Assembly: GCA_902634185.1 (NCBI GenBank)
Contig: CACPJC010000002.1
Location: 96,001 to 160,000, forward strand
Length of the DNA: 64,000 nucleotides
Reading direction: 5' to 3'
Origin: an uncultured Candidatus Actinomarina sp.
GTDB lineage: Bacteria; Actinomycetota; Acidimicrobiia; Actinomarinales; Actinomarinaceae
Position 1 is the stretch's first letter, and every line of letters starts with the position of its first letter. The translations under genes and the position numbers were made by a program. Below, piece after piece: positions 1 through 64,000 of the stretch. The notes under the pieces were generated by a model. That model was given only the letters and a program-made list of their open reading frames with translations, had not been told where the DNA came from and made no database searches.

Positions 1-2
1 AT

Positions 3-125
3 ACAATTGCTGGTATTGCATTTATATTATTTCTAGTAAGAATCCCTCCATTCTTTTCTGGGATAGTCTTAAGTGCAGTTACTTACTACGCGTATAGAAA
101 AGGTTTTTTTGATAAATATCGTTAA
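3..125 (+). CDS. 3' end of a membrane protein (partial, runs off window start)
   Basis: Open frame TIAGIAFILFLVRIPPFFSGIVLSAVTYYAYRKGFFDKYR* ending TAA at 123-125; hydrophobic. Confidence 0.55.
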   Translation, partial: TIAGIAFILFLVRIPPFFSGIVLSAVTYYAYRKGFFDKYR

Positions 126-1324
126 GGTAATATTTTTACCAATTCTGAAATAGGCTGATCTGCCCATTCATTGAATTCAGCAATCATTGCATCTGATGAC
201 TTTCCAAAGTTTTTTTCAAATGAAGCTTCAAAACCTAAAGTATCAAGGTCTTTATAAAAGTTAACCCTTACAGTTTCTTCACTTGTCTGACTTATTATGT
301 AAGCAATAAACCAAGTACCTACATCATAAATCTCAAATGGAGCATCAAAACCTATGTCTCTCATGCTTCTTCCGTCTTCAAGATACGTCGAAAGAGTTTC
401 GGCTTTCCAACTCATTACTTGACTGAAATAATTGTCATCTACTCCGGGCTGAAGTGAGTACCAGTATTGGCCCATATATTCTGCACTTCCTTCAGCAAAC
501 CATGGTCTTTGTTCTAGGCTGCCGTCCATTTTAAGGTTTCTAATACTTGTTCTCCAATCTCCATCAGTATCATCATCTGGATCGGATATATGACCATGTT
601 GATATACATGAAAGTATTCATGTAGTACTACTTTTTTATAGTCCTCTTCTTCTGGACCTGGATACTTAGAAGACATTGTTATGATATTAAACCAGTAATC
701 TAAATTACTTTGAATATAGGTTGAGACCGCAGAACATCCTTCGTCAACACATCTATAAAAAGGTGACCAGCCATCACCAGATCCGTAAGGGTCTCCATTT
801 GCACAATCCCACTCGGTATTCCATTTAGGATCTTTTTGGGTTCTAACATCGCACCATAAATTGTCTAATGCAATTGCCCCCTCATATGTGTCTCCTACAA
901 TCCATAACTCGAGAGGTCCATAACTTCCCCAAAATTCTATACCCTTTTTAACCCATTCAAGTGTGATATCTATGTGTTGTTGGGTTACATCCGGGGCAGC
1001 ATATATTTCTATATCTCCATACCATTCACCCCATACAGATTTATTAGTATTCTGTTCATCTGAGTTTTGTGTTGATTCTTGATTAGATGTTGATTCTTGA
1101 TCAGATGTTGATTCTTGATTAGATGTTGATTCTTGATCAGATGTTGATTCTTGATTAGATGTTGATTCTTGATCAGATGTTGATTCTTGACTTTCTTCAA
1201 CAACAGAAGTTATATTGTCTATATCACTGGAGCTAGAATTGTCGCTTCCACCACAAAAAATGAATATAAGAATAAAAATTAAGAGTTTGTTTATTCGTAA
1301 TACTTGTCGTTTTTTATCAACCAA
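122..1324 (-). CDS. Secreted/lipoprotein with Ser/Thr/Glu repeat linker and HExxH zinc-metallopeptidase-like domain
   Basis: Hydrophobic N-terminus ending FCGG; QESTSD/N repeats; HEYFH plus downstream WFAEGSAEY (gluzincin-like third ligand). Start codon uncertain. Confidence 0.7.
   Translation of the reverse strand: MVDKKRQVLRINKLLIFILIFIFCGGSDNSSSSDIDNITSVVEESQESTSDQESTSNQESTSDQESTSNQESTSDQESTSNQESTQNSDEQNTNKSVWGEWYGDIEIYAAPDVTQQHIDITLEWVKKGIEFWGSYGPLELWIVGDTYEGAIALDNLWCDVRTQKDPKWNTEWDCANGDPYGSGDGWSPFYRCVDEGCSAVSTYIQSNLDYWFNIITMSSKYPGPEEEDYKKVVLHEYFHVYQHGHISDPDDDTDGDWRTSIRNLKMDGSLEQRPWFAEGSAEYMGQYWYSLQPGVDDNYFSQVMSWKAETLSTYLEDGRSMRDIGFDAPFEIYDVGTWFIAYIISQTSEETVRVNFYKDLDTLGFEASFEKNFGKSSDAMIAEFNEWADQPISELVKILP
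1070..1190. repeat. In-frame 18-bp tandem repeat (~6.7 copies, alternating two variants)
   Basis: TGTTGATTCTTGAT(T/C)AGA units; encodes QESTSN/QESTSD on the minus strand. Confidence 0.95.
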
Positions 1325-1428
1325 TTTATTCCTAATACAACTCCAATGATACCAATAAAGATAGACATATTTGGAAACCAGCTAATTAATAATATCGAAC
1401 CAATAATGACTAAAAAAATTACTAACAA
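1291..1428 (-). CDS. Putative 45-aa two-helix membrane micro-protein
   Basis: Manually translated TTG-start ORF MLVIFLVIIGSILLISWFPNMSIFIGIIGVVLGINWLIKNDKYYE*; fills the gap directly after the 1430-2095 stop. Confidence 0.5.
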   Translation of the reverse strand: MLVIFLVIIGSILLISWFPNMSIFIGIIGVVLGINWLIKNDKYYE

Positions 1429-1429
1429 A

Positions 1430-2095
1430 TTAATCTTTCTCTGGTTTTAAAAATGTTTTATTTCTTCCCTGAACCATGTGGTATACATCCATTAATGCAT
1501 TTTTATCATTCTCTACCGATCCAGTTAGTAAATATTCTTCCATAAGTTCAAACCTTCTATTTTTATAATCAATTTTTGTAGGAACAATAGTTGCATCGAG
1601 TTCTTTTCCAATGTAATAAAATCCACTTTTGATTGTTTTATTTGTATGCATAAGGCCTTCAACAGTTAAATATAAAATAAATTTATCCTTTGTTTTTAAT
1701 TGATCAATAACTTGTTGTGTAACACCAGTTGACTTTGTTCTCCAAACAGGAATACCCCCAAAATTTAAAAGTATCTTTTTTTGAACCAAGCCAAAAGGAT
1801 GGGGAATTCCTAGTTTGTCTGGATTCTTTTTAAACGGAATAGGAATAACAATTCTTGTAAACATTGATATTGACCCTAAAAAGTAGAATTTTAGATCTGA
1901 TGCCAAACACACAAAAAAAGCATAAATGCTATCAAAACTTGATGAATGGGGTGCTGATGCAATAATTATTCTTTTTTTATCTGGAAGATTTCCAACAATA
2001 TCCCAGTTAATCATTTTCAAAAATATTCTTCCAAGAGGTCCTAATATATACCTTTTCTTTATGGGATGATTTTTAGTTATTTTAATGTCTTTCAT
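1430..2095 (-). CDS. PlsC-like acyltransferase
   Basis: HxxxxD motif (APHSSSFD), GGIPVWR, VEG block; paralog of 9956-10624. Confidence 0.8.
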   Translation of the reverse strand: MKDIKITKNHPIKKRYILGPLGRIFLKMINWDIVGNLPDKKRIIIASAPHSSSFDSIYAFFVCLASDLKFYFLGSISMFTRIVIPIPFKKNPDKLGIPHPFGLVQKKILLNFGGIPVWRTKSTGVTQQVIDQLKTKDKFILYLTVEGLMHTNKTIKSGFYYIGKELDATIVPTKIDYKNRRFELMEEYLLTGSVENDKNALMDVYHMVQGRNKTFLKPEKD

Positions 2096-2207
2096 AAAAG
2101 TAAAGAATCCCCAATCATTAGGGATAATAGGCTAAATATCTATGTTTACAAAGATTTAATAAACAAAAAGTTTTTATAAAATTGAGTAAAGGCTAATGTT
2201 TTAATCA

Positions 2208-2393
2208 ATGAGTAAGAAAATATCAAAATTTTTAGAGTTTGAAGATAGAGTTTTTAGAGCTCCGTATAACTATTTAAAAAAAATTGGACTCATTGACAAA
2301 GTGAAAGAGATAAAACAACGTTTTGTAGAAATCTATTCAAAAGACGAAGAAATTCCATACGGTGGAAATCAGATGTTTTTTGGTGACGATTAA
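2208..2393 (+). CDS. Small hypothetical protein (61 aa)
   Basis: ATG ORF in an otherwise empty gap. Confidence 0.55.
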   Translation: MSKKISKFLEFEDRVFRAPYNYLKKIGLIDKVKEIKQRFVEIYSKDEEIPYGGNQMFFGDD

Positions 2394-2400
2394 AAACTTT

Positions 2401-2664
2401 TTAATATCTGTCTTTACTATCGTTCTTTAATCTCTCTACTTCCTTTTCAACTGAAAAAAGACTATTGCTTGTAATACCTACAAAATGTGAAAGCAAACCA
2501 ATACCCCAACCACCAACAACAAAATACCACCAATTTGCACCTGTAGAGTCAATAAATATATCGAATAAAGTCAGAGCTAAACAAACGATGAAGTAAATAA
2601 CGCTATGAATTCTAAAACCTATACGTGCTTTTGCTTTTCTAATTAGCTTTTCATCATTATCCAT
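2401..2664 (-). CDS. 2TM-domain membrane protein
   Basis: FRIH...Y, WW and GWGIGLLSH pattern typical of the 2TM family. Confidence 0.75.
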   Translation of the reverse strand: MDNDEKLIRKAKARIGFRIHSVIYFIVCLALTLFDIFIDSTGANWWYFVVGGWGIGLLSHFVGITSNSLFSVEKEVERLKNDSKDRY

Positions 2665-2679
2665 AATTAAAATAATAAT

Positions 2680-3672
2680 ATGACTCTCGCATTAATTACT
2701 GGTGGATCTGGACATGTTGGAGCAAATCTTTCACGGGAATTAATTAACCAAGGATACAAAGTGCGGTGCATTGATTATGACAATGATTATCGAGCCTTTA
2801 AAAATTTAGACATTGAATTAATCAAAGCTGATATTACAGATAAAGATTCTCTTAAGCCAGCTTTTAAAGATGTTGAGGTAGTTTTCCATACAGCTGCTTT
2901 TATAAGTCTTGATAGAAGATATGAGAATCTGATAAGAAAAATAAATGTCGAGGGGACAAAAAATGTATGTGAAGCATCTGTTGATGCAAATATAAAAAAA
3001 TTAGTTCATTTTTCTTCTATTGATGCCTTTCAAAGAGAGCCGATGGATGAACCATTATATGAATCTAGAAATCTTGTATCTGATCCTAAGTCAATTCCAT
3101 ATGACCTTTCAAAGGCTGATGGTCAAAGAATTGTTTTAGATTTTACAAATAATTATCTGGATGCAAGCATTATTCATCCAACATCAATAATGGGTCCCAA
3201 TGATTTTAAACCTGGACTAAATTGTCAATCAATGATCGATATTGCAAACCAAAAGAGGCTTTTGAATATAGATTTTGGATATAACTATGTTGACGTAAGA
3301 GATTTATCAAAAACTGCAATCAATTGTTCAATAAAAGGAGTTAATGGTCAAAATTATCTCGTAGGTGGAGAATTTTTGATGTTTCCAGAAATTGCAAAAA
3401 TGATAGGCAAATTATTAGATAGAAGAACTTTGCTTGCTGCTTTACCTATATCTTCAATGTATTTCAATGTTCCGTATGAAATAGTAAAGTCAAAATTTAC
3501 AAAGAAACCAAGACTCATGACGATTGACACTATTCATACAATAAAAACTGCACATAAGCTAATACCTTGTACGCTCGCCAAAAATGAATTAGGTCACGCA
3601 AATAGGCCTTTCATTGAAACAATAACTGATACAATTAATTTCTTTATTGATAGAGGGTTAATAAAAAATTAA
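2680..3672 (+). CDS. NAD-dependent epimerase/dehydratase (extended SDR, HpnA/DFR-like)
   Basis: TGGSGHVG Rossmann motif, HTAA, INVEGT, YxxxK (YDLSK). Confidence 0.85.
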   Translation: MTLALITGGSGHVGANLSRELINQGYKVRCIDYDNDYRAFKNLDIELIKADITDKDSLKPAFKDVEVVFHTAAFISLDRRYENLIRKINVEGTKNVCEASVDANIKKLVHFSSIDAFQREPMDEPLYESRNLVSDPKSIPYDLSKADGQRIVLDFTNNYLDASIIHPTSIMGPNDFKPGLNCQSMIDIANQKRLLNIDFGYNYVDVRDLSKTAINCSIKGVNGQNYLVGGEFLMFPEIAKMIGKLLDRRTLLAALPISSMYFNVPYEIVKSKFTKKPRLMTIDTIHTIKTAHKLIPCTLAKNELGHANRPFIETITDTINFFIDRGLIKN

Positions 3673-4937
3673 GAATCTTGGGCAAGAGTATCTTCAAAAG
3701 ACTGTCTTTTAACTAAGTCGAAAACTTCGTTACTTGATATACCAATGACTTTAGCCTTTGGAACACGATTGTAATTGCTGGCCATAGCGAATGTGTAAGC
3801 TCCAGTGGATGTTGACATTAAAATATCGCCTGGATTTGTGTCAGTTGGAAGACTTGCTTCTTCAACTAAAAGATCTCCTGATTCACAGTGTCTTCCAGAT
3901 ACTGCAAAAACTTTTTCTTCCTCTTTTTTGTTTCCTGATATATTAAATAGCTTGTGTTCACTTCCATATAAAGCTGGTCTTGGATTATCTGACATTCCTC
4001 CATCAACTAAAATATATGGTTTATCTCCTCTGTCTTCTTTTATTGCTCCTGCTGTATAAAGGATTAGTCCAGCGTTATTTACTACAGCTCTCCCTGGTTC
4101 GATCATTACCTTATAATCTGAACTCCAGTTTTCTTCAATGCCAGATTTAATTGCCTCAGCGTAAACTTCAAGATCTTGGCTGTTCTCGTCACCTTCATAG
4201 GGAGAAAAGAAACCACCACCAGCATCAAAAACAATCTCTCTTTCAACACTAGCTTTGTTCTTTTCTAAAAATAAAGAGCACTCTTCCATTGCTTTTTTGA
4301 ATCTTTCAGGATCTTTAATCTGGCTTCCTATGTGGACATGAATTCCTGAAAATAAAAGTGAGTCAGAATTATAAACTTCTTTTAGGGCTGTATCAGCAAT
4401 ATCAATTGAAAGTCCAAACTGCTGATCATAACCTGATGTCAAAACCATTGGGTGAGTTTCTGCACCAAGATCTAAATTTATCCTCAAAATAACTGATTGT
4501 TTTCTTTTATTTTTTGAAGCAATTTCTTGAAGTAAAGAGATTTCATTCAAGTTATCAATTGATATGTGTCCACCATTATTAGATATGAAAAAATCTACTT
4601 CTTCTTTAGTTTTGTAAGTCCCGTTAAATAGTGTGTTTTCGAGTGTATCTATTGAAGATAAAACAGTTGCCATTTCACCTCCTGAGACTACATCAACACC
4701 CCATTTATTTTTATCCAATAATTCGACGAGCTTTTTGCAGATAAAGGCTTTTGCAGCATATCGATATAAAGTATCTTCACCAAAAGCATTTGTGAATTCA
4801 GATATATTGTTTTCGATATGATTCCAATCATATATATAAAGAGGTGTTCCATGTTCTGATGAGATATCTATGAGTGAAAAGTCATTTATAAACGCGACTC
4901 CCTCGTCAAACCTTAAGTTTTTTGGTAAATAGTTCAT
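3669..4937 (-). CDS. lysA: Diaminopimelate decarboxylase
   Basis: GTPLYIYD, YAAKAF (PLP Lys), HIGSQ, EPGR, HCESGD, GAY..MASNYN; start moved to the ATG overlapping the nfo stop. Confidence 0.9.
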   Translation of the reverse strand: MNYLPKNLRFDEGVAFINDFSLIDISSEHGTPLYIYDWNHIENNISEFTNAFGEDTLYRYAAKAFICKKLVELLDKNKWGVDVVSGGEMATVLSSIDTLENTLFNGTYKTKEEVDFFISNNGGHISIDNLNEISLLQEIASKNKRKQSVILRINLDLGAETHPMVLTSGYDQQFGLSIDIADTALKEVYNSDSLLFSGIHVHIGSQIKDPERFKKAMEECSLFLEKNKASVEREIVFDAGGGFFSPYEGDENSQDLEVYAEAIKSGIEENWSSDYKVMIEPGRAVVNNAGLILYTAGAIKEDRGDKPYILVDGGMSDNPRPALYGSEHKLFNISGNKKEEEKVFAVSGRHCESGDLLVEEASLPTDTNPGDILMSTSTGAYTFAMASNYNRVPKAKVIGISSNEVFDLVKRQSFEDTLAQDS

Positions 4938-5701
4938 TTCTTTAAACGTCTTCTTATCCAAGCAATATCTTTTTTTTGTGCATCTGGTCCATTCGGTGTT
5001 TCCACAATAATATCTGTTTTTGCATTTTTGATTACATACTCTAATTCCTCTTTGGGGATTTTTCCTTTCCCTAAATTTTCATGTCTATCTCTACTACTCT
5101 CAAAACCATCTTTAGAATCATTAAAATGTATTAAGTCTATTTTTTTGACTAGTTTCTTGAATCCCTTAACAGCATCAATGGTAGGTATTCCTCCAGCCCA
5201 GGTATGGCAAGTATCTAAACATAATCCCACATTTAGATGACCGATTACCTCCCATAACCTCTCGATTGAGTCCATATATCTTGCAACTGAATTTTTACCA
5301 CCTGCAGTATTTTCAACTAGTACTTTCATTCCAGTGTCCTCAACATGCTCTAAAGCTTTTCTCCAGTTATCGTAGCCAGCACCAATATCACCACCTTCAC
5401 CAACAGATCCACCATGAACAATTACCCCTTTTGCTCCAAACGTTGAAGCTACTTTGCAAGTATCTTTTAATAGCTTTCTGCTTGGATGTCGTACCTTATT
5501 ATTTTGTGTTGCAACATTAATTAAGTAAGGGGCATGGACATAAATATTACCCCCAAAATCCTGTAAAATCTCGATATCTTCTCGAGGTTTTGGACTTTTC
5601 CACATTTGTGGACTGGATATAAATATCTGAAAAGTATTCCCTTTTCTATACGAAATTTCATCGATTGCGTTTTTAGAAGGTATATGAGCGCCAATATTCA
5701 T
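4934..5701 (-). CDS. nfo: Endonuclease IV
   Basis: IGAH, HAPYLIN, ENTAG, DTCH, HFNDSK, DRHENLG. Confidence 0.9.
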   Translation of the reverse strand: MNIGAHIPSKNAIDEISYRKGNTFQIFISSPQMWKSPKPREDIEILQDFGGNIYVHAPYLINVATQNNKVRHPSRKLLKDTCKVASTFGAKGVIVHGGSVGEGGDIGAGYDNWRKALEHVEDTGMKVLVENTAGGKNSVARYMDSIERLWEVIGHLNVGLCLDTCHTWAGGIPTIDAVKGFKKLVKKIDLIHFNDSKDGFESSRDRHENLGKGKIPKEELEYVIKNAKTDIIVETPNGPDAQKKDIAWIRRRLKK

Positions 5702-5771
5702 GGTGTTTATTATAAAACATATATGTGGTTTGAAAATAGAAAGAATTTCTCAAATCAATTAAAATAGTAAT

Positions 5772-5850
5772 AAGACTTCCTTTCGTACTTTGAGCCACTG
5801 CTAAAAGTGTGATAAAACAAAAATAACAGCCACAAGGGAGTCTTTTTGCT
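5772..5850 (+). ncRNA. Candidate small RNA with an 11-bp closing stem and U-tail
   Basis: AAGACTTCCTT (5772-5782) pairs with AAGGGAGTCTT (5834-5844), followed by a T-rich tail; TAAAAT at 5760-5765 sits 6 nt upstream. Confidence 0.4.
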
Positions 5851-5854
5851 TTTT

Positions 5855-7087
5855 TTAAGGCATTTTTAGTATTTTTTTATAAAGAAAATAATCTCTATCA
5901 CCTAATTCATTTGGAGCGACGGCTGAAACAACAAGATAATCGCCGTTACTTAGCAAAATACCAGTTGGATCTAGATAACTTAAATCTAGAGGTGATATTG
6001 GTACTCCTGTAAAATCCCATTCAAGACCATCTTTTGATGTTGCAACAAATAAACTTTGTGGTATTTTTGGTAACCCTTCTGGTGAGAATGAGAATATTGC
6101 TTTCCAATTGTTTTCTTCTGCTACCAAGACTTCAAAATCAACATATCCATTTTCAAATCTGTAGCCAGGATCTTTTGTAAATGAAATTCCCTCTGGAGTT
6201 TCTGAGGTTGCACTTACTATCTTTTCACCTCTCATACCTGAAGACTCATCTACCCAATAAATTCTTATTCTTCCATCTGGTATAACAACAGCATCTGGAA
6301 CACCCCAAGCAATACTGCCACCATCAGATATACCGAGTGAGATCTGGTTAGTGTAGGATAAACCATCCTCACTAAAAATAGCTGTCATTATTTCTTTTGA
6401 TTTAGTATTTGGATTAAATTCAACAAAGTATCCTCTGCGAGTGCCACTAGTTGTTTCAACAATTGTTAAATCTTGAATTCTTTCAATTGCACCTTGACGA
6501 GTACAGTTAAGATCGTAGTCGCATAAATCAACTGCTAAACCATTTGCCGACAGACTTGAATAAAATAATCGAAGTGTTGTGCTGTTAACTACTTCCAGAT
6601 GTGGGCTGACTCCATCTTGATTAAGACTCACTATGTCAACTAAATAGGCATTTTCTTCAACGTTTTCTGAGACATTTCCTTCGGGAAACGCCTGTACATT
6701 TGATTCTCCTTCACCTGGCAGAGGAGGTGGAGGAATATTACACATATCAAAATACTTGATTGCATCTTCTGAAAAGGGTCTACCTGCGTATAGATCTAAT
6801 TCAATTTGTCTTAACAGTTCAAATGGAGCATTTTCATCTAAACAATTTCTTTCTTTTTTTGATAAAAAAGAAAGAATTCCATCAGGGAACTCTTTTAATA
6901 TTTCATCAATTGATCCCATTTGAGCTTCATCATTTTTTGGTTCGTTATTCGTTTCTGTTTGCATAGGTTCATCGTTTATATTTGGTTCAGGTTCTGCGGC
7001 AGATGAGGATGTAGGAGTTGTGGAGCTTGAGTTACTTCCACATGCTATTAAAAAAATTGCTAAAAGTGAGATGAATAATTTTTTCAC
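5855..7087 (-). CDS. Lipoprotein with C-terminal beta-propeller-like (Asp-box/BNR) domain
   Basis: GTG start, lipobox LIAC; SEDGLSY and SKDGLEW Asp-box-like motifs; TATAAT 6 nt before the start (leaderless). Confidence 0.7.
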   Translation of the reverse strand: MKKLFISLLAIFLIACGSNSSSTTPTSSSAAEPEPNINDEPMQTETNNEPKNDEAQMGSIDEILKEFPDGILSFLSKKERNCLDENAPFELLRQIELDLYAGRPFSEDAIKYFDMCNIPPPPLPGEGESNVQAFPEGNVSENVEENAYLVDIVSLNQDGVSPHLEVVNSTTLRLFYSSLSANGLAVDLCDYDLNCTRQGAIERIQDLTIVETTSGTRRGYFVEFNPNTKSKEIMTAIFSEDGLSYTNQISLGISDGGSIAWGVPDAVVIPDGRIRIYWVDESSGMRGEKIVSATSETPEGISFTKDPGYRFENGYVDFEVLVAEENNWKAIFSFSPEGLPKIPQSLFVATSKDGLEWDFTGVPISPLDLSYLDPTGILLSNGDYLVVSAVAPNELGDRDYFLYKKILKMP

Positions 7088-7104
7088 AAGTGGATTATAC
7101 CAAT

Positions 7105-7192
7105 AAAGCAAAAATCCCGATTGATCTTGCGACCCTTCGGGATTTTCTATTCTATCTCATTTTCGGTCTTGCGACTTCTTTTTTGATAGTGT
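7105..7192 (-). ncRNA. Candidate structured sRNA, copy A
   Basis: Own promoter; CUAUC/GAUAG stem enclosing a GUC-GCAA-GAC hairpin; 3' hairpin AAAAUCCCGA..GGUC-GCAA-GAUC..UCGGGAUUUU plus U-tail; near-duplicate at 8573-8664. Confidence 0.6.
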
Positions 7193-7198
7193 GTATTA

Positions 7199-7258
7199 AA
7201 TGTACAGGTAATCCAATACTTTCGCAAGAAATTCTGTGCTGTTTTTTTCGCGAACTTT
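7199..7258 (-). promoter_or_regulatory. Sigma70-type promoter of sRNA copy A with upstream AAAGTTCGCGAAAA site
   Basis: TTGCGA-17nt-TACATT; 14-mer at 7245-7258. Confidence 0.6.
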
Positions 7259-7270
7259 TTATGAAAAAAG

Positions 7271-8545
7271 TCAAGAAATAATGATTTTTACATCTTTTCT
7301 TGGGTATGGAATGGGTGCAGGGTTAATACTTAAAGGTTCTGAAGACGATATATTATCAAAGTTTGTCACAAGTTTGTAAATCACATTTTTAAAGAGATAG
7401 CTAGCAAAAAATTTACCTAAACAAGTATGAGCTCCACCTGAAAATGGAAAGTACGAATCATTAATTTCATCTGTATCTAAAAATCGTTCTGGATTATAGG
7501 TATCCGGTCTATCCCAGTATCTTTCATCGTTATGAAGTACCAAAGGACCGATAGCAACGTACGTTCCGCCATCAAGTTTATAATTTTCAACTTCTGTATC
7601 TCTCATTACATAACGAACTGAAAATGGAACTGGGGGATATTTTCTCATAGCTTCAGAAAATAAAGATTCAGCTTTTAGGCCGTTCTTTAGATCTGCGATA
7701 TCTGTCAAAGAAATACCATTTGATTCATCCTTCAATTGTTCATAAAAATTTTTATTTGTTGAAAGATGGTGTATTGCAGATGTAAGCGTACTAGTTGTTG
7801 TATCGTGTGCAGCAAGCAAAAGAAAAATCATATGTTCTGCTATTTCATAATTGCTTAAACCTGTTTCATGTTTATTTGTTTTTACTAGTTCAGAAAAAAG
7901 TGTTTTTTTGTCAATATCAACTGTTTCTGCTTTTTTTTGAAAATAGGTAAGTAATTCCTGTCTTGCTTTTAAACCTTTTTTTAATTTTGTAAAAGGTAAT
8001 GGAGTCCTTACAACAGACGTCGCAGATTTGATTGAATCTGTAAACAATCTTTCTAACTCTTTCAATCGCGAGTTATCTATTTCATCAAAAAATAATTCAA
8101 TTGAGATCTTAAACATTAACCCTTTCATAGTTTCATATAAATTAAATGATTTTTTAGATTTAAGATTTTCAATCCACTCATCAAGAATTGGTTGAATGAT
8201 ATGTAAATAATTTACTAGTGCATCTCTTCTAAATGAATCCTGTAAAAGCCCTCTATGAAACTTATGATCATCAAAATCTCTCAACATTAAACCATTCTCA
8301 AAAGCTTTACCTAAAGAAAATTCCCAACCATGTTTTGATGAAAAATTATCTTCAGGGTCTAAGTAAATATGTTTTGTCGCGGATGGGGACATAAACATTG
8401 TGACTCTTTCATTAAGTATCGATATTTCGAATACATCACCATATTTCACTTGAAGATCTTGAATTAAAGACAAAGCATCATTATTAAATTTGATTGAGTG
8501 ACCAAATATAGGATTTCCCTTATCTAGCGGAGGTTTTGTCATCAT
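7271..8545 (-). CDS. Cytochrome P450
   Basis: AAHDTT I-helix, EAMR (ExxR), PERF, FSGGAHTCLG heme-Cys motif. Confidence 0.95.
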   Translation of the reverse strand: MMTKPPLDKGNPIFGHSIKFNNDALSLIQDLQVKYGDVFEISILNERVTMFMSPSATKHIYLDPEDNFSSKHGWEFSLGKAFENGLMLRDFDDHKFHRGLLQDSFRRDALVNYLHIIQPILDEWIENLKSKKSFNLYETMKGLMFKISIELFFDEIDNSRLKELERLFTDSIKSATSVVRTPLPFTKLKKGLKARQELLTYFQKKAETVDIDKKTLFSELVKTNKHETGLSNYEIAEHMIFLLLAAHDTTTSTLTSAIHHLSTNKNFYEQLKDESNGISLTDIADLKNGLKAESLFSEAMRKYPPVPFSVRYVMRDTEVENYKLDGGTYVAIGPLVLHNDERYWDRPDTYNPERFLDTDEINDSYFPFSGGAHTCLGKFFASYLFKNVIYKLVTNFDNISSSEPLSINPAPIPYPRKDVKIIIS

Positions 8546-8572
8546 ATAAAAATAACTTTATTAAAAATATAT

Positions 8573-8664
8573 GAAAAAAGCAAAAATCCCGATTGATCTT
8601 GCGACCCTTCGGGATTTTTTATTCTATCTTCTTTTCTATCTTGCGATTTCTTTTCCGATAGTTT
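8573..8664 (-). ncRNA. Candidate structured sRNA, copy B
   Basis: 42 nt identical to copy A (8577-8618 vs 7105-7146); inner hairpin AUC-GCAA-GAU shows a compensatory change relative to GUC-GCAA-GAC. Confidence 0.6.
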
Positions 8665-8669
8665 CTATA

Positions 8670-8729
8670 AATATAGGTATGTAAAGTAATTTACGCAAAA
8701 TATTTTCTAATCTATTTTTCGCGAACTTT
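8670..8729 (-). promoter_or_regulatory. Sigma70-type promoter of sRNA copy B with upstream AAAGTTCGCGAAAA site
   Basis: TTGCGT-17nt-TATATT; 14-mer at 8716-8729. Confidence 0.6.
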
Positions 8730-9183
8730 AATCAGGAATAGCTGATTTTATCTCATTCAATAGGAGTTCTAATTCACGATTATCAATATGTTTTATAACC
8801 ACTGCATATGATTTTTCTTGAAATGAAAAAATAATCGTATCTTCATCTCTTTCTTCAATGTTGGTTATTTCATCTACGGCATTAATTACTGACAGTATTT
8901 TTTCTTGTGTCTTAAGAGCTATTTTTCCATTTTTGATTTCTATAACTGGTTGAAAGAATGCTTGAAGAGAAATAATTATCTGGAAAAAACCAAAAAATAA
9001 AATGAGGTAATAAAGACTTTCCTCTCTATTGTTAGAACCAAATTCTTCAAGATCAAAATAACGTTTTAAAATTTCTCTTAATGGACCTTCTAGGATATTG
9101 TCAATGGAAACATATGAAAGAAAAATACCATTCAAAAGTTTTGAAAAGAATTTATTTTTTTTTCGTAAAAATTTTTTTTCCAT
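8728..9183 (-). CDS. Hypothetical membrane protein
   Basis: 151-aa ORF with hydrophobic segments. Confidence 0.6.
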   Translation of the reverse strand: MEKKFLRKKNKFFSKLLNGIFLSYVSIDNILEGPLREILKRYFDLEEFGSNNREESLYYLILFFGFFQIIISLQAFFQPVIEIKNGKIALKTQEKILSVINAVDEITNIEERDEDTIIFSFQEKSYAVVIKHIDNRELELLLNEIKSAIPD

Positions 9184-9234
9184 AAATTTGATTCTATTAC
9201 CTACAGAATACTCAAGTATAGCTATTGTTTAAAT

Positions 9235-9930
9235 ATGGAAATTGTTCTAATTAGACACGGTCAACCAAAATGGGTTGATGGTGATCAATATGATCTTAAT
9301 CCTGGCTTAACTGAACTTGGAAAGATACAAGCAGATAAATCTGCTTCATTATTTTCTGAAAATAGCTTTGATGAGCTTTGGGTATCACCATTGAAAAGAG
9401 CCCAGGAAACAATGTATCCTTTTAAAGAAAAAGGGGTAGCGCAAATCCTTAAAACTTTTGATTGGCTCGAGGAAGCCCTTGATGATGAAGAAAAAGAACT
9501 TTTTGGCAAATCCGGTGGTGACATAGAAAAGTTTTTTGAACAGAGAAATGCTATGTCATTCGAGCAGTGGTACGAAAGTGTTCATGGTGAATATATGAAA
9601 GGATTTAGCTCAAATATATTTAATAATCTTGATAAGAATTTAAATTCGATTGGGATCACAAAAGTAAAAAATGACTTTGATTCATTGTTTAATCTAAGTG
9701 AATCCAAAATTGAAAAGCTATTAATCATTTCACATGCTGGAACAATGTCAGCCTTGCTCTCATATTTCTTAGATTTAGATTTGTTTCCTTGGACCTGGCG
9801 AAAATATCTTCCAAGACATGCTGGCCATACTACCTTAAAATCAAGTCAAATATCATCGGGACACTTTTTTCGATTAAAAGAATTCAATAATGTAACATTC
9901 TTAAATTCCGAAGAAGAAAAAACATATTAA
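9235..9930 (+). CDS. Histidine phosphatase (phosphoglycerate mutase family)
   Basis: LIRHG, SPLKRAQET, ISHAG. Confidence 0.9.
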   Translation: MEIVLIRHGQPKWVDGDQYDLNPGLTELGKIQADKSASLFSENSFDELWVSPLKRAQETMYPFKEKGVAQILKTFDWLEEALDDEEKELFGKSGGDIEKFFEQRNAMSFEQWYESVHGEYMKGFSSNIFNNLDKNLNSIGITKVKNDFDSLFNLSESKIEKLLIISHAGTMSALLSYFLDLDLFPWTWRKYLPRHAGHTTLKSSQISSGHFFRLKEFNNVTFLNSEEEKTY

Positions 9931-9955
9931 AAATTAAAGTAATAAAATTCTTTAT

Positions 9956-10624
9956 ATGACGTATACAAAGATACTTCCTGACGTAGATATTCCAACAAAT
10001 ACTCCAAGAAAGAAAAGATTTTTTCTTCAAAAATTAGCATATTTCCTATTACTTTTTGAAGATATAAAAGCTGTTGGGAGCTTTCTTGATAATAAAAGAG
10101 TTATAGTTGTTGCTGCACCGCATCAATCTTTTAAAGATGAATATCTTATGATTCTTATGATCTTAGCTTTAGATATTAAAGTTTCCTATCTTTCTGCTAA
10201 GTGGACAATGCGTAAACTGCCAAACCCTTTTACAAATGCAAAAGACATTGATAATCAAGGAATCAGTTGGCCACTAGGATGGCTGCAGGAAAGATTATTT
10301 AAAAGGTTTGGAGCAATTCCTGTTGATAGGAAAGAAGGCTCTGGTCAGTATGATCTTGTCATTAATGAACTAAAGAAAATTGATAATTTTTTACTAATTG
10401 TTACACCAGAAGGAAGGTTTGATGCAGAGAGGTTTAGATCTAGCTTTGTGTATCTTGCAAAAGAACTTGAGGCTGAAGTAATGCCAGTACAAATTGACTA
10501 TGAAAATAGACAATTAAAATTTCTACCATCATTTGATATGGCTGGAACAAAAGATGACATCATCAAAAGGATGCGATTAAAATTTGATGGTATAAGAGGT
10601 AAAAAGAAAATATTTAGAGCTTGA
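9956..10624 (+). CDS. PlsC-like acyltransferase
   Basis: APHQSFKD, GAIPVDR, TPEG. Confidence 0.8.
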   Translation: MTYTKILPDVDIPTNTPRKKRFFLQKLAYFLLLFEDIKAVGSFLDNKRVIVVAAPHQSFKDEYLMILMILALDIKVSYLSAKWTMRKLPNPFTNAKDIDNQGISWPLGWLQERLFKRFGAIPVDRKEGSGQYDLVINELKKIDNFLLIVTPEGRFDAERFRSSFVYLAKELEAEVMPVQIDYENRQLKFLPSFDMAGTKDDIIKRMRLKFDGIRGKKKIFRA

Positions 10625-11424
10625 TGGAAGAAAAAATCTACAGCCTTATTCGTGATAGAGGGCCATGGTTCCTTAAAAAAAATATTTTTTCAAAATTGAT
10701 ATTTAATTTTTTATCAAAGTATTTACGTATTGATGAATCTATCTATGTTGGTGACCATATACAAAGTATGTCGGGACCTGAAGCTTTTGAATGGCTTGGA
10801 GATACATATACAAAAAATTGTGAAGTAAGTGGATTGAATAATATTCCTGAAGACGGAAAATGTTTAATTGTTGCAAATCATCCAATGGGCCCTGCTGATG
10901 CTGTGGCAATGTATCATAATGTCTACAAAAAAAGAAAAGATACATTCTTTTTTGCAAATGAATTATTTGTTTATTTACTAGGTGCATTTGATGACATGAT
11001 GGCTCCTGTTATTTGGGATAAAGAAAAACAAATACATAAAGCAACAAAAAAAACCATTCAAAGAATGAGAACATTTTTTTCTCAGGAAAGAATTGGAATA
11101 TTGTTTCCATCTGGAAGATTATCGAAATTTACTATCTTTGGTTTGGAGGAAAGGCCTTGGCAAAAAACACCCATAAACATTGCCGAGAGAAATGATTGCT
11201 TATTAATCCCGGCATATATACAAGGACGAAATTCATGGTTTTTTTATTTCGCTTCAATGATAAATAAGCAGTTAAGAGATATATCCCAATTAAATGAACT
11301 TCTAAACAAGAAAAATAAAAAAATAAGAATAATCATTGGAGAACCAGTTTCTAGAAATCAATTACCTGAGAATGATGGGGATGCAATCAAAGAATTAAAG
11401 AAATTATCTGATTCGTTAAAATAA
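10624..11424 (+). CDS. Lysophospholipid acyltransferase family protein
   Basis: VANHPMGPAD, FPSG; TGATG overlap with the previous gene. Confidence 0.8.
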   Translation: MEEKIYSLIRDRGPWFLKKNIFSKLIFNFLSKYLRIDESIYVGDHIQSMSGPEAFEWLGDTYTKNCEVSGLNNIPEDGKCLIVANHPMGPADAVAMYHNVYKKRKDTFFFANELFVYLLGAFDDMMAPVIWDKEKQIHKATKKTIQRMRTFFSQERIGILFPSGRLSKFTIFGLEERPWQKTPINIAERNDCLLIPAYIQGRNSWFFYFASMINKQLRDISQLNELLNKKNKKIRIIIGEPVSRNQLPENDGDAIKELKKLSDSLK

Positions 11425-11431
11425 TTACTTT

Positions 11432-12421
11432 TTAGGAAACAGTCTCTCCAGTAGAAGGACTAACTCCAAGATTTCCAACCATATATCCGAACAGCAACGG
11501 TGTTGTTACTAATCCTCCAAGTCCATAAAATCTCCATGAAAGCTCATAACCACCTGTTATTTCAATTAATAATATGTATAACACAACAGTAAAGCCATAA
11601 AGTGAACCTACTAGAGCTGTAGATATTTGAATTTTTCTATCATGATTAGTTTTGTAATACCAAGTAGCTATTTGATTGACGAAGAAAGCTATAAACGCAC
11701 CTGCTATAAAAGTTCCAATTAATAATTGGAAGTCTCCAAGTAAAAAAATTAAAGCTTGATACATGAATGAAATTAAGAATATTAATGCCATATTTCTTGG
11801 AGAAACATTAAATCTAATTGCATAAACAAAAACAACCGAACCAAGCATGGCTTGAAAAAATACTGATGCTGCAGAAAATGCTTGGTAGATAAATTCATTA
11901 TTTTGAAAAAACATATATGGCTCAAAAAATGGGTTCACAAATTGAGTAATATAAACCACTAATGCATAGCTTGAAGCTAGAGCAAATATGGAAGCTGTAT
12001 CTAAATGTTCTCTATCTGGTCTAGATGCAAAAACATGATCTAACATTAAAAATGCTCCTAAGAATAACATAAGGTGAGAAGGTGTAATTAATGGTTCTAT
12101 GCCAACCTCAATACCAAGCAAAGTATGCCATATAGCATCCGAACCTCCACCAATTGCAAATATAGAAGCTCCTAATATTCCCACATCAAATTTATAATCC
12201 TTCATTTTATTTTTAACGTACACAGCAGACAAAACAACAACGCCAAAACCTGAATATAAAATACCGTGCCATGGAGTAAAAAAAGATTCAAGCTCATCTA
12301 TTACATACCTATGTGCACTGGCATCGACCCATGCTCCAATAAACATCCAAAGCATCGCAAAGATCATTAAATTTCTATATTTTGGCTCCGTGATTGGAGC
12401 TGGGGATAGTTTATTGAACAT
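11432..12421 (-). CDS. Polytopic membrane protein with two D-x3-H...TPxH motifs
   Basis: WVDASAH...FFTPWH and SDAIWH...ITPSH; many TM segments. Confidence 0.75.
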   Translation of the reverse strand: MFNKLSPAPITEPKYRNLMIFAMLWMFIGAWVDASAHRYVIDELESFFTPWHGILYSGFGVVVLSAVYVKNKMKDYKFDVGILGASIFAIGGGSDAIWHTLLGIEVGIEPLITPSHLMLFLGAFLMLDHVFASRPDREHLDTASIFALASSYALVVYITQFVNPFFEPYMFFQNNEFIYQAFSAASVFFQAMLGSVVFVYAIRFNVSPRNMALIFLISFMYQALIFLLGDFQLLIGTFIAGAFIAFFVNQIATWYYKTNHDRKIQISTALVGSLYGFTVVLYILLIEITGGYELSWRFYGLGGLVTTPLLFGYMVGNLGVSPSTGETVS

Positions 12422-12488
12422 AGAAATATTTTATCACGAAACTTTATTCATATTTGTTTGTATCTCTTCTACAAAATAAAATTAATGT

Positions 12489-13652
12489 ATGGACAAATTT
12501 CAGAGGACTTTAACACTGAATAAATCAATCTTATTGGGCCTTAGTTCCATGATTGGTGCTGGTTTGTTTTTTAACATTTCACCTACTTCAAAAATTGCAT
12601 CTTACTCTTCAATATTAGGGTTGTTGCTCGCAGGAACTGTTGCGTTCGCAAATGCTAGTTCATCTGCCCAACTTGCAAGGCTTTTCCCTGAAACAGGAGG
12701 GACTTATCTTTATGCAAAAAATGTTCTAGGGAAGTATCCATCTTTAGTTGCTGGATATTCATTTACTATTGGTAAGTTAATTAGTTGTACTGCGGTAGCT
12801 TTAACACTTGGAAATTATCTTTATCCAGAAAATCCAAAAGTTATATCAATAATATTTATTATTTTTGTCACACTAATAAATTATTTTGGAATCTCAAAGA
12901 CTGTAAATATTGCCAGATGGTTTGTATACACAATAGTTCTAATACTTATTTTTTATATTATATCTGTTACAAGCTCCAGTAATTTTTCATTTGAGATACC
13001 TATTGGAAATGGTTTTTCATTTAAAAATCTTATTCTAAGTGCAAGTATCTGGTTCTTTGCATTTACAGGGTATTCAAGACTTGCAACATTCGGTGAAGAG
13101 GTCGATAACCCAGAAAAAATTATACCTAAGGCAATACTTGTTGGTTTAGGAATTACATTATTTTTATATGTCTCTACGTCATTTGTTACACTTGGAATTG
13201 TAAATCCAAGTATCATTGAAAATTCCTTAACTCCATTAAAAGTCGCATTTGACTTGAGTCGTTTTTCTGAGTTTTCATATCTAATTATTATTGCATCAAC
13301 TGTTGCTACAGGATCTGTGTTACTCGCTCTTTTGCCGGGGATAAGTAGGGTATTAGTAGCAATGGCAAGAGATAAAAAAATTCCAAGCTTATTTAAGACC
13401 ATCCATTCAAAACAAAATTCTGCTTATATTGCAGATATATTTGTTGGTTTTATTGTTGTGGTTGGTATTTTAAATTTTGATGTATTATCAGCTGTAAAAT
13501 TAAGTGCAATATTCATATTAATTTATTACTCAATTACAAATCTTTGTGTCATTAGGCTTGAAAAATCTAAAAGAATATTTCCTATCTTTATATCTGCATA
13601 TGGACTGCTCCTTTGTGTAGTTCTTGGAATCTTTCTTGTAATTTATTTTTAA
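12489..13652 (+). CDS. APC-family amino acid permease
   Basis: GLSSMIGAGLF, PETGGTYLY, FFAFTGY...EEVDNP. Confidence 0.9.
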   Translation: MDKFQRTLTLNKSILLGLSSMIGAGLFFNISPTSKIASYSSILGLLLAGTVAFANASSSAQLARLFPETGGTYLYAKNVLGKYPSLVAGYSFTIGKLISCTAVALTLGNYLYPENPKVISIIFIIFVTLINYFGISKTVNIARWFVYTIVLILIFYIISVTSSSNFSFEIPIGNGFSFKNLILSASIWFFAFTGYSRLATFGEEVDNPEKIIPKAILVGLGITLFLYVSTSFVTLGIVNPSIIENSLTPLKVAFDLSRFSEFSYLIIIASTVATGSVLLALLPGISRVLVAMARDKKIPSLFKTIHSKQNSAYIADIFVGFIVVVGILNFDVLSAVKLSAIFILIYYSITNLCVIRLEKSKRIFPIFISAYGLLLCVVLGIFLVIYF

Positions 13653-13678
13653 ATCTGATCAGAGTTATTCTTATAACT

Positions 13679-13759
13679 ATGGATGTAAAAAGAATTGTTG
13701 CTCTAGCTTTTGTTCTACTTATCCCTATGTTTGTAGGTTTTCTATATTTAATGCTATAG
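13679..13759 (+). CDS. Putative 26-aa single-TM micro-protein
   Basis: MDVKRIVALAFVLLIPMFVGFLYLML*; TATTCT -10-like element 7 nt upstream. Confidence 0.45.
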   Translation: MDVKRIVALAFVLLIPMFVGFLYLML

Positions 13760-13800
13760 TTTCACAAACACAATATATTTGTGAAAATTTTTGCACAATC

Positions 13801-13829
13801 TTGCATGTTTGTGATACAAAATCTATAAT
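13801..13829 (+). promoter_or_regulatory. Near-consensus sigma70 promoter
   Basis: TTGCAT-17nt-TATAAT. Confidence 0.65.
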
Positions 13830-13835
13830 TAATCT

Positions 13836-13900
13836 ATAGGCCGACTGCTTGTATGCGTTATTGAGTCACTCAAACACTCTTCCAAATGTAGTTGGCCTAT
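13836..13900 (+). ncRNA. Candidate 65-nt small RNA with a 13-bp closing stem
   Basis: ATAGGCCGACTGC pairs with GTAGTTGGCCTAT (2 G-U on the + strand); inner hairpin TTGAG-TCA-CTCAA; starts 6 nt after TATAAT. Confidence 0.5.
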
Positions 13901-13916
13901 GCTCTAAAATGATCCT

Positions 13917-14408
13917 ATGAACAATATTCTATCTATTAAGAGAACTAAGAAGCTTGATTTTTCTAAAGATGAAGTCTGGAATGTAATAACAACGCCAAAT
14001 TATTTAAATGAGACTCATCCATTTTGTAAAAATAATACTGTTGTCACCTGGCCGGGTATCGGGTCGAAGGATACCTTAGAGTATTTAAGTGGGCTTACTT
14101 TTGAAAGAGAGTTTACCGATTGGGATGAAAATGGTTACGATTTAATAATTGGTACCAAAAAAGGAAAAAAATCAAAAGTCAAATGGAGGTTATCTGGTGA
14201 CGATATTTCATCTGAGTTATCAATTCAAGTCAATACTTATCCCCTTAAAAAATTTCCAGGTCCCTTATATATTATTCCCTTTGTTTTTCAAATTAATCCT
14301 CTGTTGAGTCGTTATCTAGATTCAGTTTTAGGAGGAATTGAATATTTTTTAAAGAATAAAAAGGCAGTTCCAAGAAATCATTTTGGAACTCATAAATGGT
14401 TTTCTTAA
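13917..14408 (+). CDS. SRPBCC/START-like hypothetical protein
   Basis: N-terminal EVWNVIT...HPF pattern; leaderless -10 TAAAAT. Confidence 0.6.
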   Translation: MNNILSIKRTKKLDFSKDEVWNVITTPNYLNETHPFCKNNTVVTWPGIGSKDTLEYLSGLTFEREFTDWDENGYDLIIGTKKGKKSKVKWRLSGDDISSELSIQVNTYPLKKFPGPLYIIPFVFQINPLLSRYLDSVLGGIEYFLKNKKAVPRNHFGTHKWFS

Positions 14409-14409
14409 G

Positions 14410-14448
14410 TTAGTTTTCGTCTTCGCATCCGCACTCTGGACAAAACAT
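14410..14448 (-). CDS. Putative 12-aa Cys-rich micro-peptide MFCPECGCEDEN
   Basis: ATG 5 nt after AAGGAG, 2 nt after the upstream stop; GC-rich relative to local intergenic DNA. Confidence 0.45.
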   Translation of the reverse strand: MFCPECGCEDEN

Positions 14449-14450
14449 AT

Positions 14451-14819
14451 TTACTCCTTTTCTTGAATTTTAATTATTGCACGATTTTCGTTGGAACCTC
14501 GTATAAACATTTTAGACATTGAACCATACTTTTTAATTATTTTATCCAAAGCTGCTTGTTTATTTTCTTTATCATCAATGATTGATGCATTTACATCAAG
14601 TGGATCTGAAAGAGTACTACTGCCAATCTGATCTGTAACATAAATTGTTGCTCTACCATTGTTATTTATTCTTTTCACTTTTCCAGCTGATTTACTAGAA
14701 GTAATAACTAAATAATTTTCATGTTTTGCAACCCATACAGGTGTCTTTACAGAGGTGTTATCTTTTTTATAAGTGATTAAGTTAATATATTCATGGTCTC
14801 CAAAATCTAATAAGTTCAT
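14451..14819 (-). CDS. PPOX-class (F420-dependent-like) oxidoreductase
   Basis: YINLITYKKD..VKTPVW, AGKVKRI, KKYG. Confidence 0.8.
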   Translation of the reverse strand: MNLLDFGDHEYINLITYKKDNTSVKTPVWVAKHENYLVITSSKSAGKVKRINNNGRATIYVTDQIGSSTLSDPLDVNASIIDDKENKQAALDKIIKKYGSMSKMFIRGSNENRAIIKIQEKE

Positions 14820-14821
14820 AT

Positions 14822-14944
14822 CTAGAAATAGTTTAACAAAAGTGAAGGTAGTTGAATTAACCTTCTAGCAAGATAAGCATCAGAAAATAAGAGATATAAA
14901 AAAATAACAAGAAAAATTATCAGTCTAATATTATTTTTTTTCAC
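14822..14944 (-). CDS. Putative 40-aa single-TM micro-protein
   Basis: MKKNNIRLIIFLVIFLYLLFSDAYLARRLIQLPSLLLNYF*; GTGA overlap with the upstream stop. Confidence 0.45.
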   Translation of the reverse strand: MKKNNIRLIIFLVIFLYLLFSDAYLARRLIQLPSLLLNYF

Positions 14945-16053
14945 TTATTCTTTATCGGGTTTCTCAAACCAAACAAAGGACGTAAGATTTTAAAATTCTT
15001 TATGGAATGATAAAAAGTAAGGCTACAAAAACAGATTAAAAATAAAATTAAAAAATATTTTAGTAATGGATTAATTCCCCAACCTCCTAACCAAATCATT
15101 AATACATGTTGAATAGGGAGGTGGACAATATAAACAGGAAATATTGCTTGTTTGTAATAATCAAGTTGGCTTGATGATTTATTTAGAAAGTTTGCCGAAA
15201 TACCAAGTAAAAAAAAGATAAAGTTATAAGATTCAAAAGCTACTAATGCCCCATTGATATCTTGAAAATCATTTAATAACCTGTTGATGTATAAAATTAT
15301 TCCTAGGGTTAGATTAAATCGCCAATTGTACTCAAGGGCTATCCAAAAATCTTTCTCCTGAGACACCATAATTATTCCAATACCAAACCATAGAAATCCG
15401 AGGATTAAACCGTGAAGAGTATCCATATATGCAATATAAAAGTTGTAACCGTACCAGATAGGAAGTGAGTCAAGTAGATAACCTTCTAAAACAATAGGAA
15501 GAGCAAAGAAAAACATCCCAAACCTATTTTTTAAGAGGTTAGTGACTAATCTATTTTTTTTTGAAAATAAAGATAATTTTCTAGCAAATAAAAGGTAAAT
15601 AAAACTGTATAAAAGAATATTAAACAGAAACCATAAATGTCCGTCTTCAGGGAACCAAAGTATTTCAGACTCTCCTTTTGTATTCCAGAAATAAGTTACT
15701 AGCAACAAGGATGCAGAGCCAAAGGTAAAGATACCAAAAACATAGGGAATTCCTAAAACTTTTAATCTTTCAATTAATAATACTTTTGGTTTTCTATTTG
15801 CGAATGAGTATCTGAAGGCAATTCCTGAAATTAAAAATAAAATTGGTATACGCCATGTATTTATGAGTTCCATAAATAAACCAAGATAATCAAAATTCTT
15901 ATTATTAGGTATAAACCAATACGGGGACCAAGATACAAATGACCAAGCTAAGTGATATGCAATTAATAAAAACATAGCAATCACTCTAAGAGAATCAATG
16001 TCATGCCTTCTGTCTTTATAATAAGTCAAGGATTCTTTGTCATTTTCATTCAT
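14941..16053 (-). CDS. Acyltransferase-3 family membrane protein (OpgC/MdoC-like)
   Basis: RRHDIDSLR, WRIPILFLISG, HLWFL, YIVH. Confidence 0.85.
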   Translation of the reverse strand: MNENDKESLTYYKDRRHDIDSLRVIAMFLLIAYHLAWSFVSWSPYWFIPNNKNFDYLGLFMELINTWRIPILFLISGIAFRYSFANRKPKVLLIERLKVLGIPYVFGIFTFGSASLLLVTYFWNTKGESEILWFPEDGHLWFLFNILLYSFIYLLFARKLSLFSKKNRLVTNLLKNRFGMFFFALPIVLEGYLLDSLPIWYGYNFYIAYMDTLHGLILGFLWFGIGIIMVSQEKDFWIALEYNWRFNLTLGIILYINRLLNDFQDINGALVAFESYNFIFFLLGISANFLNKSSSQLDYYKQAIFPVYIVHLPIQHVLMIWLGGWGINPLLKYFLILFLICFCSLTFYHSIKNFKILRPLFGLRNPIKNK

Positions 16054-16117
16054 ATATAAAACTTTAAGCCTTTATCGAATGTATTTTAAATTAGGTCTTA
16101 GGGTATTATTTTACTTT

Positions 16118-16759
16118 TTAAATTGTGTTTCCAGCCTTAAAATCAACAAATTGTTTTAGCGCATATGGCTCACCATAATAATCGTCAAACCCATTCATCA
16201 ATGGCATAAACTTTTCATATATATTTTCTTCACTATTCAGTTTTTCATCAAAATCATGCTTTGCATCATGAGAATCCCAAAATTCAAATAAAACTATATT
16301 TTCTTCATCGACCTTAAAAGCTCCATAGGAGATAATTCCTTCATCTTCTTCAAGTTTTGGTAAATAAATTTCTTTTTGGAGTTCCATATAATCATCGGCA
16401 TTTTTAACTTCTAATTTTGCAAATGCTAAAAACATGGACTCTTTTGGCTCTTTGATTAATGAATCTTTTAAAGTTTTTCCGGTGATCAATTCACCTTCAT
16501 ACACTCTTGGAAAACTATCAAGTAAATCTTGGATTTGCATTAAATTTTCATTTCTAATTGCTGCAAATTTATCTGCTGTTTCTTTATCTTTCATAAATGC
16601 GATACCTAGGTTTACATTATCTTTTGGATTAAAGAACGCGATTGAATACATATCACCTTTAAGAGGTTCTAAAGCTGGGAAGCCAGAGTTTTCAAAAAAA
16701 TCTTTGAGCTCCCCTAGCTTCCCATCTTTAAATAAAATTGTTACTGCAACCGCATACAT
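16118..16759 (-). CDS. Tandem ABM-like (dimeric alpha/beta barrel) protein, paralog 3
   Basis: MYAV start with TAATG overlap; FEFWDS motif; C-terminal DFKAGN. Confidence 0.65.
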   Translation of the reverse strand: MYAVAVTILFKDGKLGELKDFFENSGFPALEPLKGDMYSIAFFNPKDNVNLGIAFMKDKETADKFAAIRNENLMQIQDLLDSFPRVYEGELITGKTLKDSLIKEPKESMFLAFAKLEVKNADDYMELQKEIYLPKLEEDEGIISYGAFKVDEENIVLFEFWDSHDAKHDFDEKLNSEENIYEKFMPLMNGFDDYYGEPYALKQFVDFKAGNTI

Positions 16760-17367
16760 TAACTTGCGTAAGCCTTTGATATCGCAAAAAACCAAGCAGG
16801 GGTCAAAACTACTCCAAGAATTACATTCAATGGTATAAATGCTGCATCAGGAAATAACCCAGCAAGAAAAACTAAAGTTACTATTCCAATTCCATACCCA
16901 ACTGTATTTCCTACTGCTGGTCCCCATGATGGCAAAATATCTTTTCCATATTTTGCAAATTGTATATTCCAGGGAGCTATAAAAAGAAAAACTGCTGGGG
17001 TTGTATAAAAAACAAAATCAGCAGCCATATCAGCTGTTAAAGAAGTTTCATTAAATGCATTATAGATTGCAGAAGGAACAAGAGCAATTACTACACCTAC
17101 AGCAGAGACTGTGTAGGCTAACCCAATTGATCCAGTGAGTAATGGTTTGTCTTTATCATCAAGAAGCTTTCCGGATAATCTAACAACTCCCATTCCAGCC
17201 ATAAATTGGAGAGCATTTGATATTCCAATTATTGGTCCCCAGGTTTCATTGTAACCTGATGCATCTGGTCCTAATACAAATACTTGAATAAGAAAATTTG
17301 CAAGCAATAAAGTTAATGCTCCAAGTGCAAATCGTCTTCCAAGATTTTTTTCTTCAGCTGTTATCAT
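16759..17367 (-). CDS. Uncharacterised multi-TM membrane protein
   Basis: About six hydrophobic segments; translationally coupled within the operon. Confidence 0.75.
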   Translation of the reverse strand: MITAEEKNLGRRFALGALTLLLANFLIQVFVLGPDASGYNETWGPIIGISNALQFMAGMGVVRLSGKLLDDKDKPLLTGSIGLAYTVSAVGVVIALVPSAIYNAFNETSLTADMAADFVFYTTPAVFLFIAPWNIQFAKYGKDILPSWGPAVGNTVGYGIGIVTLVFLAGLFPDAAFIPLNVILGVVLTPAWFFAISKAYAS

Positions 17368-17369
17368 TT

Positions 17370-18020
17370 TTATTTACTCCAATCTGATAGTTTTCCTGCA
17401 GGAAAACTTACATTATTTATATATATCTTGCACACCCCAGTAACAACAGTTGGTGGACTTTTAATATAAGTCATGGCATCTGCCATTATTTGTTGAAATT
17501 TTTCCTGGGATGAATCTATTGCTTCTTGTGATTCCCAATTGCTCAAAGTGACACCCTTGTTGTCACCTACATCTGCAGCTAAAGCACCTATTAAACCATC
17601 TGTACCTTCATACCCTGCATACACAGTATTTTGAATCCAATCTGTGAATTCATCAATTTTTTCTTCGTCATATTCTGATCCAAATCCTAAGCGAACAACA
17701 AAGGGTTGAACTGGATCGTCTTTTCTTACAGTTTGATAAATTTGACCGGCATTCATTGGTCCAAATGAAATAGTTGGTGGCCCGCTGACAAATTCTCCCA
17801 ATCCACTTAGTGCTTCTTGAATTTGTGGTCCAGCAGCATTCATTGCGTCTTCATTAGCCCACAAACTCCAAGAAGTCATTTGACCATTATCCATTTCAGC
17901 AATACAAATCTGAAATAAACCAGGCGTATCCCTAAAAGAATCGGCCACGCTTTCAGCGTATGCTATAGTTTCCTCCATTTTTCCCTCTTGTATGTCAACT
18001 TGCGTTAATCTAAAGTACAT
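17370..18020 (-). CDS. Tandem ABM-like protein, paralog 2
   Basis: MYFRLT..., PGL, SLWANEDA and SNWESQEA in two repeated domains; C-terminal SFPAGKL; AGGAG RBS. Confidence 0.7.
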   Translation of the reverse strand: MYFRLTQVDIQEGKMEETIAYAESVADSFRDTPGLFQICIAEMDNGQMTSWSLWANEDAMNAAGPQIQEALSGLGEFVSGPPTISFGPMNAGQIYQTVRKDDPVQPFVVRLGFGSEYDEEKIDEFTDWIQNTVYAGYEGTDGLIGALAADVGDNKGVTLSNWESQEAIDSSQEKFQQIMADAMTYIKSPPTVVTGVCKIYINNVSFPAGKLSDWSK

Positions 18021-18044
18021 ATTTTCTCCTTTTAATTTATTTTT

Positions 18045-18686
18045 CTACAATTTTCCAACAGGAAAATCTACATAGTTTTTCCATATATCACATTGACCAG
18101 TTACTTCTTGTGGCGGTTCTGAAATAAGGTTTGCGACCGCATCAGAAACTACAGATGCAATAACATCAGATGCTGAGTGTGCAGCGTCATGATCAGTCCA
18201 AAAATTGAAACTAAATCCTTTATCGTCTGCTACTTTACAAGCACCCGTTCCGTAAATCCCTTCGACATTTTCATAAGCTGGATAAACAGTGTTTGTCATA
18301 AATTCTGCTACGTCATCATAGGTCTTACCCTCTTGAGTTCCTCCTCCTAAAACGAATCTTGCAAAAAATCCATCTTCGCCTTCCTTGGATACTGCAATAT
18401 ATTGTTGTCCAGCAACCATAGGTCCTTCCATCACTTCTGGTTGACCATCAAGCATCTCTGCCGCTCCTGCTAGAGCCTGATTAAATTTATCAATTGAAGC
18501 TTCTTTAGCTTCTTCGTTAGCCCAAGTAGACCATGCCATAAATCTTCCATCATTTGTTGCACATGCAGCTATTCCTAGTAACCCTGAAATCCCATCGTAA
18601 GACGGAATGACTTTATTTTTGACGTATTCAAGGGCATTGTCCATTTCACCCTCATTCACATCTGCAAGTGTAAGTCTTACATACAT
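18045..18686 (-). CDS. Tandem ABM-like protein, paralog 1
   Basis: MYVRLT..., STWANEEA and NFWTDHDA; C-terminal DFPVGKL; AGGAG RBS. Confidence 0.7.
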   Translation of the reverse strand: MYVRLTLADVNEGEMDNALEYVKNKVIPSYDGISGLLGIAACATNDGRFMAWSTWANEEAKEASIDKFNQALAGAAEMLDGQPEVMEGPMVAGQQYIAVSKEGEDGFFARFVLGGGTQEGKTYDDVAEFMTNTVYPAYENVEGIYGTGACKVADDKGFSFNFWTDHDAAHSASDVIASVVSDAVANLISEPPQEVTGQCDIWKNYVDFPVGKL

Positions 18687-18744
18687 TTTTACTCCTAACG
18701 TTATTTGTAGTCAGTTAAGTATGTTTACATTGCCCTATCTTTTT

Positions 18745-19323
18745 TTATTCAGTACTAGTTGCTAATTTGTCACCCCAAGCGACATAGCTCCCATAACCTA
18801 ATCCTATTACCATTGCGATCCAGCCAATTCCAAATATTGGTTGAATAGATTCTGGTATTGCATAATCAAAAAATACGTCTGCGCCAGACCAAATAATGAT
18901 TGAAATATAACCAAAGATACTTAAATATTCATAAACTGGTCTAAATATTCCAGTACCTCTCATGGTGAAAACGTAAATCAATGAGTTAAAAGCCCATAGG
19001 AAGTACATTGGAGCAAAACCACCATTATCCGAGTTATATTCTGGTGAAGATATTTCAAGAAGTGTTCCCACAAGGATTACTCCACCTAATATTGCTGAAG
19101 CCTCTCTCCAATAGTCTGGTACCTGATCTTTAACTAGATAATAACCAGCAAGGATTATTGAAAAAAGCGAAAATCCCCATAAAAAATTTACGAAATTTCC
19201 TAAACCGATTGGTACATCAATTTCTCCAAAACCTACAACTAGCAAAACAACATTTATTCCAACAAATCCTAATGAGTTTTGTCTTCCTAGTTGCCCGATT
19301 GGCTGCGTAAAAAATGTTTTCAT
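18745..19323 (-). CDS. Uncharacterised ~6-TM membrane protein, paralog of 19340-19906
   Basis: MKTFFTQPIG..., GADVFFD, GLGYGSY.AW shared with its neighbour. Confidence 0.75.
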   Translation of the reverse strand: MKTFFTQPIGQLGRQNSLGFVGINVVLLVVGFGEIDVPIGLGNFVNFLWGFSLFSIILAGYYLVKDQVPDYWREASAILGGVILVGTLLEISSPEYNSDNGGFAPMYFLWAFNSLIYVFTMRGTGIFRPVYEYLSIFGYISIIIWSGADVFFDYAIPESIQPIFGIGWIAMVIGLGYGSYVAWGDKLATSTE

Positions 19324-19339
19324 ATATTAATTCCTTTCT

Positions 19340-19906
19340 TTAGTTAGTTTCTTCGTAATTTTTCCAAGCATCATAAGTTCCGTAACCTAATCCGACTGTG
19401 AAACCAATAAAAATTATTAAGAACAAGGGTTGAAGTGTTTCCGGTGGTTGAAAATCAAAAAATATATCAGCACCTGTAAAAAATACACCAGCAATTGCCG
19501 CACCTAGTATTAGATACCTGAATATATTTTTATAAATTCCGTCTGTTACAAAATAATTAAATATCAAGTTGAAAAAGAAAAAGAGATAAAATCCTGTTGT
19601 ATCAATCTGAGGCTCATCATTAATAGGTGGATTGGCAATCTCAATAAAGGTAGCAACAAGAATTATAGAAGCTAGTACACCTCCTGAAGTCTTAAAGTAG
19701 CTTGGTACTCGATCTTTTGTTAATTCCCAGTTTCCAAGAATAATTACTGATAGACTTACACCCCAAGTCAGATTAACAATTTCATCAATTGGTCCTCCAC
19801 TAATATCTAAAAAACCAGTAGCAATTTGGTATATATTACAGATGATAAAAACGATAGATTGTTGCTTAGCTTGTTCTCCAATCGGAGCAGTTACAAAATT
19901 TTTCAA
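19340..19906 (-). CDS. Uncharacterised ~6-TM membrane protein
   Basis: TTG start with GGAAGG RBS; MKNFVTAPIG..., GADIFFD, GLGYGTY.AW. Confidence 0.75.
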   Translation of the reverse strand: MKNFVTAPIGEQAKQQSIVFIICNIYQIATGFLDISGGPIDEIVNLTWGVSLSVIILGNWELTKDRVPSYFKTSGGVLASIILVATFIEIANPPINDEPQIDTTGFYLFFFFNLIFNYFVTDGIYKNIFRYLILGAAIAGVFFTGADIFFDFQPPETLQPLFLIIFIGFTVGLGYGTYDAWKNYEETN

Positions 19907-20037
19907 AAAACTTCCTTCCTTAAGTTCCCTCTAAATTGTTAATAAATATGAGCTTCCCCCATACTCAAGCTGATTATATAAAGATATTTGTGAGCTTGTC
20001 GTTAAATTTAAAGAATTTACCTTAAATTTACATTCTG

Positions 20038-21330
20038 TTAATAATTTGAAAGTGCGTCAGCAAGACTATCAATAAGCCTTTGGATATCGTCAATGTTTAC
20101 ACTTTCATTTGGTGCATGAGCATTGCCCTCTTCATCTCCTGCTCCAACCAAAACAATCTCAGCATTTGGAAATTGTTCTGTGAATATATTTGCGAAAGGT
20201 ATAGAACCTCCAACGCCCATAAATGCAACTTCATTATCCCAAAATTTATCGAAAGATTTAATTAATTGTGTTGAGAACTCTTTTTGAGGGTCTACAAGTA
20301 CACCTTTTCCTTTTGCTTCAGGGATAAATTCAACATTTGCATTCCAAGGTGTGTTCTCTTTTATATGTTTATGAAGCATTTCCATTGCATGATCTGGATC
20401 TTCTGTTGGAGGTAATCTCAAACTTACTTTTGCTCTAGCTTTTGGAATAAGTAGATTAACTGATTCTTCTACGGGTGGGGCATCGATAGCTAAAATACTC
20501 AATGCTGGTTCGAGCCATAATCGTTTTGAATAGCTATCCATTTCAAATAAATTTACACCATTAGAAGAAAGGGAGTTTTGTACAAACTCTTCAGATAATT
20601 CATAAACGTCCTGGTCAGTCGGAGTTAATCCATCAATTAATAGTTCCCCTTTTTCATTATGAAATGATGAAATAATTTTACTTAATACCATAAATGCATC
20701 AGGTACAACACCACCTCCAAGACCTGAGTGAACAGGATTCATCTGCTGATCAACAACAATAATTCCATCTACCAAACCTCTTAAAGACGTGGTAATAGTT
20801 GGGACGCCAGATTTAATGTTTCCAGAATCTGCAATGACAATCACATCTGCTTCTAGATCTTTTTTATTTTCCTCTATAAACTCTGCCATGAAAGGAGAGC
20901 CAATTTCTTCTTCGCCCTCGATGAAGATTTTTATATTCACAGGTAGGTCATTTATCAATTTTTTAACAACTTCGTAATGAGTTACAACTCCTGCTTTGTT
21001 ATCTCCTGATCCTCTTGCAAAAAGTCTTCCATCAATAATCTCTGGCTTAAAGGGGTCTGTATTCCATTTATTTATATCGCCAACTGGTTGAACATCATGA
21101 TGTGCATAGAGAAGAACGGTTTTTTTAGATGGGTCTATTTCAGTCTGGGCAAGTACAGCTGGTTTACTATTTTTACTTGAAGTGACCTTCGAATTTAAAC
21201 CAATCTCATTGAATAAATCAGCAATATAATTTGCTGAATCTAATACATCTTTCTGATTTTCATCAAGAGAGCTTATAGAAGGAATCATTACTAAATCGGA
21301 TAGTAATTGTATAATTTTTGTGTTTTCCAT
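20038..21330 (-). CDS. M20 family metallo-dipeptidase
   Basis: YAHHDVQP, ARGSGDNK, EGEEEIGS, HSG, GGSIP, AHAPNE. Confidence 0.9.
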   Translation of the reverse strand: MENTKIIQLLSDLVMIPSISSLDENQKDVLDSANYIADLFNEIGLNSKVTSSKNSKPAVLAQTEIDPSKKTVLLYAHHDVQPVGDINKWNTDPFKPEIIDGRLFARGSGDNKAGVVTHYEVVKKLINDLPVNIKIFIEGEEEIGSPFMAEFIEENKKDLEADVIVIADSGNIKSGVPTITTSLRGLVDGIIVVDQQMNPVHSGLGGGVVPDAFMVLSKIISSFHNEKGELLIDGLTPTDQDVYELSEEFVQNSLSSNGVNLFEMDSYSKRLWLEPALSILAIDAPPVEESVNLLIPKARAKVSLRLPPTEDPDHAMEMLHKHIKENTPWNANVEFIPEAKGKGVLVDPQKEFSTQLIKSFDKFWDNEVAFMGVGGSIPFANIFTEQFPNAEIVLVGAGDEEGNAHAPNESVNIDDIQRLIDSLADALSNY

Positions 21331-21354
21331 ATTAATTTATTGTATTAGAAATAG

Positions 21355-24006
21355 CTATTCGTAGGAAATAGCTTCTAAAATATTCTGCCTTGATGCTCTA
21401 ATTGCAGGAATGATTGCTGCGATTACACCCGAGAGTATTGCAATACCAATCCATAAAAGTGTTTGCTGTGTGGAAACAACAAACTCAGTGAAACCTTGGT
21501 CTTCCAAAGCTTGAATTAAGCTCCAAGCAAAAAATATACCAAGCGCAGTACCAAGAATTGCACCAAATATTGAGATAATTGAAGACTCTATAAACACCAT
21601 GTTTCTGATCTGTTTTCTCAGAGTTCCAATTGCTCTCATTAAGCCAATTTCTCTTGTTCTTTCATAAACAGATAATGACAAAGTGTTTGTAATTCCAAAT
21701 AATGCAACAAAAATAGAAATAGATAAGAATCCATAGATAACATTCAACAATAATTGGATCTGGCTATTTGCCTCTTCAATCAAAGCATCTTGATCACGTA
21801 ATGTTACTCCAGGGTAATGATCTACAATATCATCAAGTTTATTTTTAGTAGCTTCATCTTTGTTTATAACGTTGAAATATAATTCTGTATCTAAAGATTC
21901 GTTTGAGAAAAATTCGTGATTATCCAAAAGAAGAAAAAATTCAGCTGGGGGCTGTGTGGTCCAGTCAAAAATATATTTAACAATAAATTCTTTTTTTCCT
22001 ACTTCAGGTATCGTCAAAGTTACTCTGTCGTTGAGTGAGATATTATCATTATCAGCTTTAAATTTTAAAACCCCAATAGCATTTTGTTCGTAAAAATCCT
22101 CTCTTGAACCAGCAACGTCAATGGTCTTAATGAGATCAAAAACTTCTTTATCAACAGCTCCAAGTATCAATGGTCTATTGTTGTAACCGACAACGGTAGC
22201 TCGTGTTCTTGATAGTTCTGTAACCTCATCAAGTTCTAGCAATTCTTGAGATAGACCTGTTGGAATACCTGGAGATGCAAAAATTTGAGCTGCACTAACC
22301 TGGTAGTCCGCAAGAACAACTTCTTTTACAACTTTCTCTGCTTGTGCTTTAAAGGATGTAGTTAAAACGTTAGCAAGAGATATTAAGGTTAGCCCAATCA
22401 TTAATGCTGAAGCCGTAGAGGCAGTCCTTCGTGGAGTTCTTTTAGAGTTTTCCGTTGCCAATTTACCAAGAATTCCAAAAATAGTGTTATAAATTTTATC
22501 GAAGATAGTAACAAAAGGTTTGGTGATTGAGGGTGTAATTACTGAAATACCAATAAAAATTATGCTTGCGCCTAGGCCTACTTGTTGAAGCACAGATAAA
22601 GATGGAACTCTAAAAAAAGAGTACAAAACACCGAAAAGAATACCTAAACCTGACAATGAGACTGATGATCCAACAATCAATCGTATAAATAATGACTTTC
22701 TTTTTGGAGTTGACTGACTGTCTCTGATGGCTTCAAGTGGGCTTACTTGAGATGCTTTTCTGGCTGGCAACAACGATGAAAATATAGTGACAACTACACC
22801 AATAATAATTCCTGTCACTGCAGCACTAGGAGTTAAAACTAAAGGACCTTCAGGTAGGCCAAAATCAAAATACTTTAGCCCCTCTTTAACAACTACTGAT
22901 AAACCAATGCCAAGTGCAACGCCAAGGCCTGAGCCAATTACTGCCATATATAATGATTCTGAGACAACAAGTCTATAAATCTGTCTCTTAGAAGTTCCTA
23001 AAGCTCTTAACAAAGATAACTCTTTTGTTCTTTGTAGTAAAAGAATTCTAAACGTATTTTGAATAATAAAAGCACCTACAAAGATAGCTATACCTGCAAA
23101 TACGTTCAATATAGTATTAAAAAAATCAAGGCCTTGTTTTATAGAGTCTGCTTGTTCAGCTGCTGCTTCCTGTGCATTAATAACTTCTAAACCTTGACTG
23201 TCGATATTTGAAATAGCACTTCGAACTTGATTTATATCAGCATTTTCATCAACGACAACATTTATAAAATCTACTTCACCTATAGAATCTAAAAGAACTT
23301 GCGCAGTTCTAAAATCAAAAAGAGCAAAAGATGCTCCACCAGGTGACCCCGTATTTGCAAACTCTGCTATTCCAACGATCGTGAAAGTAGCTGGTATAGC
23401 CCCAGCAAGTACAGTAACTCTGTCTCCAACACTAAACCCATTTCCATCAGCTGTTGTTGAGTCCATAACGACCTCTTTGTTATTTGTTGGAGGCTGTCCA
23501 TCAATTATTTCCCACTGTGAGGCATAAGGTGATGTATCCCACGCAGCTCCAAAAGTAGGCGCAAAACCATTTTGAATTAAGATAGTTTCTCTATCACATT
23601 CTGGGTTAAAAGCATGACAATCTTGTCTTGGTCCAAATTTTATGAATTGAGCAAATCCAATAACATCACCCCATGCATCTTTTACACCATCTATGCTCTT
23701 TATTTCATTTATCTTTTTATCAGAAATCTTTTTAAACTCAAATGATATTGGTCCCTGACCGCCATCATCTCCAAAGCCTTGAGCAAAATCTTCCTGGATA
23801 GGCTGAACAACTAGATCGATACCTTCAAATACACCAGAAAATAAATTATCGAATGCATTTTTGTTGCTTTCAGAGAAAATATTTGCAGCAATTATGACTG
23901 AAACTCCAAGAATAATTGATGAGGTTGTCAGAAATATTCTTACTGGATAAGTTTTAAGATTTTTCCAAGCTATTAATAGAAGGGGTCTTTTTGTAAATCC
24001 AAACAT
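21355..24006 (-). CDS. ABC transporter permease (double FtsX/MacB-type)
   Basis: NTFRILLLQRTKELSLLRALG and NTLSLSVYERTREIGLMRAIG. Confidence 0.9.
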   Translation of the reverse strand: MFGFTKRPLLLIAWKNLKTYPVRIFLTTSSIILGVSVIIAANIFSESNKNAFDNLFSGVFEGIDLVVQPIQEDFAQGFGDDGGQGPISFEFKKISDKKINEIKSIDGVKDAWGDVIGFAQFIKFGPRQDCHAFNPECDRETILIQNGFAPTFGAAWDTSPYASQWEIIDGQPPTNNKEVVMDSTTADGNGFSVGDRVTVLAGAIPATFTIVGIAEFANTGSPGGASFALFDFRTAQVLLDSIGEVDFINVVVDENADINQVRSAISNIDSQGLEVINAQEAAAEQADSIKQGLDFFNTILNVFAGIAIFVGAFIIQNTFRILLLQRTKELSLLRALGTSKRQIYRLVVSESLYMAVIGSGLGVALGIGLSVVVKEGLKYFDFGLPEGPLVLTPSAAVTGIIIGVVVTIFSSLLPARKASQVSPLEAIRDSQSTPKRKSLFIRLIVGSSVSLSGLGILFGVLYSFFRVPSLSVLQQVGLGASIIFIGISVITPSITKPFVTIFDKIYNTIFGILGKLATENSKRTPRRTASTASALMIGLTLISLANVLTTSFKAQAEKVVKEVVLADYQVSAAQIFASPGIPTGLSQELLELDEVTELSRTRATVVGYNNRPLILGAVDKEVFDLIKTIDVAGSREDFYEQNAIGVLKFKADNDNISLNDRVTLTIPEVGKKEFIVKYIFDWTTQPPAEFFLLLDNHEFFSNESLDTELYFNVINKDEATKNKLDDIVDHYPGVTLRDQDALIEEANSQIQLLLNVIYGFLSISIFVALFGITNTLSLSVYERTREIGLMRAIGTLRKQIRNMVFIESSIISIFGAILGTALGIFFAWSLIQALEDQGFTEFVVSTQQTLLWIGIAILSGVIAAIIPAIRASRQNILEAISYE

Positions 24007-24734
24007 TAAATGTCGCTTAAGGATGTGACCATTGAAATAATCTCTTCTTGAGTTGGGTCTTCCATATCACTTGCTACTTCTCCATCTTTTAGCATTATTA
24101 CCCTCTCAGCAAAAGATGCAGCGAAAGGATCGTGTGTCACCATAACTATGGTCTGATTTAACTCTTTGACAACAGATTTCATAAAAGTTAATAGTTCCTT
24201 ACTTGATTTTGAGTCTAAATTACCTGATGGCTCATCAGCAAAAATTACTTCTGGCTTGGTTGCCATCGCACGTGCAGCAGCAACTCTTTGTTGCTGACCT
24301 CCTGAAAGTTCATTTGGTCGATGATTTAATCTATCTCCAATATCTACGGTATTAACAATTTGGTTTATCCACTCTTCATCAGGTTTTCTTCCTGCAATTG
24401 AAGAGGGTAGTGTTATGTTTTCTTCTGCAGTTAATGTTGGTATTAAATTGAAAGCTTGAAAAACAAATCCAAAAGAGTCTCTTCTTATTTTTGTTAATTC
24501 TTTGTCGTTAAGGCTTCCTAGGTCAACACCTTTTACAAAGATTGATCCTGAAGTAACTTTATCCAATCCTGCAAGACAGTGGAGAAGAGTTGATTTGCCT
24601 GATCCAGACTGACCCATAATTGCTGTAAATTTATTTTCATAAAAATCAAGATTTACATTGTTTAATGCTGTAACTGATGTTCCATCTTCTCCATAAACCT
24701 TTGTAAGGTTTTTTGCTTCTATTATTTTTTCCAC
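24006..24734 (-). CDS. ABC transporter ATP-binding protein (LolD/MacB-like)
   Basis: GQSGSGKST, LSGGQQQR, ADEPSGNLD, VTHD. Confidence 0.95.
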   Translation of the reverse strand: MEKIIEAKNLTKVYGEDGTSVTALNNVNLDFYENKFTAIMGQSGSGKSTLLHCLAGLDKVTSGSIFVKGVDLGSLNDKELTKIRRDSFGFVFQAFNLIPTLTAEENITLPSSIAGRKPDEEWINQIVNTVDIGDRLNHRPNELSGGQQQRVAAARAMATKPEVIFADEPSGNLDSKSSKELLTFMKSVVKELNQTIVMVTHDPFAASFAERVIMLKDGEVASDMEDPTQEEIISMVTSLSDI

Positions 24735-24812
24735 TTTATAAAGAATAGAAGAGATAAGATTTTTACTTAAATGAATTTTGTATCTTACAGTTTATTTGGT
24801 ATGTTATTAAAT

Positions 24813-24854
24813 ATGAAAAATATAACTAGCTGGAATTGGTGGTCAACTACATAG
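24813..24854 (+). CDS. trpL: Trp attenuation leader peptide MKNITSWNWWSTT
   Basis: 13-aa ORF with 3 Trp codons upstream of a trpB-like gene. Confidence 0.8.
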   Translation: MKNITSWNWWSTT

Positions 24855-24879
24855 GTAGGTGCCCCACTAGTTAGTTCTT

Positions 24880-24904
24880 AAACCGGGCACAGCCCGGTTT
24901 TTTT
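24880..24904 (+). terminator. Attenuator terminator hairpin
   Basis: AAACCGGGC-ACA-GCCCGGTTT plus T-run; GTGCCC (24859-24864) can pair with GGGCAC (24885-24890) as antiterminator. Confidence 0.85.
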
Positions 24905-24960
24905 ATTACTGTCACTGAAATTAAAACTCCGGGCTCAACCCAAATAGCTAAGGAGTAAAA

Positions 24961-26316
24961 ATGAAAAAACAATATAAATATCTACTTAATGAAAATGATA
25001 TTCCCAAACAGTGGTATAACATAGTCCCTGATCTTCCAAACCCTTTACCACCGCAATTAAACCCTCAAACTATGGAGCCTATTGGTCCGGAAGATTTAGC
25101 GCCATTGTTTCCAACGGGTCTTATATTACAGGAGGTTTCTGACCAGAACTATATTGATATTCCAGAGCCTGTTTTGGAATTATATAAGATATATAGACCT
25201 TCTCCAATGTATAGAGCTTTGAGGTTAGAGGAAGCATTAGGTACAAAATCAAGAATTTATTATAAGTATGAAGGTGGATCACCCTCTGGTTCACATAAGC
25301 CAAATACTGCAATTCCTCAGGCTTTTTATAACGCTGAAGAGGGGATTAAGAAAATGGTTACTGAAACAGGTGCAGGTCAGTGGGGTTCTGCGTTATCTTT
25401 CGCATGTCAAGCGTTTGGTATTGATCTTGAAGTTTTTCAAGTAGCAGCTTCGTATGCATCTAAACCTCATAGAAAGACAATGATGGAAATTTATGGTGCA
25501 ACAGTTCACCCTAGTCCATCTGAAAGAACAGATATTGGGAAACAATTCTTATCTCAGGATTCAAATACACCTGGAAGCTTAGGTATTGCAATTTCTGAGG
25601 CTATAGAGGTAGCTAGAAAAGAAGAAGGAACTAGGTATGCCTTGGGTAGTGTTTTAAATCATGTTCTAATGCACCAATCAATTATTGGCTTAGAGGCTTT
25701 AAAACAAATGGAAATGGCAGAAGACTATCCAGATATAATTGTCGGTTGCACAGGTGGCGGATCAAACTTTACTGGATTATTTTCTCCTTTTGCAAAAAAC
25801 AATATGGAGTCAAATAAAAAAACCATTATTAGAGCTGTGGAACCTCAAGCGTGTCCATCTTTGACTAAAGGTGTTTATACGTATGATTTTGGAGATTCTG
25901 TAGGTATGGCACCAGTTGTAAAAATGCATACTCTTGGATCCAGTTTTGTGCCTGACCCCATACATGCTGGTGGTTTAAGATATCATGGCATGGCTCCATT
26001 GGTAAGTGCTATGTATGAAGATAATCTGATCGAGGCCGAAGCAATTGGTCAGCGAGAATGTTTTGAAGCTGGTCAGCTCTTTGCAAAAACTGAAGGTATT
26101 GTCCCAGCACCTGAAGCTACTCACGCTATAGCTTCAGCAATCAGAGCAGTAAAAGATGCTGATCAAAGATCTGAGCAAGTAGCTGTTTTGACAGCAATGT
26201 GTGGTCATGGACATTTTGACATGAAAGCATATGAGAACTTCTTAAGTGGTGAAATAATTGATTATGATTTCCCAGCTGAAAAGGTAAAAGTTGCTTTGGA
26301 GTCAGTCCAGAAATAA
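24961..26316 (+). CDS. trpB2: TrpB2-type tryptophan synthase beta-like PLP enzyme
   Basis: IPKQWYNI, GSHKPNTA, ETGAGQWG, GSLGIAISEA, HAGGLRYHG; no trpA nearby. Confidence 0.9.
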   Translation: MKKQYKYLLNENDIPKQWYNIVPDLPNPLPPQLNPQTMEPIGPEDLAPLFPTGLILQEVSDQNYIDIPEPVLELYKIYRPSPMYRALRLEEALGTKSRIYYKYEGGSPSGSHKPNTAIPQAFYNAEEGIKKMVTETGAGQWGSALSFACQAFGIDLEVFQVAASYASKPHRKTMMEIYGATVHPSPSERTDIGKQFLSQDSNTPGSLGIAISEAIEVARKEEGTRYALGSVLNHVLMHQSIIGLEALKQMEMAEDYPDIIVGCTGGGSNFTGLFSPFAKNNMESNKKTIIRAVEPQACPSLTKGVYTYDFGDSVGMAPVVKMHTLGSSFVPDPIHAGGLRYHGMAPLVSAMYEDNLIEAEAIGQRECFEAGQLFAKTEGIVPAPEATHAIASAIRAVKDADQRSEQVAVLTAMCGHGHFDMKAYENFLSGEIIDYDFPAEKVKVALESVQK

Positions 26317-26772
26317 AGTGGTTATCTCCTTCCACTTCGATACGATAGGGCCTGTTTCTGACAGCACTAATGTATCAAACGTAACGGTTACGGGAATGAG
26401 ATTATCAAAATCTTTAGATGGATAAGATTTTGGTAGCTCGTTCCCGTAAAAAAGTGAGAGATGTGGAATCCATAAACTTGGCCACCCCTCTATATCGATT
26501 ATTGAGTTTTGAAAATTTGTATTATCTGTGGATGTTAAGAAAAGTCGTTGAAAGTAAGTCGTTCCTTCTTGGATTGTATCAAATGTAATATCGAATCTCT
26601 TCTTTGGTATTTTATTAAATACATCCATAGCTGAGAGTTCAGTCTTTAAGTTCGTTACTAGTGTGACGTGTGGATCAAAATATTCTTTACCTTCCTCGAG
26701 TGAAAGGATTTTAATAATTTCCTTTATATCAGATAATTGATTTAGCGATGACTCAACCCATATTGAATACAT
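26302..26772 (-). CDS. 2H phosphoesterase (cyclic phosphodiesterase-like)
   Basis: Two HxT/S motifs: PHVTL and PHLSL. Confidence 0.75.
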   Translation of the reverse strand: MYSIWVESSLNQLSDIKEIIKILSLEEGKEYFDPHVTLVTNLKTELSAMDVFNKIPKKRFDITFDTIQEGTTYFQRLFLTSTDNTNFQNSIIDIEGWPSLWIPHLSLFYGNELPKSYPSKDFDNLIPVTVTFDTLVLSETGPIVSKWKEITTLFLD

Positions 26773-26779
26773 GATTTTT

Positions 26780-27601
26780 CTAGGTTTTAACTCTTTTGAT
26801 CTTACTTATCATAAAAGATAGTCCAAAAATAGATGTAGCAACTAAAGACATGGATGGTCCAGAAGGAAGGTTAAAAAAATAAGATAAATATAAACCTGTT
26901 ACAGAGGAGAAAACGCCAAAAACAATACTAATCCTTATTGATGAATTAAATGTGTTCGTTACAAGTTTGGATGCGGCTGCTGGAATCAGTAGCATGCTCA
27001 AAACTAGTATTATGCCAACAGTTTGTAAGGAAGCTACTATGGCAACAGATAAAAGTATCATAAAGAGATAATTCAAAAAACTTATATTTAATCCTTTTAC
27101 TTCAGCACCTATAGGATCAAATGAATAAAAGAGTAATTGTTTGTAAAAAATTATCATTGTACCCAGTACAACAAGACACATACCAACAACTATGAAAACA
27201 TCAAATGTACTAACTGCCAAAATTTGTCCAAATAGCAAATCTTCCAAATTTATAGTTACGTCGAGTATTGAGATAAGAACAAAACCTAAGGCAAAAAATG
27301 AAGAAAAAATAATTCCTATTGCTGTATCTTCTCCAATATTTGTATTTTTTATTATAAAACCCAAGAAAATAGCTATGAGAACAGAGGCGGGGACTCCTAA
27401 TTCAGAGATACTAAATCCGAAAAAAACACCCACTGCAATAATTGGTAAAGTCGCATGAGCCATGGCATCAGCCATAAACCCCATATTTCTATTTACTGCA
27501 AATGGTCCCAAAAGAGATAACATTGTTCCTGATGCAATAGCAGTAACCAAGGACCTTATCATAAAATCATATTTGAAAGGCTCAAGGATAGCTTCAATCA
27601 T
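26780..27601 (-). CDS. znuB: Zn/Mn ABC transporter permease
   Basis: DAMAHA, DTAIGI, LLFGQIL, SFDP, VGIILV...IPAA. Confidence 0.85.
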   Translation of the reverse strand: MIEAILEPFKYDFMIRSLVTAIASGTMLSLLGPFAVNRNMGFMADAMAHATLPIIAVGVFFGFSISELGVPASVLIAIFLGFIIKNTNIGEDTAIGIIFSSFFALGFVLISILDVTINLEDLLFGQILAVSTFDVFIVVGMCLVVLGTMIIFYKQLLFYSFDPIGAEVKGLNISFLNYLFMILLSVAIVASLQTVGIILVLSMLLIPAAASKLVTNTFNSSIRISIVFGVFSSVTGLYLSYFFNLPSGPSMSLVATSIFGLSFMISKIKRVKT

Positions 27602-28385
27602 TTGTTTCTCCATGACTATTTAAAGTATGATTTTTAAACATTGCACTGTGGGAACCATACATTTCTTCTATCACCTTTTCTGTTAAAACTTCTGAAGGTT
27701 TTCCATATGCGCAACAATGTCTGTTTAAACATAAAACTTCATCAAATCTTTCTTCTAGATTATTAATATCGTGAGTAGCAATTAAAACTGTTTTGCTATC
27801 AAGGTCGTTTTTATTAATTATGTTCATAATGTCTTCTTGAGCACCAACATCTACAGCGCTGAATGCTTCATCAAGTAATATGATTTGTGCATTTTGGGTC
27901 AAAGCTCTTGCAATTAAAACTCTCTGGAACTGACCACCTGATAAGTTGTTTATATTGGTATCAATTTGGTCGAGAAGGCCAACACTTTTCAGTGATGTAG
28001 ATATCTTATTTTTAGATTCTCTATTGTTTGAGTTAAAAAAAGTATTTTTATCTACCAAGCCCATTCCAACAACTTGGTTTACTGTTATTGGAAAACTACG
28101 ATTCATAAAATCTTTTTGAGGCACATAGCTTATTAAACTTTTTGCTTCCTGTGGATTTTTTCCATCTATCTTTATTGAGCCATTAGCTAAAGGAAGTAGT
28201 CCAACTATTGCGTTAAACAAAGTGGATTTACCTCCACCATTAGGGCCAACAACTGCAACTTTTTTTCCTTGATCAATAGAAAAAGTCACATCATCTAAAA
28301 CTAAATCATTCCCAAGCTCAACACACGCCCCATCGGAAACAATAGTTGGTCGACTTTTTTTAGTATTAATTTGTTCAGAGTTCAT
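27594..28385 (-). CDS. znuC: Zn/Mn ABC transporter ATP-binding protein
   Basis: GPNGGGKST, YVPQ, LSGGQFQR, LLDE, THD. Confidence 0.85.
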   Translation of the reverse strand: MNSEQINTKKSRPTIVSDGACVELGNDLVLDDVTFSIDQGKKVAVVGPNGGGKSTLFNAIVGLLPLANGSIKIDGKNPQEAKSLISYVPQKDFMNRSFPITVNQVVGMGLVDKNTFFNSNNRESKNKISTSLKSVGLLDQIDTNINNLSGGQFQRVLIARALTQNAQIILLDEAFSAVDVGAQEDIMNIINKNDLDSKTVLIATHDINNLEERFDEVLCLNRHCCAYGKPSEVLTEKVIEEMYGSHSAMFKNHTLNSHGETND

Positions 28386-28428
28386 ACAGACTCTTTGTTA
28401 GGTTTCTTGTAATTATATTACATTTAAC

Positions 28429-29493
28429 CTAATCGGTATCTTGTAAGTTCTCCGTAATTAATGTAACGTTGCTTATCAGAAATTCTGAGTATGATTGACC
28501 AGGTTTTAAGGTTTCAACATACAATCCTGTGACAGATTTAATACCAGTTTCTGCAACAATTGTTTCTGAATATACAGATGGTGCCTCAGATTCAATGAAA
28601 ATAACTTTTACATTGTTATCTTCAATAACATCAATTACTCCGGCTAAATCAGATGGTGATATTTCATTGGCTGAGTTTAGACTTGGAATTATGGTTGATA
28701 AGACTTCAAGTCCAAATTTTGCCTCTAAATAACCCAGTGACTCATGTGTAGTAATGAGTTTTCTGTTTTGAGATGGCACTGTAGAAATTAATTCTGATAC
28801 TTGTTTTGTTAAGTCATTTAATTCACTAACAAAAGAGTCTGCAGAGCTTTTATATGATGATTCGTTTTCTGGATCAAATTCAATCAATCTTGACTCAATA
28901 TATTCAGCTGCATAAGCCACTCTGCTTGGGTCAAACCAAAAGTGAGGATCGTATGCACCATGGTTGTGGCCTTCATGGTCGTCATGACCTTCTTCGTCAT
29001 CATGGTCGTCATGGTCGTCATGACCTTCTTCGTCATCATGGTCGTCATGACCTTCTTCGTCATCATGGTCGTCATGGTCATCATGGTCGTCATGACCACC
29101 TTCCTTAAACTCTATTGGAAAAACACTCTCGCCTACTTCTGATAAAATGTCAGTGCTACAGGCAGAGTTTTCTAATAATTTAACTAAAGCTGCTGGCTCA
29201 TAAAGTAGTCCAGTGTAAAAGACAAGGTCTGCCTCAGCTATTGTTCCAGCATCTTGAGGAGCTGGTTCGTAAGTGTGTGGGTTTGCTTCAGGAGGCATTA
29301 AAACTGTTAGGTTTATGTTTTCACCACCAACTTGACTAACAAATTCACCAATCATAGGTGTGGTTGCAACAACATTAATTTCTCTTCCATCAATGGCTGG
29401 ACAACCTGCTTCTTCAGATCCACCTCCAGCACATGCAACAAGAACCAGTGAAAGCGCTAGAATTGCAAATTTTGTCATAGGTTTTATTTTCAT
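28429..29493 (-). CDS. znuA: Zn ABC transporter substrate-binding lipoprotein with His/Asp-rich loop
   Basis: Lipobox LVAC, NPHTYEP, DPHFW, THES; (HDD)n loop. Confidence 0.9.
   Translation of the reverse strand: MKIKPMTKFAILALSLVLVACAGGGSEEAGCPAIDGREINVVATTPMIGEFVSQVGGENINLTVLMPPEANPHTYEPAPQDAGTIAEADLVFYTGLLYEPAALVKLLENSACSTDILSEVGESVFPIEFKEGGHDDHDDHDDHDDEEGHDDHDDEEGHDDHDDHDDEEGHDDHEGHNHGAYDPHFWFDPSRVAYAAEYIESRLIEFDPENESSYKSSADSFVSELNDLTKQVSELISTVPSQNRKLITTHESLGYLEAKFGLEVLSTIIPSLNSANEISPSDLAGVIDVIEDNNVKVIFIESEAPSVYSETIVAETGIKSVTGLYVETLKPGQSYSEFLISNVTLITENLQDTD
28975..29095. repeat. Coding repeat for the His/Asp-rich loop of ZnuA
   Basis: Repeated TCATGGTCG and TCATGACCTTCTTCGTCA units. Confidence 0.9.
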
Positions 29494-29532
29494 TTAAGTT
29501 TCCTTATCTAATTTTAAAAATGCTAAATTACA

Positions 29533-29568
29533 ATAAATGAGAATAAGTCTCATTTATAACTTTGTCAA
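29533..29568 (-). promoter_or_regulatory. Zur-box-like palindrome overlapping the znuA promoter
   Basis: ATAAATGAGA-ataag-TCTCATTTAT (29533-29557) covers the -10 of TTGACA-17nt-TATTCT on the minus strand. Confidence 0.8.
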
Positions 29569-29626
29569 GTCTCCAAAAAGAAATTAAATATTTTTTTAAA
29601 GATAAATAAACTATTATTATGTACCT

Positions 29627-30061
29627 ATGCAAGATTCGAAAAAAATCTTATATGACAACAATGTTTCAATAACTAACCCTAGAATTTTAGTCCTTGAAGC
29701 TTTGCTTGATAATAAAAGTCCTATAACTGTAGATGAACTTTTAACAAAATTAGAAAATCAAGTTGCAAAATCAACCTTGTATAGGGTTTTAAGTGATTTG
29801 AAAAAAATAAATATACTTCAAGAATTTACAAACCTAGAAAATCAATCAGTTGTTGAGCTATTACTTGATACAGACTCACATCATCTTCATTTGTTTTGTA
29901 GTGACTGTGGAGAGATTATTGATGTAGAGATGGCCAATGAGTTTGAAGAAAAATTATCAAAAGAGATAAAAAGAATTGAAAAAAAATTTAATTTTATAAT
30001 TGAAGATCATAGGCTCGAGTTATTCGGAAAGTGTACTGATCTTTGTGAAAATTGTAGCTAA
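29627..30061 (+). CDS. zur: Fur-family zinc uptake regulator
   Basis: T.PR...L, STLYR, HHLH.FCSDCG, C-terminal Cys cluster; divergent from znuACB. Confidence 0.8.
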   Translation: MQDSKKILYDNNVSITNPRILVLEALLDNKSPITVDELLTKLENQVAKSTLYRVLSDLKKINILQEFTNLENQSVVELLLDTDSHHLHLFCSDCGEIIDVEMANEFEEKLSKEIKRIEKKFNFIIEDHRLELFGKCTDLCENCS

Positions 30062-30065
30062 AGTT

Positions 30066-30242
30066 TTAAAGAATAATTCCAACTAAAGAAGCTTGAATCA
30101 ACATAGAATCAATAGCCATAAAAGAGTGATAATCTAATAACCTATTCACAACTGGTAAAATAATGCTTTCTGATGTCTCGGTTTCAACAGCTAAATAAGC
30201 TGTCTCATATCCTTGAGTAGTTAGGTTGCAAATAACACACAT
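30066..30242 (-). CDS. Putative 58-aa protein starting MCVIC
   Basis: MCVICNLTTQGYETAYLAVETETSESIILPVVNRLLDYHSFMAIDSMLIQASLVGIIL*; AGGGAA upstream; fills the gap. Confidence 0.5.
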   Translation of the reverse strand: MCVICNLTTQGYETAYLAVETETSESIILPVVNRLLDYHSFMAIDSMLIQASLVGIIL

Positions 30243-30299
30243 AATAAATTCCCTGTTATTTCCAATTTTATAAAAATATCTGTTTATTGTAAACAGTAG

Positions 30300-31541
30300 A
30301 TGGATTATATTATCCCACTAACTTTTGGACATGGTGTCGTAAATGTTGGGGATTTGCCAATACCGTTCGACATAGTTTTAAATACTTCAGCTTTAGTTGT
30401 TCTTATTACTTTTGTTTATTTAAAGGTTTCATGGAAAGAATCAATTATTGCCCATCGTGAGGAAATATTTGACGATAAACAAAGTTTATTTGGGAAGTTG
30501 CTTGGATTTTTAATATTATTTTTACTTGTTGCTCCAGGTGTAATTAGTAATGAGTCCGCCAAAACATCAATTGCTCCGCTCATGTTATGGGTGTTTTTAT
30601 GGATTGGTGTTCCGGTTCTTGGTCTGTTGTTTGGAGATATATATGCAAAATTTAATCCTTTAAATCTCTTTCCTATTTCCTCAAATAAGCCTCAATCGGT
30701 ATATTTTGCTTGCATTTTGTTTATTGGGCTAACCTGGTTTGAGCTGGTGTGGAGAAAACCTGGAAACCCTCTCAATATTGGGGTTGTCTTTATATTGCTT
30801 TTTATTAGCGTAAATTTATTAAGGTATTTTTTAAAAAAATCATTAATTGAAGTTGATCCATTACTATTACTTCATTATTTGTACAGTAAGTTGAAACTAT
30901 TCAACTCGAGACCTTACTTTCGATCATTACTTAATAACATTGGAAATCTTGCAAGGCTTAGGGGTATTGAGTATTTTGTACTTTTAATGATTGGTACCGT
31001 AACTTACGATGGTTTGAGAGAAACCACTTTCTGGTATGAACAATTCGGACCAAGAATAAATGATATGGGATTCTCAACAATGATGTTCTTTCTAATGAAT
31101 CTAGCAACAATTCTGTTATATCGTTTTGCATGTTTCTTTGCAATAAAGATTGGAGGGTCTGATCTTGAGCTCAACAAGGTATCAAATCTGTTTGGACATA
31201 CAATGTTACCTATTGCTTTTGCATATCACGTAACACATTATTTAACTTTGTTACTATTTGAATCTCAAACTTTCTTTTTTCGATTGAACGATCCCATTGG
31301 GACTGGTTTAAATTTATTTAATGCTCAAGAACCATCTATTAACTACTTTGTAGAACCTATAGTTATTTGGAGTGTTCAAGTAGGTGTTACTCTTTTAGGC
31401 CATATGCTTAGTGTTGTTCTAGCTCATGATCTAGCGGTGAAGCTTTTTGGTCATCAACAAAGTGATAAAACACAATACATATTTTTATTTATAACTGTTG
31501 CACTAACACTTCAGGCTTTATTTGTTTTGAGTGTCGGATAA
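30300..31541 (+). CDS. Polytopic membrane protein with conserved His (resembles actinobacterial proteins often labelled fenitrothion hydrolase-like)
   Basis: HG...DLPIP, GTVTYDG, PIAFAYHVTHY, GH....LAH. Confidence 0.65.
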   Translation: MDYIIPLTFGHGVVNVGDLPIPFDIVLNTSALVVLITFVYLKVSWKESIIAHREEIFDDKQSLFGKLLGFLILFLLVAPGVISNESAKTSIAPLMLWVFLWIGVPVLGLLFGDIYAKFNPLNLFPISSNKPQSVYFACILFIGLTWFELVWRKPGNPLNIGVVFILLFISVNLLRYFLKKSLIEVDPLLLLHYLYSKLKLFNSRPYFRSLLNNIGNLARLRGIEYFVLLMIGTVTYDGLRETTFWYEQFGPRINDMGFSTMMFFLMNLATILLYRFACFFAIKIGGSDLELNKVSNLFGHTMLPIAFAYHVTHYLTLLLFESQTFFFRLNDPIGTGLNLFNAQEPSINYFVEPIVIWSVQVGVTLLGHMLSVVLAHDLAVKLFGHQQSDKTQYIFLFITVALTLQALFVLSVG

Positions 31542-32810
31542 CTTTTTCTCTATACTTGCAACACGCTCAGCTATTGGAGGATGAGAATAATAATAAGAAC
31601 TATATAAAGGGTCAGGTGTTAAGTTGCTTGCATTATCTTTAGTAAGTTTTAGAAGACCTGAAATCATATACTTTCCATCAGTAAATTTAAAAGAAAAGTC
31701 ATCTGCTGCAAATTCTCTTTGTCTTGATAGATAAGAAGTAATTGGTCGAGTAAAAAATGTATACGTCCCAGCAACAAGGTAAAAAAGAATAAATTTGGAA
31801 TATAAAGTAATGTCATTTAACCCATGAGATATAAAAAAGTTTTCTGATTTAAAAACTTCGCTTAAAATATAAAAACCAATGAAGCCAAAAACTAATGAGC
31901 TAATAAGTGACTTTCTAATATGTCCAAGTTTATAGTGGCCTAACTCATGACCTAATATTGCTTCCATTTCATCAGGTGTGATTGTTTCTAGTAATGTGTC
32001 ATAAAAAACTATTCTCTTATTGTTGCCAAAGCCAGTAAAAAAAGCATTGCCGTGTGAGCTTCTTAGGCTAGCGTTCATAACAAAAAGACCTTTTGCTTTA
32101 AATTTCACTTTCTCTAAAAGTTTTTCTATTGGTTTTTTAAATTGCTCATCATCAAGAGGCTCAAATTTATTAAATAAAGGCATTATAAGTACTGGATAAA
32201 GAAAGAAAATAATCAACTGTATTGAAAATACTGCACCAAAAGCAAAAATCCACCAATTGCTTCCTAAATTTTCAATTATTCCAATGACGACAGCATAAAT
32301 TGAACAAGAGATTACAGATGAGATAATCAGATTTTTAAAAATATCTGTCACAAACGTTTTTTTGGTTGTCTTATTAAAACCATATTTTTCCTCAATGACA
32401 AATGTTGAATATATAGCTAATGGGATTTCGAGTATTTCTGAAATAATAATAATAAAAAAACCGAGAAGAATAGCACCTAGTATGTTTGATGAAGTTATTC
32501 CGAGAACAATTTGAGTTAACCAACTAAGCAATCCCCCAAGGGTTAGAAGTAGGAGGATAAGTATACTTACAAAAGAAACAAGGATCTGAAACTTTAACCT
32601 ATCAAGGTTGTAGTCTGTAGATTTTTTATATTCTTCACTGTTAACAATATTTTCAAATCTTTTTGGAACTCTTCCTTCGTTTTGTTTTATAGAGTTTATG
32701 TTTCGATATTTTAAATATGTCTCAATTGTAAATTTCAAACCTATAAACAAAATAAATAGCGTTGTGAAATTAATTGATTCTATAGTGTTGAGAATTTCCA
32801 TATCAAACAA
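31518..32810 (-). CDS. M48 family (Ste24/CAAX-type) membrane metalloprotease
   Basis: IEEKYGFNK, NAFFTG, HELGH, EFAAD, YYSHPP..ER. Confidence 0.9.
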   Translation of the reverse strand: MFDMEILNTIESINFTTLFILFIGLKFTIETYLKYRNINSIKQNEGRVPKRFENIVNSEEYKKSTDYNLDRLKFQILVSFVSILILLLLTLGGLLSWLTQIVLGITSSNILGAILLGFFIIIISEILEIPLAIYSTFVIEEKYGFNKTTKKTFVTDIFKNLIISSVISCSIYAVVIGIIENLGSNWWIFAFGAVFSIQLIIFFLYPVLIMPLFNKFEPLDDEQFKKPIEKLLEKVKFKAKGLFVMNASLRSSHGNAFFTGFGNNKRIVFYDTLLETITPDEMEAILGHELGHYKLGHIRKSLISSLVFGFIGFYILSEVFKSENFFISHGLNDITLYSKFILFYLVAGTYTFFTRPITSYLSRQREFAADDFSFKFTDGKYMISGLLKLTKDNASNLTPDPLYSSYYYSHPPIAERVASIEKKLSDTQNK

Positions 32811-32812
32811 TA

Positions 32813-33058
32813 TTAACTGTTTTGACGGTATCTAAATAATTTTTTGATAGTAAAAATAAAAAAACTAAGACTTGATACGAGTAAAGAGATCATTGATAGT
32901 GGTAGCCCTAAATTATCCTGTACAACGCAACCGTTAATTCCCTCTTGTTCTATGCATTCACCTCCACCAAGTACTTGATAAATAATCCCGAAAACAAAAA
33001 ATAAAAGCAAAAAAAATAAACCAGTTTTTAGAAGATTATCTAGGTTCCTTATCTTCAT
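32813..33058 (-). CDS. Small two-TM protein
   Basis: Two TM helices with a C-x8-C loop; overlaps the uppS stop. Confidence 0.6.
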   Translation of the reverse strand: MKIRNLDNLLKTGLFFLLLFFVFGIIYQVLGGGECIEQEGINGCVVQDNLGLPLSMISLLVSSLSFFIFTIKKLFRYRQNS

Positions 33059-33819
33059 TTACCAAATCTTCTATCCCGCTGAACATATTCTCTAAGACAC
33101 CTTAAAAAATCAATCTTCCTGAATTCAGGCCAATAAACATCTTGAAAAACAACTTCAGAATAAGCACTTTGCCAAAGTAAAAATCCAGACAGTCTTGATT
33201 CACCACTAGTTCTAATTATCAAATCGATATCTGGTGATTCAGGAGAGTATAAATGGTCTCTTATTTGTTCATCATTAATGCTTTTTATTAAATCATCTAT
33301 TTCTAATTCTTTATTTTCTTTGAGTAAGCTCTTTATGGCATCAACTATTTCCTGTCTGCCGCCGTAACCCAGAGCAATTGTAAGGATTTTTTCACCTCCG
33401 CCTCTGATTTCTTGTAATTGTTTAATTGAGCTTTGAAGATATTCTGGAAGTAAATCAATGCTTCCTACAAAGTTTATTTTAAAATTATCAACTAAGTCAT
33501 CTATAAGTAATTCTTGAAATAGTTCATTTAAAACAAGATAGTAAGAATTTAATTCCTCCTCTGGTCTTGATAAGTTTTCTTTAGAAAGCAACCAACTTGT
33601 AACATGATTAATTCCAAGCTCATCACACCAGGCTAAACACTCTTTAAATCGGACCATTCCAATCCTATAAGAAACTTCATAAGTAAGGAGGTTTTCCCTT
33701 CTTGCATAACGTCTATGTCCATCATGAATTAGGCCGATGTGTTGTGGAAGGTTTTCATTTTTTATTTTGTTTTGAAGTCTATTTTCATATACAGAGTAGA
33801 CAAATCTAGGAGTGACCAT
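33055..33819 (-). CDS. uppS: cis-prenyl (polyprenyl) diphosphate synthase
   Basis: HIGLIHDGHRR, YGGRQEI, DLIIRTSGESRLSGFLLWQ. Confidence 0.85.
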   Translation of the reverse strand: MVTPRFVYSVYENRLQNKIKNENLPQHIGLIHDGHRRYARRENLLTYEVSYRIGMVRFKECLAWCDELGINHVTSWLLSKENLSRPEEELNSYYLVLNELFQELLIDDLVDNFKINFVGSIDLLPEYLQSSIKQLQEIRGGGEKILTIALGYGGRQEIVDAIKSLLKENKELEIDDLIKSINDEQIRDHLYSPESPDIDLIIRTSGESRLSGFLLWQSAYSEVVFQDVYWPEFRKIDFLRCLREYVQRDRRFGK

Positions 33820-33821
33820 AA

Positions 33822-35246
33822 TTAACTACAAATTGCTTCAACGTCTTCAATAGATTTTGGTGCTTCCTCAGTCAAATTAATTGGTTCATCATCAGTGCAA
33901 ACAATATCATCTTCGATACGGATTCCAATTCCAAGAAGGTCTTTTGGAATTTTGTGCTTTATAGATTTGGCATCTTTAATTTCTTCATTTTCTAATTTTG
34001 TCGCTTTCTCCATACCAAGAAGCTTTCTTCTTTCTCTTATTTCTTTTGGGTCTCTTTCAAGTAATTTAAACTCGATTTCAGGTTTGTTTGGTCTTATATA
34101 GATACCTGGCTCGACTGTGGTAACCATACCTGGCATTAATTTTCTTGGCTTATTGTTTTCTTCTACACTTCCTGCGTCGTGAACGTCTAAACCTAACCAG
34201 TGTCCGGTTCCATGCATAAAAAATTCAAAATAATGCATCATAGAAATTGTTTCATCAACCCCCATTGGGACCAATCCTAAATCAACCAATGATTGAGAAA
34301 TTGATGACACTGCTAATTTATGTATATCAGACATTGTATTTTTTGTGTTGACACTATTTATCCCAAGAGTTTGAGCTTTTAGTACTTCTTGATAAACATC
34401 TTTTTGTGGAGCTGAAAATTTCCCATTTATTGGAAATGTTCTAGTCACATCCGAAGAATACATATTATATTCTGCTCCAGCGTCAATTAAAACTAAACCG
34501 CTATTGTCAACTTTTTCTCTATTTGTTGAGTAATGAAGGATGCATGCGTTATCTCCAGATGCAACAATTGACGGATAGCCAAGTCTTTCAGCACCTAGAT
34601 CATAAAATGTTTTTTCCATTTCCGCTTCAATTTGGTACTCAAACATATTTTTTTGAGCGTACTGCATTGCCACTTTGTGTCCTTCAACTGTAATTTCACA
34701 GGCTTTTTTCAAATAATTAATTTCATCTTCATTTTTTATAAGTCGAAGCTCAGAAAGTATTGGAGAAAGCGGTCTTAGTGATGCATCACTGAAACTAGAT
34801 CCTCTTTGGTCATATGGAGTTGCCTGATTAATTATTTTTTTATCGTATTTTTCGAAAGAATTATTTGAGTAATTACAGTAAATATTTTGTATTCCTGAGA
34901 GTAGTTTTGGGGCTATTTTTTCATAATCGTCATAAGTAAAAGCGTCTGTTGCACCAAAGAGTTTTTTTGCGCCCTCTGGTCCCAATCTTTTTCCATCCCA
35001 GGTTTCCATTTCTACATTTCTATCCTGAACAAATAGATAGAGATCTGGTTGTTTATTTTTAATGATGATTATTGCATGAGCAAATGGCTCTGGCCAGGCT
35101 GTTAAATAATGAAAGTTTGAATCTTGTCTAAAATCAAAGGCTACATCATTGTTTCTATAAATTGTATTGTTTCCATGTAAAAGAACAGCTCCTTCACCTA
35201 TTTCTTTAGCAAGATTTTCTCTATTTAATTTTGATAATTCCATCAT
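33822..35246 (-). CDS. pepP: Xaa-Pro aminopeptidase
   Basis: FRQDSNF.YLT, LHY, DAG, DVTRT, HGTGHWLGLDVHD, EPGIY, GIRIEDD. Confidence 0.9.
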   Translation of the reverse strand: MMELSKLNRENLAKEIGEGAVLLHGNNTIYRNNDVAFDFRQDSNFHYLTAWPEPFAHAIIIIKNKQPDLYLFVQDRNVEMETWDGKRLGPEGAKKLFGATDAFTYDDYEKIAPKLLSGIQNIYCNYSNNSFEKYDKKIINQATPYDQRGSSFSDASLRPLSPILSELRLIKNEDEINYLKKACEITVEGHKVAMQYAQKNMFEYQIEAEMEKTFYDLGAERLGYPSIVASGDNACILHYSTNREKVDNSGLVLIDAGAEYNMYSSDVTRTFPINGKFSAPQKDVYQEVLKAQTLGINSVNTKNTMSDIHKLAVSSISQSLVDLGLVPMGVDETISMMHYFEFFMHGTGHWLGLDVHDAGSVEENNKPRKLMPGMVTTVEPGIYIRPNKPEIEFKLLERDPKEIRERRKLLGMEKATKLENEEIKDAKSIKHKIPKDLLGIGIRIEDDIVCTDDEPINLTEEAPKSIEDVEAICS

Positions 35247-35291
35247 TCAAATAAGGATAATGTAGATAAGTAGAAAATTGCTAGTAGATTT

Positions 35292-35753
35292 TTATATCAG
35301 ATACGAATCAAGTGATTTTGAAATTAAAATTGCCTCTTTATTTCCATAAGAAATGATCAAAACAACATTATCACCTGCTATCGAAGCTGCTATATCATCT
35401 ATATATAAATTATCTATTGCTTCGGCAACCACTTGAGCCGCAGCAGTTGTTGTTTTTATAATGACTTGGTTAGAAACTGGTTCAACGCTTACAACAAAAT
35501 CCCTTAAAGCTTTTTTAGCGATTGATTTTTGGGCACTATTTATATCATCTTTTGGAAGAATATATTTTAAATTATTTTTTGAATCTCTTTTTTTACTTGC
35601 GCCAATTTCCGTAAGGTCTCTAGATAGAGTGGCTTGCGTAATTGAGATACCACTATTTTTTAAGATTCCCTTTAATTGATTCTGGGAAGTAATTTTTCCT
35701 TCTTCAATTAAATCAGCAATTAATTTTTGTCGTTGTATGGTTGATTTTGACAT
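35292..35753 (-). CDS. argR: Arginine repressor
   Basis: TQATLSRDL.E.G, IAGD. Confidence 0.85.
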   Translation of the reverse strand: MSKSTIQRQKLIADLIEEGKITSQNQLKGILKNSGISITQATLSRDLTEIGASKKRDSKNNLKYILPKDDINSAQKSIAKKALRDFVVSVEPVSNQVIIKTTTAAAQVVAEAIDNLYIDDIAASIAGDNVVLIISYGNKEAILISKSLDSYLI

Positions 35754-35790
35754 TTGTATAAATATACATTATTTTGAATATTTATACAAC
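35753..35790. promoter_or_regulatory. Tandem ARG boxes at the argR start (autoregulation)
   Basis: TGTATAAATATACA (35755-35768) and TGAATATTTATACA (35775-35788). Confidence 0.8.
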
Positions 35791-37163
35791 TAAAGTTTTT
35801 TGTAAACTTCCTTGGCTAATTTAATTGCTTCGTCTTTTGAAACTTCACCTTCATTAATTCTTTGTTCATACAAAGACTCCATTATTTTTCCTAGGGTTGG
35901 GCCTGGTTCAATTTTTAAAATTTTCATAATTTCATTTCCATTCACGGGAGGCCTTAATTTATCAAGTTCTTCTTTTTCCTTAACTTCTTTAATTCTTTGT
36001 TCCATATCATCAAGTGTTTTATATATATCTTGTTTTTTTTGTTTATTTTTAGTTGTGACGTCTGCTCTAACTAGTGCATTTAAATCATCAAGCATATGTC
36101 CGGCGTCAACAATATATCTTCTTACTGCAGAATCTGTCCATCCCATCTTAAAAGTATGTGGGCGCGCGCTCTGTTCTACAAGCTGTGCTACATCTTCAAT
36201 TGTTTTATTGTCATACTTCAATCGTTTTAATATTTTTTTTGTCATTCTTGCACCAACTACTTCGTGGTGTCTGAAGTGAACTTTGCCATTTTCTATACCT
36301 TTAGTATTTGGTTTGGCAATATCATGCAGAAGTGCTCCCATTCTTAGTGTGAATTTTGGTGGTACCCCATCTAAAACTTCTAATGAGTGTTCGTAAACAT
36401 CTTTGTGGTGGTGTTTTGGATCAACTTCCATTTTAAGTTCATTTATTTCTGGAATGATATGCAAACTTAAACCGCTTTCAACTAAAGCGCGGATACCCAT
36501 TGGAGCGTCTTTGCCGAGTAAGAGTTTAGTAATTTCATCTCTGACTCTTTCAACTGATACTATTTTGATTCTTTCGGTATTGTTTCTAATTGCTGTATAG
36601 GTATCGTTATCAGGTGAAAATCCATGAGTGCTTATGAACCTGCATAGCCTTAACATTCTAAGAGGGTCGTCTGAAAATGAAATAACTGGGTCATCAGGAG
36701 TTTTAATTATTCCTTGAGCTAAATCTTTAAGTCCGAAAAATGGATCAAGAAGTTCGTTTTTGTTAATCGAATAAGCTATCGAATTAATTGTGAAATCTCT
36801 TCTAGAAAGGTCTGAATTTAAATCTGGTACTGATTGTATAGATGGGTTTCTTGAAGAATTTTCATATATATCCTTCCTATAAGTTGTTATGTGAATTGAA
36901 CTTTCTTTAAGTTGTAACTCAATGGTTCCAAATGCTCTCCCCACTTCTGTAGTTTTATACCCTTCATCATTCAGTATTTTTATAGATTCTTCTGGTGATG
37001 CATTAGTTGTGAAATCAAAATCTTTTGTAGGAATGTTTAAAATACCATCTCTTACAGCACCCCCAACAAGATAAAAATCATATCCACTTGATTCGTAAAG
37101 GTTTGATAGAGATTTTAAATATCTATTATTGTCAATTAAATCTGAAAGACTTCTTGGTACCAT
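35790..37163 (-). CDS. cca: CCA tRNA nucleotidyltransferase with HD domain
   Basis: VGGAVRD, DFDF, RRDFTINS, DDPLRMLR, LLHDIAKP. Confidence 0.9.
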   Translation of the reverse strand: MVPRSLSDLIDNNRYLKSLSNLYESSGYDFYLVGGAVRDGILNIPTKDFDFTTNASPEESIKILNDEGYKTTEVGRAFGTIELQLKESSIHITTYRKDIYENSSRNPSIQSVPDLNSDLSRRDFTINSIAYSINKNELLDPFFGLKDLAQGIIKTPDDPVISFSDDPLRMLRLCRFISTHGFSPDNDTYTAIRNNTERIKIVSVERVRDEITKLLLGKDAPMGIRALVESGLSLHIIPEINELKMEVDPKHHHKDVYEHSLEVLDGVPPKFTLRMGALLHDIAKPNTKGIENGKVHFRHHEVVGARMTKKILKRLKYDNKTIEDVAQLVEQSARPHTFKMGWTDSAVRRYIVDAGHMLDDLNALVRADVTTKNKQKKQDIYKTLDDMEQRIKEVKEKEELDKLRPPVNGNEIMKILKIEPGPTLGKIMESLYEQRINEGEVSKDEAIKLAKEVYKKL

Positions 37164-37201
37164 ATTGTTAGCTTAGAAGAATTTTAGGGTAACAATAAAG
37201 T

Positions 37202-37636
37202 ATGAATTCAAAAGTTGATTTTGCAGCTGGTGGCATCGTTTTAATTGAAAACAAGATACTACTGGTAAAAAATAGATTAAGTGAAGAATATGTGGGTGAT
37301 TACGATTCTGGATTTTGGGGCTATCCAAAAGGTCATTTAGATGATCAAGAAACACCAATAAAAGCTGCAGAAAGAGAGGTTTATGAAGAAACTGGTTTTA
37401 AAGTTTCTGCTGTCGGAAATAAACCCATTGCAGAATCCCGTTATGAGATAAAAAAAGATGGTGAACCAGTTAAAAAAACTGTCTGGTTTTATGAAATGAA
37501 TGTTGTTGAAAGTTTTTCAAAAGAGCCTGATGATGAAATAGAGGAGATTGCCATTGTTCCCTTTGAAGAGGCCTTTGAATTATTAGCATATGAAGAAGAT
37601 AAAAAAATTTTAAAATATGTATTCAACAGAAAATAA
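37202..37636 (+). CDS. NUDIX hydrolase
   Basis: PKGH...E...AAEREVYEETG. Confidence 0.9.
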   Translation: MNSKVDFAAGGIVLIENKILLVKNRLSEEYVGDYDSGFWGYPKGHLDDQETPIKAAEREVYEETGFKVSAVGNKPIAESRYEIKKDGEPVKKTVWFYEMNVVESFSKEPDDEIEEIAIVPFEEAFELLAYEEDKKILKYVFNRK

Positions 37637-38324
37637 AAAGATTCATTACTTTTACAACGGAATATTTTATACAAGGAGTATTAATGAATTTGTTAATGAT
37701 ATATTGTTCCAGAAAATTTATGGAGGAGAGGGTCTTTTAAAAAAAATATTAAAAATATCAAAAAATTCAAACATTAGTTTTAGTTCGTCAATGGTAAATG
37801 AAAATTCAATTAAACCTTGGATTAAATCAGGATGGACCGTTAATCATAAATTAAATGTTTGTGTATTAAACCTTAGAAATTCAAACCACAGATATCCGAG
37901 TGACAATAAACATATAGAAATTAAAAAACTTGAAAATAAAGATATAGAATATTTGCTTGAATTAGATCATAAAATATTTGAAGATTATTGGAAAAATTCT
38001 AAATCAAGTTTTGAGGAAACTATGAAAAGCTGTAACAACAATTATTTATTTAAAAGTGGAGGCGAAAATAACCTTGATGGTTATGCAATTTTAGGAGAGA
38101 CTAGAAAGTTTACTTATCTTCAACGAATAGGAATAGTAAAGAGCTCTCAAGGATCGGGTCTTGGAAATAATTTACTTAATTGTGTAATTAGTTTTGCTGT
38201 TGAAAAAAAGTTTATAAATATGAAACTTAATACCCAAAGTGACAATATTGCCGCTCTAAATCTATATAAAAAAAACAAATTCGAGATTTCACCAAGGAAG
38301 CTTGTAATTATGAAAACTTCATGA
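37617..38324 (+). CDS. GNAT acetyltransferase
   Basis: QGSGLG, N..A..LYKK.KF. Confidence 0.8.
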   Translation: MYSTENKKIHYFYNGIFYTRSINEFVNDILFQKIYGGEGLLKKILKISKNSNISFSSSMVNENSIKPWIKSGWTVNHKLNVCVLNLRNSNHRYPSDNKHIEIKKLENKDIEYLLELDHKIFEDYWKNSKSSFEETMKSCNNNYLFKSGGENNLDGYAILGETRKFTYLQRIGIVKSSQGSGLGNNLLNCVISFAVEKKFINMKLNTQSDNIAALNLYKKNKFEISPRKLVIMKTS

Positions 38325-38352
38325 ATAGTTTTACATAGCTTATGATTAACTT

Positions 38353-38637
38353 ATGGAAGAAGATAGCTTTGTTGAATCGGTTGAGAGCTTAATAAAAAGT
38401 GTAAAAGATCTTATTGTTCGACCTGTAAAAAGACTTACTGGTTTTGCATCTTTAGGTTTACTACTTGTTGTATTATTAATCACTGCAGTAATATTTTTAT
38501 TCTCAGGAATATTAAAGATTATGCAAGGACTTGGTCTTTTACTAGGCGTTAACCCTACTGGATTTGCAATGGGTGCACTCGGCTTAGTATTTATGATTTT
38601 GTCATTGAATAGTTACAGAAAGAAAAAAAATGGATGA
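38353..38637 (+). CDS. Small two-TM protein
   Basis: Hydrophobic segments; leaderless -10 TATGAT. Confidence 0.65.
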   Translation: MEEDSFVESVESLIKSVKDLIVRPVKRLTGFASLGLLLVVLLITAVIFLFSGILKIMQGLGLLLGVNPTGFAMGALGLVFMILSLNSYRKKKNG

Positions 38638-39544
38638 TTTAGCAATAATTGGTTCTGGTCCTGCTGGGTATACAGCTGGAATTTATGCTGCAAGGGCTAA
38701 CCTGGAACCAGTCTTATTTGAAGGGTTAGAGTCTGGTGGACAGTTAATGCTCACTACAGATGTTGAAAATTATCCAGGTTTTGATCAAGGAATTATGGGT
38801 CCTGAAATGATGCAGGTCTTTAAAAATCAAGCTGAAAGGTTTGGAACAAAAATTTTAACTGAGACTGTAGATTCAATAGAAAAGATTGAAAATGGATTTA
38901 AGCTAACAACTTCGAAAAATACTTATGAGTTCAAAACTGTAATTATTTCATCTGGAGCATCTGCGAACTGGCTTGATGTAAAGGGAGAAAAAGAGCTACA
39001 AGGACATGGTGTTTCGGCTTGTGCGACTTGTGACGGTTTCTTTTTCAAAGATAAAAATGTAATAGTTGTCGGTGGAGGAGATTCAGCTATGGAGGAAGCT
39101 TTATTTCTAACTAAATTCGCAAAAAATGTAACTGTTGTCCATAGAAGAGATTCATTTAGAGCAAGTAAAATTATGCAAGACAGGGTACTAAGTCACGATC
39201 AAATTGATGTCTCGTGGAACAAAGAAGTTGTGGAAATTAAAGGTGAGAGTCAAGTTTCATCTGTTCTTCTCAAAGATAGTCAAACAAACGAAATGGAAGA
39301 AAAAGAAATTGATGGAGTTTTCATAGCTATAGGACACACACCAAATGTAAGTTTTTTAAATGGATTTCTAGAGCTTGATGAAAAAGGATATATAAAGACT
39401 GGGTCTACTACTGCTACCAGTACTAGCGTCCCTGGTGTCTTTGCAGCAGGAGATGTTGCTGACTCAATTTATAGACAAGCCGTAACTGCAGCCGGTACCG
39501 GATGCCAAGCAGCAATTGATGCTGAAAGGTGGCTTGAAAATTAA
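38630..39544 (+). CDS. trxB: Thioredoxin reductase
   Basis: GSGPAG, ENYPG, CATCDG, GGGDSA, AAGDV. Confidence 0.95.
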   Translation: MDDLAIIGSGPAGYTAGIYAARANLEPVLFEGLESGGQLMLTTDVENYPGFDQGIMGPEMMQVFKNQAERFGTKILTETVDSIEKIENGFKLTTSKNTYEFKTVIISSGASANWLDVKGEKELQGHGVSACATCDGFFFKDKNVIVVGGGDSAMEEALFLTKFAKNVTVVHRRDSFRASKIMQDRVLSHDQIDVSWNKEVVEIKGESQVSSVLLKDSQTNEMEEKEIDGVFIAIGHTPNVSFLNGFLELDEKGYIKTGSTTATSTSVPGVFAAGDVADSIYRQAVTAAGTGCQAAIDAERWLEN

Positions 39545-40484
39545 ATTTGATTTATCTTCTATTGTTGATAACTTATCGAATGAAGAAGTTGAAGACTTAA
39601 AAAATAAATTAAATTATGTTGGCTACTCAACCAATCAAGATGTTAACGAGTTAAAAACAGTTGTTGAAATATTTGTCGATGACAATAATTTAGAAAACAT
39701 AAAAAACAAAGAAGATCTTTGGAAAGAGCTCATTAATTTTGGATACAAACTTGGAGACAGAATATTAAGTTTTAATACTAAAGAACTCTATGGTTCAGAT
39801 GTTGAAGAACTCCAAGAACTTTTATCAAGAATGGGTTTTTATTCTCAACCTATCAACGGAATATATTCAAATTCTGTTGTTGAAGCTGTAACAAGATTCC
39901 AAGAAAACAGAGGCTTAACTATTGATGGGGTGGTTGGGCTTAATACTGTTTATGAAATTAGAAATTTGGTAAGGCCTGGTCAAGAGATCTCATTAAACGA
40001 AGCAATAAAGTCAATATCACCAAATCTTACTACTGGAACAATAGGTTTTAATGTTTGTTTTGATATTCCAAATTTAGGAACTTACAAAGAACAAATAAAA
40101 TTTTATGATCAGATAAAAAAGAGTTGCATAAATCATGGAATTATTTCGATATTTGCATCAGAAATTAATGAAGAACTAAATCTTGAAAACAAAATTCAAT
40201 ATATTAACAATCTTCAACCAACTTTATTTGTTTCATTTAATAACTCAGAAGAAGAATCAGTTAATTTCTTTAAAGGAAGGTTTTCTGAGAGTGTTGTTGG
40301 AAAAAAAGTTGCAGAACATTTATCTGAAACTTTGAAAATTGAATCAATAGGTAAGTCCTCAAACATTCTTAAAGAAACAAAATCAGTTGGAGTCGTCATA
40401 AATGGTAAATTTTACCAAAAATTACAAATTGATAATTTAATACAATCATTGGTTGATTCTTTAAAGAATCAATTTGAAAACTAA
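39534..40484 (+). CDS. CwlM-like peptidoglycan-binding protein with degenerate amidase domain
   Basis: LGDRIL, GSDVEELQ..L, FQENRGLTIDGVVG; position between trxB and parB as for actinobacterial cwlM. Confidence 0.65.
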   Translation: MKIKFDLSSIVDNLSNEEVEDLKNKLNYVGYSTNQDVNELKTVVEIFVDDNNLENIKNKEDLWKELINFGYKLGDRILSFNTKELYGSDVEELQELLSRMGFYSQPINGIYSNSVVEAVTRFQENRGLTIDGVVGLNTVYEIRNLVRPGQEISLNEAIKSISPNLTTGTIGFNVCFDIPNLGTYKEQIKFYDQIKKSCINHGIISIFASEINEELNLENKIQYINNLQPTLFVSFNNSEEESVNFFKGRFSESVVGKKVAEHLSETLKIESIGKSSNILKETKSVGVVINGKFYQKLQIDNLIQSLVDSLKNQFEN

Positions 40485-41278
40485 TTTATTTTATTAACAA
40501 ACTTATCTAGCTTATCTTTTGAATCAAAGGTAAAAGATAACTTATACTTTTCTTTGCTTTTATTTATTTTTACTTTTGATCCTGTTTTGTCCTCAAAAAA
40601 GTTTTTATAGTGAGTGACTTCTTGATCAGAAATTTTCTCACTACTAAGATCTCTTACTTTATCTTCTACCGCCCTACTTGAAAGCTTCAGAGAAATAATT
40701 TCATTTAGAATAGAGTTTTGTAAATTAAATTCTAAATTAATGAGTGGACGTACTTGCCCCATTGAGACTTTTTCTTCTTTTAAAGCTTGATAAACTATGT
40801 CGCTTAAATTTGTTAAACGTAGAATATTAGAAACGTGTGCTCTGCTTTTACCAACCAGTAGTCCTATTTCTTCAGGGCTTAGATTGAATTTTTCTGATAT
40901 TTCTTTATATCCCATTGCCTCATCAATATGGTTTAATCTTTCTCTTTGAATGTTCTCAACCAGGCCAACAATTGCTGCGTCTCTCTCGCTAATGTCTTTT
41001 ATGAGACAAGGTACTTTTTCTAGGCCGACCATTTTTGATGCTCTTAATCTTCTCTCTCCAGCAATTAACTTATATTTATTTGGCTCCACTTCTTGAACAA
41101 TTAGTGGCTGAAGTAAGCCATTTTTTTGGATTGAATTTTTTAACTCATTTAGTTTATTTTCGTCGAATGTTGTTCTTGCTTGAGAATTACTCTCAATAAT
41201 GTTTTGGACATTTATTTCTCTTACCTTATATTCTCTTACATCTGTATCAGTTATAAGACTGCTCAATGATCTTTTCAT
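40481..41278 (-). CDS. parB: Chromosome partitioning protein ParB
   Basis: GLLQP, IAGERRLRA, ENIQRE.L, GKSR.HVSN. Confidence 0.9.
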   Translation of the reverse strand: MKRSLSSLITDTDVREYKVREINVQNIIESNSQARTTFDENKLNELKNSIQKNGLLQPLIVQEVEPNKYKLIAGERRLRASKMVGLEKVPCLIKDISERDAAIVGLVENIQRERLNHIDEAMGYKEISEKFNLSPEEIGLLVGKSRAHVSNILRLTNLSDIVYQALKEEKVSMGQVRPLINLEFNLQNSILNEIISLKLSSRAVEDKVRDLSSEKISDQEVTHYKNFFEDKTGSKVKINKSKEKYKLSFTFDSKDKLDKFVNKIN

Positions 41279-42032
41279 TAATATTCATCCTTTCTAATAA
41301 TTCATTAGCTAATTGATAAAACTCTTTTTTTGATTTGTTGTCATCGGTAAAATCTTCAACGGTTTTTAAATAATATGGGCTATCAGCAACATCTGCCGAG
41401 CTTGAAACTTTTGTATTTAAGAGTTTATCTGCCAACAAATACTCAAGTTCTTTTTTAAAATCAAGATAGCTTGATCTTCCACTTTCTATTTGGTTTAATA
41501 CAACACCCAGGAAAACGGGGTTAACTTTTATTTGTTTTGAAATTGTTTCTTTTGCAAAAGACATTGCTTGAGAAACTCCTTCTATTGCTAAAAATTCTGG
41601 TTTTGTTGGTATTAAATAGAAATCAGAAGCACACAATGCTTCTTGTACAAGTGAACTCATTGTTGGAGGTGTATCAAAAATTACTATATCAAAGTATTTA
41701 AAAACGAATGATTGCAGAGCCTTTGCTAGAACAGAACCTCCGATTATTTTTTCATTATTAAATTTTAAAATAGATTCATTTGAGGGAATTAAGGCTAAAT
41801 TATCACCAAGAAAAGCGATTTCTTTTTCCAATTTTCCTTCCATAAGATCCTGTGAAGTAAGTATTGATTTTTTTTGTTTATCAAAATCAAGATAAGTTGA
41901 CGTATTACCTTGTGGGTCTAAATCAACAATTAGTGTTTTTATTCCATTATTTGAATATATTTTTGCAATATTTACAACAATAGTGGTTTTTCCAACACCG
42001 CCCTTTTGACATAATATCGATAAAGATTTCAC
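41247..42032 (-). CDS. parA: Chromosome partitioning ATPase ParA
   Basis: QKGGVGKTT, DLDPQGN, DTPP. Confidence 0.9.
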   Translation of the reverse strand: MKSLSILCQKGGVGKTTIVVNIAKIYSNNGIKTLIVDLDPQGNTSTYLDFDKQKKSILTSQDLMEGKLEKEIAFLGDNLALIPSNESILKFNNEKIIGGSVLAKALQSFVFKYFDIVIFDTPPTMSSLVQEALCASDFYLIPTKPEFLAIEGVSQAMSFAKETISKQIKVNPVFLGVVLNQIESGRSSYLDFKKELEYLLADKLLNTKVSSSADVADSPYYLKTVEDFTDDNKSKKEFYQLANELLERMNINEKIIEQSYN

Positions 42033-42646
42033 ATATCAGTTATAACATCTATATAACGAAAATTATTTTTATTTATAAGAAACTTTTCTTGTTTCACGTG
42101 AAACATTGAATTAAATATTTCTGATGATTGAGAGTTAGATGAGACAAATATTGTTAAATTATTATCTTTGAGTTGTTTTTTTTCTAACGTTTTCAGAATA
42201 TTAGAGGTTGAAACATAGCATCTCATTACGATTATTGAGTTTTTTGCCTCTTTTAGAATTGTTTTTGCATCTTTTTTTATAGGTTTAGCATTGTTCAAAT
42301 TTAAAATTTTTACTAATCTTTCCAGTTCATATATTCTTTTTTGTTTGTTGTCTACTAATGAAACATTTGTTTTGTTTACAATTGAGATGGGTATGCCGGG
42401 TATTCCGGCTCCTGTCCCAAGGTCAATAATTTCACATTCACTTAAATTTTTGAATTTTTTAATTAATTTTGCAAAATAAAGTGAGTGAATTATAAATTCA
42501 TCCCAAATAAATTGATCTGTTTTTTTACTAATTAAACCCGTTTTTATGGCAGTATTTTTTAGCCATTCATGATATTCAAATAATTTATCTTGATGATTTT
42601 TAAAGTCGTCTAAACCCCACTCTGGTATCTGGGGTTCAAAATTCAT
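42029..42646 (-). CDS. rsmG: 16S rRNA m7G527 methyltransferase
   Basis: DLGTGAGIPGIP; synteny between jag and parA. Confidence 0.8.
   Translation of the reverse strand: MNFEPQIPEWGLDDFKNHQDKLFEYHEWLKNTAIKTGLISKKTDQFIWDEFIIHSLYFAKLIKKFKNLSECEIIDLGTGAGIPGIPISIVNKTNVSLVDNKQKRIYELERLVKILNLNNAKPIKKDAKTILKEAKNSIIVMRCYVSTSNILKTLEKKQLKDNNLTIFVSSNSQSSEIFNSMFHVKQEKFLINKNNFRYIDVITDM
42090..42105. promoter_or_regulatory. parS: parS centromere site
   Basis: Perfect palindrome TGTTTCACGTGAAACA inside rsmG, just upstream of parAB. Confidence 0.95.
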
Positions 42647-43395
42647 TCTTCTTCGTTGCTACTAGGTGCAAAAACTACTGATCTATATGGCTCTCTACCT
42701 TCAGAATATGATCTAATTCCATCTATTTCTGCAACAGCATCATGAAGGGTCTTTCTGTCTACAGAGTTCATTGGTTCGAGCATAACTTCCTGTTTGTCCT
42801 CTAATATTTGTTTAGTAAGTCTCTCAGCATAAATTGTTAGAGCCTCTTTCCTTTTTAAAGCATAATCTGCCACATCAAGTCTTAGTCTTGTTCCAGCACC
42901 TGTTTTTCTTTGAACTGCTGTTCGTGTTAGTTCATGAAGTGACCGAATAATAATTCCTTTTTCCCCTACAAGGGCTTCGGTTTGTTCTCCTTTAACGTTT
43001 ACAACAAGATTTTTATCTTCAACTTCCCCTTCAACTTTTCCATCAAGCCCAAAAGAGTCAATTAGTCCTTGTAAAAAGTCAACTGATACCTTTAATTGTT
43101 CATTGGGGTCTGCTTCAACCCTTGGTTTTTTTGGCTCATAGCTTCTTTTTTCTCTTTTTCTATTGTCTCTTTTGTTCCTTTGTTTGTATTGTCTTGAGTT
43201 ATTGTTTTTAAACCCAGATCTAACTGAGATTCTTACAAGGGCTTTTGTTCCTCCAACTCCAAAAACTCCGCCTTCGGGTTCGCGTAAAATACCTATGTTG
43301 GCTTCAGTTGCATCCTCTAAATTAAGCTCTTTCAAACCTGCTTTAATTGCATCATCAATGGTTTTTGCTTCAACCTCTACCCATTTGTCTGACAT
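42643..43395 (-). CDS. jag: Jag/EloR (KhpB) RNA-binding protein
   Basis: Jag_N (AKTIDDAI), KH-like domain, R3H (RKTLH), SEGREPYR. Confidence 0.85.
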   Translation of the reverse strand: MSDKWVEVEAKTIDDAIKAGLKELNLEDATEANIGILREPEGGVFGVGGTKALVRISVRSGFKNNNSRQYKQRNKRDNRKREKRSYEPKKPRVEADPNEQLKVSVDFLQGLIDSFGLDGKVEGEVEDKNLVVNVKGEQTEALVGEKGIIIRSLHELTRTAVQRKTGAGTRLRLDVADYALKRKEALTIYAERLTKQILEDKQEVMLEPMNSVDRKTLHDAVAEIDGIRSYSEGREPYRSVVFAPSSNEEE

Positions 43396-44213
43396 TATTT
43401 TCTCCTTCTTTTTTTTCTGTTTTTGCGAGGATCTTCTTGCTGCTTGGTTTCTGGTGTTTCCTCGTTCTCTTCGTTATCTTTTTCAGTTTTATCACTTTTG
43501 TCCTCTTTGTCTTCTATGCGAATAATTAAGGCTTGTTGACCAATTCTGAAAATATTTCCTGTTAAGAAATATACGACAAGACCTGAAGGCAAAGTCCAGG
43601 AAATGAACCCGAAAAATATTGGCATAACCTTTCCAATCATTTGCATTTGCTGTGCTTGTGGGTTGTCGCTTTTTCCTTGTTTCTTTGTAATTTGTTGTTG
43701 TTGAAATAGTGCGGTTGCAACAACCATTAAAATAAGAACAATGTATGGAACTCTTTCTACCCATCCTGATATTTCAGATGCAGGTATTTGAAGATCCATG
43801 TTAAAGAAAAGAATGTTTATATTGTTTTCTAGATCTGAAAATAGAGATTCAGATTTTGGTATAAACAAGAGCGGTTCTCTCAACACTCTAAACAAAGCAA
43901 ACCAAACTGGCATTTGTACCAATAAAGGAACAACGCAACCAAGCGGGTTGATTCCTTTTTCTTTGTAAAAAGCTGCTATTTCTTTGTTTAATTCTTCTTT
44001 ATTGTCTTTATGTTTTTTCTGTAACTTCTTTAGCTCTGGTTGAACATCTTGCATTCTTTTGGTAGACCTCGTCTGCCTAAGAGTTAGTGGGAAAATAATT
44101 ATATTAATTATGACCGTCAAAATGGCTATAGAAATCCCATAGGAGGGGACATATCCGTAAACAAATGATAGCAAAAAGCCAATAGCTAGTGCAAAAGGTT
44201 CAATTATTGCCAA
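43395..44213 (-). CDS. yidC: Membrane protein insertase YidC
   Basis: YGISI, PL..Q, NPLGC.P.L.QMP, P.GL..Y. Confidence 0.9.
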   Translation of the reverse strand: MAIIEPFALAIGFLLSFVYGYVPSYGISIAILTVIINIIIFPLTLRQTRSTKRMQDVQPELKKLQKKHKDNKEELNKEIAAFYKEKGINPLGCVVPLLVQMPVWFALFRVLREPLLFIPKSESLFSDLENNINILFFNMDLQIPASEISGWVERVPYIVLILMVVATALFQQQQITKKQGKSDNPQAQQMQMIGKVMPIFFGFISWTLPSGLVVYFLTGNIFRIGQQALIIRIEDKEDKSDKTEKDNEENEETPETKQQEDPRKNRKKRRRK

Positions 44214-44416
44214 TTTTTACCAAACTTTCTATATACGGGATTACATTTATAAACCCTTTCTATAAAAACAGGAAGAGTCCTAATTAAACCTTTGTTTTCA
44301 AAGCTTTCTCTTATCGCGTTCGAACAGGTTGGGTAATATAAACAATTTCCCTGACCAATGCCAAAGAGCCCGAGCAGTGAACGAAACACTGTAAACAAAA
44401 TGTTTGTAATCTTCAT
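44204..44416 (-). CDS. yidD: Membrane protein insertion efficiency factor
   Basis: CLYYPTCS...CNP; synteny. Confidence 0.75.
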   Translation of the reverse strand: MKITNILFTVFRSLLGLFGIGQGNCLYYPTCSNAIRESFENKGLIRTLPVFIERVYKCNPVYRKFGKNWQ

Positions 44417-44736
44417 TTTTTAATTAGTTTGGGATGAGAAGAAATTATTTTTTGTATTTCTAAAATCTTTAAATTTAAGTTTTGTTTTGATCCAATAATA
44501 TAAATATCAAAACTTTCTTTATCTTCTAAACCCCTAACTGCCTCTTTAATCCTTCTTTTAAATTTATTACGTTCTACTGCGGTTGTCTGCTTACTTGAGA
44601 TGCTTATACCAAGTCTTGAAACTTTTTCTTGGTTTTTCTCTATATAAACCCTTAATCCTTTTTCAGTAAAACAATTTGTTTCTTTTTTCAGTCTGAAAAA
44701 ATCATTTTTCTTATTCAGTGCAGTAAATCTAACCAA
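44413..44736 (-). CDS. rnpA: RNase P protein component
   Basis: RLGISISSK..AVERNKFKRR.KE. Confidence 0.85.
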   Translation of the reverse strand: MVRFTALNKKNDFFRLKKETNCFTEKGLRVYIEKNQEKVSRLGISISSKQTTAVERNKFKRRIKEAVRGLEDKESFDIYIIGSKQNLNLKILEIQKIISSHPKLIKK

Positions 44737-44741
44737 TTAGC

Positions 44742-44876
44742 TTATGCAGAAAGTGTTTTTCTACCTTTTCTTCTTCTTCTTTTAAGAATTTCTCTGCCAG
44801 CTCTGGTGCTCATTCTCGATCTAAAACCGTGTTTTCTACTTCTTTTTCTATTACTAGGTTGATAAGTTCTTTTCAT
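44742..44876 (-). CDS. rpmH: 50S ribosomal protein L34
   Basis: Manually translated [44 protein letters not shown]. Confidence 0.97.
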
Positions 44877-44943
44877 TTTTCTTCCTGTTTAAACACAATA
44901 TATTAAAAAATTATTTAAACAAAGTAAATTAATATTTAATTTA

Positions 44944-44983
44944 AAAGTTCGCGAAAACAAAACCATCTTCGCGAAAACAAAAC
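44944..44983. repeat. Direct repeat TTCGCGAAAACAAAAC x2 (20-bp period) in the rpmH-dnaA intergenic region
   Basis: 44948-44963 and 44968-44983. Confidence 0.85.
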
Positions 44984-45147
44984 TAACTAGGTTTTATAAT
45001 ATGAAATTCACTTATTATTTTTCTTATTATTTCCTCTAATAAACTCAACAATCGTTGGGTTTTTAGTTGGTGTGTGTTTGTTTTCTAAAAATTAATATGT
45101 TTTTACCACTCTATGATTTCCGAAGAGGTTTTATTAGATTGTTCAGA

Positions 45148-46452
45148 ATGAGTAATTTACTTAAAGAGTTTAAATCTGAAATACACAAACTAGATTTATC
45201 TAAAACTGAAAGATATTGGTTAGAACAAGTAAATTTTGAAATTGACAATGAGTCTTTAAGTATTTTCGTAGGATCAGACTTTGTAAAATCATCAATTGAG
45301 AAAAAACTATATAAAAAAATCAAAAAAACATTCAACATAAGCACGGGATTTAAAGAATGTGTTTTTGTTTTGGATAAGAATATGAAAAAAGACTTTCAAG
45401 CCTATGAATTTGAAGAAAAAAATGAAGATCTATTAAAAAATCAAGAAGAGATAAAAAAAGTTCAGCCTGATTTATCTGTTTTTGACGAGATGTTTGTCGG
45501 CTCCTCTAATAATCTTTCAGTAACGGCAGCAAAAAATGTTGTTAAAGATCCTGGTGGACGTTTTAACCCTCTTTTTGTTTATGGATCTCCGGGGGTTGGT
45601 AAAACACACCTTCTAAAAACTATTGAAAAAGCTCACCCCTCTTCTTTTTATATTGATTCTGAATCTTTTTTAGATTCATATATTCAAGGAATAAAAAATA
45701 AAGATATAGATATATTTAAATCAAAAATAAGGTCTGTCGAAATTTTACTAGTAGATGATATTCAGTTTTTTATGGGTAAAAAGGGTGTTTCAGAGGAGCT
45801 TTTCCACACTATTAATTATTTTTTAAACAATCAGAAAGCGGTTGTTTTGGTTTCAGATCAAAAACCAAATAAACTTTTAGGCTTTCCGGGTCGCCTAATT
45901 TCAAGAATTTTAAACGGTTTAGTTACTGACATTGAAAAACCTGATGAAGAAATGTTTCTTAAAGCAATTGAGAAAGCAAATGTTGAACAGGGCGGTTATT
46001 TGCTTTCTAAGGAAGAGATTAAAAAAATAAGTGGGTTAAGGGTAGATAGTTTTAGAGATATAAACGGAATTGTTAACCAACTCTTAATAAATAAACAAAC
46101 AGGAAAGGGTAATTTCGATTATATTAAGGAGTTGACTTCTGTTTCTAAGTCGGGATTTGTAGAGTCTGTTGGTCCTGATCAAATATTAGATTACGTTTCA
46201 AAGGTTTTTCAAGTTGATAAAAACCTCATATCTTCAAAAAACAGAACATCGAAGGTTAATGAGTCTAGGAGGCTTTTTGCATCTCTGGCAAGGAAACATA
46301 CAGACCTATCATTAAATCAAATAGGTTTGTATCTTGGTGGAAGAAGCCACTCAACAGTTTTAAGCTATATTGATAAATCTAAAGACTCACCTTTAGTTAT
46401 CAAAGAAATAAACAATTTCGACAGTTCACTCTCAATAAAAGAGGTTGGTTGA
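45148..46452 (+). CDS. dnaA: Chromosomal replication initiator DnaA
   Basis: FNPLFVYGSPGVGKTHLL, LLVDDIQF, EELFHT, GGRSHSTV; start placed at ATG 45148. Confidence 0.92.
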   Translation: MSNLLKEFKSEIHKLDLSKTERYWLEQVNFEIDNESLSIFVGSDFVKSSIEKKLYKKIKKTFNISTGFKECVFVLDKNMKKDFQAYEFEEKNEDLLKNQEEIKKVQPDLSVFDEMFVGSSNNLSVTAAKNVVKDPGGRFNPLFVYGSPGVGKTHLLKTIEKAHPSSFYIDSESFLDSYIQGIKNKDIDIFKSKIRSVEILLVDDIQFFMGKKGVSEELFHTINYFLNNQKAVVLVSDQKPNKLLGFPGRLISRILNGLVTDIEKPDEEMFLKAIEKANVEQGGYLLSKEEIKKISGLRVDSFRDINGIVNQLLINKQTGKGNFDYIKELTSVSKSGFVESVGPDQILDYVSKVFQVDKNLISSKNRTSKVNESRRLFASLARKHTDLSLNQIGLYLGGRSHSTVLSYIDKSKDSPLVIKEINNFDSSLSIKEVG

Positions 46453-46570
46453 TTCTTTGTCGGTTTTGTTGTCTTTTTGCTCCTCCAAAATCCTTTTTGT
46501 AAATTGGTTTTTTTTTCTATTTATACATGTCAGACGTTCTTATTACTATTAAATTTATAAAAGATTAAAT
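46453..46570. other. oriC: Probable oriC unwinding region
   Basis: dnaA-dnaN gap; degenerate box TTATACATG (46521-46529), short GC patch, then CTTATTACTATTA (TAA/TAG trios on the minus strand) and an AT-rich tract. Confidence 0.55.
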
Positions 46571-47686
46571 ATGAAGTTTAAAACACAAACAAGCGTATTA
46601 AAGGAAGTAGTTTCTTCTGTTTCTCGAGTTGTTAATCCCAGACCTTCAACACCCGCCCTAACAGGTCTTTATCTTCACGCTTCAGACGGTTTTCTAGAGG
46701 TTATAGGTTCTGATCTGGATATAACAATTAAGTCAAAGATAGTTGTTGACGTAGATGTTGAAGGAAAGTGTCTTGTTAATTCAAATAAACTATCAGAAAT
46801 TGTAAGAAAACTTCCCGAGGGAGAGATTGTCTTTTCTGATGTAGGAAGTGAATTAAAAATAGAAACCAAATCATTAGACTTCACTTTAAGAAAACTGGAA
46901 GACCAGGACTATCCAGAAGCATTCTTGAAAAAACACGAAAAAGACGATCAAACACAAGAAGTGTTGGTTTCAGAGTTGTTTGATTCGTTGAAGAACGTAG
47001 GTATTGCTTCTACTCCAGAGGGTGGAAGACCCGTGTTAACAGGTGTTTATTTCAACAATCAAGACGAAAAAACAGAACTAGCAGCAACAGACAGTTATAG
47101 ATTAGCCACACAACAAATTAGCAACTTCCCAATAAACGATGTGGGAATTATTTCATTTAAATCGTTAAGTGAAGTAATTAGGCTTTTTGAAAATGAAGAA
47201 GAAACACTAAACATTAATTCAAACGAAAAAGATCTTTACTTTTTTAATGACAAATACTTTGCCTCATTAAGAAAAGTAGAAGGAACTTTTCCAGAATATC
47301 AAAACCTTTTTCCAAAAGAAACACTGTTTACAGCAGAGATTGACAAGAAAGAAATATTAGAAAGTCTTGATCGCTCTACTGTCGTTGCTGAGGGGTATAT
47401 ACCCGTAACCTTTATTTTTGAAAACAACGAAAAATTAACAATCACCACACTTAATAAAGACGTTGGTGGTGGAAACGAAAGCTTAAATATAAATATTCTT
47501 GGTGTTGAAACAGGGGATATAAACGGCTTTCAAATGTCTTTCAATCCGAATTTCTTAATTCAAGGCATCGAAGTTTTAGAAGGCAACAAGGTTTACATTA
47601 GATTCTCTGGAAACGAAAAACCGGTAGTAGTACAAGGAGAATCAGAGAACTATAAATATCTCTTAATGCCAGTAAGAGCCTCGTGA
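46571..47686 (+). CDS. dnaN: DNA polymerase III beta clamp
   Basis: RPVLTGV, ATDSYRL, GTFPEY, LLMPVR. Confidence 0.95.
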   Translation: MKFKTQTSVLKEVVSSVSRVVNPRPSTPALTGLYLHASDGFLEVIGSDLDITIKSKIVVDVDVEGKCLVNSNKLSEIVRKLPEGEIVFSDVGSELKIETKSLDFTLRKLEDQDYPEAFLKKHEKDDQTQEVLVSELFDSLKNVGIASTPEGGRPVLTGVYFNNQDEKTELAATDSYRLATQQISNFPINDVGIISFKSLSEVIRLFENEEETLNINSNEKDLYFFNDKYFASLRKVEGTFPEYQNLFPKETLFTAEIDKKEILESLDRSTVVAEGYIPVTFIFENNEKLTITTLNKDVGGGNESLNINILGVETGDINGFQMSFNPNFLIQGIEVLEGNKVYIRFSGNEKPVVVQGESENYKYLLMPVRAS

Positions 47687-47973
47687 AACAAGCAAGTGGA
47701 CCTGAAAAAATAAACATTGAAGAAAACAGTGTTGGAATAAATTTTAAAAAATCAGAACAAGTTAAAAAACACCTTAATAACTCTTCCTACCCCTGGAAGG
47801 ACGAAATATCTTCAGGACCAGTAATTAACGATAGCCTTGTAATTTATGTGGACTCAAAAAGACTAAAAGACATAATCGAACTGGAGTCTCTAAAAATAAT
47901 CAACAATATAGAAAAAAAGCTTGGATTTTCGGTGAATTCTATACGTGTTGAATTGCAAAATAGCCAACAATAA
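47683..47973 (+). CDS. DciA/DUF721-like protein
   Basis: LVIYVDS...L....I...I...LG...I.V pattern; position just before gyrB. Confidence 0.5.
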   Translation: MKQASGPEKINIEENSVGINFKKSEQVKKHLNNSSYPWKDEISSGPVINDSLVIYVDSKRLKDIIELESLKIINNIEKKLGFSVNSIRVELQNSQQ

Positions 47974-48050
47974 TAACGTATTTCTACTAAAATAAGAGTT
48001 CAGCAAGGGGCTGTACTTAATATAAAAAAGAAGCGTATCTTAGGAGATCC

Positions 48051-49973
48051 GTGCCAAAAAAAGATTCAAAAAGCTATGATTCTAAAGACATAAAGGTCTT
48101 AGAAGGTCTAGAAGCGGTAAGAAAAAGACCAGCAATGTATATTGGTTCGACCGGACCAAACGGCCTCCACCATCTAATTTGGGAAGTTGTGGACAACTCT
48201 GTTGATGAGGCAATGGCGGGAAGGTGTACTCAAATTGATGTAATGCTTGAAAAAAACGGCTCAGTCACAGTAAAAGACAATGGAAGCGGAATACCCGTAA
48301 AGCCCCACCCTAAAACAAAAAAATCTGCCCTAACAACCGTCTTAACAACACTACATGCTGGAGGAAAGTTTGAGTCAGGAGCCTACACAGTAAGCGGCGG
48401 TCTACACGGAGTTGGTATTTCGGTAGTAAACGCACTTTCTGTTTTTGTGAAGGTTGAGGTAGAAAGGGACGGACATGTATGGAATCAAAATTTTGATTAC
48501 GGAAAGCCCACTTCAAAAATTAAAAAAGGAAAAGCTTCCAAAAAAACAGGAACAAAAATAAACTTCTTGGCTGATCCAGAAATATTTGATGAAACACAGG
48601 TTTTCGAATACAACATTGTTTCGGAAAGATTGAGACAAACAGCATTTTTAAACAAAGGCCTCAAGATTAACCTAACTGACAACAGAGTAAAACCAGCAAC
48701 AAAAGAACAGTTCTTTTATAAAGGTGGTTTAGTTGATTTTGTTGATTATTTAAATGAGGGGTTTGAGGTTCTTCATGAAAAAACAATTTCATTTTCAGAT
48801 CAAAGCAAGGACTCCGAAATAGAAGTTGCAATGCAGTGGAAAAACGAAGACGACGTAAATATAAAAAGCTTTGCAAACAACATACATACTCTTGAAGGAG
48901 GAACTCACGAAGAAGGTCTTAGAACAGCAGTTACTAAAGCAATAAACGATTTTGCTAAATCTAGAAATCTTCACTCTGATATTTCTTTAACAGGCGATGA
49001 TATAAGAGAAGGCTTAACAGGTGTTGTTTCTGTAAGGGTGAAAGAACCACAATTTGAAGGCCAAACAAAAACAAAACTTGGGAACACCGAAATGAAATCT
49101 AAAGTACAAGTATTAGTAAACCAAGAATTTCCAAAATGGCTTTCAAAAAATACAAAAGAAGGACGAGCTATTGTCGAGAGGTGCGCTATTGCGGCAAAAG
49201 CAAGAATGAGTGCAAAGAAAGCAAGAGAGCTTACTAAAAGAAAAAGCATACTTGAAACATCAGGCCTTCCAGGAAAGCTGGCAGACTGTTCTTCAACAGA
49301 TCCATCAGAAAGTGAATTATTTATTGTAGAGGGAGATTCTGCTGCTGGTCCCGCCAAGCAAGCAAGAGACTCAAGAACGCAAGCAATTCTTCCAATTAGA
49401 GGAAAAATTATTAATGTTCAAAAAGTTACAGAGAACAGAGCTTTACAAAATGAAGAAATAAGTTCTCTTATCAAGGCAATCGGAACAGGAATAAAAGCCG
49501 AATATAAAGGAGAAGAATCAAGGTATGACAAAATTATATTTTTAACAGATGCAGACGTTGATGGTGCCCACATTAGAACCTTGTTGTTAACATTCTTCTT
49601 TAAATTTATGCCCGGACTCATTAAAGAAGGAAAGGTTTGGATCTCCGAACCTCCACTTTATAGAGCTAAGTCTTCTGGTTCAATAAATTATTTGAAAGAC
49701 GATCAAGCCCTTGAAAATTTTAAAAAAGAAAACAAAAATAAGAAATTTGATATCAGCAGATTTAAAGGTCTTGGAGAAATGAACGCAGGAGAGCTTTGGG
49801 ACACTGCAATGAATCCAGAAAGTAGAACTCTTATAAAAGTAAGCATTGCTGATGGAAAGGCAGCTGAAGCTAGAGCAGCAAACATGTTTGAAATACTAAT
49901 GGGTAACGACGTTGCAAAAAGAAAGACTTTCATTGAGGAAAACGCCAAAGATGTAAGGTTCTTGGACGTATAA
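48051..49973 (+). CDS. gyrB: DNA gyrase subunit B
   Basis: EVVDNSVDE, HAGGKF, GLHGVG, EGDSA, PIRGK, DADVDG, KGLGEM. Confidence 0.97.
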   Translation: MPKKDSKSYDSKDIKVLEGLEAVRKRPAMYIGSTGPNGLHHLIWEVVDNSVDEAMAGRCTQIDVMLEKNGSVTVKDNGSGIPVKPHPKTKKSALTTVLTTLHAGGKFESGAYTVSGGLHGVGISVVNALSVFVKVEVERDGHVWNQNFDYGKPTSKIKKGKASKKTGTKINFLADPEIFDETQVFEYNIVSERLRQTAFLNKGLKINLTDNRVKPATKEQFFYKGGLVDFVDYLNEGFEVLHEKTISFSDQSKDSEIEVAMQWKNEDDVNIKSFANNIHTLEGGTHEEGLRTAVTKAINDFAKSRNLHSDISLTGDDIREGLTGVVSVRVKEPQFEGQTKTKLGNTEMKSKVQVLVNQEFPKWLSKNTKEGRAIVERCAIAAKARMSAKKARELTKRKSILETSGLPGKLADCSSTDPSESELFIVEGDSAAGPAKQARDSRTQAILPIRGKIINVQKVTENRALQNEEISSLIKAIGTGIKAEYKGEESRYDKIIFLTDADVDGAHIRTLLLTFFFKFMPGLIKEGKVWISEPPLYRAKSSGSINYLKDDQALENFKKENKNKKFDISRFKGLGEMNAGELWDTAMNPESRTLIKVSIADGKAAEARAANMFEILMGNDVAKRKTFIEENAKDVRFLDV

Positions 49974-49974
49974 C

Positions 49975-52500
49975 ATGGCAGCAAAGAAAACAGCAGCAAA
50001 GAAAACAGCAGCAAAGAAACCAGCAGCAAAGAAAACAGCAGCAAAGAAATCGAAAACCGCTACTGCTACAAAGAAAAAACCAACAATTAAATCTGATACA
50101 CTAAACGGTTCAATTGCTGTTGAAGATGAAATATCTAAGTCATTCTTAGATTATGCTATGTCGGTTATTGTTTCCAGAGCTCTTCCAGATGTAAAGGACG
50201 GATTAAAACCAGTACAAAGAAGAATTTTATATTCAATGTATGAAACAGGAATTAGACCAACAGGACCTTTCAGAAAGTGTTCAAAGGTTGTAGGTGATGT
50301 TATGGGTAACTATCATCCACATGGAAACGACGCTATATACGGAACCTTAGTAAGATTGGGACAAAATTTTAGTACTAGATACCCCCTGATTGAACCACAG
50401 GGTAACTTTGGAACCCCCGACGACCCACCTGCTGCTATGAGATATACAGAGTCTAGAATGTCTTCCCTGTCTTCACAGCTATTAGATGGGATTGACGAAG
50501 AGACAGTAGACTTTGAGCCTAATTATTCCGGAGAGACAAGCGAACCAAAAGTATTACCTGGAAGATTTCCAAACCTTTTAATTAATGGAGCTGAGGGTAT
50601 CGCAGTTGCTATGGCAACAAATATGCCACCCTACAACCTGAAAGAGATTACAGAGGCAGTTAAATTTACATTAAAAACAAAAGACCCCAAACCACGAGAT
50701 TATTTAAAAATAATAAAAGGTCCAGATTTTCCTACAGGAGGATTAATTGTAGATACCCCCACGATAAAAGAAGCAATACTTAAAGGTAGAGGGTCTATAA
50801 AACTTCGAGCTGTTGCAGACATAGAAGAATTAGGAAAAGGTAGATCTGCAATTATTGTTAAAGAGCTTCCGTATCAGGCTTCAATTGACAGAATTATGGA
50901 AAAAATAGCATCTTTGGTTCAGGACAAAAAATTAACCGGAGTCTCAGACTTAAGGAATGAAAGTAGTGACAGAAACGGAACCAGACTCGTTGTTGAGTTA
51001 AAGAGAGACGCCGTACCACAAGTTGTGTTAAATGATCTTTTTAAATTTACACAACTTCAAGATACTTTTTCAGTTAATTCAGTAGCCCTTGTTGAAGGAG
51101 TGCCTAAAGTACTATCGGTTCCCGAACTTATTAGATACTACATTGATCATCAAATAGATGTAATTCAAAGAAGATCTAAATACAGACTTGAAAAGGCAAA
51201 AGCACGGTTACATATCGTTGATGGCTTATTGCTTGCATTGAATAAAATCGATCAAATAATAAAAGTCATTAAATCTTCCAAAGATGTGGAGGTAGCAAGA
51301 AAATCACTGATGAGTAAATTTAAATTATCAGAAATTCAGGCAACACACATCCTTGATATGCCCCTAAGAAGGTTAACTGCATTGGAAAAAGAAAAGCTCG
51401 AAGATGAAAAGAAAGAACTCAAAGAAACAATTAAAGACCTTACAGCAATATTAAAAAGTAGAGCGAAACAAAATCAAATACTTATTGAAGAGCTTGATGC
51501 AATAACAGACAAGTTTGGTGATGAAAGAAGATCCAGAATTGTTCCAGATGTTGGCGAGGTAAAAATTGAAGATTTAATTGAAGACGAGGAAATTATTGTT
51601 TCCATCTCATCTGAAGGTTATATAAAATCAGTTCCTTCAACCTCCTATAAAAAACAAGGTAGAGGAGGCAAGGGTGTTAAAGCAGCTTCTTCAGAGGAAG
51701 ACGTAATTGAGCACCTCCTTTCAACATCTGTTCACTCTTATTTACTTTTCTTTACAGACAACGGAAAAGTATACAGAGCCAAGGCACATGAAATTCCAAA
51801 AACAAATAGGACTGCAAAAGGATCTTTAATTCACAATGTACTTTCAATGGGACAAGATGAAAAAGTTCAGGCAATAATTGACACAAGGGACTATGAAACA
51901 GAAAAATTCTTATTAATAATGACTGAGAAAGGAACGGTAAAAAAATCAAAATTTAAAGATTTTGATTCAAACTATAAATCATTACAAGCCATAAAGCTAA
52001 AGGATGGTGACAAAGTTGTTTCTGTAAAAACAACGTCTGGGAAAGAAGACATAATACTTGTTTCCCAGAAGGGACAAGCAATAAGATTTGATGAAAACAA
52101 TCTTAAAGCCCAAGGTAGATCAGCAATGGGAGTTAGAGGAATAAAACTTCGTGAAGGGGACAAGGTTGTAGGTGCAGCAACATCCAGAGAGGAAACACTC
52201 TTATTTATTACGGCCAAAGGGTATGGAAAGCGTACAAAATTAGATGAATTCAGAAGAGCTGGAAGAGGAGGACTCGGAGTCAAGGCTCTTAAGGTTACGG
52301 AAGCCAAAGGAGATTTAATTGGCGCAGGACCCGTTGATGAAGATACAGAGGTTATGCTTATGAGTACTGGTGGAACAGCAATAAGATGTGCTGTAAAACA
52401 AATAAAACAAATGAGTAGAGTTGCTCAAGGAGTAAAGGTTATGAAGCTTTCAAAAGAAGAAGAAATATCTGCCTTTATTCCAATTAAAAATGAATCGTAA
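49975..52500 (+). CDS. gyrA: DNA gyrase subunit A with N-terminal Lys/Ala repeats
   Basis: DYAMSVIVSRALPD, AAMRYTE, GyrA-box QGRGGKG. Confidence 0.97.
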   Translation: MAAKKTAAKKTAAKKPAAKKTAAKKSKTATATKKKPTIKSDTLNGSIAVEDEISKSFLDYAMSVIVSRALPDVKDGLKPVQRRILYSMYETGIRPTGPFRKCSKVVGDVMGNYHPHGNDAIYGTLVRLGQNFSTRYPLIEPQGNFGTPDDPPAAMRYTESRMSSLSSQLLDGIDEETVDFEPNYSGETSEPKVLPGRFPNLLINGAEGIAVAMATNMPPYNLKEITEAVKFTLKTKDPKPRDYLKIIKGPDFPTGGLIVDTPTIKEAILKGRGSIKLRAVADIEELGKGRSAIIVKELPYQASIDRIMEKIASLVQDKKLTGVSDLRNESSDRNGTRLVVELKRDAVPQVVLNDLFKFTQLQDTFSVNSVALVEGVPKVLSVPELIRYYIDHQIDVIQRRSKYRLEKAKARLHIVDGLLLALNKIDQIIKVIKSSKDVEVARKSLMSKFKLSEIQATHILDMPLRRLTALEKEKLEDEKKELKETIKDLTAILKSRAKQNQILIEELDAITDKFGDERRSRIVPDVGEVKIEDLIEDEEIIVSISSEGYIKSVPSTSYKKQGRGGKGVKAASSEEDVIEHLLSTSVHSYLLFFTDNGKVYRAKAHEIPKTNRTAKGSLIHNVLSMGQDEKVQAIIDTRDYETEKFLLIMTEKGTVKKSKFKDFDSNYKSLQAIKLKDGDKVVSVKTTSGKEDIILVSQKGQAIRFDENNLKAQGRSAMGVRGIKLREGDKVVGAATSREETLLFITAKGYGKRTKLDEFRRAGRGGLGVKALKVTEAKGDLIGAGPVDEDTEVMLMSTGGTAIRCAVKQIKQMSRVAQGVKVMKLSKEEEISAFIPIKNES
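49978..50052 (+). repeat. 15-bp tandem repeat x5 encoding AAKK(T/P/S)
   Basis: GCAGCAAAGAAAACA units. Confidence 0.95.
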
Positions 52501-53090
52501 TGGTAAGAGTAAACAGAGTTAGAAGAATTATAAGAAAGGTTGATCCTTGGACCGTCTTAAAAGTTTCTTTTGTCTTCAATTTTATTATTTCATTAACAAT
52601 TGTTCTTGGATTTTCAATTTTATGGGTTTTACTTGTAAATGCTGGGGTTCCTCAAGGACTTGAAGAAATTGCAAGAAGACTAGCACTACTAGACGACAAT
52701 GCATCTCTAGTTGGCAATGTAGAAACTTTATTTTCTAGTGTCTTATTTTTTGCAACTGTATATTTATTAACCCAAACAGCAATAGCAACTCTAGGAGCAT
52801 TCTTTTATAACCTAATTTCAGATTTGGTTGGTGGAATCGAGGTAATAGTACTAGAGGAGTCATATAACGAAACTGGCTCAAAACCTAGCGGCGATAACGC
52901 CAGGAATGAAAACACAGAAACTGCAGCAATGCCTGTTGCAAAAACGTTGGGAAAATTTAAGAGACAAAAAAACAGAAATGACGATTTTATGGTTCCAGAA
53001 ATGCCCAGACCAGATGTTCCAAGAGACATTGAGGAAGAAACACTCACAGAAACTTTAAAAAGTTATCCTGAAAACGATACAGAACAATAA
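52500..53090 (+). CDS. DUF3566 membrane protein
   Basis: DPWTVLKVSF, FFYNLISDLVGGIEV; follows gyrA as in Actinobacteria. Confidence 0.85.
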   Translation: MVRVNRVRRIIRKVDPWTVLKVSFVFNFIISLTIVLGFSILWVLLVNAGVPQGLEEIARRLALLDDNASLVGNVETLFSSVLFFATVYLLTQTAIATLGAFFYNLISDLVGGIEVIVLEESYNETGSKPSGDNARNENTETAAMPVAKTLGKFKRQKNRNDDFMVPEMPRPDVPRDIEEETLTETLKSYPENDTEQ

Positions 53091-53118
53091 TTTTTGCTAC
53101 ACTTAACCACTAAATAAA

Positions 53119-53260
53119 CAAAGTAACAAAGCGAAGCTAGTGAGAATCTAGCGCTGTCCCGCAACTGTGATTCGAAAGATAAGTCAGGTCGACTTTATTA
53201 CTTTTTACAACAATCCTCGAGAGAAGGAATGGAGTATCGTACTTTTTCTCGTGGTGAGAA
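53119..53260 (+). ncRNA. Cobalamin riboswitch (compact form)
   Basis: GCGAAGCTAGTGAGAATCTAGCGCTGTCCCGCAACTGTGA...AAGTCAGGTC core; upstream of a BtuF-like gene. Confidence 0.85.
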
Positions 53261-53268
53261 AGGAAAAT

Positions 53269-54240
53269 ATGAAAACAAAAATACTTCTTCTTGCCATGAT
53301 AATTTCAATGTGTGGAGGCACGTCTGACGAAGGTAATGAAAAAAATATTATTTCATTATCAACCACGCATACAGAAATTATTCAAATGCTTGAAGCTGAG
53401 AATCAGCTAATTGGTGTTGATTCGTTCTCAGAGACAGAACTTCCAATAAAAAAAATAGATGCCTATACAGTTACAGCAGATGAGCTTCTTTTACTCAATC
53501 CAGATATTGTAATCGTTGCTTTTGATTTTAACGGTATCGTAGAGGGATTAGAAAATTTAAATATTGAATATGCTCTTCTTCCACCTGCACAAAATTTGGA
53601 TGACGTTTATTACCAAATTGAAACCATTGGGACAATTATTAACAAAGAAAATACAGCAAGTTCTCTAGTTTTAGAAATGAAATCTGACATTGATGAAATT
53701 ATTGAAAACTCAGCAACTGAATCTATATCTGTTTATCACGAAATTGGTTACACATATGGCATATATTCAATAAATGAAAATTCTTTTTTAGGAGAAATTT
53801 ACAATATTCTTGGTGTAAGCAATATTGCAGATAAGACTGAGGACCCGTACGGATCTGGTTACCCACTTCTTGAAGAAGAACAGGTCTTAAATGCAAACCC
53901 TGATCTAATTGTAATTGGACACTCTGACTTTTTGAATAAAGACATCTCAACAAGACAAGGCTGGGATGGTCTTAATGCCGTATCAAATGAGAATGTTTAT
54001 TTCCTCGATGAAAACTTAGCAAATAATTGGGGTGTAAATACTGTTGATTTGATAAATACATTATCTGAAATAACAAAATTTAATGAAGATCCTGGTTTAG
54101 TTTATAAAGCAAAATATTTAGAAAGTGATCTTGGCAGCTCAGACAGTACTCAAAACATCATCATTGCAACAATAATTGTGATAATCTTGACAGCGTACAT
54201 ACTTATTACGAGAAGGAATAAGAGTAAAGTACAAAGTTAA
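53269..54240 (+). CDS. Cobalamin ABC transporter substrate-binding protein (BtuF-like)
   Basis: IISLS..HTE, LIGVD, LNPD.V; riboswitch; start moved to the ATG after AAAGGA. Confidence 0.8.
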   Translation: MKTKILLLAMIISMCGGTSDEGNEKNIISLSTTHTEIIQMLEAENQLIGVDSFSETELPIKKIDAYTVTADELLLLNPDIVIVAFDFNGIVEGLENLNIEYALLPPAQNLDDVYYQIETIGTIINKENTASSLVLEMKSDIDEIIENSATESISVYHEIGYTYGIYSINENSFLGEIYNILGVSNIADKTEDPYGSGYPLLEEEQVLNANPDLIVIGHSDFLNKDISTRQGWDGLNAVSNENVYFLDENLANNWGVNTVDLINTLSEITKFNEDPGLVYKAKYLESDLGSSDSTQNIIIATIIVIILTAYILITRRNKSKVQS

Positions 54241-54254
54241 GGAGATAAATTACT

Positions 54255-55163
54255 ATGAAGGGTTATTCTAATGAGCTTTACATACTTGCATTTGACCACA
54301 GAGGAACTCTAACAAAAGGTCTTTTAGGCGTAGAAGGAAGACCGCCTAACGAGGAAGAAGCATCAAGAGTGTCTTCAATGAAAGATATTATTTTTGATGG
54401 ATTTATAGAAGCTAAAGAAACAGGTATTGGGACAGGTGAACCCGCAATACTTGTTGACGAGACTTTCGGATTACAAGTGCAACAAAAAGCAAAAGAAATG
54501 GGTGTTAAGTTCGCAGCCCCTGTTGAAAAATCAGGTCAAAAAGTATTTGATTTTGAGTATGGTGATGAATTTGGAGAAAAGATAAAAGAAGTTAATGCTG
54601 ATTTTGTAAAAATTTTAGTCAGATGGAACCCAAATGATGATGAAGAAACTAGAGAAGTTCAAGGCAAAAGAATAAAAACATTATCTGATTGGCTTGAAGA
54701 AAATGAAAGAAAATTTTTGCTGGAATTTTTAGTCCCTGCGACTGAAGAGCAATTGTCGAGTGTAGATGGAGATCAATCAAGATACGATTCAGAAATAAGA
54801 CCTAAATTAGCAGTTCAGGTTGTTGAGGAGATGAGAGAAAAAGGGGCAGACCCTGACATTTGGAAGATAGAAGGATTAGACACAAAAGAAGATTGTAAAA
54901 AAGTCTCTTCTGCAATCAAAGATGGTGGCAGAGATGATGTAATAGCCGTTGTTCTAGGTAGAGGTGCAAATGACGAAAAAGTTAACGAGTGGCTGAGGGC
55001 TGGATCATCTGTTGATGGATATAGTGGCTTTGCGATAGGTAGGTCTATATTTTGGAACTCGCTAAAAGGATGGCATGAAAATGAAAAGCCAAGAGAAGAA
55101 GCCGTATCAGAAATAGCCAATTCATATTTAAATTTTATCTCTGTATATCAAAACGGGAGCTAA
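54255..55163 (+). CDS. DUF2090 class I aldolase-like protein (IolC C-terminal/LacD-like)
   Basis: LAFDHR, FVKILVRWNP, FLLE, PDIWKIEG, VLGRG, GFAIGRSIF. Confidence 0.8.
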   Translation: MKGYSNELYILAFDHRGTLTKGLLGVEGRPPNEEEASRVSSMKDIIFDGFIEAKETGIGTGEPAILVDETFGLQVQQKAKEMGVKFAAPVEKSGQKVFDFEYGDEFGEKIKEVNADFVKILVRWNPNDDEETREVQGKRIKTLSDWLEENERKFLLEFLVPATEEQLSSVDGDQSRYDSEIRPKLAVQVVEEMREKGADPDIWKIEGLDTKEDCKKVSSAIKDGGRDDVIAVVLGRGANDEKVNEWLRAGSSVDGYSGFAIGRSIFWNSLKGWHENEKPREEAVSEIANSYLNFISVYQNGS

Positions 55164-55166
55164 GAA

Positions 55167-56369
55167 ATGCCTGTTGGCAAAGCGGTAATCGGTCAATCAG
55201 GTGGTCCGACAGCTGTAATTAACAAGTCACTAGTTGGTTTCATAAAAGAGGCTATTAATCAGGAATATGATGAAATACTTGGAGCAAGACACGGACTGGA
55301 GGGGATATTAAAGGAGGATTTTGTTGATTTATCTAAACTTTCAGAGTCTCAACTTTATGGAATATCAAAAACACCTGCAGCTGCTTTAGGCTCAGTAAGA
55401 AAAAAACCAACGGAGAATGATATTGAGAAATTAGTTTCAATCTTTGAGAAACAAAACATAAGATATTTTTTCTACATCGGTGGAAATGATTCTGCAGAAA
55501 CTGCAAATCTTGTATATGAGGGTGCAAAAAAAATAGGATTTGAAATTAAAGCTTTTCATGTTCCTAAAACTATAGATAATGACCTCTTGGAAACGGATCA
55601 TTGTCCAGGTTATGGTTCAGCAGCCCGATTTGTTGCACATGCATTTCAAGGAGATGATGCTGACAACAGGAGCCTTAGAGGAATAAAAATCAATGTTTTA
55701 ATGGGTAGGCATGCAGGATGGCTTACCGCTGCTAGCACTTTAGGAAAATCAACTGAAGAAGACGGCCCACATTTAGTTTATGTACCTGAAAAAATATTTA
55801 ATTTAGATGAATTTTTAAAGGATGTAAAAGAAGTTTACGATTCTTTAGGAAGATGTATAGTTGCTGTATCCGAAGGCATTCACAATAAAGATGGTGAGTA
55901 CTTTCTCCAAACATACGCAAGCGAGACAGGTTCTGGACTTGCAGGAAAAAAAGATAGCCACGGAAACATCCAGCTCTCAGGTTCGGGTGCCTTAGGAGAT
56001 ACACTTACAAACATTGTCTCAGAACATATTCAAGGAGCGAGGGTAAGAGCAGATACGTTTGGCTATCTTCAGAGATCTTTTCTCGCAGACATTTCAGAAG
56101 TTGACGCTGAAGAGGCCGAGAGGGTTGGACAGCATGCAGTTGTAGCTTCAAAAGATAAAGAAAGCGGATCAATTATTCTAAGAAGACAGTTTTCAGAAAC
56201 TTATTATTGTGATGTAGATGTTGTTGAACTACATAAGGTTGCAAAACATACAAAAAATATGCCTGAAGAATATCTAGAAAAAAATAAACCGTATGTAACT
56301 AACAATTTTTTTGAATACGCAATGCCTTTAACTGGAGGTATAGAACCTAAAACACAGATATTTGTTTAA
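55167..56369 (+). CDS. pfp: Phosphofructokinase, probably PPi-dependent
   Basis: QSGGPTAVIN, GGNDS (Asp) and PKTIDND (Lys) PPi signatures, MGR, SEG. Confidence 0.8.
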   Translation: MPVGKAVIGQSGGPTAVINKSLVGFIKEAINQEYDEILGARHGLEGILKEDFVDLSKLSESQLYGISKTPAAALGSVRKKPTENDIEKLVSIFEKQNIRYFFYIGGNDSAETANLVYEGAKKIGFEIKAFHVPKTIDNDLLETDHCPGYGSAARFVAHAFQGDDADNRSLRGIKINVLMGRHAGWLTAASTLGKSTEEDGPHLVYVPEKIFNLDEFLKDVKEVYDSLGRCIVAVSEGIHNKDGEYFLQTYASETGSGLAGKKDSHGNIQLSGSGALGDTLTNIVSEHIQGARVRADTFGYLQRSFLADISEVDAEEAERVGQHAVVASKDKESGSIILRRQFSETYYCDVDVVELHKVAKHTKNMPEEYLEKNKPYVTNNFFEYAMPLTGGIEPKTQIFV

Positions 56370-56423
56370 AGGTCAAAAAAGTTAAATTCTTGATGAGTAA
56401 ATAATTATTATTAATACATAAAC

Positions 56424-56927
56424 ATGAAAAAAATAAGCATACTTTTTTTTATTTTATTTTTTAATATCTGTAGTACCTCAGAAAATGGGGTTATTTCAAT
56501 TTCTGAAAACACAACAACAACCCAAATCATAAACGAAGAAGATTATCCATTAGTTTTAGCAAAGTGTTTAAATGAAGAAAAGGGCTATCAAATTATGACT
56601 CCATTTGATTTAGAGGATTTAAAAACAACAATAAACCAGTTAAGTCAAAGTAAGGAAGATGAATTAAAACTTGGAGAAGCTATCGATTTTTGTATTGATA
56701 AATACAGCCTATGGACGGATCGAAGCACTTTAAACCCAGAAGAACTGGCAAGTTTGTATGATGAAAATATTTCTTTGGCGAGATGTCTGAGAGAAAAAGG
56801 TCTTGATGTACCCGATCCAACACAAGATCAACCTAAAATTGACCTAAGCAACTTAGTTCAATCAAAAGATGAAATAATTACTTTATTAGACGAATGTGAG
56901 CTTGATGAAAAAACAAACAAAAAATAA
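56424..56927 (+). CDS. Cys-motif (A.CLRE.G..PDP) lipoprotein-like protein 1
   Basis: LAKCLNEEKG and LARCLREKGLDVPDP; N-terminal hydrophobic stretch plus Cys. Confidence 0.7.
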   Translation: MKKISILFFILFFNICSTSENGVISISENTTTTQIINEEDYPLVLAKCLNEEKGYQIMTPFDLEDLKTTINQLSQSKEDELKLGEAIDFCIDKYSLWTDRSTLNPEELASLYDENISLARCLREKGLDVPDPTQDQPKIDLSNLVQSKDEIITLLDECELDEKTNKK

Positions 56928-57504
56928 GTTCCTTGTACTATTAATTTGTTTATTAACACAGGCTTGTTCAGCTTCGAATGAGCAAAAAGGAGTCGTTTCT
57001 TCAGAGGACTTAACAATACAAACAACTATTACAACAGTAACAACTGTCCAGGACAGCCCTGAAATTGAAGATCTAACAGAAGAGGAAGCACAGCTAATAC
57101 TTGCAGGATGTTTAAGGGAAAAAGGTTATGACGTAGCTGATCCAAAAAATGATGAGGGCTTAAGAACAGTTTTAACACCAATATTTATTAGTTTCAATGA
57201 AAAACAGAGGCAGGAGTTGTTTGACAATATACAATTGTGTGCGGAGGAGAACTCTATTCCACTTGAAAGCAACAATGATTTTGAAAATCCTGCTGATGTT
57301 GCTGATAGACTTGATACTGAACTTGAGTTTGCACAGTGTCTAAGAGGTAAAGGAATAGATGTTTCTGATCCATCATCTGAGGAACCCCTAAGGCCAATAC
57401 TTATTGATCTTGTACAGTCACAAAAATATACAGCAGATCAAATTCGAGAGGCTGCTGCTGAGTGCTTTGACGATCTAGGGCTTGACCCTCCTCCTGGCGG
57501 GTAA
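56905..57504 (+). CDS. Cys-motif lipoprotein 2
   Basis: TQAC lipobox-like; LAGCLREKGYDVADP and FAQCLRGKGIDVSDP. Confidence 0.75.
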   Translation: MKKQTKNKFLVLLICLLTQACSASNEQKGVVSSEDLTIQTTITTVTTVQDSPEIEDLTEEEAQLILAGCLREKGYDVADPKNDEGLRTVLTPIFISFNEKQRQELFDNIQLCAEENSIPLESNNDFENPADVADRLDTELEFAQCLRGKGIDVSDPSSEEPLRPILIDLVQSQKYTADQIREAAAECFDDLGLDPPPGG

Positions 57505-57528
57505 TAAAAAATACTTTATAATTCTGAT

Positions 57529-58125
57529 GTGAGAAAAAAAGTAGCATTATTCATATTATTTTTTTCTTTTTGCTCGCTATTTCAAAATGAAGAACAAGCC
57601 GTGGTATCTGTTGTCGATACAGACAAAGGAAAAGAGGCTATTGCAGCAGGTGTAGAAATTAACGAAGAGAAGGAGGAAATAGCAGATGAAGATGCTCCTC
57701 TTGTTTTAGTTCAATGCGTAAACGAAGCAGGTTATAAATTTCAAGAACCAAAAAACTTTATAGATCTATATACAACAATTTCAACTTATTTCGAGACACT
57801 TACCGAACAAGAAGCAGAAGAACTCTGGAAGTCTATTGAAGATTGTGCACTCAAATACAACTTATGGGGAGTTGCTGATGAGGCACAATTTGAAGACCCA
57901 ATCCAAACTTCAAAAGAACTAGATAGAGCTTTATTTATAGCAAATTGCTTCAGAGAAGAAGGATATGAAAAAGTACCAGACCCTAATTACTTCAATAGAG
58001 ATGTAAATCTTGATGCATATATAGACGAAAATTGGGAACTTAGAGAAGATGATCCTTTAGTTCAAACCTGGCAAGGTTGTGAGGAAAAGTTACCTGAAGA
58101 ACTGAAGGAAGAGTGGGATGATTAA
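57529..58125 (+). CDS. Cys-motif lipoprotein-like protein 3
   Basis: LVQCVNEAG and IANCFREEGYEKVPDP; leaderless TATAAT-6nt-GTG. Confidence 0.7.
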   Translation: MRKKVALFILFFSFCSLFQNEEQAVVSVVDTDKGKEAIAAGVEINEEKEEIADEDAPLVLVQCVNEAGYKFQEPKNFIDLYTTISTYFETLTEQEAEELWKSIEDCALKYNLWGVADEAQFEDPIQTSKELDRALFIANCFREEGYEKVPDPNYFNRDVNLDAYIDENWELREDDPLVQTWQGCEEKLPEELKEEWDD

Positions 58126-58195
58126 AACTTACAATAAAAACTTTGTCTTAATACCGTTAAATACAATACAATGTTTTAAGTAGAAAAATACACAT

Positions 58196-59782
58196 ATGAA
58201 GTTAAATATATTTAAAAACAGAAATTTTTATGTCTTGGTAGTTTTAATTCTTGTTGGTTCTGTAGCCTATTATTTTGGAACCCAAAATACCGAATCTTCA
58301 TCCATAAACAAAACACTACAGCTGACAACTACATCTGTAAAGCAAGGTGATCTTGAAAAGAAAGAAGAATATAACGGTACATTAAGACAAACTGACAGCA
58401 AAATACTTAATAGTCCTATGGCTGGTGTTGTAACTTTTATTCCAGATGAAGGAACTATTGTAAAATTTGGAGAGATACTCTTTGCTGTTGATAACAAACC
58501 AGTCATCCTTGTTGAAGGATCGGTTCCTTTTTATAGAACATTAGATCTTAACTCTGATCCAGGACCAGACGTATTACAGCTTGAAAAAGCTCTAGTTTAT
58601 TTAGGATATGCAGCTGATGGATTTGCTCCAGATGACACTTTTGATGAAATTACTTCACAGATGCTTAACAAGCTTTATCTTGACTACAAAATAGAAACAA
58701 AATCTGAAGTTACTCCATCTGAGCAGGTTGCTATCAATTTGAAAGAAACAGAAGTGAAGAATATTGAAGAAACCATTGACTCAGGTGGGACAACAATTGC
58801 TGAAGTAAATGATAAAAAAAAGAAACTAGACGATGCAAAAGAAGATGCTACAGAAGAGAGCGCAGCTTGGAAAGCTGCAGATACAGCAATTAAAGACGCT
58901 GAAGAGACTTTGACACTTTATAGAGATGAAACAAACCCAAAAACAAAAGAGAAAAAAGCTGATGGAACTTTAGATTCTGCAATTGAAGACTTAGAACAAA
59001 CAATAGAAGAACAAAAAAGAATTAAAGCACTAGAAAAAGGAAAAGAGTCAGGCATAGACGCAACAGAGGCACTTGCAATTGAGACAGCCCAAAAAGCTTA
59101 TAATGATGTTTTAAAAGATTACAACGAAGGAGTTGATCAGGAGGCTGAATTAGCAAAAGCAAAAGAAGAACTAGAAGAACTTAGATTAGCTTCAAAGTCA
59201 GAAACATTTAGTCCAACAAACGCCTATGCATCGGAAACAGCAATAATTGTTGGTTCTTATATAAACAAGGTTGGATCTGCTGTAGTTCTAAACTCACAAC
59301 TTTATAATATTTCTTCAGTTGGAATTGAGGTTGTTTTCCAAGTTGACGCATCAGATCAAGAGACAGTTTCAATTGGAGATAGTGTTGAGATAGAACTTCC
59401 TACAGATGAAAGAGTACCAACGGTGATTACCTTTATAGACCAAGTTGTTACTCAAACTCAAACTGGAGATTTTATTGAGGTGATTCTTGAAGTACTAAAT
59501 CCAGAAGAAATTGAAGCTTATGATCAAGCACCTGTAAAAGTATTTGTTACAACTGAAATATCCGAGAATGTGCTTTATGTACCAGTAAATGCACTAATTG
59601 CTTTAGCTGAGGGAGGTTATGCCTTAGAAATTTATGAAGGTGAAGCTGAAGGAGGAGTTTTTGAGGGTGAGTCAGGAGTTGACACTATCTATGTAGCTGT
59701 TGAAATTGGAGTCTTTACTGATGGGTTTGTAGAAATCAAGGGAAATATTACTAAAGGTCAACTTGTAGTCGTACCACGATGA
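58196..59782 (+). CDS. Membrane-fusion/adaptor protein with peptidoglycan-binding-like segment
   Basis: N-terminal TM, GPDVLQLEKAL..LGY, coiled-coil hairpin, VPVNAL, G.FTDGFVEI. Confidence 0.75.
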   Translation: MKLNIFKNRNFYVLVVLILVGSVAYYFGTQNTESSSINKTLQLTTTSVKQGDLEKKEEYNGTLRQTDSKILNSPMAGVVTFIPDEGTIVKFGEILFAVDNKPVILVEGSVPFYRTLDLNSDPGPDVLQLEKALVYLGYAADGFAPDDTFDEITSQMLNKLYLDYKIETKSEVTPSEQVAINLKETEVKNIEETIDSGGTTIAEVNDKKKKLDDAKEDATEESAAWKAADTAIKDAEETLTLYRDETNPKTKEKKADGTLDSAIEDLEQTIEEQKRIKALEKGKESGIDATEALAIETAQKAYNDVLKDYNEGVDQEAELAKAKEELEELRLASKSETFSPTNAYASETAIIVGSYINKVGSAVVLNSQLYNISSVGIEVVFQVDASDQETVSIGDSVEIELPTDERVPTVITFIDQVVTQTQTGDFIEVILEVLNPEEIEAYDQAPVKVFVTTEISENVLYVPVNALIALAEGGYALEIYEGEAEGGVFEGESGVDTIYVAVEIGVFTDGFVEIKGNITKGQLVVVPR

Positions 59783-60483
59783 AAACCGATACAAAAACTG
59801 TAATTTCAATCAATGATATTTCAAAAGTTTATGAAGGACCACCCCCTGTAAAAGCACTAGATGGAGTTTCTTTAAATGTTAAAGAAGGAGATTTAGTTGC
59901 AATTGTTGGACAATCTGGAAGTGGTAAATCAACTTTACTAAATATGATTGGTTTACTGGATAGTGTTACAGACGGTTCAATTGAAATAGAAGGCAAAGAT
60001 ATATCTGACTTAACAGATAATGAACTCTCAAAATTTAGAGGTGAAAAAATAGGATTCATTTTTCAAAGCTTTTTTCTTCTGCCTGGATTGACCGCACAAG
60101 AGAATGTTGCAGAGGGGTTACTATATCAAGGGATTTCAAGGTCAGAAAGGTTAGAAAAAGCCGGAGACGTTTTAGAACAAGTAGGGCTAGGTGATAGGTT
60201 AAGCCACCTCCCCAAAGAACTTTCCGGTGGTCAGCAACAAAGAGTTGCAATTGCTAGAGCGCTAGTACAAGACCCAGCATTTGTTTTAGCAGATGAGCCA
60301 ACTGGAAATTTGGATAAAGAATCAGGAATAAATATTTTAAATATCTTAAAAGAACTTAATGACCAAGGAAAAACTGTAATTATGATTACTCACAATCAAG
60401 AACATGCAAATATGTTTAAAAAAGTAATTGAATTGGTTGATGGAAAAATTGTGAAAAATGAAAAGAAAAAAACTAAGAACTAG
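59779..60483 (+). CDS. ABC transporter ATP-binding protein (MacB-type)
   Basis: GQSGSGKST, LSGGQQQR, ADEPTGNLD. Confidence 0.95.
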   Translation: MKTDTKTVISINDISKVYEGPPPVKALDGVSLNVKEGDLVAIVGQSGSGKSTLLNMIGLLDSVTDGSIEIEGKDISDLTDNELSKFRGEKIGFIFQSFFLLPGLTAQENVAEGLLYQGISRSERLEKAGDVLEQVGLGDRLSHLPKELSGGQQQRVAIARALVQDPAFVLADEPTGNLDKESGINILNILKELNDQGKTVIMITHNQEHANMFKKVIELVDGKIVKNEKKKTKN

Positions 60484-61642
60484 AGATTTATTTTTTGTTG
60501 CACTTTATGGAGTTCGCGCAAGAAAAGGCAGAGCTACTCTTACTTCTATTGGAATTGGAATTGGAATAGCTGCAATAGTTGCAGTTTCTGGAATATCAGC
60601 ATCTGGAAGGGCTGATTTACTATCAACTCTTGAGTCACTTGGAACAAATCTGGTAAAAGCTTCTCCTCAAGCAGGATTTTTTGGAACTCAAGAAGATTTA
60701 CCAAAAGGAGTCCTCGGAATGGTTGAAAGAATTGGACCAGTTGAAGAAGTAACATCTACAACCCAGACCGATTTACTAGTTCGTAGAAGTAACTTTATAT
60801 CAGAATTTGAAGGTGGGGGAATTTCAACAATAATTACAAGCGCAGAACTTTTGGATGTAATTGGAGGTAATCTTGTTGAAGGCAGGTTCATTACACCTGG
60901 TTTGTCTAATATACCCGTAACCGTGTTAGGAAGTGTTACTGCTGAGAGACTTGGAATTACAAATCTCTCGACACCTACAAAAATTCTCATTGATAATGAA
61001 TGGTTTGGGGTAATAGGGGTATTAGAAGAGCTTAAAATACATCCAGACCTAGATAGATCAGTATTTATAGGTTATGGAGTTGCAAAAACTCTTTTTGATA
61101 TTGACGAGGAACCAACAACAATTTATTTAAGAGCAAATCCTACTTTTATTGAGGATGTTGTTGAGGTATTAGCTCCATCAATGAACCCTGAAAATCCTGA
61201 TCAAGTAGAAGTTACTAGACCCTCAGACGCACTTGAAGCGCAACAAGCAGCTGAAGAAGCATTTACTAATTTATTACTGGGGCTAGGTTCTGTAGCTCTT
61301 CTTGTTGGAGGTGTTGCAATAGCAAACGTAATGGTTATGTCTGTTCTTGAAAGAAGAATGGAAATAGGTGTGAGAAGATCAATTGGTGCAACCCGTAGAG
61401 AAATAAGGTATCAATTTTTATTAGAAAGTATAGTTTTATCAGGAATAGGAGGCCTTGTTGGTGTTGGCCTAGGAACCTTCATTACTTTGGCTTACACTAA
61501 CTACACAGATATTGTATTCTCAATACCTATATGGCAGATTTTAGGAGCAGTCTTTTTAGCCTTATTAATTGGAGCAATTTCAGGTGTATATCCAGCTATA
61601 AAAGCATCAAAAATCCAACCAGCAGAAGCAGTAAGAAAGTAA
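60458..61642 (+). CDS. ABC transporter permease (MacB/FtsX-type)
   Basis: LTSIGIGIG, LLVGGVAIANVM..SVLERR.EIG.RR, GVYPA. Confidence 0.92.
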   Translation: MKRKKLRTRDLFFVALYGVRARKGRATLTSIGIGIGIAAIVAVSGISASGRADLLSTLESLGTNLVKASPQAGFFGTQEDLPKGVLGMVERIGPVEEVTSTTQTDLLVRRSNFISEFEGGGISTIITSAELLDVIGGNLVEGRFITPGLSNIPVTVLGSVTAERLGITNLSTPTKILIDNEWFGVIGVLEELKIHPDLDRSVFIGYGVAKTLFDIDEEPTTIYLRANPTFIEDVVEVLAPSMNPENPDQVEVTRPSDALEAQQAAEEAFTNLLLGLGSVALLVGGVAIANVMVMSVLERRMEIGVRRSIGATRREIRYQFLLESIVLSGIGGLVGVGLGTFITLAYTNYTDIVFSIPIWQILGAVFLALLIGAISGVYPAIKASKIQPAEAVRK

Positions 61643-62160
61643 TCTTTCTTGCTTTGTTGGTTTCCGCCTGCACTATTGGTGAAGAAGAAACTAAGGGTGT
61701 AGTCTCACTCGAAGAAAGTGTATCCTCTACAACAATTATTGAGCAAGTAACTTTTGAAGAAGGGGTTCTAAATTTTGCTCAATGTATGAGAGAAGAAGGC
61801 ATTGACTTTCCAGACCCTTCATTTGATATAGACGGCAATCCAGAATTTGATAATTTAGATATTGAAAACGAAGAAGAATTTGAAGAAGCATTTACAAACT
61901 GTGAAGATATTTTGAGAAACGCTCTTCCTGATCAATTTGATCTTGATCCAGAAGTTGAGGCAGCTTTGGTTGATGCTTCATTAGAATTTTCAAAATGTAT
62001 GAGAGATCAAGGTATCAGCAACTTTCCTGACCCAACACCAGGTGAATTTGGATTTTTTGCATTTAGAGATGCAGATATTGAGTGGACTTCAGACGAGGTT
62101 CAAGAAGCATTTGAAATTTGCCAACCAGAAAATCCTCTTGATTCGATAGGTGATGATTAA
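61531..62160 (+). CDS. Cys-motif lipoprotein 4 (start uncertain)
   Basis: KKVIFLALLVSAC lipobox; FAQCMREEGIDFPDP and FSKCMRDQGISNFPDP. Confidence 0.75.
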   Translation: MADFRSSLFSLINWSNFRCISSYKSIKNPTSRSSKKVIFLALLVSACTIGEEETKGVVSLEESVSSTTIIEQVTFEEGVLNFAQCMREEGIDFPDPSFDIDGNPEFDNLDIENEEEFEEAFTNCEDILRNALPDQFDLDPEVEAALVDASLEFSKCMRDQGISNFPDPTPGEFGFFAFRDADIEWTSDEVQEAFEICQPENPLDSIGDD

Positions 62161-62624
62161 ATTCCTGAATCAAAATACATAGGTGGGCTTACTCCTATTG
62201 TCTGCCAACACAGCCCTTCACTAATTTCACATTCATCATAAGTAAACACCCAAGTAACAACAAAATACTCATTTTTATTATTTAAAATTTTTATTTCATA
62301 ATGAACCATCTCGCCATCTTCTTGAATTACTTCATATGAGTAATCAGTTAAATCAACTATTGCGTTGTATGGAGCAGAAATAAGCATTGATTTAAATCTT
62401 CCAATTGGCCCGGTAACCTCTTTATTGTCTTTGTGAGCATTATTCCAGATTATTTCAACAGCTTTATCTGGGTCCAATGAGAAATTTCTATAGCTTTCCA
62501 TTATCTCAATAAGAACATCCTCAGAATCTTTTTGTTCAACTACAAGATCATTATCAGCATTTGTAGAAGTACAATTGAATAAAAATAAGATAATTAAAAA
62601 TAATTTTTGAAACTTCTTATCCAC
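62157..62624 (-). CDS. Secreted/lipoprotein, DUF4864-like
   Basis: Signal-like N-terminus; GPIGRFKSML...Y, CW.T.GV. Confidence 0.6.
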   Translation of the reverse strand: MDKKFQKLFLIILFLFNCTSTNADNDLVVEQKDSEDVLIEIMESYRNFSLDPDKAVEIIWNNAHKDNKEVTGPIGRFKSMLISAPYNAIVDLTDYSYEVIQEDGEMVHYEIKILNNKNEYFVVTWVFTYDECEISEGLCWQTIGVSPPMYFDSGI

Positions 62625-62712
62625 TAAACACAAGCGTCACAACTAAGTACAAATGCAGTAAGAAAGTTACAAAGAGAAATGACCAAAAAAGTCTTTTTTC
62701 TAATTTACTCAC
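62617..62712 (-). CDS. 31-aa single-TM micro-protein (paralog A)
   Basis: MSKLEKRLFWSFLFVTFLLHLYLVVTLVFSG*; GTG start overlaps the stop of paralog B. Confidence 0.6.
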   Translation of the reverse strand: MSKLEKRLFWSFLFVTFLLHLYLVVTLVFSG

Positions 62713-62816
62713 AATGAGATCGTGACTAAGCCCATTGAATTTAGAACTAAATAGAAGTGAAAAACAAAAGCAACTCCCATGAATGCCCAAAATGTACGTT
62801 TTTCTAATTTACTCAC
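62709..62816 (-). CDS. 35-aa single-TM micro-protein (paralog B)
   Basis: MSKLEKRTFWAFMGVAFVFHFYLVLNSMGLVTISL*. Confidence 0.6.
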   Translation of the reverse strand: MSKLEKRTFWAFMGVAFVFHFYLVLNSMGLVTISL

Positions 62817-62856
62817 AGTTGAATGGTAGTGATAAAAAAAAGTTTTAAGTAATTAA

Positions 62857-63015
62857 TTACTCTCTATTTGCTTTTTCGTATGCTTGACTATAAAGAATTA
62901 AGGTAGGTGCCCATAGTCCAACATAGATTGCTAGCTGTGAATCATCAAGCACAACATAGATTAATACCGATGCGATCACGGAAACTATGCTTGCATAAAG
63001 TCCAAGTTTTATCAT
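62857..63015 (-). CDS. 52-aa two-TM protein with VGLWAPT motif
   Basis: MIKLGLYASIVSVIASVLIYVVLDDSQLAIYVGLWAPTLILYSQAYEKANRE*; AAGGA RBS. Confidence 0.7.
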   Translation of the reverse strand: MIKLGLYASIVSVIASVLIYVVLDDSQLAIYVGLWAPTLILYSQAYEKANRE

Positions 63016-63073
63016 TAAAAGGTCCTTTCAATTAATATTATAATTTACCACAATTATTAGTATTAATTAGTAA

Positions 63074-63217
63074 ATGATAGAAACATTAAGTCAAAACCCG
63101 CTTTCATTGGTATTAATATTTCCAGTTGTAACCCTTACGGTCTTTGTAGTTGGAATAATTAGGATAGATTTAGCTAAATTTCAACAAAAACATGTTTCAG
63201 GCAAAGAAGAAGAATAA
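63074..63217 (+). CDS. 47-aa single-TM micro-protein
   Basis: MIETLSQNPLSLVLIFPVVTLTVFVVGIIRIDLAKFQQKHVSGKEEE*. Confidence 0.55.
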   Translation: MIETLSQNPLSLVLIFPVVTLTVFVVGIIRIDLAKFQQKHVSGKEEE

Positions 63218-63254
63218 TCATTTTTTTGTCACAACAAAATACTTATATTAGATT

Positions 63255-63755
63255 ATGAATTTTGGTGAACTAGAAAACCTTAATGACTCAGAACTCTTTG
63301 ATTTACAGAATAAAATATCAGAAATTGTAAAACTAAGAAATCTTGAAAAAGGAGATTTAGAGGAAATAATTGATAATTCTTTTAATGTAGGTTTTCCAAA
63401 AGTAGATGGCCTAGGACTAAACCCTTGGATTGAGAATTCCTTAATTATTTGCCCTGGAGCAAGAATTGATAAAACAAAAACAAGACATATTTGTAAATTT
63501 ATTGTCATTGACGAGGAATGGTCATGGGAGTCACCACACATGATTAGTGATGTAATACGAAGAGACCAATCTTCAAAAAACTTTAGGCAACATTCGATAA
63601 CGCTGATTTCACCATTTGAAGGCATGAAGGTGCAAGTAATATCTCAAAAATCACAACAGGGAAAACATCTTGTTGAGGGCGTCGAGTCTTTTGAATTTAA
63701 AAACGGGATACTTGAGAAAACTATGACAAAAGCATCAAGATCAAGGGAACATTAA
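63255..63755 (+). CDS. Hypothetical protein
   Basis: 166-aa ATG ORF with normal composition (CPG, HICKF motifs). Confidence 0.7.
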   Translation: MNFGELENLNDSELFDLQNKISEIVKLRNLEKGDLEEIIDNSFNVGFPKVDGLGLNPWIENSLIICPGARIDKTKTRHICKFIVIDEEWSWESPHMISDVIRRDQSSKNFRQHSITLISPFEGMKVQVISQKSQQGKHLVEGVESFEFKNGILEKTMTKASRSREH

Positions 63756-63785
63756 TTATTCACCAAAGTTTTATAATTTAATTAT

Positions 63786-64000
63786 ATGTTAAATGTAGTC
63801 GTAATAGGTGGTGGCTTTGGGGGTCTTAAATTCCTACAACGGGCTAGAAGCAGCAAGATTCAATTTACGCTTATTGATAAACAAAACCATCATTTATTTC
63901 AACCTTTACTCTATCAAGTTGCAACAGCAGTTTTGTCGCCTGCAAACATCGCTTTTCCAATAAGAAGAATGTTTAAAAATTTTAAAAATGTAAAAGTTAT
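63786..64000 (+). CDS. ndh: Type II NADH dehydrogenase-like FAD oxidoreductase (partial)
   Basis: VVVIGGGFGG, IDKQNHHLFQPLLYQVATA; runs off the window end. Confidence 0.85.
   Translation, partial: MLNVVVIGGGFGGLKFLQRARSSKIQFTLIDKQNHHLFQPLLYQVATAVLSPANIAFPIRRMFKNFKNVKV

Follow-up and report, generated by a model that had tools for sequence, protein, structure and literature searches.

The 9-nt word TCGCGAAAA, which lies twice between rpmH and dnaA and once upstream of each of two small RNA (sRNA) genes in the window (the whole stretch of 64,000 nt analysed here), is probably an oriented cis-regulatory box, and we predict that it is the site of an activator-type protein serving a replication-linked regulon. 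The sequence of the box, its positions, its conservation and the set of genes that it precedes are observed directly in the genomes compared. In this genome the predicted regulon would comprise dnaA (with two boxes), nrdJ, one WhiB-like gene and the multicopy ∼86-nt sRNAs; in relatives with larger genomes it would comprise dnaA, dnaB, nrdJ and longer, hairpin-rich non-coding RNAs (ncRNAs). Such a regulon would probably tie the start of replication, the replicative helicase and the provision of dNTPs to the output of these RNAs.

A first-pass annotation of the window had drawn attention to a longer word, the 14-mer AAAGTTCGCGAAAA, and its three exact sites are indeed at 44944-44957 (plus strand), 7245-7258 (minus) and 8716-8729 (minus). 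The same three sites, and no others, are found in the window when up to two mismatches are allowed (shuffled windows gave a mean of 0.87 sites at this tolerance, and five out of 100 had at least three). All three are non-coding, except that 8716-8729 overlaps the stop codon of an ORF at 8728-9183 by 2 nt. For the whole genome (974,068 bp in 16 contigs, ∼33% GC), the expected number of exact 14-mers is 0.003-0.008 (Markov orders 1-5), against the three observed in the window. For the palindrome TTCGCGAA the window has four sites (at 7247, 8718, 44948 and 44968), a number reached in none of 100 shuffles (mean 0.33). Genome-wide it has six sites, or 12 when both strands are counted, against 3.1-9.5 expected (Markov orders 1-6), so the 8-mer by itself is enriched only mildly.

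The asymmetric 9-mer TCGCGAAAA stands out more clearly in its placement: 10 exact copies are found in the genome (1.5-3.1 expected), and six of these are outside ORFs of at least 100 a.a., although such DNA makes up just 9.6% of the genome. These six sites belong to dnaA (two), the sRNA genes (two), the WhiB-like gene (one) and nrdJ (one); the other four copies are inside genes, one of them in the short gene rpsN. All six TCGCGA hexamers found outside ORFs carry the A-run that completes the box. One-mismatch variants of TCGCGAAAA show no excess outside ORFs (16 out of 112 in the genome), which suggests that the site is strict and the regulon small, and not widened by such variants. The remark in the first-pass annotation that CGCG is rare in this DNA holds against base composition (308 occurrences in the genome, 1373 expected) and fails against dinucleotide (398 expected) or trinucleotide (341 expected) background, by which CGCG is not depleted. 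Likewise, TCGCGA (34 counting both strands) is at the expectation of Markov orders 3-4 (33.8-36.6; lower orders expect more), and is thus neither avoided nor in excess.

Per-position counts of the sRNA and dnaA sites show TCGCGAAA(A) to be invariant, and the CG-rich core is unchanged across genomes of 33% to 67% GC. The base before the box varies: it is T in 24 and C in eight of 32 sRNA sites, and T in nine and C in eight of 17 sequences at the second dnaA box. Because this preceding T varies, the conserved unit is the oriented TCGCGAAAA and not the palindrome TTCGCGAA. The first box at dnaA is an exception to this variability: it always reads GTTCGCGAAAA. T stands at -1 in all 20 distinct sequences from the genus, and G at -2 in 19 of them.

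The features of the rpmH-dnaA gap and its borders are as follows:

44742 to 44876, minus strand: rpmH (ribosomal protein L34; Pfam Ribosomal_L34, E-value 2.4e-22), heading rpmH-rnpA-yidD-yidC
44900 to 44928, minus strand: candidate rpmH promoter, TTTACT (44923-44928), 17 nt, TAATAT (44900-44905); the palindromic core in box 1 is 20 nt away
44949 to 44957, plus strand: box 1, TCGCGAAAA, within GTTCGCGAAAA and hence containing TTCGCGAA
44969 to 44977, plus strand: box 2, TCGCGAAAA, 20 bp past box 1
44984 to 44989, plus strand: hexamer TAACTA, 9 nt past the TCGCGA of box 2; a -10 candidate or part of the site
44995 to 45000, plus strand: TATAAT, -10-like, candidate dnaA promoter; 20 nt past the TCGCGA of box 2
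45001 to 45030: dnaA promoter called by the scan tool in place of TATAAT at 44995-45000, ATGAAA, 18 nt, TATTAT
45148 to 46452, plus strand: dnaA (Pfam Bac_DnaA and Bac_DnaA_C), with the helix GGRSHSTVLS where GGRDHTTV is usual
Flanks of the gap: yidC-yidD-rnpA-rpmH on the minus strand; dnaA-dnaN on the plus strand, followed by ORFs of the size of gyrB and gyrA (assigned by size)

The 20-bp period of the doubled core is exact, as had been noted earlier (TCGCGA starts at 44949 and 44969). The pair is kept, with a period of 20-21 bp, at 21 out of 22 dnaA loci of the genus; the remaining locus (L009) has a single copy. We also found it in 56 out of 60 further genus genomes, one pair per genome, while a backwards control pattern has a match in one of the 60 (the tally takes in two genomes flagged as unpublished, G252 and G271, neither of which carries a specific claim here). 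All genomes compared are related, and hence are not independent samples. The distance from the core of box 1 to the rpmH start codon is 77-78 nt in all 21 loci that have the pair. TAACTA is kept in the genus loci inspected (TAATTA in one locus), and T[AG]TAAT or a CTATAA-like hexamer is present at the distance of TATAAT in 16 out of 21 loci and absent in five.

If TATAAT is the -10 element of dnaA, box 2 would overlap the -35 zone and box 1 would lie near -58, a geometry that would suit an activator pair or a repressor equally well. The consensus scan tool called neither this TATAAT nor the candidate rpmH promoter. Box 1 is at what would be the standard distance from the candidate minus-strand rpmH promoter and box 2 is near the putative dnaA core promoter, so the pair may serve both divergent units. 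The candidate rpmH promoter has the layout box-N20-(-35)-N17-(-10), the same as at the sRNA promoters described below. The dnaA side breaks that layout: the hexamer 20 nt past box 2 resembles a -10 and not a -35 element.

The available RNA data for this region consist of assembled contigs, which cannot place a transcription start and are not counted as evidence here. Three out of four runs (from three studies) have rpmH-operon contigs ending at 44932, 44849 and 44861, and dnaA contigs beginning at 45031, 44990 and 45147; one contig of the fourth run bridges the gap. The contig start at 44990 is upstream of TATAAT (44995-45000). In the accessible part of a dRNA-seq paper on the Red Sea (PMC5069720), Actinomarina comes up only as a group that may have been lost on the filters.

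The first-pass annotation had treated the gap as the origin region. Gene orientation does switch at the gap; pinning the origin to it was rejected, as the cumulative GC-skew minimum on the contig, which is noisy, lies ∼11-16 kb away. An origin region is therefore only presumed here. A structural or epigenetic signal, such as a hairpin or cruciform at the origin, or methylation of TCGCGA that times dnaA expression, has some appeal at this locus: the two copies of TTCGCGAA can pair with each other (on the minus strand at 44975-44948 the scan tool marks a hairpin of 12 pairs with a T-rich tail after it), and TCGCGA is a palindromic hexamer of the kind recognized by methyltransferases. Methylation is known to time events after replication through GATC and SeqA, or GANTC and CcrM. 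But a hairpin is out of reach for most sites, which are single boxes; half of the genus has a C before box 2, which would cut the stem to 6 bp; and there is no upstream gene for the hairpin to terminate. Methylation would explain neither the conserved A-run nor the fixed distance to the -35 element, and the number of TCGCGA hexamers in the genome is at its Markov expectation. We consider a signal of either kind very unlikely. An intrinsic terminator at the doubled palindrome was rejected, since no gene terminates at this position and folding is impossible for the single boxes found elsewhere.

The two sRNA genes of the window, with their promoters as read from the sequence, are:

7107 to 7192, minus strand: sRNA copy 1, ∼86 nt (inferred ends; fold z-score -4.4)
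7199 to 7227, minus strand: promoter of copy 1, TTGCGA (7222-7227), 17 nt, TACATT (7199-7204)
7245 to 7253, minus strand: box of copy 1, TCGCGAAAA
8578 to 8663, minus strand: sRNA copy 2, ∼86 nt (inferred ends; fold z-score -3.9)
8670 to 8698, minus strand: promoter of copy 2, TTGCGT (8693-8698), 17 nt, TATATT (8670-8675)
8716 to 8724, minus strand: box of copy 2, TCGCGAAAA

Copy 1 is predicted to fold into two hairpins, one at the 5' end that encloses GUC-GCAA-GAC and a terminator that encloses GGUC-GCAA-GAUC. No Rfam family was assigned to the sRNA at gathering or E-value thresholds, and the consensus scan tool did not call its promoters. Both 14-mers end 17 nt before the -35 element (TTGCGA or TTGCGT by reading of the sequence), in agreement with the first-pass annotation; counted from the TCGCGA of copy 1, the distance is 20 nt. 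Matches to the sRNA plus its upstream region occur in 20 out of 22 other genus genomes, two to seven in each. Among 37 distinct sRNA copies extracted from 30 fetched loci, TCGCGAAAAA is at a constant distance from the -35 element in 36 (the lone exception is L048_1602), although the 20 nt between box and -35 element differ among copies.

The two loci in the window are paralogues (82% identity over 223 alignment columns), so one may ask whether the sRNA copies simply inherited the word by duplication and the dnaA copy is a coincidence, the more so as the 8-mer alone is only mildly enriched. We regard this as hardly credible. The exact 14-mer is expected far less than once per genome (see above), and in the alignment of the two loci the box word is kept while the 17 bases that follow it differ. 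The chance explanation is already contradicted by the independent genes that carry the box across the genus and in distant families.

One of these genes is an nrdJ-like gene (B12-dependent, class II ribonucleotide reductase), identified by its translation and by 71-73% identity to long orthologues, which has an upstream box in this genome. Another encodes a WhiB-like (Wbl) protein, and its start codon is 50 nt past the box. Of three further genomes of the genus (G008, G010 and G012), all have the box upstream of nrdJ and two have it upstream of the wbl gene, and the non-genic boxes of these genomes are again the same set: dnaA (two boxes), the sRNAs, nrdJ and, in two out of three, wbl. The plain count of TCGCGAAAA in these genomes (seven or eight each) is barely higher than that of its backwards control (three to seven). 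A separate word, the NrdR-like ACACTATATTTAGTGT, sits downstream in the nrdJ leader, apart from TCGCGAAAA. We did not find the box in the dnaB upstream region of this genome.

Most of these promoters have one layout in common, in which TCGCGA is followed after 20 nt (19 nt at nrdJ of the genus itself) by a -35-like hexamer and, 16-18 nt further on, by TAnnnT. It is seen at the sRNAs, at nrdJ of the genus and of three distant relatives (G028, G023 and G037, introduced below), at dnaB of G037 and at ncRNAs of G028 and G023. Promoter hexamers were recognized by eye and by conservation, and transcription starts were predicted from them:

sRNA copies 1 and 2: TTGCGA and TTGCGT, spacer 17, TACATT and TATATT
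nrdJ of the genus (box-N19): TTGAAA, spacer 16, TATAAT
nrdJ of G028: TGGTCA, spacer 18, TAGGGT
nrdJ of G023: TCGCCC, spacer 17, TAGTGT
nrdJ of G037: TTGCCT, spacer 17, TAGACA
dnaB of G037: TTCGGG, spacer 17, TACACT
ncRNAs of G028 and G023: TTGTGT and TTGCGA, spacer 17, TACTTT and TACGTT

Where a second box is present, it is 20-21 bp further upstream. Counted from the predicted -10 element, the box would be at about -61 to -52, with its core near -61 to -56, which is where class I activators contact RNA polymerase; for this reason we read the box as an activator site, and the binding of a protein and the activation of these promoters are predictions from this layout.

The same position overlaps the zone of distal UP elements, and the box might instead be a promoter-strength element for RNA polymerase itself, contacted by the alpha CTD as UP elements are or in the manner of sigma region 4. 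The A-run after the core would suit the former, and TCGCGA is one letter from TTGCGA, the -35 element of sRNA copy 1. UP elements, however, are A+T-rich and loosely conserved, whereas the core of the box is CG-rich and invariant. Only about five promoters per genome carry the box, and none of the 10 exact sites precedes an rRNA or ribosomal-protein operon except that of rpmH. Such direct recognition by the polymerase therefore appears unlikely, and a dedicated activator remains our preferred explanation.

We then considered distant relatives of the same class but of other families, with genomes of 2-3 Mb and 57-67% GC. A TCGCGAA pair with a period of ∼19-21 bp is found in the rpmH-dnaA gap of three out of eight such genomes (G037, G028 and G033), 93-113 bp from the rpmH start; it is missing in the other five, among them a locus truncated at the end of its contig. 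Three out of four distant genomes that have nrdJ carry the box before this gene (G037 in two copies with a 21-bp period), and three out of five carry it before dnaB (G028, G023 and G037), whereas it is absent upstream of the wbl orthologue in five out of five. The full TCGCGAAAA is present at 14 out of 18 distant sites, and G028 has 32 occurrences of TCGCGAAAW, compared with 12 of the backwards control. In G028 and G023 a double box also precedes a conserved stretch of ∼500 nt in which we found no convincing ORF. This stretch ends in a terminator-like hairpin and has many short hairpins capped by GCAA or UUCG; that of G028 contains GGUCGCAAGACC, a hairpin word that it has in common with the Actinomarina sRNA. 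No Rfam family was found in the box-preceded non-coding stretches of G028, G023 and G471. No gene for an autoregulated regulator stood out beside the box among the G028 sites inspected (the GC3-based coding test is noisy), and one site that had attracted attention for its neighbouring DnaA-box-like words (L154 in G028) was discarded, as it lies inside the last codons of an asparaginase-like ORF.

Across the phylum, a strict double box is found in five out of 401 genomes: this one, three others of the class and one of ∼370 outside it. The strict double box is thus nearly confined to the class. The loose pattern TCGCGAA-N12-14-TCGCGAA was not used for high-GC genomes, where its matches are largely in sequence that is coding or of unassigned status; the conclusions draw on the tally for the genus and on the loci that were targeted individually.

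These comparisons bear on who binds the box. The suggestion of the first-pass annotation that a regulator recognizes the site is strengthened, in that the word is kept letter for letter amid diverged flanks (36 out of 37 sRNA copies, 21 out of 22 dnaA loci), with the amendment that the unit is TCGCGAAAA and not its palindrome. The proposed link between dnaA/rpmH and the sRNAs also stands as a shared site, within a gene set that is wider than had been thought (nrdJ and the WhiB-like gene here; dnaB and longer ncRNAs in relatives). Besides such a regulator, the annotation had proposed a divergent DnaA as the binder; on this reading DnaA would autoregulate dnaA and control nrdJ and the sRNAs through TCGCGAAAA. 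DnaA is known to autoregulate dnaA and to control nrd genes in model bacteria, so that a regulon of dnaA and a nrd gene is typical of it. The box is moreover a 9-bp asymmetric site, doubled beside dnaA; the recognition helix reads RSHST[VI], preceded by G[GN], in 20 out of 20 full-length DnaA proteins of the genus, against [RK]DHTTV in eight distant relatives; and no canonical DnaA box (at most one mismatch) is found in either the rpmH-dnaA or the dnaA-dnaN gap of the window. Yet in the three distant genomes with the TCGCGAA pair the DnaA helix is the canonical RDHTTV, and boxes resembling TTGTCCACA are found close to dnaA. Since canonical DnaA and its boxes coexist with the pair there, the box predates the change in DnaA. 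A fixed distance to the -35 element is furthermore a feature of promoters and not of origins, and just two copies are near dnaA. We consider DnaA an improbable binder.

WhiA was rejected as the binder: Pfam HTH_WhiA has no match in 39 genomes of the class (18 of them at least 90% complete), while control genomes were matched. MtrA, which targets dnaA and oriC in mycobacteria, was rejected together with other OmpR-type binders, as MtrA is found phylum-wide and hardly any genome outside the class has the strict double box. The genome encodes two OmpR-type regulators and three Wbl proteins, none of which could be linked to the box. Among solved structures, the box-preceded Wbl protein is closest to WhiB3 (E-value 5e-16, compared with 1.6e-11 for WhiB). 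Wbl proteins, in the accessible part of one report (PMC10243135), contact sigma region 4 next to the -35 element. A Wbl protein as the binder is unlikely, since the box is at -61 whereas Wbl sits beside -35.

It is possible, though we put it forward only tentatively, that in this class, which seems to be without WhiA, a novel sequence-specific activator acts as a replication master switch on dnaA, dnaB, nrdJ and the hairpin RNAs. If so, the switch would be a bacterial counterpart of the eukaryotic G1/S regulons controlled by CGCG boxes, with the sRNAs as its post-transcriptional arm, and it would run in a very abundant and very small free-living ocean bacterium. For Candidatus Actinomarina, an uncultured bacterium whose ∼1-Mb genome encodes very few regulators, a box common to dnaA, nrdJ and its most conserved sRNA family offers a handle on the coupling of replication and expression in a streamlined cell. 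As the box and its layout survive in relatives with genomes of cultivable size (2-3 Mb), the predicted binder can be sought there. The function of the sRNA family likewise becomes testable through the genes that may be co-regulated with it. Full-text searches gave no description of the box among the matches listed, judged by titles and the openings of abstracts; what the present comparison adds is the association of the box with dnaA, nrdJ and dnaB, its fixed geometry, its persistence in high-GC genomes and the related longer RNAs.

Among known systems, the layout resembles that of class I activators, such as CRP, whose sites have their centre at about -61.5 and may be joined by tandem copies a further one or two turns of the helix upstream. 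In both cases a short specific site is at a fixed distance upstream of the -35 element, on one helical face, with an optional second copy about two turns further up, and a handful of promoters are concerned. The sites themselves are unrelated: that of CRP is a 22-bp palindrome of two half-sites, and the box has 9 nt, of which a 6-bp core is palindromic and is followed by an A-run. Activation is known for class I sites; for the box it is a prediction.

OmpR- and SARP-type regulators bind direct repeats of heptamers with a period of 11 or 22 bp and require two half-sites. The box differs from these in being single at most promoters and, if doubled, in having a period of 20-21 bp. UP elements are A+T-rich, loosely conserved and located between -40 and -60; the position of the box and its A-run fit this description, and its invariant CG-rich core does not. 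NrdR boxes are tandem 16-bp palindromes (of the type acaCwAtATaTwGtgt) before nrd genes and, in some taxa, before replication genes. TCGCGAAAA is likewise upstream of nrdJ, but it is a different and additional word. DnaA boxes, with the consensus TTATCCACA / TTGTCCACA, resemble the box in being 9 bp long, asymmetric and repeated beside dnaA, and in a gene set that joins dnaA to ribonucleotide reductase; they differ in sequence, to which TCGCGAAAA is unrelated, and the box has a fixed promoter geometry.

WhiA binds GACAC(GCC) upstream of the -35 element through a C-terminal domain similar to sigma region 4, and WhiA and WhiB2 of M. tuberculosis activate dnaB and dnaE1, according to the accessible parts of two reports (PMC13473873, PMC10243135); in one of them (PMC10243135) the spacing of the motif to the -35 element is described as variable. 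The likeness to our box lies in an asymmetric motif upstream of an actinobacterial -35 element, dnaB among the targets (here predicted ones), and a Wbl gene involved. However, the box lacks GACAC, its spacing is fixed, and the Wbl protein encoded next to it is nearest to WhiB3, not to the WhiB/WhiB2 of those accounts. Finally, the csRNAs of Streptococcus that depend on CiaR are also paralogous sRNAs with promoters of their own and a shared box that is found at protein-coding genes as well; the box of Actinomarina goes beyond this arrangement in that it also marks dnaA, nrdJ and, in relatives, dnaB, and does so class-wide.

The double box with its promoter, as it appears in two distant relatives of the same class, precedes a conserved non-coding stretch.

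L143:1501-2100 (G028), conserved non-coding stretch of ~500 nt
L144:1501-2050 (G023), conserved non-coding stretch of ~500 nt

In both genomes a long terminator-like hairpin closes this stretch, which is densely populated throughout with hairpins capped by GCAA or UUCG; neither stretch has a match in Rfam. G028 additionally carries a shorter unit with a box of its own, immediately upstream of the ~500-nt stretch (locus L165). The Actinomarina sRNA may have larger relatives in these non-coding units. In the window itself, the two sRNA copies have a cytochrome P450 gene between them.

7271-8545 of the window, minus strand, cytochrome P450 gene (Pfam E-value 3e-55)

A further copy of the box in the source genome (G000), a different word in the nrdJ leader of that genome and a riboswitch of the window are listed here.

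G000:C3:47433, minus strand, copy of TCGCGAAAA inside an OmpR-type response-regulator gene
G000:C6:3000-3070 (locus L114), nrdJ leader with the NrdR-box-like word ACACTATATTTAGTGT
53106-53238 of the window, plus strand, AdoCbl (B12) riboswitch (Rfam RF01482, 60.6 bits)

The TCGCGAAAA copy, one of several that lie within genes, falls in the region coding for the DNA-binding domain of one of two OmpR-type response regulators, where it encodes a conserved R-E-K stretch; its occurrence there is probably a coincidence. ACACTATATTTAGTGT resembles the consensus of the NrdR box. It is located downstream of the predicted promoter of nrdJ and ahead of the start codon, and is kept in three other genomes of the genus (G008, G010 and G012); nrdJ would then have two controls. 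The riboswitch lies at the start of, or 5' to, the ORF listed at 53167-54240; the GTG that opens this ORF falls within the RF01482 match.

The WhiA HTH domain (PF02650) was found in none of the 39 class genomes (G000-G038). Wbl proteins are present in the class (three in the source genome) and seem to operate without WhiA. The gene adjoining the box-controlled wbl (L115, G000:C2:68300-68790) has a C-terminal stretch that, by eye, resembles a SelB-type winged helix.

The DnaA protein itself was compared across loci L001-L020.

46290-46330 of the window, C-terminal helix of dnaA

All 20 full-length DnaA proteins of the genus carry G[GN]RSHST[VI][LI]S at this helix; a near-universal [RK]DHTTV...H occupies the same helix in eight out of eight distant class relatives. 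The genus proteins are altered at the positions of D433, T435 and H439 (E. coli numbering), which are base-contacting residues. No canonical DnaA box was found in either gap flanking dnaA, and the box used by the genus may differ from the textbook DnaA box.
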